64,000 nucleotides of DNA from Mantamonas sphyraenae STR306 (lineage: Eukaryota; Protista; CRuMs): NCBI GenBank assembly GCA_026936335.1, contig JAPMXV010000058.1:248001-312000 (forward strand). The letters run 5' to 3'. Of the stretch, positions 1-64,000 are shown piece by piece (the stretch's first letter is position 1; each line of letters begins with the position of its first letter). Under the pieces are notes generated by a model. It had not been told where the DNA came from, did not search any database, and saw only the letters and a list, made by a program, of their open reading frames with translations. A program made the position numbers and the translations under genes.

Positions 1-1888
1 ATTCGACCGGGAAGCGCGGGTCACTGGCGCAGTGCGCTATTGTGGTGATTGTCAAGCGTATTCGCTTGCTAGGGAGATCACGGCAGACGAAAGTGAACAC
101 CACGACGGCTCGCGAGACACGCCGGTGTCATCCTACGGAGGCAGCTCAGGGTGGTGGAGAAGCAGCAGTAGCAGCAGCAGCAGCAGCAGTAGCAACAGGT
201 TCGGCAGCAGGAAGGAGGGGGATGAGGAGGAAGACGGGAAGAAAACGGGGGAGCACAAACAGAGGAAACCGCGCACGTTTGGTGATGTGTGGCATGGTCA
301 GCTGACCCGGCTGGTGGTGGATCGATACCATCCAAAGCTGAAGGACATTGCGTTGACATACAACATGGAATGTGGCCTGGGCCAGGTGATGGGCTTCACG
401 ACCGAGGCAACCAACCTGTTGGTGGGGCTGGAGGAGGTAATGCCCGTGCGCACAGAGACCAACAACTTTCGGGAGTGCAAAGGGGGATTTGTGAAGCAGT
501 CGCCTGTGAGTGTGGGACGCACGCTGGTGCGACTGGATGGGATGCGGCACGACAAGAAGCTGTTTCCACGCATCATCCATGTGATCCACAGGGACCCCGG
601 ACGCTACTCCCACTTTGTGCCCAAACCCTTGCGTCCGCTGGCCTACGTGGTGGGTCGTTCCATGTTTGAAACGGATCGAATCCCCAGCGACTGGCCAGAC
701 AAGTGCAACGACAAGGCGGTGCGCGAGATTTGGGTGCCCTCCAAATTCAACGTGCGTACCTTTAGTGGCTCAGGCGTGGAGGCTGGCAAGCTGGACACGT
801 TTCCCGAGTCGGTGGACGTGCACCACTTTGATCCGGCGACGGTGGAGCCGCTACCGATTGCCCACCGCGCCGGGTTCAACTTTCTGTCCATGTTCAAGTG
901 GGAAGAGCGCAAGGGATGGCCGGAACTGCTGCGTGCGTACTTTGATGCCTTTTCCGTGGACGACGACGTGGCATTGATCATTCGCAGCAAGGTGGACAGC
1001 GAGAATCAGGCCAAGCTGAACCGATTCGTGCGTGCATACTGCAGCGAACGGGCCAGCGCCTCGCACGAACGCGGCGGTGGCAGTAACAAGGAGGCACGTG
1101 CGCGGGTGGAGGCCCGTTTGCCCCGACTGGTATTTATGAAGGAGGTGGTCCCGTTTGCCAAGCTGCCTGCGTTGTACAAGGCGGTGGACGCCTTTGTCCT
1201 TGCCACCCACGGTGAAGGCTGGGGCTTGCCTTTGATGGAGGCCATGGCAATGGAGCTGCCTGTGCTGGCCACAGACTGGAGCGGCAACACCGAGTTTATG
1301 ACCGCGACGACGTCGTACCCCGTGCCAATCAGTGGCCTGATCAAGGGACCCATCAAGAAGCACAAATGGGCGCAGGTCTCTGTAAGAGAGCTGACAAAGA
1401 CGATGCAGCGGGTGTACATGCAGCGTGGAGAGGCACGGGAGGTCGGACGGCGGGCACGCGCGCATGTGGTCGCACACTACAGCCAGGAACAGGTCACACG
1501 GCAGTTGGTGGACAAGTTGGTGCGCATTGTGGACAACAAAGAGGCATGGGCCGAGCTGGAGGCCAGTGCGGTCAAGCGCGAAGCGGAACGCAAGGAGGCT
1601 GCTGACAAGAGCAGCAGGAGACGATTCGATGCCAGCAAGCTGTACAGGCGGCGCAACGCGGGGATGGGCATGTCATCAACGGGTGGGGCGGGTGCGCGTG
1701 GACGCAACAGCTTCTACGAGGCGATGCAAAAGGCAAGGCAGCAGAAGAAGGAGCAGGAGGAGGAAAAAGCAAAGGAAGCAACGATGGCTCCGCATCAGAC
1801 ACCGAGACAGGCGGGCATTCAACCACGCGCAACCACAGGATCAGAGAAAAGCGGCCGCGAGACAAAGACGCGGATGAACATTCATTAA
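1..1888 (+). CDS. Glycosyltransferase family 4 (GT-B fold), 5'-truncated by the window edge
   Basis: Frame is open from the window edge. Contains YKAVDAFVLATHGEGWGLPLMEAMAMELPVLATDWSG (EX7E motif of Glycos_transf_1) and FKWEERKGW. Confidence 0.85.
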   Translation, partial: FDREARVTGAVRYCGDCQAYSLAREITADESEHHDGSRDTPVSSYGGSSGWWRSSSSSSSSSSSNRFGSRKEGDEEEDGKKTGEHKQRKPRTFGDVWHGQLTRLVVDRYHPKLKDIALTYNMECGLGQVMGFTTEATNLLVGLEEVMPVRTETNNFRECKGGFVKQSPVSVGRTLVRLDGMRHDKKLFPRIIHVIHRDPGRYSHFVPKPLRPLAYVVGRSMFETDRIPSDWPDKCNDKAVREIWVPSKFNVRTFSGSGVEAGKLDTFPESVDVHHFDPATVEPLPIAHRAGFNFLSMFKWEERKGWPELLRAYFDAFSVDDDVALIIRSKVDSENQAKLNRFVRAYCSERASASHERGGGSNKEARARVEARLPRLVFMKEVVPFAKLPALYKAVDAFVLATHGEGWGLPLMEAMAMELPVLATDWSGNTEFMTATTSYPVPISGLIKGPIKKHKWAQVSVRELTKTMQRVYMQRGEAREVGRRARAHVVAHYSQEQVTRQLVDKLVRIVDNKEAWAELEASAVKREAERKEAADKSSRRRFDASKLYRRRNAGMGMSSTGGAGARGRNSFYEAMQKARQQKKEQEEEKAKEATMAPHQTPRQAGIQPRATTGSEKSGRETKTRMNIH

Positions 1889-4800
1889 ACGAGGTCGCGC
1901 ACACTGTCCATCTGGGCTTGCACGTCGTCCTGTGCCGCTCCACAGTATTTGGAGACGTACTTGACAAGGGGAGTGTCCTTGAGGGCTGCCTGTGGTGCAG
2001 TCTTGATGAGGTTGAGGACGGTGCGTGGTTCGACGCCGTAGCCGCGTTCCATCTGGGCCTTGAGAGTGGCCAGCAGCGTCTCTGCAGCGTCTCCAGCCTC
2101 CTCCTCACGGTGAAACACATAATCGCAAACGTGAAAGTACATGCGACGACGAGCATCGACGGAGCGAGCGTCACCGTCGCTGGTGTTGGTCTCGTGAGGG
2201 CTTTGCTCCGCATGGGCCCACAGGACGTCCAGCACACGTCGTTCTCGCCGCTCCTCGATGCGAACCTCCAAATCACGCTTGAGCTTTGTCTGCGAGGCGA
2301 CGTAGCGCTGTTCCAGACGTTCCACCATGCGATGGACGTCCTTTTCGTTGGCGTCCTTCTCCTGGGCCTCCTTTGCATCCATGGCCTCCAGCTGGATCTG
2401 CATCTCGTCGTGGACCAACTGTGGCATGTCTTGTTTCCACGCGGAAGCCTCCTCTTGTGCCGAACGCTTGCTTTGTCGCTTGAGGGCACTTTTCTCCGCA
2501 GAGCGCACCAGGGAAGCGTAGGGCGGGAACAACTCGTCGTTGATCTGCTTCTCGGACTTGTTGGTGTGCAGCAAGTGACCCATCTTGGCCATGGAGCGTC
2601 GTTGGTTGCTCAGACGGATCTCATCACGCAACAGCTTGCTGCTGATCTTGCTGCTGCTCTTGGCATTGGCATTGGGTGTGCGTTCCTGGCTCTTGACCAG
2701 CACCTGGGCCTGGTAAAGTGTGGATGCAGCCAAGTCCGAATCGGGTGTGCGTTGCTTGCTTCTCTTGCTTCTCTTGCTCCTCTTCTTGCTTGTGCTGGTG
2801 GACGGAGTGGAGATCGTGGACGACGACGACGACGATGCCGGTGTGCTGGGACTTGCGTTGGTGGAGCTGGAGCGACCGATGGGGCGCAAGTGATGGTTGC
2901 GACCCGGCGAGAGGGCGCCTGGCGAAGCGGGGGAGGAGACGTCGCTGAGGGGAGAGGATGCGCCAAGGCGTACGCTGATGACAGGGGGTGTGCCGCTGCT
3001 GCCGCTGCTGCCGTGTTCGCCTGTGTGAGATGTGCTGGTGGTACTTGTGGAATCGCCTTGTCGTTCTTCGTGGTGTTTGTACATGGCAAGGAGCTGTGCC
3101 GTGCGTTCGTGCTCCTCCTTGAGGGCAGCGTATTTTCGCTGGAGTTTCGTCAGCTTGCGTGTGTTTGTGCTCCGTTCCTGGTCACCCAGCTGCACCTTGT
3201 GGTGCCATGCATCGATCAGCTGTTGAAGTTGATCGGCACACTCGTCCAGTGCCAGCTGAGGCTTGTGTGCTTCGTGGGCAAGGATTTGGCGCACCAATTC
3301 CACCCGCTTTTCCTGTGTGCGTAGGCTGTGGTTGGCCTCACGCAGCTGACGCATGCGTGTCTCATTGCGCACCTCCAGTTGCTTCATCTTGGCCACCATC
3401 CTGCGCTCCTCCTCTTCCTTGCGCCGGATCAGAAACTTGAGGTCTTCGATTGTGGTCTTTAGGGCCGCCTTGGACTCTCTCTTCATCACTGCTTTGACCA
3501 CAGAGGACATGGATGTCAATTTGCTTGTGTTGTTGCTGCTGTTCCCGGTGCTGATCTGCTGCTGCTGGGGTGATGCATCCGACGAGTGGTCGTCGTCGTC
3601 GTCGTCGTCGTCGTCGCTCACTGCATACTTGTTGCCTGCCACCTTGCGTTTCTGTTTCTGCTTGTGTCTTTCCTTGCGCACGCGTGCGTTGGTGTGTTTC
3701 ACATTCGCTTCCACAGGCTCTTCGGTTAGCAAGCCCGTGCTGCGGCTGAGGTAGGTTTCCTTTACCCGTGCGTATCGTTCATCGTCTGCGTGTCGCTGCA
3801 CCACCGCCTCTGCGTACCGCTTGCGTTGCTGTCGCATGCGTGCCACAGCTTGGATGCGTGTGGCTGCACGGTGCCGCCGTGCCTCTTCCTGCGCCTTTTT
3901 CCTGCGCACCGCGGCCTGGATCCGTTTCGCCGCCCGCTCTCTCTCCACCCTGCGCTTTGCACGCACCACACGCACCATACACTGCAGTGTCAATGCCGCA
4001 CGCTGCCTTGTGTACTCCTGTCTTGCCTGGTGACCACGCACCACGGCCTGCATGGCCATGACTGCGCGCAGCTCCCTGTACTTCCGTCGCTGCTGCCTGC
4101 CACGTTCCACCGCTTGGATTCGCACAGCACTCTGCGTGCGTCGCTGCTGCTGTAGCGTGTTGATGAGCACGCACATGGCGTTGGATGACCTTTGCTGAGT
4201 GGTGGGTGCGCAGTTCCTGTGCTCGGTTGAGTCTTTGCACACGACATGCCTGGACAAACACACGCACACGGTGTTGGATGAGCACAGCGGCAGCCACACG
4301 TCGTTGGGCGTCCAGGCGAGCGTGTATCAGTTCCATGGTTGCCACAGGCTCAGCCTGCAGCAAACGCGTACGCCACGCAGGCTCGTCGGGGTCGCTGTAG
4401 TACCGAAGTGCATCGCGGAATGCGTCCGGATGCGATGAATGGGCGTGTTTCAACGCATGCAGGCCATGCATGGCATGGTACATTGGTGTCAAGCCCAGCA
4501 CGTCGCGAGCTGTGGGCGAGGCGCCGTTCTCCAACAGCAACGTTGCCGTCTGGGGCATGCACGCGGGTGTCACATGTGCGATGGAGATACGAGAAAGGGA
4601 TATGTTGGATACCACGGCGTGTGTATGACTCACCTCGACGTTGCCAAACGCGCAGGCAAGATGCAAGGGCTGGAGCCCTGCTGCGTCTGGCAGAGCAACA
4701 GCTTCTGCGGCGTCTCCAGCGTCGTCCAGGCGTTTCAACAGCCAGGAAGCAGCTTCCGTGTTTGCGTATGCACATGCATAGTGGAGCGGGGTGGCACCCC

Positions 4801-5247
4801 AGGCGTCATCGACCATCCAGTCTGCGTCTGCGTCCAAACTCTGCACGGCCTCCAGAGCCGCCGCACCGTTTGGCGCCATACTCGCTATGGGTGCAGCAGT
4901 GGGAGTCGTGTGAGCAACTCAACCAACACACAGACATAGACACAGGCACACACACACACACACACACACGGGCGCAGGTGGCAACAAGGCAACAACGCAC
5001 CTTTGTGGACGGTCGTGCGTTCGAGGGCATCCTCTGCCTCCAGTGCAGCTCCAGCGTCGACCAGGGCTCGGACAACGGTGACGAGGCCACACTGCGCGGC
5101 AAGATGCAACAGGGGGCCCGATGCATCCACAGACGAGTCTGGACAGTAGTTTATGTCGACCACGCCGTCACGGATCAGAGCCATGGCTGTGTCCGCGTCG
5201 TGGCGTGCGATGGCGGTTCGCAACGCTCGTTGCAGCTCCAGTTCCAT
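1885..5247 (-). CDS. Ankyrin-repeat + multiple IQ-motif + coiled-coil protein (spliced; frame break near 4160)
   Basis: Ankyrin motifs (LLHLAAQCG, GATPLHYAC, GLQPLHLAC) and repeated IQ motifs (IQAVERG, MQAVVRG, IQAAVR, IQAVAR). GT-AG intron 4885-5000, in-frame intron ~4550-4634, ATG at 5247. Confidence 0.7.
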
Positions 5248-5303
5248 TTGCGGGCTGTGTTGGTTTGGATCGGTGAGGGCATGTGCGAGCCCCAGTATTG
5301 TAT

Positions 5304-7165
5304 TTAACACTTCCAAATGCGGCACGTGTTGTCCTTGGAACCAGTGATGATTGTGTCGCCCGAGTAGTTAAAGGCGCAGGAAAACACCTCGTCCTTGTGG
5401 CCCTCAAGGTTGTGCACTTCGGTGCCCTCTTCGGCATCCCACAGCTTGCAGGTACAGTCTGAACTGGCAGTGAGGATGCGAGTGCCCTGTGGGTTAAAGA
5501 CAGCGCGCGAGACCTCGCCCTGATGACCCTCAAGACGGCACACCTCGCGGCAGGTCATGGTGTTGTACACGATGGCGGTGCAGTCTGCAGACGCAGTGAC
5601 GATGCGAGAACCAGTGAAGTTGAAGCTGACGTCGAGGATTTCGTCTGTGTGGCCCTTGAGGGTGGCCACACACTCGCCCGAGTTGACTTCCCACACGCGG
5701 CAGGTGCGGTCGATGGAGGCTGTGATGCACAGGTCGCTGGCATAGTTGAACTTGACACTGCTGATTTCGCCACGATGGCCCTCGAGGACAGCGAGGCACT
5801 CACCCGAGTTGGCGTCCCACAGGCGTGCCGTTTGGTCGAAGCTGCCAGTGACAATGAGGTCCCCCGTGGTGTTGAAGGACAGGCTGACGATCTCCGCCGT
5901 GTGTCCCTCCAGGGTGCAGATCTCCTCGCCCGTTTCCACGTCCCACAGCTTGGCCAGATGATCCATGGAGCCCGTGGCGACGATGGTGCTCTGCGGGTTG
6001 AAGTCGACACAGACAATTTCAGAGGTGTGGCCACGCAGCGTGCACAGCTCCTTGCCATTGTGCGAGTTCCACAGCTTGGCTGTCTTGTCGAAGCTGCCCG
6101 TGACAATCTTGTCCCCGTACGGGTTGTTGAACGCCAGTGCGTACACGACGTTCTTGTGGCCCTCGAGCGAAAAGATCTCCTCGCCCGTGTAGGTGTCAAA
6201 CACCTTGCAGGTGCGGTCATAGCTGCCAGTAATGAAGCTACATGGGGGGTGGGTTTGGGGGGGGGGGGGAGCGAGAGGAGGGGAAGTGCAGGAGGGTGTT
6301 TGTGAGCGGGGAACCGGGAGTGCTGGGCATCGACGAGGGAAGAGGGCAACGTACCGGTCGCCACTCTTGTTGAATGCACAGTTGGTGAGAGGCAGGATGT
6401 GGGCCTTGAGGGTGCGGAAGTGGTAAAAGTGATGTGACTCGGTGCCCTCCAGCTTCTCCAAAAGTTCTGGTGCAGTCGGCAAAGGGCAGGAACACGAGAG
6501 GGGACATTCCGTTGTGAGTTGCGGCGTGAAAGGCGCACACGGGGGAACCAGACAGGGCACAGGGCATTGGACAGAGACTAGCAGTGCATACACAGTACAT
6601 GGAATACAGGGATGGGGAGCAAAGGAGGCGAAGGTGGAAGGGCAGGGCAAGCGGGGAAGATGTTGGGAGGTGGGCAACGGCCTTCGGCGCGCGAAACGCA
6701 CTGTAAATAAGTTTGCGCACTTGAGGCTTGCGGCTCTCGCTGATGAGGGATTCTTGGCGGACAATCTGGTTGAGAAGGACCTCGACGTCGGTGCTGTGCG
6801 CGTGTCAGTGCGAAGGGGTGGGAGAGGCGTGCAGGCGGGCGCGGCAAGGGTGATCGCGAGTGAGCGAAGCGTCCACTTGGGTTGGGCTCGGCACACGTGG
6901 AGAAAGGCATGCACATACTCCGGATTAAGGGTGAGCAGGTCGATGCTACGATTGCGCATCTCTCCACTGGCCTCGTATTCGAGGATAATGCCAGGCGGGT
7001 AGTACCGGAGCAAAAAGCGCTTGAGTTTCCTGCGTTGCACATGGCGAAGGGGGTGTGTGAGTGCGCAATGGAGTGACGAGAATCCAAACAACGAGGACAT
7101 CGCGTGTGTGTTTGTGTGTGTGTGTTGGGAGGGGGGTGGGCAAATTGGTGGGCTCTTCTGTACAT
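5304..7165 (-). CDS. DAW1: Dynein assembly factor with WD repeats (ODA16/WDR69)
   Basis: N-terminal [19 protein letters not shown]...SIDLL, then [29 protein letters not shown] and WD40 repeats ending [11 protein letters not shown]. Several GT-AG introns. Start is inferred as a split AT|G. Confidence 0.93.
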
Positions 7166-7227
7166 TGTGTGCTTCGTTCGGGTTGGTTCGCTGGGAGCAG
7201 AGGCGCAGAGGCGCGCTGGGGGATGCA

Positions 7228-9283
<2,056 letters not shown>

Positions 9284-9345
9284 CCTGTGGGCGATGTGTG
9301 CGAGGAAGCGGCCACAGCAACAACCGAGGAGAAAAAACAGGGGGA

Positions 9346-11696
9346 ATGAAACACCGTCAAACCAGATTGCGCGTAGGCTTGCTGCTGGTGATGCTGATTT
9401 GCAGCAGCGTCAGCAGTGCGTCGCAGATGGGAAAAGGGATGCGTGGCAGCAGTGTGGAGTATGTGAACACTCTGATTGGGACGGGAGGGCTGGCGGCAGG
9501 GATTGGGTCCACGCCACCCGGGGCGCAGTACCCGTTTCCTGGCATGCGGCTGTCGCCAGACACGAGTGACGTGGTGTGGGTTCCATGGAGACACTTTGGA
9601 GGGTACTACTACGGCGATCCGTACGTGCGGTGTGTGTCGCACACACACATGCAAGGCAGCGGGGCGAACGACCTGGAGCGATTGGCGTGATGCCGCTGCA
9701 GGCAACGCAGGTTGGCGCAGAAACCCTGTTCAACTACGGCTACAAGAGCAGGTTCACACATGACAAGGAAGAGACCGCGCCAGGGTACTACGGGGTGTCG
9801 CTGTTGGACAGTGGCATCGAGCTGGAGCTTGCGGCGGCAGGCAAGTTGAGCGGGGTGCACCGGTGGACGTTCCCAGCCAGCAACGGCAGCGTGCACAACA
9901 CGGTGGTGTTCAACATGGGCCACTCTACGGCGCCAAACAAGGGCACGAGTGGCACAAAGAACGGCATTGTGAGCTACTCACCGGACGGGTACGAGGTGAG
10001 CGGGCAGGTGACCATGGACGGCTCGCTGTCGCAGCGCTTCGGCACGCTGGTGACGTACTTCTACGCACGGCTCAACAGGCGCATTGTGAGCGAATGCAGC
10101 GGGACATGGGTGGAAGGAGACAAGGTGCAGCCGCAGGTGTCGTTTGTGCAGGGCCATGAGGTGGGTGCGTACGTGTGCCTGGAGGGCAGCGGCGCAGCAG
10201 ACACTGTGGAGATGGCTGTGGCCATCAGCACCATCAGCGTGGATATGGCTGAGCAGAATCTGGCAGCCGAACTGGCCAGTTCGGGTGTGGATGAGTCCAT
10301 GGCAAGGAGCGGGCCTTGGTTTGATGCAGCTCGCACAGCTGCGTCGAAGGTGTGGCAGAATGCGCTGGATGTGGTCAGTGTGCAGGACTCTCAGGCGTCG
10401 CATGACGACCTGGTCAAGCTCTACTCGGGCCTGTACCACTCGTTCAGTGCACCGTCGACGTACAGCGAGACGGGCGGACGCTACCTGGGATTTGACAACA
10501 AGGTGCACACGCTGACGGGCGGGCAGCAGACGTGGATGAGTGACATGAGCATTTGGGACATCCATCGTTCGCAAGTGTCATTGCTTGCGCTGTTGCAACC
10601 GCAGGTGGCGTTGGATGTGGCACGCAGCCTTGTGGAGATGGCGCAGCAGGGCGGGTACATGCCTCGCTGGCCCATGGCCAACGGGTACACCAACTGCATG
10701 GTGGGCAACCACGCAAACGTGGTGCTGGCAGACATTTGGGCGCGTGGTCTGCGTGATTTCTCGCTGAAGGATGCGTACCCGTCGATGCGGGACGCGGCGA
10801 TGAACGACGTGCCACACGCAGGACGGGCTGACGTCGCGGACTACATCAAACTCGGCTACGTGCCGGTGGAGTCGGAAACACGGGGAGCAGCACTGACGCT
10901 TGCGTATGCGTTTGACGACGGGGCACTGGCGTACATTGCGTCGCAGCTCAACGAGACGGCGGACGAGGCGCTGTTCCGCAACCGTTCGCGGAACTACCGC
11001 AACGTGTGGGAACCGAAGAGCAAGTTCTTCTGCCCACGAAAGCGGGATGGCACGTTTACATGCCCGGCCCTGGACGACGACATCATGGACAAGTACTACA
11101 CGGAGGGCAACGCATGGCAGTACCGCTGGTTTGTGCCGCACGACGTGCCGGGCCTGATCGAACTGTTTGGCAGCGAGCAGGAGTTTGTGGACAACCTGTC
11201 GTACTTTATGCTGCGCAGCCAGGACTTTCCCAGCACGGCGGTGCCCAACCCGTTCTACTGGGCGGGCAACGAACCGGATCTGCTGGCGCCGTGGATGTTC
11301 AACTTTGCCAAGAACGCGTCGCACTACACGCAGCAGTACGCTCGCTGGCAGGCAGACAACGTGTACAACGCCCAGGCGGACGGGATCCCGGGCAACGACG
11401 ACTATGGCGAACTCAGCAGCTGGCTTGTCTGCGCCTACCTGGGACTCTACCCGCTGGCCGGCACGGACAAGTGGTTTGTGACGTCGCCCAAGTTTGAGCA
11501 GGTGACCATGCAGCTGGCAGGCGGCAAGACGCTGCAGGTGATCGGGCATGGTGCCAGCACGCCAGGCAATGTGCTCATCAAGCGCGCGGAGATCAACGGG
11601 GTCCCGATGAGCCTGGACAACCTGTTTGTCGCCCACGGCGATCTGTTGGTTGGACAAGCCAAACTGGAGATGTGGTTGGGGCCCCTGAGTGAGTGA
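9346..11696 (+). CDS. Secreted glycoside hydrolase family 92 (alpha-1,2-mannosidase); intronless; 1-nt frame break near 9675
   Basis: Signal-peptide-like N-terminus; YVNTLIGTGG, PGAQYPF, LSPDT, SHTH, SIWDIHR, YTEGNAWQY, GNEP, PGNDDYGELSSW match GH92 motifs. Confidence 0.9.
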
Positions 11697-11710
11697 GTGA
11701 GTGAGTGAGT
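11687..11710 (+). repeat. (GAGT)n tetranucleotide microsatellite spanning the GH92 stop codon
   Basis: tgagtgagtgagtgagtgagtgagt is visible in the sequence. Confidence 0.8.
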
Positions 11711-11964
11711 GATGAATGCGAGTGGGGGAGGTGTCGGAAAAAAAAGGTTTGCTCGATGATGAAGTTTTAAGGTGGATCGTGCCACCAGACTCATCCTTGT
11801 CGAGGGAGACGGCTAAACATCTCTCCTTTGTTCGACTGCACGGTTGTTGAGAAATACAGATGGGGTCAACAGAACAAGGACCGAGTGGACGTGGGTATCC
11901 TGCGCGCTTGCGACCACGGCGGATTTCTTGACGCTTCCTCGTTCGCACAATTGTTTCAAAAACG

Positions 11965-13290
11965 ATGACGAGCATTCACTGTGCAGCGTGCAAGCTTGCA
12001 GACGAGGTACGTGTGCACAGCTTGTGTGCACAGAGAGTGTGGTGTGTGCATTGCGTGGGTCGCACTTTCCGTTTCGAGTTTGCTCGAAACGGCGGCGGCG
12101 TTCCTGAGAGAAAGGCGTGTTCGCTCACCCCGCGTTTTCCACATCCGCGGCCCGCACAGGAGATTGAGCTGCTCAAGCGACGCATCGACAGACAGAACAA
12201 ACACATCAACGAACAGACGAATGCCCTGAGCTCGCTGCAGATGCAGCACGATCAGCGTGAGTGTGGATTTGGGGCCGCGTGGATGATGCCAAGCAAATCG
12301 CACCGGGTTTTCGTCGCTCGTTTTTGTTGAGTTTTACCCTGTTCTCACAACACGCGCATGGCCAGTGAAAGCCAAGATGACTGAACGAAGCAACCTGATC
12401 CTGAGGGCTCACTCAAAGACGAGTGTGGCAAACAAAGAGCTGAATGGCGTGTAAGTGGGGGCGGCGGAAAGGCGTGTGGTTTTCACACGTTTTCCCTTGT
12501 TTGGTCGCTGACGTGGACGGCGCCCAACAGCGTGGACACGCTGCAGATTGAAAATCGGCGGCTGAAATCACAACTATTGGACATGGAGAGCAGGCTGAGA
12601 CAGCTTGTGGCTCGCAGCAGTGCCGAACGGTTGGATTCGGTGCGGCGCAGCGAAGCGGCCACCGAAAAGTGGCTCGCGGAAGTCGTGGTGGGCAACCATC
12701 GAGTGGAGCAGTTGCAACAAGAGGAGCGCTCCCTCAAGCTGTTGTCTGACGTTCAAATGCCCGATGTGGCTTCTGACAGCACCCCCAAACTGCCGGTCGA
12801 GCAGGAGGAGGGCGGGCAGTCACCACGCGATTTTGTGGGCCAGGACTGCGTCGATTCGGGCGAGCAAGCTCCCGCGCACCAGGACGGTGAGGAATCGAAC
12901 GATGATGACGACGCACAGTCGCAAGACTCGAGCCGATCGCGGCGCAGCGTGCGTTCCATCGTGTACAAGGAGCCATCGTTGCGTAGCAAGCTGCGCAAGG
13001 GGGACGTCTTTTTCGTCGAGAGGAGCGCAGAGAACCTTCGCGAAAACCAGGCTGCAGGCAGCTCTGGACAGCAAGGCGAGGACAACACAGTCACGTCGGG
13101 CACGCAAGAGACGTCCGAGTCCAAGAAGAAGCCGTCTGTATTTCGCGTGGGCCGTCCGTCGTCGTCTTCGTCGGCGGCGCAGGCAGGCGCGCAGCGGAGG
13201 ATTGTGCGTCGCAAAAGCCGAGACAACGACACGGAACAAAGCCGCAAGGGAAGAGCAAAGTCATTGGGAGCCACATTGCGCCTGCATTAG
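11965..13290 (+). CDS. Shugoshin-like centromeric protector (N-terminal coiled coil + SGO basic motif), 3 introns
   Basis: RSRRSVRSIVYKEPSLRSKLRKGD matches the shugoshin C-terminal motif. The N-terminal coiled coil can be assembled across gtacgt/gtgagt/gtaagt introns. Confidence 0.75.
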
Positions 13291-13292
13291 GT

Positions 13293-14655
13293 CTATTGGG
13301 CGCCGCCTGCGCCGCCTGCGCCACCTGCACCACCCATAAACGCGCTCATCATCGACTGCATCAGTTCTGGGTTGCTCATGACGTTTTGTGCCATGCTTGC
13401 AATTTGCGGGTTGTTCATGAGCGAGGAGAGGTCAGGTTGGCCCGAACCATCGCCTGCTCCAGGGAACCCACCTGGTGCGCCTCCTCCTCCAGCGCCGCCC
13501 ATCATGCTCATGATGTTGTTCATGGCGTCTGGGTTGCTCATGATGTTCTGCGCCATGCCGGCGAGGGCAGGGTTGTTCATGAGGGCCGAGAGGTCTGGCT
13601 GGCCAGCCTGTGCGCCACCTTGTTGCTGTTGCAGCTTCTGTTGGGCCTTCTGAAGACCCTCCTTGAGCGAGGCCAGGTCTGGGTTGACTTGCAAACCGGG
13701 CGTGTACGCCTCGTCGATTGCCGCCTGGTATTCGCCACGCAGAGACAGACACAGACCGAGACGAGAGTAGGCCTTGGCGTAGGAAGGATCCACACGGATG
13801 CTTGCGCGTGCGTCTGCCTCTGCCTTGGCCAGCGCCTCATCGTCGCCGTCCCGCTGGTACAAGGCCGTGTACGCCGCTGCTCGGTTGGCATGGAACACAG
13901 CGTCTGTGTACGTGCGCACTGCCTTGCTGTACTCTTCCACAGCCGTTTCAAACTCGCCTGCCCCCAGTGCTGCGTTGCCCTTGGCCTTGTATTCCGTGGC
14001 GAGTTCCTTGCGTCGTTCTTCGCTCTCATTCGCGTGCAGCGGGCTCTCCTCTGACTGGCTGCTCTTGTCACTTCCGTACTGCTGCTCATACTTTGCCCGC
14101 GCCTTTTCCAACCGCTCCGCATACTCTGTGTGGCATGCGCATGCGTGCGTCCGCAACTGGTCAGCCGTGCATTTTCCCCGTCGACCCTTCCGCCTTCCGG
14201 CGTCGCCTCCCACCGTCCTCTCCAAACCTACCCTGGCTTCCTTCTTCCGTGCCTGCAAAGTATCCCCCGTTTTCCAGCAGCTTCAAGAAGCCAGCAAACC
14301 GTGCATCCTCGTCTTGGGCCGATTTGGTGGACGCTGACGCCGACGCTTCCGACGCCGCCGCAGCCGCCGCCTTCTCCTTCTCCTTCTCCTTCAGTGCCAC
14401 GCGCAGTTTGGCTGTGCCCACCAGAAACGCCTGCTCCAAGCGGATGGGACGCACCGAGTATTCGCGCATGCTCGACTCGTCCTCCAGGTCCAGGCCGTAC
14501 GCATCGGCCAGACATTGGATGGCTACCTGCAGGCCACTTTCCTTCTCCTCGTCCCCAGCCTGTGCATACTCCTCCAGTTGCTCAATCATGGCCACGGCCA
14601 AGCGCTTTTCCGTGTTTTCACGGTCTGCCGAGTCTCCAGCTGCGGTGGTGGACAT
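13293..14655 (-). CDS. SGTA: Small glutamine-rich TPR co-chaperone (SGTA/Sgt2)
   Basis: N-terminal dimerisation motif (ESGLQVAIQCLADAYGL), three TPRs (YKAKGNAAL, ANRAAAY, DPSYAKAYSRLG), C-terminal LMNNP repeats; one intron. Confidence 0.88.
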
Positions 14656-14816
14656 GTGTGTGGGTAGTTGTGGTGGTGAACATTGTGCGTTTGTTTTCCT
14701 CTGAAGCTCCTGATCCTGATCGTACTTCTGCACTTGCGCTGATTATGTTTCGCTTGGGTTCGGTGTGTGTGATTACAGGCTATGGGTGTGTGGTGCTATT
14801 CAGCTTCTTCAGTCGC

Positions 14817-16912
<2,096 letters not shown>

Positions 16913-17470
16913 CTGGTCGTGCCGTCTTGGCGACTGCGTGACGTGCCGTCCGCTCGGGGGATAAAGCTGTGAATTGCCCGCCCCCTTCACTCACCTCTCC
17001 TTTCGATGGCCTCTGCTCTTCCGCGAGCTCACTCTCGACGAGGAGGAAGACGAGGACGACGAGGACGACGAAGACGAAGATGTTCCCGATGGTCCCGACG
17101 CCGACGAGGACGAGGAAATGCCTGTCGAGGAGCTGGAAGACGAAGTTGCCGTCTCCGAAATGCTCCCGTTCGTGTGTAAGCGCTGCCGCTCTCCACCGAA
17201 GCAACCTCTGTGACGTGATCGCCGCTACTGCCACCGCTTGAGGCACTTTTTAGCATTGTACTCGACGACATGGCCCCAACTTCGGTCATGCAAGGGCCAG
17301 GTGCTGAACTGGGAAAAAGGTTGGGCAACGGGGCGCCCAGGCCTGGACGGATTCCAAGTTGTTGCGTGCACATCCCACCGTGGCATCGTGTCCACGGACC
17401 CACTTGTCGGGCCCATTTTATCACATATTTGCAGCTGTGAGTGCGCCGTGGCAGGCAACCCAGGACCAAA

Positions 17471-20321
17471 ATGTCGACGGAGCTGCGCTTTTGCACGGAA
17501 GAGCAGGTGGCAGACTTGCAGGCCCTCCTACACGACGGCAACACACGCACAGCCCTGCGCTGGCTCAATTGTGTGTTCAAGGGCACTCAACCGCCATCCA
17601 GAGAGGCCGTGGTCAGTAACAGCGGCAGCAGCAACGGAGGCGAGGATGACGAAGCAGCAGCAGGGCAGCAAGGGGAGAGCAGCAGCAGCAGGGGAGGAGG
17701 CCAGGCTTGCGCAGGGCAAGGGCAAGGGCAAGGGCAAGGGCAAGGGCAAGGACAAGGTGGCACACGGACAGGAAAGGGCCGTGGAACTGACACACGTGTT
17801 GGAACGTGTGCTTGTGGAAGCCAAGCCAGACCCTCTGTCGGCAGGGTTGGAACTGCTGCGAGGCGCCCATCTGCTGCAGTCCATGTTTGGGAAAAAGTAC
17901 GGCATGGAGGTGTTGTGGACGGCCATGGAGCGAGTGTGTGGCCAATCATGTGAACCCATGCCAGTGCCTACGTTCTTGCGTGACACAAAGGCCGAGAGCG
18001 CCATGCAGGGGAGCACGGTGTCCCTGCTCAAGTTGCTTCCCGACGGCCGCGACTCGGTGGACGTCTGTGTGCCCATCTCTGCCGACGATCACATGGGCAC
18101 GGTGGAGCATGTGTTGCCTCTGCTGGACACATGGCTGTTCCGCCGTGCAGTGATGGTGTTTGGCCTGGAGTGGTGCCAAAGCCACGACAGCTGTGTCGCC
18201 CAGCTGAGCGAGTGGCTGGCCGACCCGCACCGCCACAAAGTGGCCCTCTCCATGGTCATGAGCCTTGGACTGCAGGCAGACGTGGACAACGAGGCCATCC
18301 TCAGCGAACTGCTGTACGACAAGAAGGTCAACGTGTGCGAGCGTTGGGTGCGAGGCAACAGGGACCTCAAACGCCTCCTGATCACCCTCATGGCACAACG
18401 CGACGAAAGTGCTGCCCAGGCACGCAAGCTGGTCAACAAGTGGCGCTTCTCACTCAACGATTGGCCGCAGCTGATCGCCCACCACAAGCGCAAGGCTCTG
18501 GCCTGGATGCGACACAAGTTTCCGGCACACACCGAGGTCATGATGGATTATGTGGAAGACAACATCCAACTTCAGCTCATGCTCCTCAGTCTCGAGGTGC
18601 AGGCGTGGCCAGCCAGTGGGCCACGTGCACACCAGCTGGATTTGGCCCTTGGTCTCGTGCGTCACTTTGGTCTAACCCCAGACAGCATTCGACAGGCCAC
18701 CATCGAACAGCTGGGCATGGATGTGAAGTATGCCATGCGTCTGGCTGACGAGGTGGAGGCTGCCGAGAGCGACGGCCGATTGCAGGAGGCCACCCTTCCG
18801 GCCGACGACCAGTGGAACGGCCGTCTGTTGCCCCAGGCCTACGAGGAGACACTCATCATGGTGGACAGTACGCAGGGCATGGCGGAATGTGTGGACCATT
18901 TGATGCATGCCGACCTTGTGGCTCTGGATGCAGAGTGGAAGCCGCCCACGTTCACCAACGATACGGCGCCCGTGGCCCTCTTGCAACTGGGCTCGCGCAC
19001 ACACGTCTTTCTGCTGGACATGCTTGCGCTGACTGCAGACGACATGGCATTGCTTGCGCCGGTGATGGCATCGCAGGACATTCGCAAGCTGGGGTTTGGG
19101 TTCACCAGCGACCAGCAGCAATTGCGCAAGTCGCCTGCACGCTCTGCCTTTGCCAATGTCAACAACATGCTGGAAATTCAGACGTTGTATGCCACGTACA
19201 CCATGTACGCGGACGCAGGGCAGCTGAAGAAGGGCGCTGCTGTGGAGGCGTTGGAGTCTGATCAGCTGCTGCTGGACGAGGCCAAGACTGACGCCGAGCT
19301 GCTGGCGGCCGTGTCGAGCCGGCAGCTGAAGCGCATCAAAGCCTCGCTGGCCACCGTGTGTGAGACGCTCCTGGGCGAGTCGCTGGACAAGGCGCAGCAG
19401 ATGTCGGATTGGGAGAGGCGGCCGCTGAGGCGGAAGCAGAAGGTGTACGCGTCCTTGGACGTGATCAGTCTCATTGACGTGTACGACGTGATGAAAGAGG
19501 CGTTGAATACGCAGCAGGTGGAGGTGTGGGACTTTTGTGCGGATAGCTGGTCCCTGACAGGGGCAAACACAATCCAGAAGAAGAAGCACGGCGCTGGGGG
19601 ACTCAACGACGAAGCACACGGCGGCGGAGGCAGCAGCAGCAGCAAGAAGAAGAAAGGCAAGGGTAAACGAGGGAGCAGCAGTGGAGACGACGGCGACAAC
19701 GGCGCAGGAAGCAGCAGTGGAGGTGGAGGTGGAGGTGGAGGTGGCACCCATTTGCCGTCGCATCTGTTTGAATTGGATGTGGCAAAGGACACGGAGCTGC
19801 GCTTTGCGGTGGATCACACGGTGAAGCGGCTGGCGAGGTCGTTGCGTGCGATTGGCTTCGACGCAGTTGTGCTGGAGCGCAAGGACATGGACAGTGCGCA
19901 CCAGGCAGCGGCAGATGGACGCGTGGTGTTGACCCGAGACAGCAAGTTTGCACAGAGCCAGTGGAGCAGCATGACGCTGTTGCTGCTGCGGGGCAACGCT
20001 GTGAGTGAGCAAGTGAACGAGGTGCTTGCAGCGACAGGAGTGACGATCGGCCAGGACGATGTGTTTCAGCGCTGTGTGCTGTGCAACAACGACAAACTGC
20101 AGTGGATGGATAGGGACGGGGTGAAGGAGCTCATCCCGGACAATGTCTACCAGGACGAGGAGATCGAGTCCTTTCAATTCTGCTCCGAATGCAACAAGGC
20201 ATTCTGGCGCGGTGAACACTACGACACCACCATCGAGTCGTACGTGACGGTGACCAGTGTCGAGGAGGCAGAGGAGGGAGGAGAGGGAGGAGAGGGAGGA
20301 GAGGGGAGTTTGTCTCAATGA
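17471..20321 (+). CDS. EXD3: EXD3/Mut-7-like 3'-5' exoribonuclease with C-terminal Mut7-C (PIN-like + Zn ribbon) domain
   Basis: DEDDy motifs VALDAEWKP, VALLQLG, KLGF, LDKAQQMSDWERRPL..QKVYASLD. Mut7-C motifs RFAVDHTVKRLARSLRAIGFDA, VLTRD, RCVLCN..CSECNKAFWRGEHY. Start is either 17471 (needs a frame break) or the in-frame ATG at 17646. Confidence 0.88.
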
Positions 20322-20349
20322 CATGCTTGCTGTTGCATGAATGAAATCC

Positions 20350-21057
20350 TCACCAGTCCACACCGTTCTTCACAATCCCCTTTTTGGTCCACTGGTCAGT
20401 GATCCCCTGTACAAAGTCTGCACGCACCACCTTGGCGCGTGCGATGGTGAGGCCGTCGCGCTCGACACGCAGGTAGACACCCTCCATTGGGCCATCGTAA
20501 AAGGCACTCTTTTCGGTTTCCAGCAGCTGCTCAAAGTCGTCTTTGCCTGAAAAGGAGCGTTTGCAGACGCGGCGGACACTGTGAATGCCCGTGTCGGCGA
20601 GGAGCTCGTCGCGCTTGTCGCTGCTGAGCCACTCGCCACTCTGCTTGTCGAGGATGTCAAAGGCGAGAAAGGTGCTGGGCAGCGAGGTGTATGGCACACT
20701 GTGTTGTGCATAGAGCCACTCGCCAAACAGGATACGCTCCTGGCCGAGGATATCGGCGAGGGCAACGCCGGTGTTTTCCAAGAACGTGTCCAGGGTGGCA
20801 AACTGGGCATGCGTCTCTTTGCTGACGTAGTGGGAACGGTTCTGCACACGCAGATTCCACTCGTCGTCGTAGGAAATGCCAATGTTTGCACCGTCGACCT
20901 TTTCCTCGACCACGAGCTCGACCGGTTCGAGGAAATCCTCGGGCGAATCGATGAGCAGGTCGTCCCGGGTGACGGCAGAGCCACCCAGGTCATACAAATG
21001 GGCTGTGGATGGAAACTTGAGGATGTCGATTTTGTGCTGGTGCTCTTCCTGGCTCAT
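20350..21057 (-). CDS. ATP-dependent RNA ligase (Rnl2-like nucleotidyltransferase), intronless
   Basis: Motif I EEKVDGANIG, then KFPSTAHL, motif III LFGEW, IIIa FLAFDI, IV EGVYLR, V RAKVV. Confidence 0.85.
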   Translation of the reverse strand: MSQEEHQHKIDILKFPSTAHLYDLGGSAVTRDDLLIDSPEDFLEPVELVVEEKVDGANIGISYDDEWNLRVQNRSHYVSKETHAQFATLDTFLENTGVALADILGQERILFGEWLYAQHSVPYTSLPSTFLAFDILDKQSGEWLSSDKRDELLADTGIHSVRRVCKRSFSGKDDFEQLLETEKSAFYDGPMEGVYLRVERDGLTIARAKVVRADFVQGITDQWTKKGIVKNGVDW

Positions 21058-21447
21058 CGCGGTGACGTTGTCTGCTGTCTGTCTGTTGAGCTGCCCTCGT
21101 GGGCGCGTGAGACTCACACGGAATCGTGGGTGTGCACCGTGACGATCACATGGTGGACTCACATCGGTGGGAGTCGGCGGTGTGGTCCGAGCTTGTTGTG
21201 GATGACGCACGGCGGGCGCCGGGCCTGCCACCCGAATCCGTCGTCTTTTTGTGAGTTGCCTGGGTGCGTGTGCGTGTGTGAGCGCGTGTCTAGCGTTGGA
21301 GCCATGTGTGTATAGGGTCGTGCACACGTGCATCGTCGGGGCCGCTGGAGCTGCGGGTGCCCTGCGGCTCGTGTGCGGGATGGCCGAAGCCGAGGGGGGG
21401 GGGACACACATTTGGGGCTTTTTGCGTCAAATCATGGCCAAGCAGCC

Positions 21448-21789
21448 GGCCCAGTTCCACGCGTATTGCGCGCGTTTGCGCATCTGCATGTGCCGTGAAA
21501 GCGGTGTGCACATGGCCATGCGCAGCAGGCGTGCTGTGGAGCTGGGTTTGCACCGGCTGGACTGTGTTCCGAGAGTGTTTGTGCAGGAAAAGCCGACGAA
21601 AGTCGCTGGATCACAAACACCGTGCCCCTTTGGACACTTGACTGCCGGTGCGCTGCCCACGGCGAGGGAGGTGCATGGCGGCCAGGTGCCGGCGACCCAG
21701 ATGTACCACATGTGCAGTGGCACATCTGGGTCGGTGGGGCCAGATGTGTGGGGTGCGGAAAGGCCCCAGAGACGCGCGTGGGGTTGGCC
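21448..21789 (+). ncRNA. Candidate structured non-coding RNA (unassigned) between the RNA ligase and MVP
   Basis: Multiple nested complementary helices found by eye (9, 8, 7, 9 and 12 bp plus a closing stem), a GAAA tetraloop, and G-U pairs favouring the + strand. No match to a known family was recognised. Confidence 0.45.
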
Positions 21790-21922
21790 CCGGCGAGGTT
21801 TGGGACCCTCTCAGAATTCGATGAGGAAAAAGAGGCGAGAGGCACAGGGTGTGCACCGGCTGACACAAGACAACACACCGCGGCCACCGGACGTTGCACA
21901 TCGCCACAGACACAACTGCACG

Positions 21923-24522
21923 ATGAGCAAGATTCAGCTGCTGCCCGACCGTTTCATCCATGTGTTGAACCGCAACACCAACACGACGTTTGTGGTGAAA
22001 GGCCCCACCAACTTTGTGCCCTCGGAGCACCAGGAGGTTGTGTATGGCCCGGCTGATTGCGTGCGCCTGGCACCGGACTCGTTTGCACGCGTCAAGAACC
22101 CTGTGGTGCAGGGCCAGGATCTGGAGGACACCGAGACACAGGTGAAGCTGAGGCATGGCGAGACGGAGATCCGCTTTGCCGACCCCGAGTCGGAGCCTTT
22201 CCCGCTGTACCCGGGTGAGCTGCTGATGGAGGTGGAGAAGATCCCCGTGGTGGGCACGGGCCAGGCGGCACACATTGTGGTCACGGATGACTACGAGGAC
22301 GAGACCGAGGGCTCGCGCTACGCAGGCGAAGAGTACATGGTGTTTGGCCCCTGCTCATACAAGCCGCGCATCGAGGAGTACTTGTACCGCATTGTGAACC
22401 CGATTGTGATTGGACACAACATGGCGCTGCGTGTGCGTGCGCGCACCAACTGCGTCGACTGGAAGGGCAACCAGCGCGTGCAGGGCGAGCTGTGGCTGAT
22501 CAAGGAGGACGGCGACTACATCCCGCGCGCCATGGAGGAGGTGGTGGACTTTGTGCATGCCACCACGCTCACGGACAGCAAGGCCATCCACGTGGAGGCG
22601 CTGACAGGCTTCCACGACACCCTGTTTGAAATCGACCGACGCCCGGGAGAGCAGTGGCTTGTGACGAACGAGCACACCGCCACGTACCTGCCGGACGTCA
22701 CCGAGCGCATCATCAAGCACGTGGACATCACTGTGTTGACGTCCGAGCAGTGGTGCGTGATCATGGAGCCCTACGACGAGTCCAAGCGCGAAGTGCGCCT
22801 GGGCCAGCGCGAGCTGCGCAAGGGCCCTGCCGTTTCTTCCTGCACCCCAGCGAGAGTCTGGAGGGTGGCTCTGCCAGGGACGTGCGCCTGCTGGAGCCAG
22901 GAGAGGCTGCGCTTCTGGGGTCCAACGCCGCTGTCAGCGTGGAGGACCTGGCCGACATGGGCATCGAGACGGAAGAGCCGTACGAGGCCGGACGTGTGTG
23001 GATGGTGTATGGCCCACGCCGCTTTGTGCCGCCCGTGGACGTGGAAGTGATTGAGTACCGCAGCACCATCCCGCTTGGCGACAACGAGGGTGTGTACGTG
23101 CGTGACGTGCGCACGGGCGAGGTGCGTGCCGAAATGGGCAACTCGTACCTGTTGCAGAGCCACGAGGTGCTGTGGGAGAAGCCGCTGACGCCACGCGTGG
23201 AGGAGCTGCTGCGCAACGGAGGCGCTGTGGGCGACCAGGACATCCGCAAGGTGTCGTACTTCAAGAGCTACATCGACGGCAACAACGAGGGCGAGCGCGA
23301 CAAGACGCGCGTGGTGGTGTACAAGTGCCCGCACAACTGCGCCGTGCAGCTGTACGACTACCAGGAGCGCACGGCTCGCGTTGTGTTTGGCCCCGACCTT
23401 GTCACGCTCGGCCCGCACGAGGAGTTTACCGTGCTGTCGCTGAGCGCAGGCGTGCCCAAGCGCTCTGGCGCTCTCAAGAGCCTGGCTCTGATGCTGGGCC
23501 CGGACTACATCAGCGACGTGTTTGACGTGGAAACCAGCGACCACGCACGTCTGCGCCTGCACCTGGCGTACAACAATTACTTCCGTGTGGACAAGGAGGA
23601 TCCGGAACAGGTGTCGCGCATCTTCAACATCCCAGACTTTATCGGCGACGCATGCAAGACGTGCTCGTCGCTGATTCGTGGCGCCATCGCCAAGGAATCG
23701 TTTGAGGACTTCCACAAGAACAGCGCCCACATCATTCGCGCCAGTCTGTTTGGCCTGACGGCGGAGAACAAGATTGGCGACGAGTTTGTGTTTGAACAGA
23801 ACAACCTGGTGATCACCAACGTGGATATCCGCGCCATCGACCCCGTGGACCGCAACATGCAGGAGTCGCTGCAGCGCTCTGTGCAGATGGCCATCGACAT
23901 TTCCACCAGCCTGCTGGAGGCCGAGTCGCACCACAAGGCGGCCGAAGTGAACCAGAAGAGCATGGGCGAGCTGGAGATGCAAAAGTACCGCAACGGCATC
24001 GAGGAGGAGCGCGAGCGCACGCAGCTGAAGAAGATTGTGGCCGCAAACAACGAGGTGGAAAAGGTGGGCCGTGCGCGCACCGAGACAGAGGCGGCAACGA
24101 TTGCAGTGACGCTGGACCTGGAGGGTGCAGTGACGCTTGCGGCGCTGCGTGCAGAGGCCAAGAAGAAGGTGTTTGACGCGGAGCTGTCCATCCTGAAGGC
24201 CAAGAGCAAGCAGGAGGAGTCGTTCCAGAAGAACAGCATGGAGCTGGAGGTGCAGCGGGAACGCGAGCTGGCCAATGTGGAGGTGACCAAGTTGGAGTCG
24301 ATGTGCTCGATCATCGGCAAGGAGACGGTGCTGGACATTGCGCGTGCCAACGCAGAGACCAAGACAAAGCTGGTGGACGGTCTGGGCCTGCGCGACTTTT
24401 TGATGGCCGATGGCAAGATGCCCGTGAACCTGTTTGGCACGATCGAGGCGTTGCTGGGGGAGGCAGCGTCCGAAGGCAAGGCTCCGGCCATCGAATACGA
24501 GTACGAGTATGAGTATGAGTGA
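21923..24522 (+). CDS. MVP: Major vault protein; intronless; 1-nt frame break near 22825
   Basis: MVP repeats (IHVLNRNTNTTFVVKGP, EPFPLYPGE, GEQWLVT, IPLGDNEGVYVRDVRTG), shoulder (VVFGPDLVTLGPHEEFTVLSLSAG.PK, VETSDHARLRL, PDFIGDACK) and cap helix (SLQRSVQMAIDIST, LMADGKMPVNLF). Confidence 0.95.
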
Positions 24523-24615
24523 GATGGGTCATGCAAGGAATGTACCTCTGTTCGACGGTTGACGGTTGACGACGGTTGACGTCTCTGTGCACCCAACCCA
24601 ACTGAAAAGCGCCGG

Positions 24616-26154
24616 ATGGTTTTCGTGTGCAAAGTGGGCTGCGTGGTGCGAGGTTCGCCGCAGCAGTTCATGGAAGCCTTCCAGGACGCAGAACTGCGCA
24701 AGCGGTTTCAGGAGGAAGTGCGCAAAGACAGCGAGGTGGCTGTGGGCGAGTGGGGCGAGAGTAAAGCAGCAGGGGAACTTTGGAACGAACGGCTGGTAGG
24801 TTTCTCAGGGACGCACGCGTTGAACGTGGAGGGCAGGCACTCACTCGCGCGAGTGGGATTGGATGCACGTGTGTATGTGGTGTATATCTCTCTCTCTGTG
24901 TGTGTGTGTCGCAGATCACCTACAAGGTGCAGCGGTCGCTGGGGCGGCTGGGGGTCAGCACGATGCAGGAAGAGCAGACGGTGCGCCGCAGTGCGCTTGT
25001 ACAGATGGAGAAGGAGTACGATTTGGAAGAAGAGGACACAGGGGATGACAAAGAGGGAGACCAACGCTATAGCTCTGCGGACAAAGGGGTGTGGAGCAGC
25101 AACATGGCCCAAGGGCCAAGTGAAGAAGAGGACGAGGAGGGCGAACCAACAATCCGCACGCTGATTTCGCCCAGCGAGAACGAGGAGCTGTTTTACACGG
25201 AAACATTTTGGCGGGTACAGCCTGTAAGTGCAAGGGAGAGTGTGGACGGGTGGCAGAGGGTGCATTGCGCTGCCACGAGGGAGCACAAGGGCGCGAGAAG
25301 GTGTGCAGCAAACGCAGCGGGGTTTTTTTCTCGCGGCGCGCGGGTTGAGACGAACATGCGGGCGCTCAGGGCTGACACAAAGTGGAACGCACACATGCAC
25401 GGTGGGAATCGCACGCATGGGGTTCATGGCACACGGATACACACAGTACGAAGAGGGGCGATGGTCGTATGTGGACGTGGAACTGCGTTCGTGCTTCCCG
25501 TACATGCTGCTGGGGTACGTAGTGGAGCCTGTGATGGGAAGGGAGGCGGAAAAGAGCACGTGGGAATACCTGCAATTCCTGGAACAGCACTTTGAGGACA
25601 TGGAACACGTGCACTACGTGGAACGGGTGCTGGAGCAGCAGCAACGGGAAGCGGCGAGCAGCAGCGCGGCAAGCAGCAGCAGCAGCGCAGGAGGATGGTA
25701 TGGCAACGCCTTGCGCTCGCTCAACGCATCGCAACACACACTGCGCTACGTGGAGGAACAGGTGGCGCAGCACAGGCAACGCGCAGAACGCGTGCAGGCG
25801 GAACAGAGCAGCAGCAGCAGTAGCAGCAGTGGCAGTGGCAGTGGCTCGTTGCTGGCCAGTGCACAGGCACAGCTGGCGGACGACGCCGGATTTACAGAGG
25901 TGCTTACTGCGCACGTGGTGGTGCTCAAACAGTGCGTGCACCAACTGCGCCAACTGGAGGAGCGCAGGGAAGCGCTGCTGGAACAGGAAGAGGCTGAGCG
26001 CGAGAAGCAGGCCGAACAGGAGCAGAGTGCGTTGCTCAGCCAGGAACAGCTGGCCAGCAAGCAGCGCCGTTGGGACATGGCTCTGTCCATGATCAACGTG
26101 GCCGTGTTTGTCCTCCTGTTGCACAGGATGATGGCTGGGAGCCGCGTCGGGTGA
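24616..26154 (+). CDS. Tail-anchored protein with a possible VASt/StART-like lipid-transfer domain and coiled coil
   Basis: Spliced exons (gtaggt..gcag; gtaagt..). Pattern V.EW...R.ITY...EEQT...FYTET.W loosely resembles VASt. C-terminal hydrophobic helix MALSMINVAVFVLLL. Confidence 0.45.
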
Positions 26155-26187
26155 GTGATGTTGGCAAAAACAAACGCTGCTGGGTTT

Positions 26188-26821
26188 TTATGGAGATGAC
26201 GATGATGACGATGATGATGATGATGATGAGCTGGAGCTCACTGCACTGCGTTTGGCGTCGTTGCTGGTGCCTGCAGAACTGCTGTCCGAACGCTTGCGCT
26301 TTGCAGCCTTCTTCTTCGTGCTGGACCGTTCGGCCTGGACACCGTCGACAATCTGGTCGAGCAGAGTAATCTGGAGGAGGAGGAGAGTGGAGAGCAATGA
26401 GCGGCAGAGGAAGTTGTGTGGGTGCGTGTGGGCGGTGTTTTTTCACGGGCTGTCAGGTGGACGGCCGATCAACGCAGGCACTTCGGCGCGCAGGGCCACT
26501 TACAATGGACTCGTTGTTGCGGAAACACATGCGCAAGTCGTCGGAAGTGACGGTTTTGCGCTTGGCGTGCTGTGCAAAGAGGGCGAGGTCGCGCGTCATG
26601 TTGCACAGGGTGGAAAAGGCAAAGTCGACCAACGCCATCTGGGTTTGGTCGGTCCACAACAAGGAGTGCTGTTTGCTGTGTGCTTCACACATGGTTTTGA
26701 CGGTGGCAAACAGGTCTGCCTTCCACACCATCTCCTCTCGCTGCTGTTCGTTCAGCTCCAGCGCCTCCACCGTGGCCTCGACGGCGTCGTCAAACTGCGC
26801 TCCCGCGTCCAGCTGACTCAT
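26188..26821 (-). CDS. CENPS: Centromere protein S / MHF1 (histone fold), one intron
   Basis: RDLALFAQHAKRKTVTSDDLRMCFRNN matches the CENP-S motif DL..FA.HAKR.T...D. Basic C-terminal tail. Confidence 0.82.
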
Positions 26822-26860
26822 CGCTTTGGTGTTGCTGGCGCCCCCATCCATCCACAAGCC

Positions 26861-27687
26861 ATGGACATCACCAGCGACTACTACGACATCGACCAAATCC
26901 TCGCTGAGGAAGAGGTAAGCACAGACGTGGGCACCCTTGTCACCATGTCCATGCATGGGGCGGACTTTGGGAGAGCCTCTGCTGACACCTCGTCTCCTCT
27001 GCGCCCTTTCCGGCCACCCCGACCACTCATCCATCCGCAGGCGGTGCCCGTAGAGTTCCAACAACAAGTGTACAGCGTGGGCTATCTCACAGAAAACGCA
27101 GAGCCGTTCAGCGACGTGAGTTTTTACGGAGCGCGGGGATTTGGCGCGCAAAACCTGCGGCGGCGCTGACACGGAAGAGACCACGACACGCGAGCACACA
27201 GATCCAACAGGGAACGCGCACAGACCTTCCGTTGTGGTTGGCATCCATTCTGGCCACGCGTGAATGCGTGTACATCCGTTTGCCCGGTTATTTCAAAGCA
27301 TCCTTCCGCTCGCTGCTGCGTGCCGAAGCCGACCAGGTGAACCTGTTTGCACGCTGTGAATACTTTTATTATGTGGGCGTACAGCTGGCTCGTCTGACGC
27401 CCGACAACGCAGAGATTGTGGAGGCCATGACGTCAGCCTTTGCCAATCGCAGGCACATGGTGCTGACCATGGCCCAAAACGCACGCAAGGATGACCTCAA
27501 CGAACTCACACGCACCATGACTGCCTACGAGCGTCGCCTCTTTATGAATGCCTACCGTGCCTCTGTAGCCTTTGCCAAATGGCGTGCGAACAAGCGCGTG
27601 CGCCTCGCTCGCCTGGGCAGTCCCAAGCGCTCGGGCAAGCGCTCGTTTGCCGCCATGAACACAAGCAGCAGCAGCAGTTCGCGATGA
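26861..27687 (+). CDS. GINS3: DNA replication GINS complex subunit Psf3, two introns
   Basis: YYDIDQILAEEE, VPVEF, GYL, DLPLWLA, LRAEA..VNL...CEYFYYVG, ERRLF match Psf3. Confidence 0.85.
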
Positions 27688-27753
27688 GATAGAGGATGGA
27701 TCGATTGGTGTGTGGAGAGAGAGACAACGGAAATGGAAACATGGGGTTCATCA

Positions 27754-29416
27754 TCATCCGCCAGTGAGCATCATCGCTGCCGCACTGACATTGTTGCCCG
27801 ACTGGGCTAGAGCAGCGCTGGCCTGGTCGCGAGAGAAGCCCATGGACACCAGGTGGTCAATGTTCTCCTCGCTGGGTTCTGCCGTGAGCCCATGGGTGGC
27901 AGAAACCGGGTTGGCCATGGGCTGCATGTCTGCACCTCCCATGGGGGCATGCATGGCCGAGGCGGCCTGCTGTTGCATGGCAGCCTGCTGCTGATACATC
28001 ATCTGCAGTTGGGCCATCTGTTGGGCGTCGAGCTGGGAGGGCAAACCGTACATACCCTGTGCAGCCGGATTGACCAGCGTCTCGCTGTAAGCACCGCCAG
28101 CAGCAGCACCAGGAGCAGCCCCCATGGTCCCTTGCATGTGACCTGCCTGCATCATCTGTCCATTGGCGCCAGCGACGCCACCCACCGCGTGTCCCTGGCC
28201 TGCAAACGCGCTGACCTGCTGCGGACGCGGCGCGCTTGCAATCAAGGGCAAGCAGAAGCGGCGGAAGAAGGCCACCACAGGGTCGGGCAGGTCGCCCAAA
28301 CGTTCACGCAGACCCAACGTGTCTGATCGCAACACGGCACCGGACACGAGGCCACTCAACGCCGCAAGAACACTGCGCGGCGAGTCGGCGACCAGCAGCT
28401 GCAGACCCAGCAGATACGTAAACATCTTGTCTGACAGTGTGATGCCAAACACACGGAAGCGTGTGGTTTTGGGGATGTCCCTGTGAAAGAGCACAAAGAG
28501 CGCAAAGACCAAGCCGTAGCTGTGAAAATGGTGATGCAGGGGAAACACAGGCCCACAGGAGGTGACACAGGGGCGCGCGTGCATGTTGTGTGTGTGAGAG
28601 AGAGACAGAGAGAGGTGGAGAGAGAGCACGCAATGGACCCACGTGCAGGGATGAAGGGGTGTGCGTGTTTGCGTCGCATGGGGGCGCGGTGGGTTTCCCA
28701 GGTTTGGGAAACGGAAAGGGCCGCAACTTACGTGCCGGAGCTGACGTAGCGCACGGACGGGAAGAGTACCAGAAAGGCCACTTGCAACAGGGTGGCCATG
28801 CTCAACGAGCTCAGTGTGAATGCCTGTGTCGAGTCGAGAAGGCGGGCACGGGTCAGCAGCAGGGACAAAACAACGGCAGAGGCCGACGTGGCGGAAATGG
28901 GACGGTGGGGGCGAGGAGCGCAAGCAACGTTTGCCCGCAACTGCCCACACACACACAGACAGACACAGACAGCAACAGGCAGCCTGTACCACAGCCACAC
29001 ACTTGCTCAGGGCACAGGGCCAACTTACTCCAAAGCGGCGCGACCCCATTTGGCGCTCGAAGCAGCGAAAGTTGTACAGAAGCAGCAGGCCGAACAGCAC
29101 CTCGGACGGCGACGTAAACACAAGATGGCCTGTCACGAGACGCCACAGATGGAGGTTAGGCACCACGGAGGGAAATAGATCCAGCCGCATCAGGCCCTGG
29201 GTGTCTGTCAGCGCCGCCAGCAACGATAGGAAGCCCGACGAAAGGACCAGGCCCTTGGTCACAGGCGCGTGATCTGCAGCAGCACGAAACCCCCGTGTGT
29301 CAGAGCCACAGTCTCGTGTGTGCACGCACACGCTCTCCCCCCCCCCCAACAACAACCCAACAAACGCAACCCATGTGCACCAACATACCGAATCCAGAGG
29401 GCCCTGCATTCAACAT
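27754..29416 (-). CDS. Rhomboid-like pseudoprotease with C-terminal UBA domain (UBAC2/Dsc2-like)
   Basis: MLNAGPSGF|DHAPVTK, LWRLVT, LLYNFRCFERQMGSRRF, SDKMFTYLLGLQL, and UBA motif IDHLVSMGFSRDQASAALAQSGNNVSAA. Confidence 0.85.
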
Positions 29417-29505
29417 CGTCACTTCTCCTGGCAGCACTGGCGCCCCTCCCATGCCTGTCCTCCATTGCCCCACACAGTCGCACACAGGCACACAAACGCC
29501 GCCCC

Positions 29506-30879
29506 TCAGAAGTTGTCCCCAAAGGGGACATTGTCTCGGATGAGCTGGACGAGGGCATCGGTGCGCTGCTCGAGGGATCCGCTGGTGGGCTCGTAGTCCA
29601 GGACAACAAAGGGTTCGATGTCGTCGCCAGGAGCGTTGGCCTTGGCGGCCGCAATGTCTTTGTACAGCTTGATGAGAGGCAGCTCAGCCTCTTCGTGGAG
29701 TTCCAGGCGGCGCATGAGGGTGGCTTCGTTGTCGTCAGCACGCTGAAACAGACCCGTGCCACACCGGTCGCACTTGCCCTCTTGCTTCGGCAAAATGGCC
29801 GGCATGTCGATGCCCCGTTCGGGGATGACCACATGTGCCAGGTTGTACCCGGTGCCGCACGAGGGGCAGATCCACCGATTCGTGGCCTTGGCCAGCAGCA
29901 CATCTCTGGGCAGGGTCAGATTGACCACAGCGTCCAAGCCCGTCTCTGCACTGCGCAGGCCTTCCGGGTCTGTCCACTCGTGCAGCGTTGCTTCCATTGC
30001 CAGCGTCAACAGCTCTTGCACCTCGTGGCGGTCCAGCGAGCTCATGGCACCCAGACTGGCCAACACCTGACCACTCGATTCCTTGCTTACTTCCGCCTCT
30101 GCCAGGATGTGGTGCACCAGGGCCGCCTGTCTTATCGTCCGCGGAAACCCGTCGAGAAGGAACCCGCCTCTCGCCGCTCGCACATCGGCCTCCTGCATCC
30201 GCGCAAGCAGCAGCTGTGAGATCATATAGTCCGACGCCAGCTCGCCGGGTTTTACAAGAGCAGACCCTTGGTTGCTCTCGTACAGGCGAAACAGCTCGCC
30301 CGTGGAAATGTGCGGCACATTCAGCGCTCGCGTCACTTTGCTCGCGTACGTTCCTGATTTGTCAGATGGCGCGCCCCGGCGAGTTCGTTTCGAACCGCCA
30401 CAGCCTGTCGTGTGAGTGTGTCTCGTTGTTCCCAACCATGCACGATCCATGTGTGTACCATGGTGCATGTACTGGCACCCTATCCCTCACAAACGTGTTG
30501 TGCCTGCATGCTGTTCCGTGCTTCTCTCAGCCTGCAGCTTTGATTCCGCAAACCGCCGTCCTTTGGTCCACAAACAAACCAAAGCACCCCAAAGCCTTGG
30601 GCGCCAATGCCTCTCCACATTGCCTACTCATCTCCCGAGTCTCCTTTCACCCGTTTCGCCTCGACAGCACTCACCCTTGCCAACCCCAGGTGCTCCGAGA
30701 AAAGCCACGCGGGGTCCGTGTTGAGCCCCCTGCCCCGCCTGGCTGCTGCTATTCCTGCTGTTCCAGCGCGAAACCACACTGTCGCCCTCGCTGTGACCAG
30801 CAAGCACAATGTACATCGATGGTGCGACACACACACGTGTCTGTTTCCCGCCCTGGCGGCTGGAGATTCGACTGAACAT
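29506..30879 (-). CDS. Adenylate kinase with Cys-containing LID, probably organelle-targeted
   Basis: P-loop split by an intron (FLGAPGVGK|GTYA), HISTGELFR, GFLLDGFPRT, LID CPSC..CDRC, RADD. Arg/Ser-rich N-terminus. Confidence 0.85.
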
Positions 30880-30981
30880 TTCTGCGGTTGGTGCGCATCG
30901 CGCTTGCGCTTGCATCGGCCCACCCAACCCAATCCCAATTGTGACGCCTGTCCCGTTCCCAATCACCTTCACCACGACCCA

Positions 30982-33900
30982 ATGACCACAAAATTGGGCG
31001 AAAAGTACCTGCACAGCGGCAGCGAGAGCGCAGACGAGGCCGAGGAGAGCCTCCGGAACTCTGGCTCCTCCGAACGCCTCGCTCGCCACGATTCCGTCGC
31101 CATGCTGCGCTCCAAGAATGGTACCAATCACAGGAGTTCACTCTCGGCCATCGATGGCGATCGTGTCCTTCACCCTTCCAAGCAGGCCCTGTTTGTCGAG
31201 CGCGCCCGCGACGCCCATCGCGTCGAACCGGCCAAGGAGGACAATTGGGAAGACAAACGCCTCTCTCGCACTCGTAGTCTCCAGGACAAGATCTTTGGCT
31301 CCTTCCGACGCAAGAAGAAGAAGCGCCACGGATCGCACTTTGTCAGGTACGCGCGCATGTTTGCCCGCGCTCCGAACTCCCACTCACAAACACACACCGC
31401 CTTCCCGCGTTTTCAACCCTCCCAGCACCATGGATATTGTCCCCAACGAGCTCATCGACCGCAAGATTGCGCGCGAGCGCCGCTTTCTCCTTGCCATCCT
31501 CCTCTTTGACTTTCTCCTCGCCGTCGTCTTCTTCTCCATACCCGAAGAGAGAAATATCCTTGTCCTGTCCGTCTGCCACGCTTCGTCCGTCCCATTACTT
31601 TCCCGTCCCCTGCCTGTGTGCCTGCCCCATGCTTCCTGATCTGCACATGACCTGCTTCCTTCCCCCCTTGCCCCCTTTTACCCTTCTTCCTTGCCCACAT
31701 TTCGTTTCCTTTGGCCCCTGTGCCTCGGTTGTGCGCCTGCAAAACGGTTTCCTTGACTCCTTTGTCCCAAATCTCTCGGCTCGCTCCCATCCTGCCCATC
31801 TCCCTGTCCCATTCCCCGACCTTTACCCATCGCAACTACTTCCGAAGTGTCATCTGCCAACATCCTCGACAACCCTGAGGCGTACATTATTGATCTCCAG
31901 CGCGCCGCTACAATCGGCACCATGTTCCTCAGCCTCTTTACCCTCGCCATTGCCGCCAACCCGAGCAGCCCGGGCATGAATTCCTCCCCGAATCGTTGGT
32001 TCACCATTGTCATCATCAAAATGCTCACCATTGTGTTTGCCGACCTCACAAACATCGCCTTCCCCACCCCGTTGCGCACGGGTCTCATCTGGGTCTCCAT
32101 GTTTGCCCGCGTCCTCGAGCTCGCCATCCTCACCGTCATCCTGTACAAGTACGAGCGCTTTGCCGGCTCCAAGGTTGTCTACCCGCAGCTGGACAGCCCC
32201 GAGGACCTTGACGAGGACGATCGCCTCAGCATGCTTCGCACAAACCGCCGCCTTGCCATCCTCCAGGGAGTGCGCAACTCCTGCCGCAGACGCTACCTCA
32301 GCGGACAGAGCAACTTTTTCAAGGCCTCCCTCCTCATTTTCCTCCTCAGCATCGGCAACTTTACCTTTGAGATGCGAAAGACCGTGAGCTCCCTTGGCGA
32401 GTTCATCCCAGACACCATCAGCGTGGCCATGAACAAGCAGCAGAACATCTTTGAGTATTATGGCACAAACAGGACCTCGACCACGCGTGCCGTCATTATG
32501 GTCTTTGACGGACTCAATCAGTATGGGTTGGAAAACTCACCCCGCCTCCAGGCACTGCTATCCAACTCCTCCTTTGCCCAGGACGCCTGGGTGCAAACCA
32601 TCCAGGCCAGCTTGCCCACCATGAGTGTGCCCAATTGGATGTCCATCGTCACAGGGACCACACCAGAGATGTCTGGCGTTTGGGGCAACCTCCTCGTGCC
32701 CGAAACCACCTACGACTCTCTCTTCCGCCAGGCTCGTCAATTCGACATCAAGCGAGGCATCACAAGCTCCGGCTGGTTCTCGGCCCTCATCAAGAACCAA
32801 CTCCAGCCCCTCGTTGGCGACGGCACTGTCGACCTCCTCTACGACGCCTCCTCCTTTGGCGGTGGCCGCCAGAGCAACAACGGCGTCGACGAGCTACGCG
32901 GCGAAACTCTCATGCGCGCCCTGAGTCAACACAGTGACCCGTATGGCTTGTTCATCGCTCACTTTTCGGACATTGACTTTCAGGGCCACTACTACGGCGC
33001 AGACAAGGCGTACAACATCTACAATTCGTACCTGGGCGCCGTGGACAACAAAACCAAGCTGTTGGAACAGGTGGTGGATGCCGTGGACAACAACACCCTC
33101 GTGGTCGTCGTCTCGGACCACGGCATGCTGCCCAAGGGCGGCCACGGAGGCGACTCGGATTCGGTGTACTTTATGCCCATGATTGTGTATCGCAAGGGCA
33201 GCCAGATGAAGAGCAAGATTGCAGCCGGCATGTCCACAGCACCCAAGTTTGACACCACGGGCAAGGCCATACCGAAGATCACAGACCTGGCACCCACCGT
33301 GGCTGCCATCATGGGCCTCCCCATCCCACGTCAGAACCAGGGCCGCTTCATCGACCAGCTCATGTTCATGGTCGACCCGTCTGTGCGCGGCATCCACTAC
33401 GAGGATCTGTATCGCCAGACCCGACTCTTTGTGCGTGGCTACCTGGACACCATTGCCGCCACAGAGACCCTCACATCCAACCCACTGGTGGCCAACCTGC
33501 AGACGGGCAAGACGGACACGGAGTACCGCGATCTGGTGCTCAAGTTGCGCGAGTTTTTCCAAGCCGTGCGCCTGGACACGCTGGAAAGCGAGCGCCTGCG
33601 CAATCTCCTTGTCTCGCTCCTGCTGGACTTTGTCCTGGTGGCCATCCTCATTTACCTGCTCGAGAAGTTTACCTTTTGCTCGCCCTTTGCCATGTTGTAC
33701 CGCCGCAGCACAGTTCGCGACAGGAACATCCGTGCCGCCCTGTGGGCCCTCTTGGGCACCCTTCTCTACTTTGGCCTCAGTCTCGGCGTGTTTTTCGCTC
33801 TCAACTTTAGTTCCGGCCAGGTGGTTTGGGACAGCACGTTCCTGCACACGCCCGAGGCCGTCATCGAATATTTGACCACGGTCCTTGTGCCCACCATTGT

Positions 33901-34612
33901 GTTTGCCACGCTGCTGGTGCGCTCCTTCTACGCCGTGTTCCGCAAGCGCACACACACAGCCATCCACGCCAGCATGAGCTGGCCCATGCGCCTGCGCATG
34001 TTTGGTCGCCGTCTGCGCTACCTGTTTACAAAGAGCACCGACGACGACACAGACATGGCCATGGTCTACCTGTGCAAGTACTATGCCATGCAGATGGCCA
34101 ACATCACCCTCCTCGTCCTCTTTCTCTTCCAGAGCTTCTTCACCTTCCTCGTACCCAACATCTTTCGCATCAAATACGTCACCCAGGATTCCTGGGGCTT
34201 CCGCTTCCGCGTCATCACCGTCCAGTTTATGGCCATGCCTTTGGTCATTGGCAACCTGTTCTCCCTGCGGGACATGCCCAGCAACGCTCTCAACCAGCGT
34301 GCTATGGATCCCATCTACACCCTGCTCTTTGAGAAGCAGCACCACGCAGGCAAGATCGACGACAAGCAGTACGAAGAGCTCAAGAGTGTGTTTGACCCTC
34401 GTCTCGTCGCTTCCTTTGACTACAAAGAAGCCGTGGACTACTACCGGGTGGAAAACCTGCTGACGGATCTCTCCGACGACGACACCACCGCCGCCTCCAC
34501 AATCGCCACTCCCAGCGTCACTCCCGGCGCAACTCCGAGTGCAGCCAACAGCACCGCCGAGATGGATGTCGAAGGCGCTGCCGCAACGCCCAAACCCAGC
34601 GGTGCCAAATGA
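30982..34612 (+). CDS. Multi-pass membrane protein with an alkaline-phosphatase-superfamily (GPI EtN-P transferase/phosphodiesterase-like) domain
   Basis: VIMVFDGL, PTMSVPNW.SIVTG, HFSDIDFQGH, VVSDHG...GGHGG, DLAPTVA.IMGLPIP. Hydrophobic segments on both sides; N-terminal exons inferred. Confidence 0.75.
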
Positions 34613-34707
34613 AGAATCAGGCTGCGACCGTTTTGTTGTTCTAATTCTGGTCATCTCTCCCACAACGCTGCGATGGTCTGCGCCTCTTGCCAAAGATCGT
34701 GTGATCT

Positions 34708-35178
34708 TTACCATTCCCCGTCTTCGTCACCACAGTCGAGCTCGTTCATGGCGCTGTAGTCCTTCTCGAGCTTGTGCTGGGTGACAATGGTGGCCAGCAC
34801 GTCGTACATGGTCGCCGTTGTCAAGCTCACAGCCTCTACGTTTTCCCGCGACACACCCTGGAGCGCCCCGCAGACATTCCACACCCAGCTGCTGTCGCAG
34901 TAGCGCTGTGGCGCTTTGAGAGACTCTACAAAGTCATCCTTGGCGAGTGCCTCCCTCACGTCGCCCCAGCTGTCGCCCTTGCCCACAGCAAGCGCCACAA
35001 AGCCCATCACCGTAGCAACCACCTTGGGCGGGAGTCGCATCGAGCTCAATTCCTTCAAGCCTGCCTCATCCAAACCCTCCAACAGCACCGCGCGCTCGTT
35101 TTGTGCATCCTCAGACTCGCCCTCCCAATAACCACTCTCCTCAAGGTACTTTTTGAACACGTTGTTTGCACTGGACAT
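34708..35178 (-). CDS. Small protein resembling an isolated dynein heavy-chain stalk microtubule-binding domain
   Basis: LDEAGLKELSSMRLPPKVVATVM..V.L.VG...SW.DVREALAKDDFVESLK....ENVEAVS resembles the dynein MTBD pattern (EI.SM..PP..V..VM..V..L....W...K..L....F...L). Confidence 0.55.
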   Translation of the reverse strand: MSSANNVFKKYLEESGYWEGESEDAQNERAVLLEGLDEAGLKELSSMRLPPKVVATVMGFVALAVGKGDSWGDVREALAKDDFVESLKAPQRYCDSSWVWNVCGALQGVSRENVEAVSLTTATMYDVLATIVTQHKLEKDYSAMNELDCGDEDGEW

Positions 35179-35242
35179 GGCTGCTGTGTGTGTTTCCAAT
35201 GGATGCGCTTTTGTTCCGTGATGACGTCCCACTCGCCTTGGC

Positions 35243-37729
35243 TCACCCGACGCGGCTGAGCGGCAGCTTTGCTCCGCTTCGCGGCGTCGTTGGCGCCTCC
35301 CTGCTCAACGAGGATGAGGCACTTTCACCAGCCAGCGAGTTGATCTCGTGGCTTTGGTGCTGTTGCATCTGCTCCAGCTCCAGAGACAGCTTGTGAAGCT
35401 CCCCCTGCTTGTTCTGCTCATTCTCAAGAAAGGACCCGTACCGCGTCTGCAGGCTGTCGCTGCTGCTCCCACCTGCATCGCCGCCGCCCAGGCCGTTGCT
35501 TCCACCCACTGTGTTTTCGTCACTGCCTACGCCTCGCTGCCTGTGTGCCGCCTGCTGCGACTCGTCCAGCAGATACAACATCTCCTGCCTGCGCCTTTCC
35601 TCCTTACGCAATGCCTGATGCACACTTGCGTTCTGCATCTCCATGTCGCTGCGCATCACCTGCTTTTCCAGCTCGTGTTGCGACAGTTTCGTCGACAGCA
35701 GGTCGCAGTTGGCCTGCAGGTTCTGCACCTTTTTGTCGTAGTACGCCCGGTTGCGTCGTTCGATCTCCTTTGTCCTCTGAAACTTCTTGCGCAGGGCGTC
35801 GTACTTGCTACGCACGCTGTGCACCTCGCTCTGCAGCGCTTGCACCTCTTTTGACCACGACGCCTTGATCGTGGCCACCGCCTCCTCACGCAGCAGCCGG
35901 TTCTTGTCCATCTCCAACTTGGCGTTCTCCGACCCCTGCTTGGCAAACTCCAGGTCCATCTCCATGCGCTCTCGTGAATGGATGGCCGCCTGCAACTCGT
36001 CTTCTGCACGCCGCTTGGCCTCTTTCAGCATGGCGTTCTCCTTGCTCAGCGCCTCCAGCGTCGCACGCTGCTCCTCCACCTTGTCGCGTGCCTCGCTCGC
36101 GTCTGCGTGGTACTGTTCCACACGACGCTCGTGACTGCGTGCGTCTGCCTTGAGTCGCTTCACTTCGTCCTGTGCGTTTGTCAGCTGTCGCTTCACGTGT
36201 TCGCATTCGCTCTGCACCTTGTTGAACTGGTCCTCCTCCACACGCACTCTCTCCTCGTGCCTGTTTTCCATCTCACGCTGCTCCTCCTTCCACTGTTTCT
36301 CCTTGTCTTCCAGTTCTTGCTTGTGTTTGCGTCCCCTGCTGGCCAACAGCTCGTCCAGCTCCTGGATGCGCTGCTGGTGGCCCCTGCTTTGCGAATCCTT
36401 CTCGTCCACCTGCTTCATCAGATCCTCCACCTGCAGCTTGCACTCGTGCAGTTCGTTGCCCAACTGGTTCAGCTCTGTGTCGTGCGCTGCCTTGACTGCC
36501 TTCAGCTCTGCCTGGAACGAGTCGTAGTTGTCCTCCAGCTGCGCACGCGCCTCCACGTTCTCCTCCTCCAACCGTCGGATCCGCTCGCCCATCTCCTCAC
36601 TCTGCATGATGTTTTCAGACAGGTCGCCCTGCAGCCGATGCACCTTTTTCTCCAGCGTCTCCTTCTCCGACACCAGCGTCTTCCCGTACGCCTCCTCCTC
36701 CAGTCGTCGCCGTTCGCTGATCGCCACCTCGCTTTCCAGTTCTTGGATGCGCTGCTCCAGGCGTGCAGACACTTCATCCAGCTCCTCCCTGCTACGGCGC
36801 AGCTTCAGCAGCACCCCTTCGCCCTCCAGGGCCACCTCCCGCGTGCGCGCCTCCGCCGCTTCCTTTGCCTTGCGTTCGTTTGCCAGCTGTGTCTGCATCG
36901 CCTTCATCTGGCTTGCGCTGTCTGCCAACATCTCTTCCAGGTCGTGCTGAAACTCCTCTCGCTGGTGGTCCAGCTTCGTCTTGAGGATTTCGTGGTCCCG
37001 CTTTAGCTCGCGGTACCGCTGCATCTCGGCCTTGTGGTCTTCCATACGCTTCTCATACTGCTTCTCCACCTGCTCCACGGCCTTGGCACGAGCAATGTGC
37101 ACGTCGCTGAGTGAGGTTGTGTGTGTGTGTGTGTGTGCAGGGGGTGAGTGTGTGCCGTGTGTGTGCGTGGGAGCGAGTCGTTGCGCCAAAACGATGATTG
37201 ACGATTTCACGCACGCCGGCCTTTTCCGCTCTTCCCCTTCCTTGCACACGCCTTGTCACATCCCAAACTCACCTCGCAGGCACCAGCTTAGCCTTGACCT
37301 GTTCGAATTCCTTGGCCCGCTCCTCAAGCTGGTGTTTGAACGAGCTGATCTGCGTGTTAAAGTCCTGTTCGCTCAGCTCTCGCGCCTGCAGCGCGTTGTC
37401 CAGACGCCGCTTTGTCTCGTGCAGCTCCTGCTGCTGGTTCATGAATGCACTTTGCAGCTGTGCCATGGCCATTGTCGCGTGTGTGTGTCCACCATATGGT
37501 CCGTGTAAGCCATGTGCGCCCCCACGGCGTCTCCCAGCGCATCTCGCGCGCTCTGCCTCCAACGGCCAAAACTTGCTTGTTCAAAATTCTCTGTGCTCTC
37601 CTTGTACTTCTCCCGAAGCGACTTGAGATCCTCACGCAGCCGCTCGTTCAGCTCATTGCGCTCATTCAGCTGACTCACCAGCGCGTCGTTCTCGTCGAGC
37701 AACTCCTTTGTGGTTGGGTACTCGGCCAT
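35243..37729 (-). CDS. Long coiled-coil protein, CEP83/CCDC41-like (distal appendage), two introns
   Basis: Continuous heptad-rich E/K/Q/R sequence. The segment LVPARD..IARAKAVEQVE...RELKRDHEILKTKLDH recalls CEP83. Family assignment is tentative. Confidence 0.5.
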
Positions 37730-37819
37730 GCTGTGCGGGGTCTTGGTTCCCCCGTCGCCGCGCGGTTCCACCCAAAATACACCCTTTCGCTCGCCGCTGT
37801 CGCAGCATTTCTCGCCACC

Positions 37820-40800
37820 ATGTCTCAAACCATGGATTTAAACATGTTTGGCATTGTGGCTGGTGCCAAGCAGGCCACACAGGTCGACAGCGAGGAGCTC
37901 AACAACGGCGCCCGAATCACACCTCGCCGTGCCTTTGGCATGAAGACCACCGTGCCCAACAACGTCGTCTGGGTCGACGAAACCACCATTGTGTACCCGG
38001 TTGGCGGTCACATTGTGTCCTTTGACCTCGACAGCCATGAAATGGCCTTCTTTTCCAGGCATCTCAACGTCCGTTTGGCGCCAAGCCGTTTCCCCAATCC
38101 GTCCCCTGCACATGCTAGCCCCACCCCCGCTACACCGATGCCTCTCGCCTGCGTGCATTTGCCAACACACAGTGTGCCATTGTGCATCCTGCGTATCCAT
38201 GTACCCTCTCTGAACGCCGGGTTGCGGCGTGCTTTGTGCGCTTGCCTCGCTCTCCCCGCCCACGCACTCACACGAATTGCCACAGGTTCGCGGGTGCCTT
38301 GCCATGGCTCTGTCGGCAAATCGCAAGTATCTTGCCGTCAGTGAGCAGACCATTTCGCCCCGCGTGGCCCAAGTTAGTGTGTACCTCACTGGACGTCAAA
38401 CCCGCATCCGCACCTTTTCCATGCCCGAGGCCAAGGAGTTTCACCTCGTCGCATTTTCCAAGGACATGCGCACCATTGCATGTGTCACCGGCGGCCCTCA
38501 TTTTGTCCTCAGTTTGTGGAATTGGGACAAGGGGACCATGATCGACGAGATCAAGATTGGCGTCGCCACCACACAGGTCACCTTCAATCCGTTCGACGCC
38601 GCTCAGATTCTCGTCTCGGGGCCCATGCTCCTCCGTCTGTACAAACTCAACACCGAATCTGTCTTGCGCGTCACGCACGACTTTGCCTCGGATCTCGAGG
38701 AGCCCAGCTTCACTTCCCACCTGTGGCTCAACAAAAAAACCCTCGTGGCCGCCTCGGCCACCGGCAGCATCATGCTCTTCCACGACCGCAAACTGGAGCA
38801 CGTGTTTGACGACGTCCTCCAGCTGCCCGGCACGATTGCGCACATTGTACGTGTGCACCAGGGCTTCGTCGCTGCGGCCTCCCACGGCCAGCTCATTCTT
38901 TTCGAGGTGGTCGCTCAGGACGATGGGCAGGTCGAGTGCACCTTTGTGCGCAATGTCGTCTTTGATACTCTACGCCACACCGCTGTGGCTGGCCTGTGTC
39001 CCTCGCCCAACTTTGAGTCGGTCATCGTCACCATGGACACCTCCATGGCCTACACCGTGCCCATCAGCAGTGCCTACCTGTTTACAAACCAACAGCCGTC
39101 CCTCAACGCCGTGCCAATCTCTCACCAGAGCGGAGCCGTCATCGGCCTTTCTGTTTGCTACCGTCGCCCGCTCATGGTCACCATCACCGCCAACCGCTCG
39201 CTGTGCGTGTGGAACTACATCGAGTACCGCTGTGTGCTCAGCGTCACCCTACCAGGCGAGCCTGTCGACATCTGCATGCATCCGCTGGGCTACCAGCTCG
39301 TCGTCAGCTTCGCAGAGGGCAACCTCAAAGTGTACAGTCTGTTGATCAACGAGGTTGCACTGGAACACCAGCTTGAGGTCAAGCAGGCATCTCGCGTCTC
39401 ATTTTCCCAAGGAGGGCAGTACTTTTCCGTGATCAGCGACAACCGCGCTCTCATTTTCAACGCCTTTACCTTTGAGCTGCTGATCACACTCAAGGGACAT
39501 GTGGGACCCATCAAATGTCTCACGTGGGGGCCGCGCGACTACACGGTGGTGACATGTGGCCTGGACGGAGCCGTGTTCGAGTGGTCTCTCAAGGACTACC
39601 AGCGCATTTCCTACAGCCATGTCAAGACGACGTCGTACAACGGCGCCGCATACACGCACGAATCATTGGGCACGGTGATCACCACGGGGTCGGACAAGAT
39701 GCTGCGCGAGCTGTCACAGGGTGACATTCGCAGCGAGGTTGCGTTCCGCTCGGGAACCCCGATGACGCTGCTGACCGCCGCCAAGAACAGGCTGCTGTTT
39801 ATCGGCACCAACCACGGTGCCGTGTCGACCGTGATGTATCCATTGCACTCCAGCAACTTGGAGCAGGAGTTTCACATGCACACTGGCTGCGTCACACGCA
39901 TGGCCTTTAGCCTCGACGAGTCCTTTATGTATTCCTGCTCAGACGATGGCTCGTTGTTCATCAGCGACGTGGCCACGTACGTCGACGGCTTACCATCGCT
40001 TCCTCAAGAGCTGGACGCCAGTGCATTCTCTGACTATGTGCTCGTTCGGGTGACGGATCTGGAAAAGTCGCGCTCGCGCATCCAGGACCTGCAGCGCATG
40101 ATTCGCAGCGCCGAGACGGAACACGAACATCAGATCGAGATGAAAGAGCAGCTGTACAACCAGATGGTCAAGAAGCATCAGCAGCAGTTGGAGCTGATGA
40201 AGCGTGCGCACGAAGACAAGATGGAAAAGCTGTCGCACGAGCTGACGGCCCACGAGCTCAAGTCGGCCGACGAGCTGCGCGTGCTCGAATCCGATCATTT
40301 GCGTGCAGCCACTGAGCTGGAGTCACTGTACGAGCGACGTCTGAAGCATGTGCAGAAGAACCACGCCGCGTATGTGGACAAGACCGAAGATTTCAAGTTC
40401 CAGATGGAAGAGACGATCATGAAGATGACGAAGGAGCACAAAGAGGAGGTGGAGGAGTTGAACACACGTTGGGAGGAGGCTGTGGACGACCTGGAGGAGA
40501 AACTGGCAGCCGTGAGTGCGGAGCTGGAGGAAAAGGTGGCGTACTACGAAAGTGCGTTGAAGGAATCGGAGAAAGAACACGACGACGAGTTTGAGCAGCT
40601 TCGACGCATCAACGACGATCATCTACAGCACCACAAGGACGCAGCCATGACATTGAAGAGCGAGATGATCGTGATGAAGCGGAAGGAGCTCAACCAGCGC
40701 AACGAGATGCAGCGCATGCAGCATCTGCTGGAGTCGTCGGGTCTGGACAAGACGGCGCAACAGAAGCAAATCCAGGAGCTGCGCAACCAGGTTGCAATGC

Positions 40801-43176
40801 TGCAACAGGAGCTGAGCGAGCGCAACGACATTGTTTCTCCAGAAGGAAAAGTCCATCTTTGAACTGAAGGCCAAGATCACAGAGCTGGACAAGTACAGGT
40901 ATGTGCTGGACTTCAAGTTGGACGACATGGAGCACCAGTTTGCACCGCAAGAGCGACTGAACACAACTCTCAAGTCGCGCATCAAGTCGCTGGAAAACGA
41001 GCTCGGGGAGTACGGGATGCGACACGACCGCCTGGAGAGTGCGCTTGCTGACAAGCACAGCAAGTTTGAGTCGCTGCACAAGGAGACTGTGCGATGCAAG
41101 AAGCAGCTGAGCGAGCAAAAGCGATATGTGCGCAACTTTCAGCAGGAGCTGCACTACATCTTTTCGAGTGGGATGGCAGGCCCCGAGTGGCGCAAACACC
41201 TTTTGGAATTCTACCACAAGTTTTCGGACCCGGAGCTGCACTCGCAGCATGCACAGCAGGAGGTGGATTCGAGGCAGTTGGAGTTTCAGCGGCAGCGGCA
41301 GTTTTTGCAGCAAAGCCTAAAGGGGACGCGGCGCAAGGCAGACCGCGAGGAGAAGAGGCTGATGGTGGAGCACAGGAAGCAGGTTGTGGAGAATCAGGAA
41401 CTGATTGGCGAGCTGAACAGACTGCGCAAGAACCAGAAGCTGCAGGCGCAGAAAATCAGCCGCCTTCAGGGAGAAAACAAGAGCCTGCAGTCGCGCAATG
41501 CAGAGATGGAACGAGCCATGGAGCGCAGTCGGGAATCATGGATCAAGATGGAGAGGCAGGTGGACAGCGAGTTTGCTGCGTCGGGTGGGTCTGGCAGGGA
41601 AGTGCGCGACGACGGAGATGTAGAGACGACACCAGGCAGTGTCAAGGGGGCTGGAGCTGGGCGTCTGCACAAGGGCTCGGCAAACAAGCTGTGGAGCGAA
41701 GTGTCGCGTGCAGAGCAGGAGAGGATGTCCGAGCTGATCCAACACTTGGACGAAAACAACTTTGCGATGGAACAGCAGCAGATGGAAATCAACCGACTGC
41801 GGGAACAGATTGCTATGATGCTGGAAACCGGGACGCGTGAGCAAGCGGCAGCCCAGGAAGCCGTGGCAGCAGGTTCGCTGGAAAAGATCGATCTGGTGCA
41901 ACTGAGCGGGCAGTCGAGTGGCATGGGAGGCATGCGTGGCACGCGCACGCGCAGCGAATCGCCCGCAAGGTCGCCCATGGGCAGGCTGGGCAGCGGAGGA
42001 CGGCGCATGTTTGCAACGCGCAGCCCGTCGCCCCATGCGGGCAGGGATTCGCCACGTCGCGTGCCTCACAATGTGATCCTGCGCAGCCAACAGCGACTTG
42101 AGGCAAGCAACGCCATGCCCGAGCGCCCTCAAGCGGAGGAAGAGAATGTCGTGGTGGCAAAGAGCGTTGGGCAGACGCCGACACGGACAGACGAGACGCA
42201 GCAGGTGGAGAAGCAGGCCGTTGACACTGCCGCCGAGGAGGGACAGCGAGACGCAGAGCAGGCGGTGCAGAATCAGCCGCGGTCGTTGCGACAGGAGAGC
42301 AACGACGACGAAGAATTTGAAACAGTGCTGCGCATTCCTGTGCAGAGTGGCAGGCAGGAGCTGGACGACGACCATCGTGTTGATCAGGAAGATTCCGAGC
42401 AGAATTACGAGCGCGTTCGTGGAGGATCAGATGCAGGCGTGGATGTGCTGGTGGTGAACGGCGAGAGTGCAAGCACGAGCGTGCGCCCGACTACGGCGAC
42501 GAGCAGTGGGACGTCGTCAACCGTGTCCAGCGTCGACGTGTACGAGGATTCCGAGGGCCAGGAGTCGGAAGACGACGACGCAGACGTGGTTGTGGCTGGG
42601 ACAGTGGCACACGACGACGGCGATGATGACGATGACGATGATGACGATGACATGCCAGCAAACGTGCCCACCGTGCGTGTGGAGAAGAAACGACCCGTGA
42701 CAGCCGGAGGAACTGGAAGGCGGTCTGCCAGACGTCCAGTGGGAGGGACGGGGGCTCATTTGACGTCGATGACATCGCGTGTGGCTCAACCTCCAAAGAG
42801 TGGTGCATCTGGGCTTGCGGCGCGCAAACGCCCGTCCAGCAGCATGGGGCTGCGCAGAGCAGCTGCAGGTGGCCGTGTTGTGCAGGGTGCACGCAAGGCT
42901 TCCTCAAGCTCTTCCGGCTCAGAGGGGCGCCAGCAGCAGCAGCGACAGCAGCAGCAACGGCGTCCGGCGTCCGCAGCCTCGACTTTGTCGGTGGCATCGA
43001 CCGTCGTGCTGGATTTGCATGATTTGGACGAGCAGGGCATGCGCACATCTCGTTCGCAAGGATCACGGCGCGTTGTGAACAGGCTGCCCATGGGGGCAGG
43101 TGGCTTTCAAGCAAACCGCAACGTGGCACGCCCGGCCCCGCGCATGAAGCCCCGCTACGGCTACACAAACCTGTAA
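37820..43176 (+). CDS. CFAP57: Cilia- and flagella-associated protein 57 (WDR65-like): WD40 propellers + coiled coil + long disordered tail; frame break near 40836
   Basis: RRAFGMKTTVPNNVVWVDETTIVYPVGGHIV, ALSANRKYLAVSE, MHPLGYQLVV, KEKSIFELK..ITELDKYRYVLDFKL, ENQELIGELNRLR. Confidence 0.85.
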
Positions 43177-43230
43177 TTGTAATTGGGTCGACGTTCCACA
43201 ATGTATTTCATGACACTCTCCTCCTCCTCC

Positions 43231-46200
43231 TCAGTGCTTCTGGACCTTGATGGCCATGAGTGCATGCACAGTCGGGTGTTTTGCCGAGCCTGCGTTGACG
43301 CATGATTTGCAAGAGCTGTAGCAAGGACACACTGAGCAGCGGTGACGCTTGTGTTGCGCCGTGTCGTAGGACGAGCCACACTCGGTGCACGCCTCCAGCG
43401 ACTGCGGCACAACTTTGCGCATCGAGCTCAAGGGCAGATCGCGAACCGCCCTGACAACACTGTGCTCGCTTGTGTTTGCCAGCAAGTAGAAACCGACCTC
43501 TTCCCATGAGAGCAAGGGTCCAGGCAGGGCCACAGCACGCAGAGTTGCCGGATAGGCCTGCTGCATGCTGTGGAGCCAATTGTGTGCGGTGTCGAGGACA
43601 AAAGTGGCGTGTTGCAGCTTGATCAGCAGACTCTGATCCTTGACAACGCAGCCTGGCTGTTCCAGGAGTTCACGTACACCTTGCAAGAAGGCCACCGCCA
43701 CGGAAGTGGCCACACACTGCCACATGAGCGTGACCTGCTCGTCGACTTCGCCTTCGCTCAGCTCGTCTGCCAGGGTTTGCTCGACGTTGGTCGACCACAC
43801 AAGCAGACGGACCTCGTCCTGGTGCGAACCCACACATTCCATCACCTGCTCCGTCAACTCCCAGTACCCTCCCGAGTGCACCGTGCGAACCAGAGCATCC
43901 GCAGCCAGAACGTAGTCGGAGATCTGCCCGTCGGACAATAGCTCATCGACCCAGCCATCCACCTCATCGTCTGACGATTGATCTTCTCCGTACTCTCCAT
44001 AATCATAATCCTTGTAAGCCTCGTCCTCGTCCTCGTCGTCGTCGTCGTCGTGCGCAAAGAACACGTCATCCGCAAAGTCGCCGTACATGGCAAAGTCTTC
44101 TGCCGCTTCCTCCTCCTCCAACTCCTCTGGTTCCTCCTGCACACGCTTGGACATCTTGCTGGACAGGCGGCCAAAGAACCCACCCCCGCCAGGCCCCGAA
44201 CCAAGTCCACCAAAGGCTCCGCCGCCTCCACCTTTGCCTCCGAATCCGCCTCCACCTCCGCCTCCGAATCCACCCCCATAGGCCTCTGTGGAGCCAAAGG
44301 CAGCTGATGGGGCAGATTGTTCGTTGATCGCGTCCAGCAAGCCCTCCTCGGCGCTCAGCGCGAGCGAGGACATGGACAGATCTCGGCGATGGTCGCTGGA
44401 TGCGCTGATGTCGTTGGAGGACGAATTCTTGTTCTGGAACATGCTGAATGCCGCTTTGTCTGCCTTCTTGCCCTTTTTGCTCTTCTTCTTCTTCTTCTTC
44501 TTGTCGCTTGCGTCCATCGCCTTGAAAAAGGATTTGGACGAGGACGGAGCAGGCGCGGATGGAGGTCCTGAAAACGCGGCAGCGGCTGCAGCCTCTGCGG
44601 GAGGGGGCGGCGGTGCAGGTTGCGACGCCGGCATGGATGCAAGGTTAAGCAGCGACGACAAGTCTTCATCCTGGTCGCTGACGAAGGAGCTGCTCCTGGA
44701 GCTCATGGCCTTGCTGACACTCGAGCTTCGGCTGGAGCTGGACAACTTGCGCAGCTTGGGCGCTGCTGCCCTTTGGCCCGAACGGCTTCCGCCTCGTCCT
44801 TGGCGGGGCGCACCGCGGCGGCCCATCGCTTCGGGCTCGGGTTCGGGTTCTTCATCGACCACCTCCACCACTCGCCCCACTCGCCGTTCCTTGGCTTCCT
44901 CCATCTTCCGTTCTCGCCTCTTCATGCGCCTTCGGGGCTTGGCCACACGTTCTTCCTTCTCCGCCTCCCTTGCAACCTCCTCCCGCTCTACGGCCTCTTG
45001 GACGAGGCGCTGCACCCTCTTGCGCTCCGCCTCTTCAGCAGCCATCTTCTTTTCCTCCATCATGCGTGCAGCTTCTTCTGCAGCCCTGCGTGCCTCGGCT
45101 TCAGCAATCTTGCGTGCCTCTTCCTCGGCGGCCTTGCGTGCCTCCTCCTCTGCAGCCCTGCGCGCTCGTTCCTCTGCAGCCCTTTGTGCCTCCTCCTCGC
45201 GCTCAGACTTTTTGTGTGGCGGCTCGGCCGTCTCCTCAAAGGACATGTAGTCGAGTTCGTCGATGTGTGTGATGAGCTGCGACAGGGGCATGTGCGTCTG
45301 TGGCTGCTCGCCGTCCTTTTCAGCCTGCGTGCGCTTCTCCACCGCCACAAAACTGGTGAACTGCGACAGAATCTGGTAGTGCAGCGACATTTCGATAACC
45401 GACTGCTTCTTCTTTTCCTTGATGGTGGCTGCAAGCACAGGGTCGCGGTGGTAGAATCCGTCCTCCCAGTCGCGAATCATGGCCCGTGCTGCCAACCTGT
45501 GGATCGTGCTGCCCTTGACGTAGCACATCGGATCGGGAATGACAAAGTTGACAAACTCGTTGTCCTTCCACCAAGACACGTCGCCGTAGCGCTCGCGCGT
45601 GACATACTTGCCCACCAGCTCCGCCTGGTTCACATTCTCCACAAAGCCGTACACAATGACGCGTTCGCCGCGAAACACAGAACCCAGATGTCGCGGCGCC
45701 TGTTCAGGCTTCTTGTACGAGTCACACTCCCAGTCCACGTGGATGTCCTTGACAGCCGGCTGCATGGCGCGCGTAAATTGCCTGCGCACCTTGTCCAGTG
45801 AGCGCTGTTTGGGCGTAATAAACTCGTGTGCGCCGCCTCCTGCACGTGCCAAGCTGCGTACATAGTTGCGCGACACTTCTGTGCCCACGCCAAACGTAAA
45901 CAGGCGTGTGTGGTTGCTGTTCTTGTTGACCAGCTCCAGAATGTAGTCTTCGTTGGCCAGCAGTTGGCCATCGGTGAGCAGGAACACGTTGCGAGGACTG
46001 TTGTTACCGTCTGCACTGAGAAACAGTGAGTGCAACGGAAGCCACAGATCCGTTCCTCCCAGATCGGCCTCCATGTTTTCGCAGTACAGCAGAGCTTGGC
46101 CCACATGCTCAGCACTCGCCTCCATGCTGTCCACAAACAGTGAATCAAACGTGGAGCCAAAGCCCATGATGTTAAATCGACAGCCTCGCGGCAGATTGCG

Positions 46201-49185
46201 CAGCAGGAGCTTGAGCACACGGCGAACTTCGGCCATGTTGTCGCCGACCATGGATGCGCTCTGGTCCACGAGAAAGACAAACTCGTGCTGAGTGCTTTCC
46301 TGGAACTCAAACGATGGATAAAATGCAAGCATGACGGCCTGGTGGCCGTCGCGGTCCGATTCCACCCAGATGCGCGGATCGTGCGGGTTCTCCATGCCGA
46401 TGATGAGCTGAAAGTCATCCTGCAGGGCAGCAGGCAGATGCACAGCCTGCACATAGGCCATGGTCATGGTCTTTTTGATCTGCACCGTATGGGAGGGCGA
46501 AAAGAGCTTGTTGATGCGGTAGGGCATGTTGACACTGACGGCAATGTCGCAGCCGCCGACAAGCTTGCCCGACGAAGAGACGCCCACGCTGCTGGTTGTG
46601 CTTTGCAGCACCTGTGCCATGGCTGCCTCTTCGTAGACCTGCGCGACACGGGCCGGGATGGTCAGGGCAATGTCGTCGCCGTCCATGCCCACCTCTGTGA
46701 TGTACGTGATCTTGATGACCACCTGTGCGCCTGCTGGCAGGTTGCCCACAGACACAGTGAACACGTCGGGCTTCTCCGCTTCCATGAGGTAAGCTCCATC
46801 GCCACGCTCGACAGCCTCGCGATAGATCTTGCGTGCCTCTTCCTTTTCCTTGACTTCGGCGACGAGATGCTTGCCGTTGATGAACGCCTCAAAGGCACAG
46901 ACAGCGGACATTTCATCCAGGGGAAAGACATACTTGGCTTCCAGTGTGCTCTTGCTCTGGTTGACGTACTCTTGCAAGACGACGACCTGGCCGACGAAAT
47001 CGGTGACCGAGGCACGCACATCGACCTGACGCAGCGGCACAGCGGCTTGGTTGCCCTGGGCGTCGGTTGTAAACAGGCCAACCTGCTGTGAGGCAGGGTC
47101 GTCGCCGTCGTTTGCAGCTTGGGCCATTTCGTCGGGCAAGCGGCTGTAGGAAGGGTCTGCAGCTTGCGAACCCTTTTTGGTGGGCGCTTGCATCAACTGC
47201 TGCGCGGGTGCAGAGTCGTTGTCGATCTGGATCTCGACGAGATACTGCAGACGTTGCTGACGAGCGGCGTAGATGGCGTACTCTGAGTCGACAAAGTCAC
47301 TGGGTTTGCTCTTGGTGCCGGGCTTGCCATGCACAGAGTGGTAGCCTGAAGGGGCGCGCGTGAGGTCAGGTTCCTCGTCGAGGGTGGGCAGACAGTCGCC
47401 GAGAGCCACTTCGGCAATGGCAACAAAGCGAGAGCCGTCGTGTGTCGCGCTCGTGTACTTGACAGACGTGAGGAATTGGTCGGAGAAGTAGATGCCGGCG
47501 CCGAGGAGGCCGTAGTTTGTGCGCTTACCGCCGAGCTGGGTGACAATGTGGGGCAGAAGCAGGCCACGCGAGAGGACGCCGACCCAATTTGCGGCACCTG
47601 TGCCGTGGAAGAGGGTGCGCTTGTTGTGCAGCTCGTGAGCAAACGTGTCACTCTCAAAGGCTCTGTTGACGGCGTAGATGTTCTTGATACTGAAGGAGTC
47701 GTTGTCCTGGGGCACAGAGTCCCAAATGGTGTCGAGAACCGAGTTGAACTCGGTCGAATTGGGCTCGAGAGCACGAATGTCGCAGTTGAGGGCGTTGTAG
47801 CGGGCATCCAGCTGGCTGGTGCCAAACAGGACGCCACCGACGGTCTCTGTGATGTTTTGGATGTCTTGCATAAGCTGGAGCATGTCCTGCTCGCGAGCAA
47901 AGAGCTCTTCGTCGTTGATGTAGGGGCCGTGCTGGGGTTGGAAGCGGTGTGGAATCTGGCTGTAGTACTTGGACGTAAGCTTTGCCATGCGTTCGACGTC
48001 GGGAGAAGGCTGTTTGCTCTCCTTGTGGAGCTGGAGGAGGGTGGCGCGTCCTGCGTTGATCTGCTGGCTTGTGAGGACGCCCAGCGGGGTTTCGATGAGG
48101 CCTTGGCTTGTGATTTGCACATCGATGACGCTGGCGAGGGCATGTTGAGCCTCACGGTACAAGTGTTCAACGAGCTTGCGGATCGGGGCTGGGAGAGCAC
48201 TGTCGTCGGAGTTCAGTTGGAGGCCGTGGTTGATGCTGTACTCTGAACCGACGGTTTGTGTGATGACGCGCACGCGTTGGTATCCTTGGTTGACACGGCG
48301 CTGGTACTGGTCAGTGTAGACGGCCTTTGCGTGGGCCAGGTTGGCTGGGAAAAGGAACTTCTTGGTCTGGTTCTGCCAGTCTTTGACGGTGCCGTAGTGG
48401 AGCAGGATGCGGTAGGTGCGGTCAGCCTGTGCATCTCGGTTGACGTGGCAATGCAGTTCGATGCTGCTCCAGAAGTATGCTTCACCCTTGCGGACTTGTT
48501 GGAAGAGGTCCCTGCGAACGAGTTCAAAATCGTCGGCAAACGAGGGCAACTCGGGATCGGACGGGTTCCACTGCTCGAGCTGCGAGGGATCAAACACAGT
48601 CGCAGATGATTCTGTGTTGGACGAGTCGTCATTGGTTTCCCAGCTGAACGAGAGGCTGGACGAGGTCGTAGCGCGTGCAGGCTGTGTTTGCGAGGTGGGT
48701 TGGACGTCAGCGGGCTGTACATGCCCCACATTCAGGTGGACAGCGGCACATGGCAAATGAACAAGATCCTACACATACAGGCTGCATGTTTGCGGTGTCA
48801 TAGGGGCTGTGGTCGACGAGGGTGGCCTTGTCGACGCAGGCGCTGATGAATTCGTGGGTGACAACTGGGACGCTGTACGCTCGCGCGGACTCGAGGGTGT
48901 ACGAAAAGTCAAAGTTGGACTCCCAATAGTCACGGGACGTGACCATAAAGTTTGTCTGTGGGCAAGGTATGGCACAGGGCACGGTGAGCTCCGGGGTAGG
49001 TTGGTTTGCACAAAAAACGGGGTCTCGGCTTTGGCGGGAGAGGGCCGACTCACATCCGAGGCGATCATGTAGGAGACGATGCCGCCGTTCTTTTCGATGA
49101 GCGAGCACACGTTCGACTTGAGGGTGGAGTCGTTGCCCACCTCGACGGAGAATTCCAGACCCGAGAAAAGCGCTTTGGTGGTCAT
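43231..49185 (-). CDS. PARP4: Vault poly(ADP-ribose) polymerase (BRCT-WGR-regulatory-CAT-VIT-vWA-C-terminal domain)
   Basis: BRCT (IEKNGGIVS...VPVVTHEFISAC), WGR-like (YRILLHYGTV), regulatory domain (PLGVLT..QI..G; YYSQIPH), catalytic H-Y-E (LFHGT, GAGIYFSD, SEYAIY), VIT (LEAKYVFPL, VGNLP), vWA MIDAS (FLVDQSASM, LLTDG). Two 5' introns. Confidence 0.9.
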
Positions 49186-49377
49186 CGCTTGTCGGTGCGG
49201 GTGTTGGACGAGCATGCGCACGTGGAGAGGAAATCACACTCCCAATGGACATTCAGTTGCAACCAACGAAGCGAATGAATGGTTTGTGTCGATGAAACTC
49301 GCTCCCGCCCAGCCAGATGTCGGATCACAAAAGCCGGAGTCTCGGCGCGGGAGAGGGCCGACCCACATCCGAGGCGA
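49022..49377. repeat. Imperfect ~40-bp direct repeat (49022-49064 and 49339-49377)
   Basis: gtctcggc(tttg)gcgggagagggccgac(t/c)cacatccgaggcga occurs twice. Confidence 0.85.
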
Positions 49378-49497
49378 ACCGTGGTGCAAGGTGCAAAAGT
49401 GTGCAGGGTTGCAGACGTGGTGTGGGGGGGAGATGTTGTCCATGTGGAGCATGCTGCCCCGAGGCCGGCAAGCCAAGCAGGGCAAAAACAACCCCCA

Positions 49498-51145
49498 ATG
49501 TAAGTGCCCCAAGGTCTTCCGTCTTCCTGTCGCGCAAAAGGTGGACCAAATAGCGACGGCAAGCTGACAGTGGGTGGACGCGGCCTGTGTGATGACGTGC
49601 ACAGGAACAAACTGCAGGAATTGTTGGTGACAAAGGCCGAGGTGGACGCCGGCACGGCACAATACATGATGGAACTGACGTTTGAGTTTCTGGAACGCAC
49701 GCTGCCGGGATCGGTGACAGTGGGGGAAATTGAGGAGAAGCTGCGAGCGATCGACGAGCGCGAGGACGATCTGCGTCAGAACCGCCCGAACGCGACTCGG
49801 CTGGATATCATCTTTGAGGATATGATTGAGGCGGAGGAGGACATGCAGCAGCGACTGTGGCAGAGTAACGATGACTCGAGCACTATTGGAGACCTGATTG
49901 CGGAGCTGGTGGAGATCCTGGGCGAGAGTGCTCCTGGAGACGAGAACTGCGCCTCGATCGAGCGGCAAGACTTTCGCGCCGTGCGCTCACTGTGTGCCTT
50001 TTACAAGGATGTAGGTTTCGCGTCGACAGAGTGGATGGGATGTAAAGGGAGGCAGGGTTGGCTGGAGTGGACACGGTCTGCGTTGGGAAAGGGCATCTGA
50101 CACGGGGGTGTGTGAAATTCGTCTTTGGCCCTTTTGGGAACGGCGCCTGGCACACACAGGAAAAACGCCTGGACATCCGCATCAGCATGCTGCAGGCGTT
50201 TGGCATGATTGGGGGTCTGATCCCAGATGCATACCGAGTGATGGTGGACGCAGGTCTGCCCACGTATCTTGCCCGGTCGATCATGCTCGAGAAGGACGGT
50301 AAGCGCCTTGGTGCCCTCCCTGAGCCCTTGTTTTGCAAACCAGGATCTCCGCCTGGCTCGCGCATGAGCATCACCTGACGCACGCGCACGCATACATGCG
50401 ATTGTTCACAGACGAAACTCTGCTCATGTTCGCCATGTTCCTGTCCACCATGCTGTTTACGAGCAAGCGGCTGGCACAGCAAGACAAAGGTGAGTGCCAA
50501 GGCGACACAACAGAGTACAAGCGGGGTTGGAGCAAATGGGCACTCACACGACGCACACTTGTACACACCAATCAATGCTGCACAGAGTTTCTGGACTCGA
50601 CGTTCGTGGACGCCATCATCGACGTGGTGGAGGAGGGCCGCGAGGAAGATGATCCACTGCTGAACGCTGCGTTGAACCTGGTGGTGGCGTACAACACACA
50701 GTACGACTCGGGTGCTGACGACAACGTGGTCCTGGAAACATTTGCAGATGGCAAGGACCGGCCGCTGTTTGAGGAGAACATCTTGCTGATGTTCAACCGC
50801 GGCGAGTCGCCACTTGGGCCCAAACCCGTGCTCAAGTTCTTCAAAGACATGATCACAGACAAGAAAACGGCGTCTTTCTTCTACACAAACGACCTGCGCG
50901 TGCTGATTGACGTCACCCTGCGCGAGATCAAGGACCTGAGCGAGACCGACGAGCTTCGCCTCACCTACCTGGAGATTGTAAAGGGCATGCTGGACAACAC
51001 CTCGTACGACAACCTCATGTACCGCTCCGAAGAGCTCCTGGAGCAGCTGGAGCATTTGGCAGACAGCTCGCCGCTGAAGAACGTGCAGGAAATGGCACAG
51101 CAGATTCTCGACATCCACTTGGATGTGCTGGTGAGCCCTCCGTAA
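49498..51145 (+). CDS. WISH/DIP/SPIN90 (NCKIPSD/Ldb17) family Arp2/3 activator
   Basis: C-terminal signature FFYTNDLRVLIDVTLREIKDL...LRLTYL. Exons joined by GT-AG introns; start AT|gtaagt..cacag|G AAC AAA. Confidence 0.82.
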
Positions 51146-51212
51146 CGGGAGCCGAAAACACGACCAAACGCTGTCAATGAAGGGGCTTCAATCGGTGTTT
51201 AAGTGCAGTCAA

Positions 51213-53030
51213 TCAGACCTCAAAGTCGCTTCCAATGAAGCGTATGATCTTTGCCATTGCCGCACGGGGCACGAGCGTCCAGGCGGCCAACGGCTTGTAG
51301 GGGCAGCCCTCACGTTCAGCAATGCGTGCATTAATCTCTTCGCTGAGGTTCATGAGCAGGAGGAGCTCAAACTTGGTGTTCATGCGCCGGGGCATGAGCC
51401 AGTGAATATCCGGCCTCCAAGTGACGCGCATGCCTTGCAGCTCCAGGCCATACTCCCGGTGGAAGCTTTCCGGGAAGGAATGGTTCCACCAGGCGTCGGC
51501 GAGGACGCGGCATGCCACGGTGTCGCCGTCCTCGAAGCGAAGGAATCGCTTGGGTGGCAGCGGCGTGCCTTGCACCAACAAAAGGTAGAGCATTCGCGGT
51601 CGGCCCAGGGCGCACGCGTACTCCAGAGGGGTGTCTGTACGGGCGCCGAGAAAGGTGGGGCTGAGGCCTCTGTGCAGAAAGTGAACAGCGAGATCCTGGT
51701 TGTTTTTCTCCACGGCCACGTGGAGAGCAGTCTTTGTGTTTGGATAGCTGCTGGCAGATAGGCCAAAGTTCAACAGTCGGATGATGGTGTCGTAGTCGAC
51801 GCGGTCGACGGCGCGCATGAGATCGATGGCGCGAGCTTCGTTGCGTGCGACGACGGATCGGACGGTGTTGAGGAGGCGCTCGGACATTTTGGTGGACGTG
51901 ATGGTGGTCCACAGCAGCAAGTTTGTGCTGCAGGTGCGCAGCCAGTCGGGGATGCAGTCGTCCGTGGCCCGATTGTTGTTGTCCAACCAAAACACCTGGA
52001 GGCCGCGGTTGACGAGGCATGCCTGGCCGAGTACGCTCATGCCATAGTCTGTAAAGTTGTTGCTGCTGAGGTTAAGTACAGAGAGGGTGTTGTTGACCTT
52101 GAGGGTTTCAGCAAAGGCGACGGCAGAGGTGTCGTTGAGGGAGCAACTGGTGAGGTAGAGCTTGTGCAGGCCCGGATTGAGACGTACGGACCAGGCAAAC
52201 TCCTCTGCGGTGGGGTCCCCAATGGGATTGAAGGCAATGTCGACGCTGCGCATGGTGGGGTGGTCGCGAAGGACGAGGGCGAGGGCTACGCCGGTGAGGT
52301 CGGTGAGACGGTTCTCGCGAATGTACAGCTCGGTGAGCGTGGTGCTGTGGCGGACAGCCTCGACGAGTTCGAGGCCAAAGGCGTCTGTGAGTTTGTTTGT
52401 GGTGAGGCGGAGGATCTTGAGGGTGTTGTTGTGGCGGAGAGCCTCGGAGAGTGCAATGCCGGTTGCGTCGCCAATCTTGCTGACGCTGAGGTCGATCTCC
52501 TGCAGAGAGGAGTTGACACGAAGGGCATCTGCGATGAGGAGGCCTGTGTTGTCTGTGAAATAGTTTGTGCTGAGGCGGACGATGTGGAGGGTGTTGTTTA
52601 CGGCGAGGAGGTCGGCAATGGCGACGCCTGTGGGGTCGCGCAGGTGGCAGCCGTCGAGGACAAGCTCGCGGACATGGCGGTCGAGCATGAGGTACTCTGC
52701 GGTTTGCACTCCGTCCACCTCCTTGAGGCGGCCGCCGTAGGTGAGAAGCCAGGTGCGGTTGGTGCGGTCGCTGACGCACTCGGGCAGGGGAGGGGGCTGG
52801 GCGGGCTTGAGCTTGCTGAGGCTGACCCAGCCGCCAGTGGCGAGGAGGCGGCCCTTTTCGACGGTGTTTGTGCGTGAGAGGACGAGCTGGCCTTTGCGAA
52901 CGGACATCTCGCCCGCATTCTTGGCGTGGTAGTTGCTGGTGGAGCGGAACAGATGGAAGTCTGGCTGAGAGGAGGGCTTCCCATCAAGGTCGAGGGATTC
53001 CGACGCCTTGGAGGCGCTGGACTGGGACAT
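51213..53030 (-). CDS. SH3-like + leucine-rich repeat (RI/NLRC3-type) + ankyrin protein, intronless
   Basis: NYHAKNAGEMSVRKGQ...GWV (SH3-like), 28-aa LRRs (ALRVNSSLQEIDLS..IGD), ankyrin motifs TALHVAV and TPLEYAC. Confidence 0.75.
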   Translation of the reverse strand: MSQSSASKASESLDLDGKPSSQPDFHLFRSTSNYHAKNAGEMSVRKGQLVLSRTNTVEKGRLLATGGWVSLSKLKPAQPPPLPECVSDRTNRTWLLTYGGRLKEVDGVQTAEYLMLDRHVRELVLDGCHLRDPTGVAIADLLAVNNTLHIVRLSTNYFTDNTGLLIADALRVNSSLQEIDLSVSKIGDATGIALSEALRHNNTLKILRLTTNKLTDAFGLELVEAVRHSTTLTELYIRENRLTDLTGVALALVLRDHPTMRSVDIAFNPIGDPTAEEFAWSVRLNPGLHKLYLTSCSLNDTSAVAFAETLKVNNTLSVLNLSSNNFTDYGMSVLGQACLVNRGLQVFWLDNNNRATDDCIPDWLRTCSTNLLLWTTITSTKMSERLLNTVRSVVARNEARAIDLMRAVDRVDYDTIIRLLNFGLSASSYPNTKTALHVAVEKNNQDLAVHFLHRGLSPTFLGARTDTPLEYACALGRPRMLYLLLVQGTPLPPKRFLRFEDGDTVACRVLADAWWNHSFPESFHREYGLELQGMRVTWRPDIHWLMPRRMNTKFELLLLMNLSEEINARIAEREGCPYKPLAAWTLVPRAAMAKIIRFIGSDFEV

Positions 53031-53104
53031 GGACCGCGTGTGGGGGGGGGGGGGGGGGTTGCGGCGGGTGGCGCACGACAAGCAAGAGCAGTAGCAACGA
53101 GCGG

Positions 53105-55255
53105 ATGTCATCAGAGAGCCTGGCACTTTACGAATCCCTGGCAGGGATTGCAGACGTGAGCGGAGGACGGTTGGAGTCTGAGGAGGCGGTGGTGTTGACG
53201 CTGTCGCAGCGGGATCTGTTGAACAAAACGTGGCGGAAGAGCAGCGTGCGGGTGGAGGGTGGAGAGTTGAAGGGCACGCCAAGAGTGCGTGACAGCAAGG
53301 TGGTGTTGCAGGCGACGAGCCCGTCAGGGAGCAAGGTGGCGATTGTGCGGGAGGAGGAGAAGGGAGAGGGAGGCAAGGACGCGGTGTACACGGTGGAGGT
53401 GTGGGATGGCAGCGGGTGCAGGGCTCGTGTGAGCAGCCGCAAGGTGCACGGATCTGTGTATGCGGATGAGTGGTTTGGAGCGTTGAGCTGGAACGCAGAG
53501 GAAGACAAGCTGGCGTACGTAGCCGACCGGTGCCAGAAGGACAAGCCGGCGTACTTTAGTGTGGAGGCAGTGAACTCGGAGCGAGAAGCAAGCGAACGCG
53601 TGGGAAGCAAGTATGACTTTGAGGAGGACTGGGGAGAGACGTACACTGGACGACACGAGAGCACACTGGTGGTGATGGATGTGGAAGGACGCAGCTTGCG
53701 CGTGCTGGACGCCGTGAAGGACGCCGGGCAGGTCGTATGGACGCCCGAGGGCGAACTTCTGTATGTGGGATGGCAGCCGACGGACAAGGGCGAGCGCATT
53801 GGCATCAAGTATTGCTACAACAGGCCGTCGCGGCTGTATGTGGTTGATGCGGACGGGAACGGAGAGCCGCGTGCGGTGAGTCCGCAGAGCGTGTTTGCAC
53901 GCTCGCCAAGATTCTCCCCAGACGGGTCAACGCTCGTGTTTCTGGCAGTGTCTGGAGACACAGAGGTTCACAACACAGTGTCGTCTCTGCACCGTGCAGC
54001 GTGGCCTGTGGAGGACGCAGAGGCGTGTGTGGAGGTTGTTGGCGACGTGGATGTGCCTACGTCCGTCACGGCGTTCCCGGGACTTTACCTGCATGCTCTG
54101 CCGCGCAGATGCTTCGTGGATGATCACCAGACCATTGTGCTGAGTTCGTCGTGGCGTAGCACGGTGCTTGGCCTGCAGGTGGATCTGGAGAGCGGGGAGG
54201 TGAGCGTACTGGGAGGGTGTGCACACGGGTCATGGACGGTGCTGGATGCCATTGAGGGCTGTGTGTTGGCGTGTGCAAGCCGTCCGAATGCGCCGGTGAC
54301 AGTGTACGTGGGAACAGGGTGTGGCGGTGCCGGCAGCGAGCACGACACAAACACGCAAGTGTGCGAGGCGCGTGCGTGCGGATACACATGGACGCAGGTG
54401 TACTCGAGCGAAGCAGCGGTGGAAGCAGAGGGGCTGACAAAGGCGCTGGGAGAGCTGGACTTTCACATTGAGACGCTGGGCAGCGGGAAGGAAGGAGACG
54501 ACCATTTCCAGGGCGTGGTGATGCACGTGGGCAACGAAGCGCGCCCGACGCTGCTGATGCCTCACGGAGGCCCGCACGGCGTGTATCCAGCAGCACACAG
54601 TGTGTTTGCCAGCTACTTGCTGCTGAGCGGGTACAACCTGGTGTTGGCCAACTACCGTGGTTCGACGGGCTTTGGCAAGCGAGCGCTGACGAGTCTGTGT
54701 GGCAAGGCCGGATACCAGGACGTGGACGACTGCCAAGCAATCATGGAGGCAGCCATCCGAATGGGCCTGGTGGACACGGAGCACATTGGCGTGGTGGGCG
54801 GGTCGCACGGCGGGTTTCTGTCGACACACCTTGTGGCGCAGTTTCCGGAGCGGTACCGGGCGTGTGTGGTGCGCAACCCAGTGACTGCAATCCATACGAT
54901 GTTTGCAGACACGGACATCAGTGACTGGTGCCGTGTGGAGGGCGGCGTGTTTGTGGGCCGTCCGGACGAAGCATACCAGGCGCTGACGGGAGAGCAGATG
55001 CAGACGCTGTTCGAGGCGTCGCCTGTGCGCCATCTGTCATCCAAGCAGTCGCCTACGATGATTATGCTGGGCGAGAAGGACCGACGCGTGCCGTGGAAGA
55101 CGCAGGGCGTGGCGTACTTTCGCCAGCTGCGAAACGCGGGGGTCCCGGTGAAGCTGCTGCAGTTCCCCAAGAGCGCACATGCCATTGTGGATGTGGAGGA
55201 GGAGACGACATCCAACGTACGCATGGTTCAGTGGTTCGACGAGCATGTGATGTGA
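53105..55255 (+). CDS. APEH: Acylamino-acid-releasing enzyme (peptidase S9C)
   Basis: KVHGSVYADEWF, EDWGE, GIKYCYNRPS, PHGGPH, NYRGSTGFG, nucleophile GGSHGG, RNPV, DRRV, AHAI. Confidence 0.92.
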   Translation: MSSESLALYESLAGIADVSGGRLESEEAVVLTLSQRDLLNKTWRKSSVRVEGGELKGTPRVRDSKVVLQATSPSGSKVAIVREEEKGEGGKDAVYTVEVWDGSGCRARVSSRKVHGSVYADEWFGALSWNAEEDKLAYVADRCQKDKPAYFSVEAVNSEREASERVGSKYDFEEDWGETYTGRHESTLVVMDVEGRSLRVLDAVKDAGQVVWTPEGELLYVGWQPTDKGERIGIKYCYNRPSRLYVVDADGNGEPRAVSPQSVFARSPRFSPDGSTLVFLAVSGDTEVHNTVSSLHRAAWPVEDAEACVEVVGDVDVPTSVTAFPGLYLHALPRRCFVDDHQTIVLSSSWRSTVLGLQVDLESGEVSVLGGCAHGSWTVLDAIEGCVLACASRPNAPVTVYVGTGCGGAGSEHDTNTQVCEARACGYTWTQVYSSEAAVEAEGLTKALGELDFHIETLGSGKEGDDHFQGVVMHVGNEARPTLLMPHGGPHGVYPAAHSVFASYLLLSGYNLVLANYRGSTGFGKRALTSLCGKAGYQDVDDCQAIMEAAIRMGLVDTEHIGVVGGSHGGFLSTHLVAQFPERYRACVVRNPVTAIHTMFADTDISDWCRVEGGVFVGRPDEAYQALTGEQMQTLFEASPVRHLSSKQSPTMIMLGEKDRRVPWKTQGVAYFRQLRNAGVPVKLLQFPKSAHAIVDVEEETTSNVRMVQWFDEHVM

Positions 55256-55266
55256 GGTTCGAGCTT

Positions 55267-56545
55267 TCATTGCTCTGTGGCAGTGGCCTGCAGGACGCTT
55301 GCTGCGTGCTCCCAATCGAAAGGCAGGCCTGTGTTGAGGAGAGGATCGAGAGCCCACATGTGGCGCCAATGGAGATAGTGAAAACTGATGGGATAGGGAA
55401 CGGGAGGCGGTTCTGTGTCGGCGTGTTTTGGGTCGAGGTAGTGTGCAGGAGATTGGCTGTAGAATCCGGGAATCTGCGTGGGATGGATGCCAAGCTGATT
55501 GGCACAGCTCCCAATCCAGACATCGGATGTCTGGAAGCGTGTCCAGTCGCAGTCGCCGTCCTTGTCCTGGGCATGCTGCGCCAACTTGTGCACAAAGGAG
55601 CGTGAGCCTACCCACCCTGCGCCGCCCGATAGGTAGACGCCATGTTCACCAAAGACACGCTGACCCAAGTACCAGTCGCGGTTTGGGTCGAACTGGGAAA
55701 GTTTCCTGCGCAGATTGATGGGCGAGTACATCGTGTCGTCTATGCCAGGGATGAGTCAGGAGAGAAGTGGGGAGTGAAAAGTGAGGGGACAAGGGATGGT
55801 GTGCCGTTACGTACCGTCTGCAAAAGCAATCCACTTTGCCCGTGGGAACCATTTGAGGGTGCGGAAAAGAGCACCCGGCCATTTGTTCTGTGCAATCATC
55901 CAGGCACGGCCATACTTTGGACGGATGATGTCCGAGGCGTCGTCGTCCATATCGAGGTCTGGGAGGCCGTACACGGGATGGTCGGGATGGTAGGCGTCGG
56001 AAAACAGGAGGACGTGGTGGTCGGCAGCGTGGCGACTCCACGCGCGAACGCCCTTGACACGGCTGTTGTGCATGACTTGGCCCGTGATGACGACGAATAC
56101 AATGTCATGAAGTGACACAGGGTACACTTGTGCGCCAATGTGGTCGTCAAAGAGCTTCTGCGCTGCGTCGAGGCGACTGCTGTCAGGACGGAGGACCTCT
56201 GCGGAGGAGCGCGCTGCGTTGGCGCGAGGGAAGAAAGGGCGGCTGTTGTCTTTGTGCATGGCTTCCAAGGAGTCGCGCAGCCTGTCTTGGCCAGCTACGG
56301 GCTCGTGGTGAGAGAGTCCAGGGAAGCGGGGCGGGCTGTGGAAAGGTGAGCAGGTCCTGGTCGTCTGCCGGCGTGTCGACACGGAGCTTGCGTGGGTTTG
56401 CAGAGCGAAGTGCAGAGAGGGACCAGGCCATACGAAGGACAAGGAGGAGGAGGATGCAGATGAAAGCGTGTGTGCGCACTTGCCACAGAGCGTGGAGGAG
56501 GGCGAGAATGCGAGGCTGTCGCGTTGGACGCGAGGCACGGCGCAT
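55267..56545 (-). CDS. GT31 / fringe-like (C1GALT1-like) type II membrane glycosyltransferase; frame break near 56330, one intron
   Basis: N-terminal TM (AFICILLLLVL), IVFVVITG, KWIAFAD|DDT (DxD), LSQFDP..WYLG, YLSGGAGWV.SR, SDVWIG.C...LGI. Confidence 0.78.
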
Positions 56546-56668
56546 TGGAGAGTGACGAGTGACGAGAGGGGAGGAAGGTGGGAGGAGATTTGTGTGGATG
56601 GGATGCTTGGTGAGAGAACGGGGGGGAAGCAGGGATGGGTTGCGCCAGTGGAGGCAAGAAGGTTTGCC

Positions 56669-57373
56669 ATGTTTTGTCGAGGCGGAGGGAGGCTGCGACG
56701 CGCACATGTGGGACAAGTGCACCGATGGATGGGTGGAGGGAGTGTGGAGATGCAACAGCAACGGGGAGTGAGCGTCAATGCAAACCAACTGCGACCAGGG
56801 AATCTGGTGCGGATGAAGGATCGGATCCTGAACGTGGTGAGCGCGCAACACACGAAAACGGGCCGTGGGTCGGCATACGTTCAGACAGAGCTGCGGGACA
56901 TCATGGCAGACACGAAAGTCAAGGTACGGCTGCGATCGTCAGAGAGTGTGGACAAAGTGTACGTGGACAAGGAGAGCTGGGTGTTTTCGTACTCTTTGCC
57001 CGAGGACGAAGCGGCGGGTGTGTACCAGCTGGTGTTCAACACACCGGATTACCTGAACGAAATGACGGTGATGTCGACCGAGGTGGCGTGGAAGGGCCGC
57101 ATGGACCTGATGACGAGCGGGATGGCTGTGGATCTGCTGCTGGAAAATGCACGGCCGCTGATTGTGCAATACGAGAGCGTGCAGGTGCCTGTGGTGGAAG
57201 CAGACGCATTTATCCCCGGGCAGACAGCAAAGCCACGCGCCAAGATGGCCCTGGTGGAGACACACATGCCGCAGCCGGTCAAACTGAGCGTGCCATCGCA
57301 CGTGGAAGCAGGGGACGTGCTCGAGGTACGCAGCAACGGCGAGTATGTGAAGAGGGTGGGCAAGGGAGTTTGA
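56669..57373 (+). CDS. efp: Bacterial-type elongation factor P with N-terminal organellar (likely mitochondrial) presequence
   Basis: VNANQLRPGN...HTKTGRGSAYVQTELRDI..K...RLRSSESV, K.A.VE, VPSHVEAGD.LEV...GEYVKR. Arg-rich leader MFCRGGGRLRRAH. Confidence 0.82.
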   Translation: MFCRGGGRLRRAHVGQVHRWMGGGSVEMQQQRGVSVNANQLRPGNLVRMKDRILNVVSAQHTKTGRGSAYVQTELRDIMADTKVKVRLRSSESVDKVYVDKESWVFSYSLPEDEAAGVYQLVFNTPDYLNEMTVMSTEVAWKGRMDLMTSGMAVDLLLENARPLIVQYESVQVPVVEADAFIPGQTAKPRAKMALVETHMPQPVKLSVPSHVEAGDVLEVRSNGEYVKRVGKGV

Positions 57374-57446
57374 CGACGAAGGACGGGAGGGAGGGGGAGG
57401 AGGGAGCGAGATGCAAGGTTGCAATGCAGGAGAACGGTGTTCATGT

Positions 57447-58457
57447 TCACGTGCGAGTGTTGCGGACGGCAAACCCCATTTGGCCGAGCCAGATGATGAT
57501 GCGATCGAGGACTTCGATGGGTTGTGTGTGCCACAAGGCCGTGGGTATGTACGATTCGATTTCGCCTGCTTCGAGGAGACGATCATGCTCGGCGTCGTTC
57601 ACGACGAGGCAGAGTTCGATCTGCTCGTCGACGGCAGAGGCAAACAGATGGTGGGATTCGGCGGTCCAAATGATTTCAGAAGCGAGGGCGTCTGTCCATC
57701 CTTCGGTGATCCCCTGGTGCATGTCCTCGACCATGTCGATGACGCGCTGGCGTCTGTTGCGGCGTGCGGCGCTGAGGAGGCGCTCCTTGTTGTTTCCCTT
57801 GTCGAGGTCAAAGCCAAAGATGAGGAGAAGGCAGACGATGTTGACGTGGCCACGTTGGGCTGCGAGGAAGATGGGATTCTCGATCAGGTGCGCATCCTTG
57901 CGCTTGGTGCTGTTCGAAGCGGTCCAGTACTCGGCAATGCCTGTTTGCGTTCTTGTTCCTTTGGCGTCGTCGTCGTTGTCACTCCTGTCTGCGTCGAAAA
58001 TGTCCAGGCTAGCGCCCTGCTCGAGAAGTGAGAAGGCCGTCTCTGTGTTTCCGCTCTCGCAGGCGGCGTGCAGCGGCGTTTTCCCATTGTCATTGATCCA
58101 ATTGATGGTGGCGCCGTGTGCAATGAGGTCGTTCACATAGAAAAAGCGGTCGTGACGTGCGGCGAAAAAGAGAGGTGTGTTGCCAAAGTCGTCGGTGACG
58201 TTTGGCTTTGCTCCGAGCTGCAAGAGGGTGTGGAAGGCTTCCTTGAGGCCAAACTTTGTGGCAATGACAAGCATGGGCATGCCGAGGGAGTCCTTGTGGT
58301 TTGGGTTGCTGGGGTTGAACTTGTGTGTGACGAGGCGGACGATCTCCTCTGCGTCGTTGTTCCGCACCGCTTCGGCGAGGGAAAACTTGACGTTGACTTT
58401 GGGCTCGTCAGCCACTGGGAAAGCCTGCTGCACTTTGCTTTCCCACGGAGTTGACAT
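57447..58457 (-). CDS. Ankyrin-repeat protein
   Basis: GNTPLFFAA, GKTPLHAAC, NPIFLAAQRGH. Confidence 0.75.
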   Translation of the reverse strand: MSTPWESKVQQAFPVADEPKVNVKFSLAEAVRNNDAEEIVRLVTHKFNPSNPNHKDSLGMPMLVIATKFGLKEAFHTLLQLGAKPNVTDDFGNTPLFFAARHDRFFYVNDLIAHGATINWINDNGKTPLHAACESGNTETAFSLLEQGASLDIFDADRSDNDDDAKGTRTQTGIAEYWTASNSTKRKDAHLIENPIFLAAQRGHVNIVCLLLIFGFDLDKGNNKERLLSAARRNRRQRVIDMVEDMHQGITEGWTDALASEIIWTAESHHLFASAVDEQIELCLVVNDAEHDRLLEAGEIESYIPTALWHTQPIEVLDRIIIWLGQMGFAVRNTRT

Positions 58458-58516
58458 GGGTTCGGTGTTGCGCAGGGCAGCGCAACTCAGCGAACAACTG
58501 AGCAACTTTTTTGTCG

Positions 58517-61500
58517 ATGGAGGTTGCATACCGAGCGTCGGCGTTGCACCAAGCGATTGCTGAGGGTGAGGCGCAGGAGTGCATGCGGCTGCTGAGCAAG
58601 GGAGGGATGGCAGGGAGCAGCGAGGCAGCGCAAGTGGATGTGCTGGGCAACACGGCGATGCACATGTTGGTGCTGTGTCCGGCAATCTTTAGCACGGCAG
58701 AGCAGCTGCAGTGTATGGGGCTTCTGCACAAAGCACAGCCGGGACTGGTGGAAGTTGGGGACGCGTATGGACGGACGCCCGTGCTAGTGGCAGCACACCA
58801 TGGGTTGGAGGAGGTGGTGGAGCATTTGCTGGTGCGTCTGGGCGCAAATGTGCTGTGCACGGACAAGCAAGACAATACGGCGCTTCACTTGGCCGCGTAC
58901 AATGGCCACTCGCAGGTGTTTGAGGTGTTGCTGGGTCATGTGAGGAAACAGCGGAGCAAGGCGAGCTTCCTGAACTGGGTGAACGAATCGTGGCAAACGG
59001 CGCTCCATGTTGCCTGTGCGCAGGGCCACTCGGACTGTGTGAGCATTCTGCTGGCACACGGTAGGTGGGAGTAGAAAGAGAGAGAGAGAGAGAGAGAGAG
59101 TGTGTGTGTGTGTATGTGTGATAGAGGATGTGGAGAGGCTGGAGGGGACAGTGCGTGTCGCCGGGGGGGGGAACTGACATGGAGATGAAGGCGCGAAAAG
59201 CGACTTGCTCGATCAGCGCGGGCTGTGCGCACTGAGCGTGGCTGTGGGTGGACTGCATACGTCGTGTGTAGAGGTGTTGATGTTAAACGACGCCGACCCA
59301 ACGCTTGCAGATGCACAGGGAAAGTCGTGCATGCACTGGGTCGCGCAGAGAGGGGCGGAGGAAGCGCTGAAGCTGATTGTGGCGCTGAGCCAAGACACGA
59401 GGGTGCTGGTGAATGCCAAGGACGTGGATGGACACACTCCGCTGCACTATGCCGTGGCCAACAACCACCCTGGGATGGTGTCGCTGCTTCTGGAGCTCGG
59501 GGCGGCAGTGGACGCCCGTGGAAGGGATGGCGCGCAGCCCTTGCATATGGCAGCCATGGCCGGATATGTCGAGTGTGCGCAGCTATTGCTGGAGCATGGG
59601 GCGTCGGAGAATGCGTCGGATAACAGTCTGCAAACGCCATTGCATGTGTGTTGCCAGAGAGGTGAGGTTGTTGCACGAAGGAAGGGGACCAAGGCTGACA
59701 CCAGTTGATGCACACACGCACACGCCACAGCTTGCATCTCAGTATGCAGACACGGAACTGATGGGGCTTTTGATGGACAACGGTGCAGACGTATCGTTGC
59801 GAGACGTAAACGGGTCGCACGCGCTGCACTATGCAGCGAGCAGCGGAAACGCGCTGAATGCAAACCTGTTGCTGAATTCCGGGGTTGACGTGGACTGTGT
59901 AGACTACAACGGCAAGAGTGCACTGCATTTGGCGGCCCTGTCTGGATTCGTGGACTTTGTGGCGCTGCTATTGCAGCGCCAGGCGCGATACGACCTCGGG
60001 GACCAGTCGGGCCGATTGGCGGTGCACTGGGCGGCAGCAGGTGGGTCGGCAAGCACAGTGCAACGTCTTCTGTCTGTGAACCCGTACCAGGCCAGCGAAA
60101 GAGACCGGGAAGGGAGAAACAGCCTGCATTGGAGTGCAAGCATGAACCATGTCGAGGTGTGCCGCAGCCTAGTGGAAGACTATGGCCTGGAGGTAGGAGC
60201 GAACGACGTGGACGGGTGCAATGCACTGCACCTGGCTGCTCGCTCAGGAGCTGTGCAAGCGGTGGAGTATCTGCTGAGTGTCGGGGTAGAAGTGGACGCA
60301 CGCACGGCGCAGGGGTCGACTGCGTTGCATCTGGCGGTGTGTTACGGGGACATGGACACAGTACAGATGCTGGTGGATGCTGGAGCCTCTGTGGACGCGG
60401 TGGACAACGACGGGCGCACACCTCTGTTTGATGCAGCCTTTCACGACCACGTGGAGTGCTGTGCTTTGCTGCTGAGCCACGGAGCTCGAATTGGCGTGAT
60501 GGATGAGACGGGTCGGTCGGTGATGCACGCGGCAGCTGCAGGTGGGGCACGACAAACGCTGGAGTGGCTGCTGGAGGCGACAGAGCCGGCGGCGGTAAAC
60601 GTAGCGGACAGCAACGGGCGCACGTGTCTCATGTACGCGTGCAAGCACAACCACACGGAAGTGGTGACTCTGTTTGTGTCAGCGCGGAGCAAAGCTAAAC
60701 GCACATACGATCAAACACCAAAAAGTGGCGTTGCACGTGGCGGCGAGCAGAGGCCATACAAATCTGATCCCGATCCTACTGGAGTATGGAGCGGACTGCA
60801 ACGCGCAAGACGCAGCAGGTGTGAGTCTGTTGCACTGGGCGGCAGCGACGGGAGACCAAAAAGTGGTGCGGCTGCTGCTCGACCACGGGGCGGATCTGGA
60901 ACTGGGCGACAAGCGAGGCACACGCGCACTGCACTATGCGGCGTCGCTGTCGTCGCCAGACACAGTGAGCATCCTGTTGCAAGCTGGTGCTCAGGCAGCG
61001 CAGGGCAACGCCGAGGGGATGACCGCATTGCACTTTGCGGCTTACTTTGGCAACTGGTGTGTATGCCAGCACCTGTTGGCAGAGACATCGCTTCACAGAG
61101 ACGTGCAAGATGCGCATGGGAGTACGCCGTGGAGTCTTGCGGAGTACGCGGGCCACGAGCAGGTGCTCAAGGTGTTTGAGAACGAACCGGTCGCGGTGGT
61201 GAATACGCCGCGCTCCAAGAAGCGTGGGAGCTCGGGCCTGGAGTCGCCGTCTGTGGAGATGCCCACTTTGAATCCGTGGGTGCGCACGCCTGGAAGGGAG
61301 GAAAGCTGGGAGAAGCACGAGCAACGGGCACGTGAAGAAATGTTGGATCGGATGAGTGGGCCCGGCTCCCCTCTGGCGCCGCGGAGGCGACGTCAAGTGG
61401 GAGGGGCAGCAGCAGCAAGAAATAGTCCCGCAGGGAGTGCCAGTGGACGTGCAGCGCATGCGCTGGACTTTAGCAAACTGGAGGTGGAACACGAAGAAGT

Positions 61501-61612
61501 GACACAAGGACGAGGTGGAGGGTCGACAGGGATTGGGGCTACGGCACAGCGGCTTGTAGTAACCCTGGTATTGCTTGTGCTTGTGCTCGTGTTTCGGTTT
61601 GGGCTGGTGTGA
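58517..61612 (+). CDS. Large ankyrin-repeat protein (~20 repeats) with C-terminal transmembrane anchor; two introns, frame break near 60673
   Basis: Many G.TALH.AA..G motifs across three frames, linked by GT-AG introns. C-terminal LVVTLVLLVLVLVF. Confidence 0.8.
59077..59120 (+). repeat. Compound (AG)n(TG)n microsatellite in an intron
   Basis: agagagagagagagagagagagagtgtgtgtgtgtg is visible in the sequence. Confidence 0.85.
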
Positions 61613-61669
61613 GTGCGCGAGAGGTGCAAGAAAGGGGGAGGGAGAGACCTGACGAGCAGAGCAGACGAA

Positions 61670-63177
61670 TCAACTGCAGCATTTGTTGCGATTGGCCCCC
61701 ATCCCCTGGTTCAGCGACCCAATTGTCTCCTGTTCATCGGAGGCGCTGACTTTTTGGCTTTTGAAGAGGGCAGACTCGAAGGAAACGGCAGCGACGCGGT
61801 CGAACAGCTCCACGACTTTGTCGTCTGAGGCCGCAGAGTCAGTTTTTGGCGGTTGTGCGTGTGAGGGCAAAATGGGAACAACACGGCAAATGTACGTACT
61901 GGTTTTGCTGGACACTTCCCAGTACTCGGCGTTGAGCTCCTGGGCGAGGTTTTCGCCTTCGTCGAAATCGACAGCGTGCTGCGCGGGGATCCCAACTCCG
62001 GGTTAGCGTGGTGTGGTGAGGGGCAACGGGCTGGGGAGGGGGGAGAGGGCACATGCTGGATGCAACGCACAAACATGTCGGACTTGAGGCCGACGAGAAA
62101 GAGGTTGAACGAGCCCTCGTCGGTTTCGCTGACGACCTCTTTGAGCCAGGCCTTGGTGTCCTCAAAGCTGTTGCGGTTTCCCTGCGAGGGGGGGGGGGGA
62201 AGATGGGCAGAGCCACAGGAAAGAGTACGTGAAGTAGAGGAGAGGTTGTGAGCTGGGCTGTGTGTGTGTGTGGTGTGGAAAGAGTGTGAAGTGGTCGGTG
62301 CGGAGGCGTGTGAAACGTACAAGATCAAAGGCAAGGAGGACGCTGATTGCACCGCGGTAGTAAGCGCGGCTGATGGCCTTGAACTTGTCCTGACCGGCTG
62401 TATCCCAGCTGTTTGGATGGGGGATGTGAGGACGTGTGTGGGGAGGAAGGCGGGCGGTGGTGAGCGTGTGCACAGAGATGGGAATTCGCCGAGGGTGTGA
62501 GCGCGGAATGAAGACGGCGGAGATCCGCTCGGCGAGAACAGGGGTGGTAAGGACGCGGGAGGGGTCGGCGGGATGCAAGTCTGCGCTGGGGCGGGCACAT
62601 TGGACACACGTACACGTGGAGCATGAAAGCCGTGTCCAGGACGGTGTATTTTCTGTACATAAAGTCGACGCCGATGGTCGCCTGGAAGTGGTGGGCGGGA
62701 GGGTCAGCCGCCGAGTTTGCGTGTTCGTGGACAAAGGCGACAGTCGAGCGCACCCTGCGCGCCGCAGAAGCAGCCGGAGACAAGAAGAAACACAGCACAG
62801 GCTTCCTGAAACCACTTACCTTGTAGCCATCCGAGTACGAGCCTTCCGTAATGCGTCGCTGTGGAATGGAGGCGGGTAGTGTGAGCGGCAAGTTGGCGGG
62901 CAATCGCCGAGGGGCAACAAGGGTCACGCAGGTCTGAGTGTCCTTGTGTGTGTGTGGGTCGAGAGTCGGGATGTGTACGTACCACTAGACTGGTCTTCCC
63001 CGTGGCATGGGTCCCGACGAGAATGACCTTGGCAGCCATCTTTTCCGAAACGCTACCCGAAACGGCGTTGCACCACTTTTCGACGCCCGGATCAAAGGAG
63101 GATTGGCCACCGCGGATGGGAGCACCCGCACCGGCCTTGGGATACTTGGTGATGTCGCGCGCAGTCTGCTCCGCCAT
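61670..63177 (-). CDS. Rab GTPase, Rab34/Rab36-like (multi-exon)
   Basis: KVILVG...TGKTSLV, ATIGVDF, WDTAGQDKFKAI..AYYRGA, LFLVGLKSD, AEYWEVSSKT, FDRVAAVSFE, C-terminal CCS. The N-terminal extension is typical of Rab34/36. Confidence 0.8.
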
Positions 63178-63324
63178 GGCGGTGCTTGTGTGCGACATGC
63201 AGTGAGTGAGCAAGACGCGAGGCCGAAAGGAGTGGAGTTGGGTGTGCATGGGCACCTGCTTTGCATGCATTGCATTTTGCATGTTGAAATGGAGTGAACA
63301 CAGACATGTGGAACATGCGACGGG

Positions 63325-64000
63325 TCACAGAAGCTGTTCGACATCGTCGCCGAGGCGGCGTAGGAGGACGTAGGCATCGCTGCCAAAGCCGTCGACACTG
63401 AGAAACTGTAGGTCGCCCGAGAAGTACTTGCAGTAGAGGCGTGCGAGTGGGAGGCCGACGCCGTAGCCACCCATGGGCACGCTGAGGCCGTCTCCCGGGT
63501 CGACGACACTGGTGATGAGAGGCGCCGAGGTTGTGAACAGGTAGGAAAAGATTTGGTCGACCTCGGTGCGGCTCATGCCGCCACCCTCGTCGCAGACCTT
63601 GATGGTGACGTCTTCGGTGCCTCGTGCAATGATGACCTTGACGTCGGGGAGGGTGGTTTCGCTCTGGTGCTCTTCGATGGTTGCACGGAGGGAGTTTTTG
63701 ATGAGTTCAAAGAGTATGTAGTGGATGTGGGAGTCGACGTAGGGAAAGGTGAGGTCCATGTCGCCCATCACCTTGACCTGGGGCACCGAGTCGTAGCGGC
63801 GGACGGCGAGGGAGCGGGCGCTGGTCGCGGCGTCCTTGGCCACCTTGGACGGATTGCAGAAGCGGTTGATGATACCCACGGTGTCCGAGTCGGACGAGTC
63901 GCTGTGCATTTGATAGATGAGGGAGATCTGCTGCTGGAGGAGCATGCGCAGGCCGATACGCTGGAGGAAAAAGTTGTCCAGGTAGTCGTTGATTTCTGGA
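63325..64000 (-). CDS. Mitochondrial pyruvate/branched-chain keto-acid dehydrogenase kinase (3' part; truncated by the window edge)
   Basis: LDNFFLQRIGLRML, YILFELIKNSLRA, DEGGG, FSYLFTT, GYGVGLPLARLY..YF.GDL, GFGSDAYV.L. Confidence 0.9.
   Translation of the reverse strand, partial: PEINDYLDNFFLQRIGLRMLLQQQISLIYQMHSDSSDSDTVGIINRFCNPSKVAKDAATSARSLAVRRYDSVPQVKVMGDMDLTFPYVDSHIHYILFELIKNSLRATIEEHQSETTLPDVKVIIARGTEDVTIKVCDEGGGMSRTEVDQIFSYLFTTSAPLITSVVDPGDGLSVPMGGYGVGLPLARLYCKYFSGDLQFLSVDGFGSDAYVLLRRLGDDVEQLL

What the first reader, a model, noticed from the sequence alone, without database searches (positions are those of the whole stretch)
21448..21789. ~340-nt multi-helix structured element just upstream of MVP: possible novel vault RNA or cis-regulatory RNA
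Seen, nested complementarity on the + strand: closing stem 21448-21464/21774-21789 (~16 bp with G-U and one bulge); GCCATGCGC 21515-23/GTGCATGGC 21671-79; GCTGTGG 21533-39/CCACGGC 21657-63; GCACCGGC 21550-57/GCCGGTGC 21644-51; GTGTTTGTG 21575-83/CACAAACAC 21612-20 capped by CGAC-GAAA-GTCG (GNRA loop, 21594-605); a separate perfect 12-bp stem CGACCCAGATGT 21693-704/ACATCTGGGTCG 21722-33; and TGGGGCC 21735-41/GGCCCCA 21762-68. This divergent spacer is 865 nt, whereas most other head-to-head spacers here are 39-123 nt, so it probably carries an extra element. A box-A-like TGGCCAAGCAG lies at 21435-45, but the box-B-like GGTTTGGGACC (~21797) is degenerate and there is no oligo-T terminator. Inference: an undescribed ncRNA (vault RNA analogue or ligase substrate) or a structured MVP 5' leader.
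Basis: partly seen in the sequence, partly recalled or inferred. Interest (0 to 1): 0.8.

Follow-up and report, generated by a model that had tools for sequence, protein, structure and literature searches.

The report
Structured non-coding stretch upstream of MVP
A 342-base stretch just upstream of the major vault protein gene of a small flagellate (most likely Mantamonas sphyraenae) really does fold far better than chance, but it lacks the marks of a vault RNA gene and is more likely a folded part of the gene's own untranslated 5' region.

Summary
The 342 nt fold at -175 kcal/mol (z -4.5). The three most stable 120-nt windows of the 64-kb window on the + strand lie inside it, and it contains the window's best hairpin. 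It is single-copy and non-coding by codon usage, and it sits in the longest non-coding gap of the window.

The vault-RNA reading is not supported. In this genome small-RNA genes (SRP, U1, U2, U6, RNase P, tRNA-Sec) carry an upstream TGGTCGCAAGTNGTC element and/or a T5-T11 terminator. The element has neither, is about three times too long, and has no Rfam match. Its box A-like and box B-like sites lie 362 nt apart.

My best reading (about 0.4) is a cis-acting folded part of the MVP pre-mRNA. It is either a long 5'UTR intron (GTGAGTTG at 21251, CTGAC at 21860, CCACAG at 21911), like the folded RPL12 and COX6B introns I verified, or a retained leader. The leader variant rests on an unexplained absence of in-frame stops and an in-frame ATG bias.

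No usable RNA reads and no close relative's DNA were available, so function is unproven.

First readers noted other hairpin-rich long spacers and introns elsewhere in this genome. Better vault/Y-type RNA candidates lie on another contig.

The parts
21448..21789 (+). The structured element (342 nt)
   Evidence: MFE -175.2 kcal/mol, z -4.5. Top outlier of the window. Block-shuffle z -3.1. Single copy in the genome.
21448..21548 (+). Domain 1: long irregular hairpin, better on the + strand
   Evidence: -58.1 kcal/mol, z -4.2 on +. -42.4 kcal/mol, z -2.4 on -. Three G-U pairs in its outer 13-bp helix (read from the sequence).
21549..21652 (+). Domain 2: rod closed by GCACCGGC/GCCGGTGC, with a 9-bp inner helix and a GAAA-capped tip
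   Evidence: z -3.8 on +, -4.6 on -. Inverted repeat I17.
21653..21789 (+). Domain 3: three-way junction that holds the 17-bp hairpin and the GGGGCC/GGCCCC hairpin
   Evidence: z -3.5 on +, -4.4 on -. Covariance model R1 built from it finds only itself in the 25-Mb genome.
21693..21733 (.). 17-bp hairpin with a 7-nt loop, the best inverted repeat of the window
   Evidence: There is one A-C mismatch on the + strand, which becomes G-U on the - strand and makes the stem perfect there.
21058..21922 (.). 865-nt non-coding spacer between the divergent RNA ligase and MVP genes
   Evidence: No codon-usage signal in any frame. No Pfam hit for its ORFs. The left half, 21058-21447, is unstructured, z +0.2.
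20353..21057 (-). RNA ligase gene (PF09414)
   Evidence: Pfam E 3.9e-30. The coding signal stops at about 21060. An exact 260-nt contig of a metatranscriptome lies on 20709-20967.
21923..24522 (+). Major vault protein gene, with an apparent 1-nt frameshift near 22828-22835
   Evidence: Pfam Vault repeats and shoulder domain. The start MSKIQL is shared with the closest relative P0001. The frame change is seen.
21251..21258 (+). Candidate 5' splice site GTGAGTTG (inferred)
   Evidence: The same eight letters as the donor of the verified COX6B intron. GTGAG is frequent in this spacer, so this is weak on its own.
21860..21911 (+). Candidate branch site CTGAC (21860-64) and acceptor CCACAG (21906-11), 11 nt before the MVP ATG (inferred)
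   Evidence: CTGAC/CTGAA branch-like sites and CCACAG acceptors are seen in the PKA2, U6 and RPL12 introns.
21380..21922 (+). Stretch with no stop in the MVP frame and 8 of 10 ATGs in that frame
   Evidence: Against shuffles the joint P is 7.5e-5 (1.5e-4 for any + frame). Three-base periodicity is weak (P 0.067) and the minus strand shows a mirror bias.
21128..21139 (+). First of three direct copies of GGGTGTGCACCG (the others at 21544-55 and 21847-58; the last two extend to 16 nt)
   Evidence: It is not a genome-wide motif.

Best explanation
The element is a real, single-copy, fold-prone stretch that I take to belong to the 5' non-coding part of the MVP transcription unit on the + strand. I think it acts in cis on that transcript and is not a separate RNA gene.

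There are two variants, and I favour the first slightly.

(a) 5'UTR intron. It lies inside a roughly 660-nt intron running from GTGAGTTG at 21251 to CCACAG at 21911, with a CTGAC branch site at 21860. The MVP promoter would then sit next to the ligase promoter, as in the other very short divergent gene pairs. The fold compacts an unusually long intron and brings its ends together, as 'zipper' stems do in long yeast introns.

(b) Retained leader. It stays in a long leader that ribosomes enter at an upstream in-frame ATG (21380 or 21434). They would read through it and add a basic N-terminal extension to MVP.

What is shown: the fold potential, the lack of small-RNA gene signals, the lack of coding signal, and the presence of the splice-like signals. 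What is inferred: transcription, the strand, and splicing or translation.
For: Fold is real and local:
- z -4.5, top outlier of 64 kb on the + strand, block-shuffle z -3.1.
- The left half of the spacer (z +0.2) and the upstream regions of two MVP paralogues (z -0.5, +0.7) are not structured.

+ strand slightly favoured:
- The top three 120-nt windows are on +.
- Domain 1 has z -4.2 on + against -2.4 on -.
- 13 G-U pairs on + against 4 on -.

Not an independent small-RNA gene: no upstream promoter element, no T-run, no Rfam hit, no paralogue.

Intron variant:
- The donor octamer is identical to that of the verified COX6B intron.
- CTGAC plus CCACAG match the branch-like sites and acceptors of the PKA2, U6 and RPL12 introns.
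- Two verified long introns (RPL12 485 nt, COX6B 483 nt) also fold better than shuffles (z -2.6, -3.2). The 21252-21911 stretch I folded (the donor G at 21251 was left off) gives z -3.4.
- Splicing would remove all the ATGs that lie between the donor (21251) and the acceptor (21911).
- It would shrink the true promoter spacer to under 200 nt, in line with the 39-nt spacer seen at 26821-26861.
- Introns at or beside the start codon are seen in this window.

Leader variant: no stop in the MVP frame over 224 codons (P 0.0065) and 8 of 10 ATGs in frame (joint P about 1e-4).
Against: - There is no transcript evidence. The only RNA run found holds one contig, inside the ligase gene.
- No relative's DNA was available for covariation. 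The closest MVP is 77% identical and known only as a protein; metagenome loci are 36-38% identical.
- The minus strand folds about as well, and the best hairpin is perfect only on the minus strand.
- GTGAG occurs five times in this spacer on the two strands, so the donor match is weak evidence.
- The branch site lies 47 nt from the acceptor, against 9-28 nt in the verified introns.
- End-to-end pairing of the candidate intron is driven by composition (z -1.0).
- The frame bias argues against variant (a). The weak periodicity and near-zero codon score argue against a true coding extension in (b). Five of the in-frame ATGs sit in CATG palindromes, so the same bias appears on the minus strand in the ligase frame.
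- The MVP paralogues have no such element.
Confidence: 0.42

Rival explanations
1. It is untranscribed DNA: a stretch of promoter-distal or neutral intergenic sequence rich in short inverted repeats. These could be protein-binding palindromes or products of template-switch mutation. It would have no RNA function.
For: - Both strands fold well and the strand signals are mixed.
- CATG, GTGCAC and TGCGCA palindromes and three direct copies of a 12-mer are packed into the spacer.
- Part of the z-score comes from local composition: z drops from -4.5 to -3.1 with block shuffles.
- First readers report many hairpin-rich long spacers and introns in this genome, and two verified introns show a milder form. 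This hints at a genome-wide tendency of non-coding DNA.
- The global fold is poorly defined: the MFE has negligible weight in the ensemble and the centroid differs from it.
Against: - In a genome with 39-nt divergent spacers, 700 nt of idle unique DNA is unexpected.
- The two arms are not colinear inverted copies (local score 18 against a null of 15.8), so it is not a decayed palindrome.
- No other copy exists, so it is not a repeat family.
- Other non-coding stretches of the window, and the left half of the same spacer, are not structured.
- The frame-specific lack of stops and the ATG bias are not expected of untranscribed DNA.
Confidence: 0.28
2. It is an independent RNA polymerase II non-coding RNA gene of a new family, on either strand, that happens to lie between the ligase and MVP genes.
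For: - Strong, domain-wise fold in the longest non-coding gap of a compact window.
- No coding potential.
- No match to any known RNA family.
Against: - No promoter or 3'-end signal of the kind seen at every small-RNA gene I could find in this genome.
- No paralogue.
- No expression or conservation data.
Confidence: 0.15
3. It belongs to the minus-strand ligase transcript (long leader or 5'UTR intron) or to an antisense transcript.
For: - The minus strand has z -6.6 overall, and domains 2 and 3 score slightly better there.
- The 17-bp hairpin is perfect only on the minus strand.
- The ligase frame is open up to 21411, and 7 of 10 upstream ATGs are in the ligase frame.
- A CTCAAC-(ACAG)n acceptor-like site lies just upstream of the ligase ATG.
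Against: - Absolute stability and the window-wide ranking favour the + strand.
- Domain 1 is clearly weaker on the minus strand.
- The element is 390 nt from the ligase ATG but only 134 nt from the MVP ATG.
- The GTGAGT donors on the minus strand lie within 110 nt of the ligase ATG and would give only a short intron that excludes the element (read).
Confidence: 0.08
4. It is a vault RNA, or another RNA polymerase III transcript bound by TEP1.
For: - It lies next to MVP.
- The genome encodes a TEP1-like TROVE protein, a vault PARP and several MVP paralogues, so a vault RNA is expected somewhere (first-reader notes).
- Box A-like and box B-like sites exist with 2 mismatches each.
Against: - 342 nt against 88-140 nt (PMC7904556).
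- The boxes are 362 nt apart.
- No run of T4 or longer downstream on +, whereas SRP, RNase P, U6, U1, U2 and tRNA-Sec here all end in T5-T11.
- No upstream promoter element.
- No Rfam Vault hit anywhere in the genome.
- A tandem cluster of four RNAs on contig 70, each with the promoter element and a T-run, looks more like Y or vault RNAs; three are close paralogues with a terminal stem and a covarying hairpin.
Confidence: 0.02

Closest known systems
Structured long spliceosomal introns with 'zipper' stems (Saccharomyces cerevisiae RPS17B, RPL7B and others; PMC12350175, PMC2536676, PMC12311795)
   Same: - Intron-poor, compact genome with 5'-biased introns.
- An unusually long intron candidate whose interior folds into stable domains and whose ends can pair.
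- Two verified long introns of the same genome (RPL12, COX6B) also fold better than shuffles.
   Different: - Splicing here is inferred from sequence signals only.
- The candidate would lie in the 5'UTR of a non-ribosomal gene.
- The fold is stronger (z -4.5) than in the verified introns.
- End-to-end pairing is driven by composition.
Long structured 5' leaders with upstream AUGs that gate translation or give N-terminally extended isoforms
   Same: - Upstream of a start codon, highly stable fold, many upstream ATGs.
- The frame is open into the main ORF.
   Different: - Such leaders are unusual in a genome with tens-of-nucleotide spacers.
- No transcript start is known.
- The relative's MVP starts at MSKIQL.
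- The codon score is near zero.
Vault RNA (Rfam RF00006; PMC7904556)
   Same: Genomic neighbourhood of vault genes, and a predicted stem joining the two ends.
   Different: - About three times too long.
- No usable box A / box B pair.
- No terminator.
- No model match.
- It lacks the small-RNA gene architecture of this genome.
Foldback or MITE-type inverted-repeat elements
   Same: Dense inverted repeats and a 16-nt imperfect terminal inverted repeat.
   Different: - Single copy.
- The arms are not colinear.
- No target-site duplication is visible.

Membership tests
Vault RNA | Length about 88-140 nt (PMC7904556) | tested here: not met
   The element is 342 nt. No sub-domain is bounded by promoter and terminator signals.
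Vault RNA | RNA polymerase III type 2 promoter: internal box A and box B at tRNA-like spacing | tested here: not met
A second pair (21727 and 21797) also has 2 mismatches each and is followed by no terminator. No tRNA-like gene was found.
Vault RNA | Oligo-T terminator at the 3' end | tested here: not met
   No run of T4 or longer on the + strand from 21424 to 23000. SRP, RNase P, U6, U1, U2 and tRNA-Sec genes of the same genome end in T5-T11.
Vault RNA | Match to the Rfam Vault model | tested here: not met
   No hit at E up to 10 in the region or in the whole genome.
Vault RNA | Association with TEP1 and vault particles | not testable with these tools
   One TEP1-like TROVE gene is present. 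Binding needs an experiment.
Small-RNA genes of this genome (promoter-element type) | TGGTCGCAAGTNGTC element about 55-75 nt upstream of the RNA | tested here: not met
   The motif is found upstream of SRP, U1, tRNA-Sec, the contig 70 cluster and others. No match with up to 2 mismatches in the 10-nt core lies anywhere in 19114-23532 of the window.
RNase P, RNase MRP and SRP RNA | Match to the family model; normally one gene per genome | tested here: not met
   All three are found elsewhere above the Rfam cut-off. There is no hit in the element.
Telomerase RNA | Template of at least 1.3 telomere repeats (CCCTAA permutations; telomeres here are TTAGGG) | tested here: not met
   Telomere repeats were read at ten contig ends. 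No 8-mer of the repeat occurs anywhere in the window, and no 7-mer in 20500-22500.
Spliceosomal intron (5'UTR of MVP) | GT donor, branch site and YAG acceptor like those of verified introns of the genome | tested here: inconclusive
   GTGAGTTG at 21251, CTGAC at 21860 and CCACAG at 21911 match verified introns. But GTGAG is common in this spacer, and the branch-to-acceptor distance of 47 nt is longer than in the verified cases.
Spliceosomal intron (5'UTR of MVP) | Spliced junction in RNA | not testable with these tools
   The only run found is a metatranscriptome held as contigs, with nothing over the spacer. Exact-protein look-ups were blank.
Protein-coding exon (N-terminal extension of MVP) | Codon usage and three-base periodicity like the genome's genes; homologues | tested here: not met
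   - Codon score is about 0 against 0.73 for MVP.
- Periodicity P is 0.067 against 0 of 2,000 shuffles reaching the value for real MVP coding sequence.
- No Pfam hit.
- The relative's protein starts at MSKIQL.
- Only the open frame and the ATG phase are unusual.
Foldback / MITE element | Multiple copies; colinear inverted arms | tested here: not met
   Only self-matches in 25 Mb by DNA search and by covariance model. The arm-to-arm alignment is at chance level.

The most novel reading that the evidence does not exclude
The stretch is a functional vault-linked RNA element of a new kind. One form: a structured RNA (free, or released from the MVP 5' intron) that serves the vault or the neighbouring RNA ligase and EXD3 genes. 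The other form: a structured leader that is read in frame and gives MVP a basic, Cys/His-rich N-terminal arm inside the particle. The open MVP frame, the ATG phase bias and the exceptional fold do not exclude this.
Probability: 0.07. Interest if true: 0.7.

Novelty: new member of a known kind. Interest (0 to 1): 0.3.

Why it matters
Mantamonas belongs to CRuMs, a deep branch of eukaryotes. Knowing what its vault RNA is would therefore inform the ancestral make-up of vaults. This work removes one tempting candidate and gives a practical rule for finding small-RNA genes in this genome (an upstream promoter element plus a T-run). It also points to better candidates. If the element is a structured 5'UTR intron or leader, it would be an example of RNA folding controlling expression of a vault gene in an intron-poor protist. 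That is of moderate interest and easy to test with the RNA-seq data that already exist for this species.

Tried and rejected
- Rfam, at gathering thresholds over the whole window and at E up to 10 over 20900-22100: only chance-level hits.
- tRNA scan: none.
- Bacterial promoter/terminator scan: not informative.
- RNase P, MRP and SRP: all found elsewhere.
- Telomerase RNA: no template.
- Repeat or transposon: no other copy by DNA search or by a covariance model of domain 3.
- Decayed long palindrome: the arms do not align.
- Hidden protein gene: no Pfam hit, no codon signal.
- A locus on contig 21 that shares an exact 16-mer: no further similarity, taken as chance.
- Comparative route: metagenome loci are only 36-38% identical at the protein level. 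The closest MVP (77%) exists only as a transcriptome-derived protein with no DNA. No covariation test was therefore possible.
- Expression route: one metatranscriptome with 5% of the words. Laying it on 4,301 bases gave one exact contig in the ligase gene and nothing on the spacer, which proves nothing.
- Exact-protein look-ups for the ligase and for two MVP models: blank, possibly withheld.
- Upstream regions of two MVP paralogues: unstructured, so there is no shared MVP leader element.
- End-to-end pairing of the candidate intron: strong in absolute terms but explained by composition.
- PDB and NCBIfam searches with the ligase added nothing beyond Pfam.

Full report
**Setting.** The window is G000 contig 58, bases 248,001-312,000, of a 25.06-Mb assembly in 78 contigs. 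All ten contig starts that I read carry the telomere repeat (CCCTAA strand, i.e. TTAGGG). Size, contig number, GC content (59%) and telomeres match the published FALCON assembly of Mantamonas sphyraenae (PMC10492846). I take that as the organism; this rests on matching statistics, not on a name given by a tool.

The element lies between two divergent genes:
- A PF09414 RNA ligase on the minus strand, with its ATG at 21057.
- The major vault protein (MVP) on the plus strand, with its ATG at 21923.

The MVP start is confirmed by the closest relative in the protein database. This is a transcriptome-derived protein, 77% identical over the C-terminal two thirds, that also begins MSKIQL.

The fold statistics are:
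- The 342 nt fold at -175.2 kcal/mol. Shuffles give -151.6 +/- 5.2, so z is -4.5 and none of 100 shuffles is as stable.
- In my own scans the element is the most stable of 64 sampled 342-nt windows and has the best z.
- It contains the three most stable of 1,597 GC-corrected 120-nt windows on the + strand.
- Its 17-bp hairpin (21693-21733) is the best local inverted repeat in 64 kb.
- A stricter null that shuffles dinucleotides only inside 40-nt blocks lowers z to -3.1, and still none of 40 shuffles reaches the real value. Part of the signal is therefore local composition, but not all of it.

The minimum-energy fold is three adjacent domains (21448-21548, 21549-21652, 21653-21789). Each is significant on its own (z -4.2, -3.8, -3.5).

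The structure is local. The left half of the spacer (21058-21447) has z +0.2.

The strand is not settled:
- The minus strand has z -6.6 overall.
- The 17-bp hairpin is perfect only on the minus strand.
- Domain 1, the absolute energies, the window-wide ranking and the G-U count (13 against 4) favour the plus strand.

**What it is not.**
- It is not protein-coding. No frame reaches the codon score of real genes and no ORF hits Pfam.
- It is not a repeat. A DNA search and a covariance model of domain 3 find only the element itself in the genome.
- It is not a decayed long palindrome. The two halves do not align as inverted copies.
- It is none of the large housekeeping RNAs. RNase MRP, RNase P and SRP RNA are found elsewhere above the Rfam cut-offs. 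The spacer has no telomere template. No Rfam family matches.

**Why it is not a vault RNA gene.** The housekeeping RNA genes showed me what small-RNA genes look like in this genome.
- SRP RNA and U1 share an upstream element, TGGTCGCAAGT(G/C)GTC, about 60-75 nt before the RNA.
- Genome-wide this 15-mer has six exact and five one-mismatch copies.
- One copy precedes a selenocysteine tRNA, a classic upstream-promoter polymerase III gene.
- Others precede RNase P RNA, U6 (this copy has two mismatches), and several RNAs without any Rfam match.
- SRP, RNase P, U6, U1, U2 and tRNA-Sec are all followed by runs of T5-T11.

The element has no such upstream motif; the 10-nt core has no match with up to two mismatches between 19114 and 23532. 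No run of four or more T follows on the + strand for 1.2 kb.

Its box A-like and box B-like sites have two mismatches each and lie 362 nt apart. That is far beyond what a type 2 promoter allows. Vault RNAs are 88-140 nt polymerase III type 2 transcripts (PMC7904556). Rfam Vault finds nothing in the genome.

The genome does encode one TEP1-like TROVE protein in a 2,990-residue frame and at least three further MVP-like loci. A vault RNA is therefore expected, but not here.

A better candidate class lies on contig 70 (278,527-279,620). It is a tandem set of four units, each with the promoter element and a T-run. Three are close paralogues of about 140 nt with a terminal stem and a central hairpin that keeps pairing through changes on both sides. 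I did not take this further.

**What it most likely is.** Two facts need explaining together. One is a 700-nt surplus of unique non-coding DNA in a genome where a divergent pair can share 39 nt. The other is the strong fold. The stretch also holds ten ATGs on the + strand between 21380 and the MVP start, so it cannot be an ordinary scanned leader.

*Variant (a): a 5'UTR intron.*
- GTGAGTTG at 21251 is identical to the donor of the COX6B intron.
- CTGAC at 21860 and CCACAG at 21911 resemble the branch-like sites and acceptors of the PKA2, U6 and RPL12 introns.
- The acceptor would sit 11 nt before the ATG, in a genome where introns at or beside the start codon are seen.
- I located and folded two long introns flagged by first readers. 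RPL12 (485 nt) has z -2.6 and COX6B (483 nt) has z -3.2. Long introns here do tend to be folded, as in yeast, where zipper stems bring the splice sites of long introns together (PMC12350175, PMC2536676).
- Weaknesses: GTGAG is frequent in this spacer. The branch site is 47 nt from the acceptor. The end-to-end pairing is explained by composition.

*Variant (b): a retained leader read in frame.*
- The MVP frame has no stop for 224 codons upstream (P 0.0065).
- Eight of ten ATGs lie in that frame.
- The joint probability under dinucleotide shuffles is 7.5e-5, or 1.5e-4 for any + frame.
- This is what selection on a ribosome-read leader would produce, and it is not expected of an intron.
- Against it: three-base periodicity is weak (P 0.067) and the codon score is near zero. 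The relative's protein has no extension. Five of the ATGs lie in CATG palindromes, so the mirror bias appears on the minus strand in the ligase frame.
- I noticed this pattern after looking at the data, so I treat it as suggestive and unexplained.

I give the union of (a) and (b) about 0.42.

**Rivals.**
- Untranscribed, palindrome-rich DNA: 0.28. Both strands fold, the strand signals are mixed, there are many short palindromes and a local 12-mer repeated three times, and there may be a genome-wide tendency of non-coding DNA to be hairpin-rich.
- An independent polymerase II non-coding RNA: 0.15.
- A ligase-side or antisense transcript: 0.08.
- A vault or other polymerase III RNA: 0.02.

**Limits.**
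- No RNA evidence could be obtained. The single run offered is an environmental metatranscriptome kept as contigs. It gave one exact 260-nt contig in the ligase gene and nothing on the spacer.
- No close relative's DNA is reachable, so covariation could not be tested.
- The ligase-substrate idea could not be tested.

**Verdict.** The vault-RNA interpretation fails the tests that could be run. The most economical reading is a cis-acting folded part of the MVP 5' untranslated region, as an intron or a retained leader. Existing RNA-seq data could decide between these readings.

Noticed in passing
window 22820-22840: The MVP reading frame shifts by one base inside ...GGCCCTGCCGTTTCTTCC... with no room for an intron. 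The relative reads ...ELREGPCTFFLHP... straight through. This is either a residual homopolymer error of the PacBio assembly or a real frameshift.
   Followed up: partly
G000 contigs 25, 60, 23, 45, 69, 70, 6, 20, 54 (loci L007, L031, L032, L005, L028, L034-L036, L033): A promoter-like element TGGTCGCAAGT(G/C/T)GTC lies upstream of SRP RNA, U1, tRNA-Sec, RNase P, U6 (a two-mismatch copy) and several unknown RNAs. It has six exact and five one-mismatch copies in 25 Mb. Together with a T5-T11 run downstream it defines small-RNA genes in this genome.
   Followed up: partly
L034 (G000:C70:278400-280000), units at 128-348, 394-634, 697-931, 993-1226: This is a tandem cluster of four RNA genes, each with the promoter element and a T-run, and none with an Rfam match. 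Three are paralogues of about 140 nt with a 5'/3' terminal stem and a central hairpin that keeps pairing through double changes. They are candidate Y or vault-type RNAs for the single TEP1-like TROVE protein.
   Followed up: partly
L028 (G000:C69:261789-264845) and L027, minus strand: Both U6 snRNA genes appear to be interrupted by an mRNA-type intron (GTTCGTAG...CCCACAG, roughly 130 nt) between ...ACAGAGAAGATTAG and CATGGTCCCTGCACAAGGATGACAC. This would explain why Rfam aligns only 57 nt.
   Followed up: no
L035 (G000:C6:313000-313800) and L036 (G000:C20:74800-75600), minus strand: Two more RNA genes carry the promoter element and a T-run but have no Rfam match. One looks U5-like (a CCUUUUCC loop and an AAUUUCUGG Sm-like site). 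The other has TATAAA about 25 nt after the element.
   Followed up: no
window 21380-21922: There is no stop in the MVP frame and 8 of 10 ATGs lie in that frame (joint P about 1e-4 against shuffles). Yet periodicity is weak and the codon score is near zero. The minus strand shows the mirror bias in the ligase frame because five of the ATGs sit in CATG palindromes.
   Followed up: partly
window 21128-21139, 21544-21559, 21847-21862: Three direct copies of GGGTGTGCACCG lie in the spacer, and two of them extend to 16 nt. The copies sit 71-82 nt from the ligase ATG, at the start of domain 2, and 61-76 nt from the MVP ATG. The motif is not enriched genome-wide.
   Followed up: partly
L024 (G000:C6:115097-118807), L026 (G000:C6:208405-211785), G000:C22:107648-108259: There are further MVP-like genes. 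The two on contig 6 share near-identical 5' ends and a first intron, which suggests recent duplication. Their upstream regions are not structured.
   Followed up: partly
window 20709-20967: A 260-nt contig of an 'outdoor' metatranscriptome from 2023 matches the ligase coding sequence exactly. This organism, or a very close strain, is therefore present and expressing the ligase in an environmental sample.
   Followed up: no
L041:834-1318 and L038:1642-2124: The RPL12 (485 nt) and COX6B (483 nt) introns fold better than shuffles (z -2.6 and -3.2; block-shuffle z -1.9 and -2.3). The COX6B intron pairs a GU-rich 5' end with a CA-rich 3' end.
   Followed up: yes
window 21058-21411, minus strand: The ligase frame stays open for 118 codons upstream of its ATG, back to an ATG at 21411. 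The translation is Pro/Ala/Arg/Thr/His-rich and has no codon signal, so it is probably not coding.
   Followed up: partly
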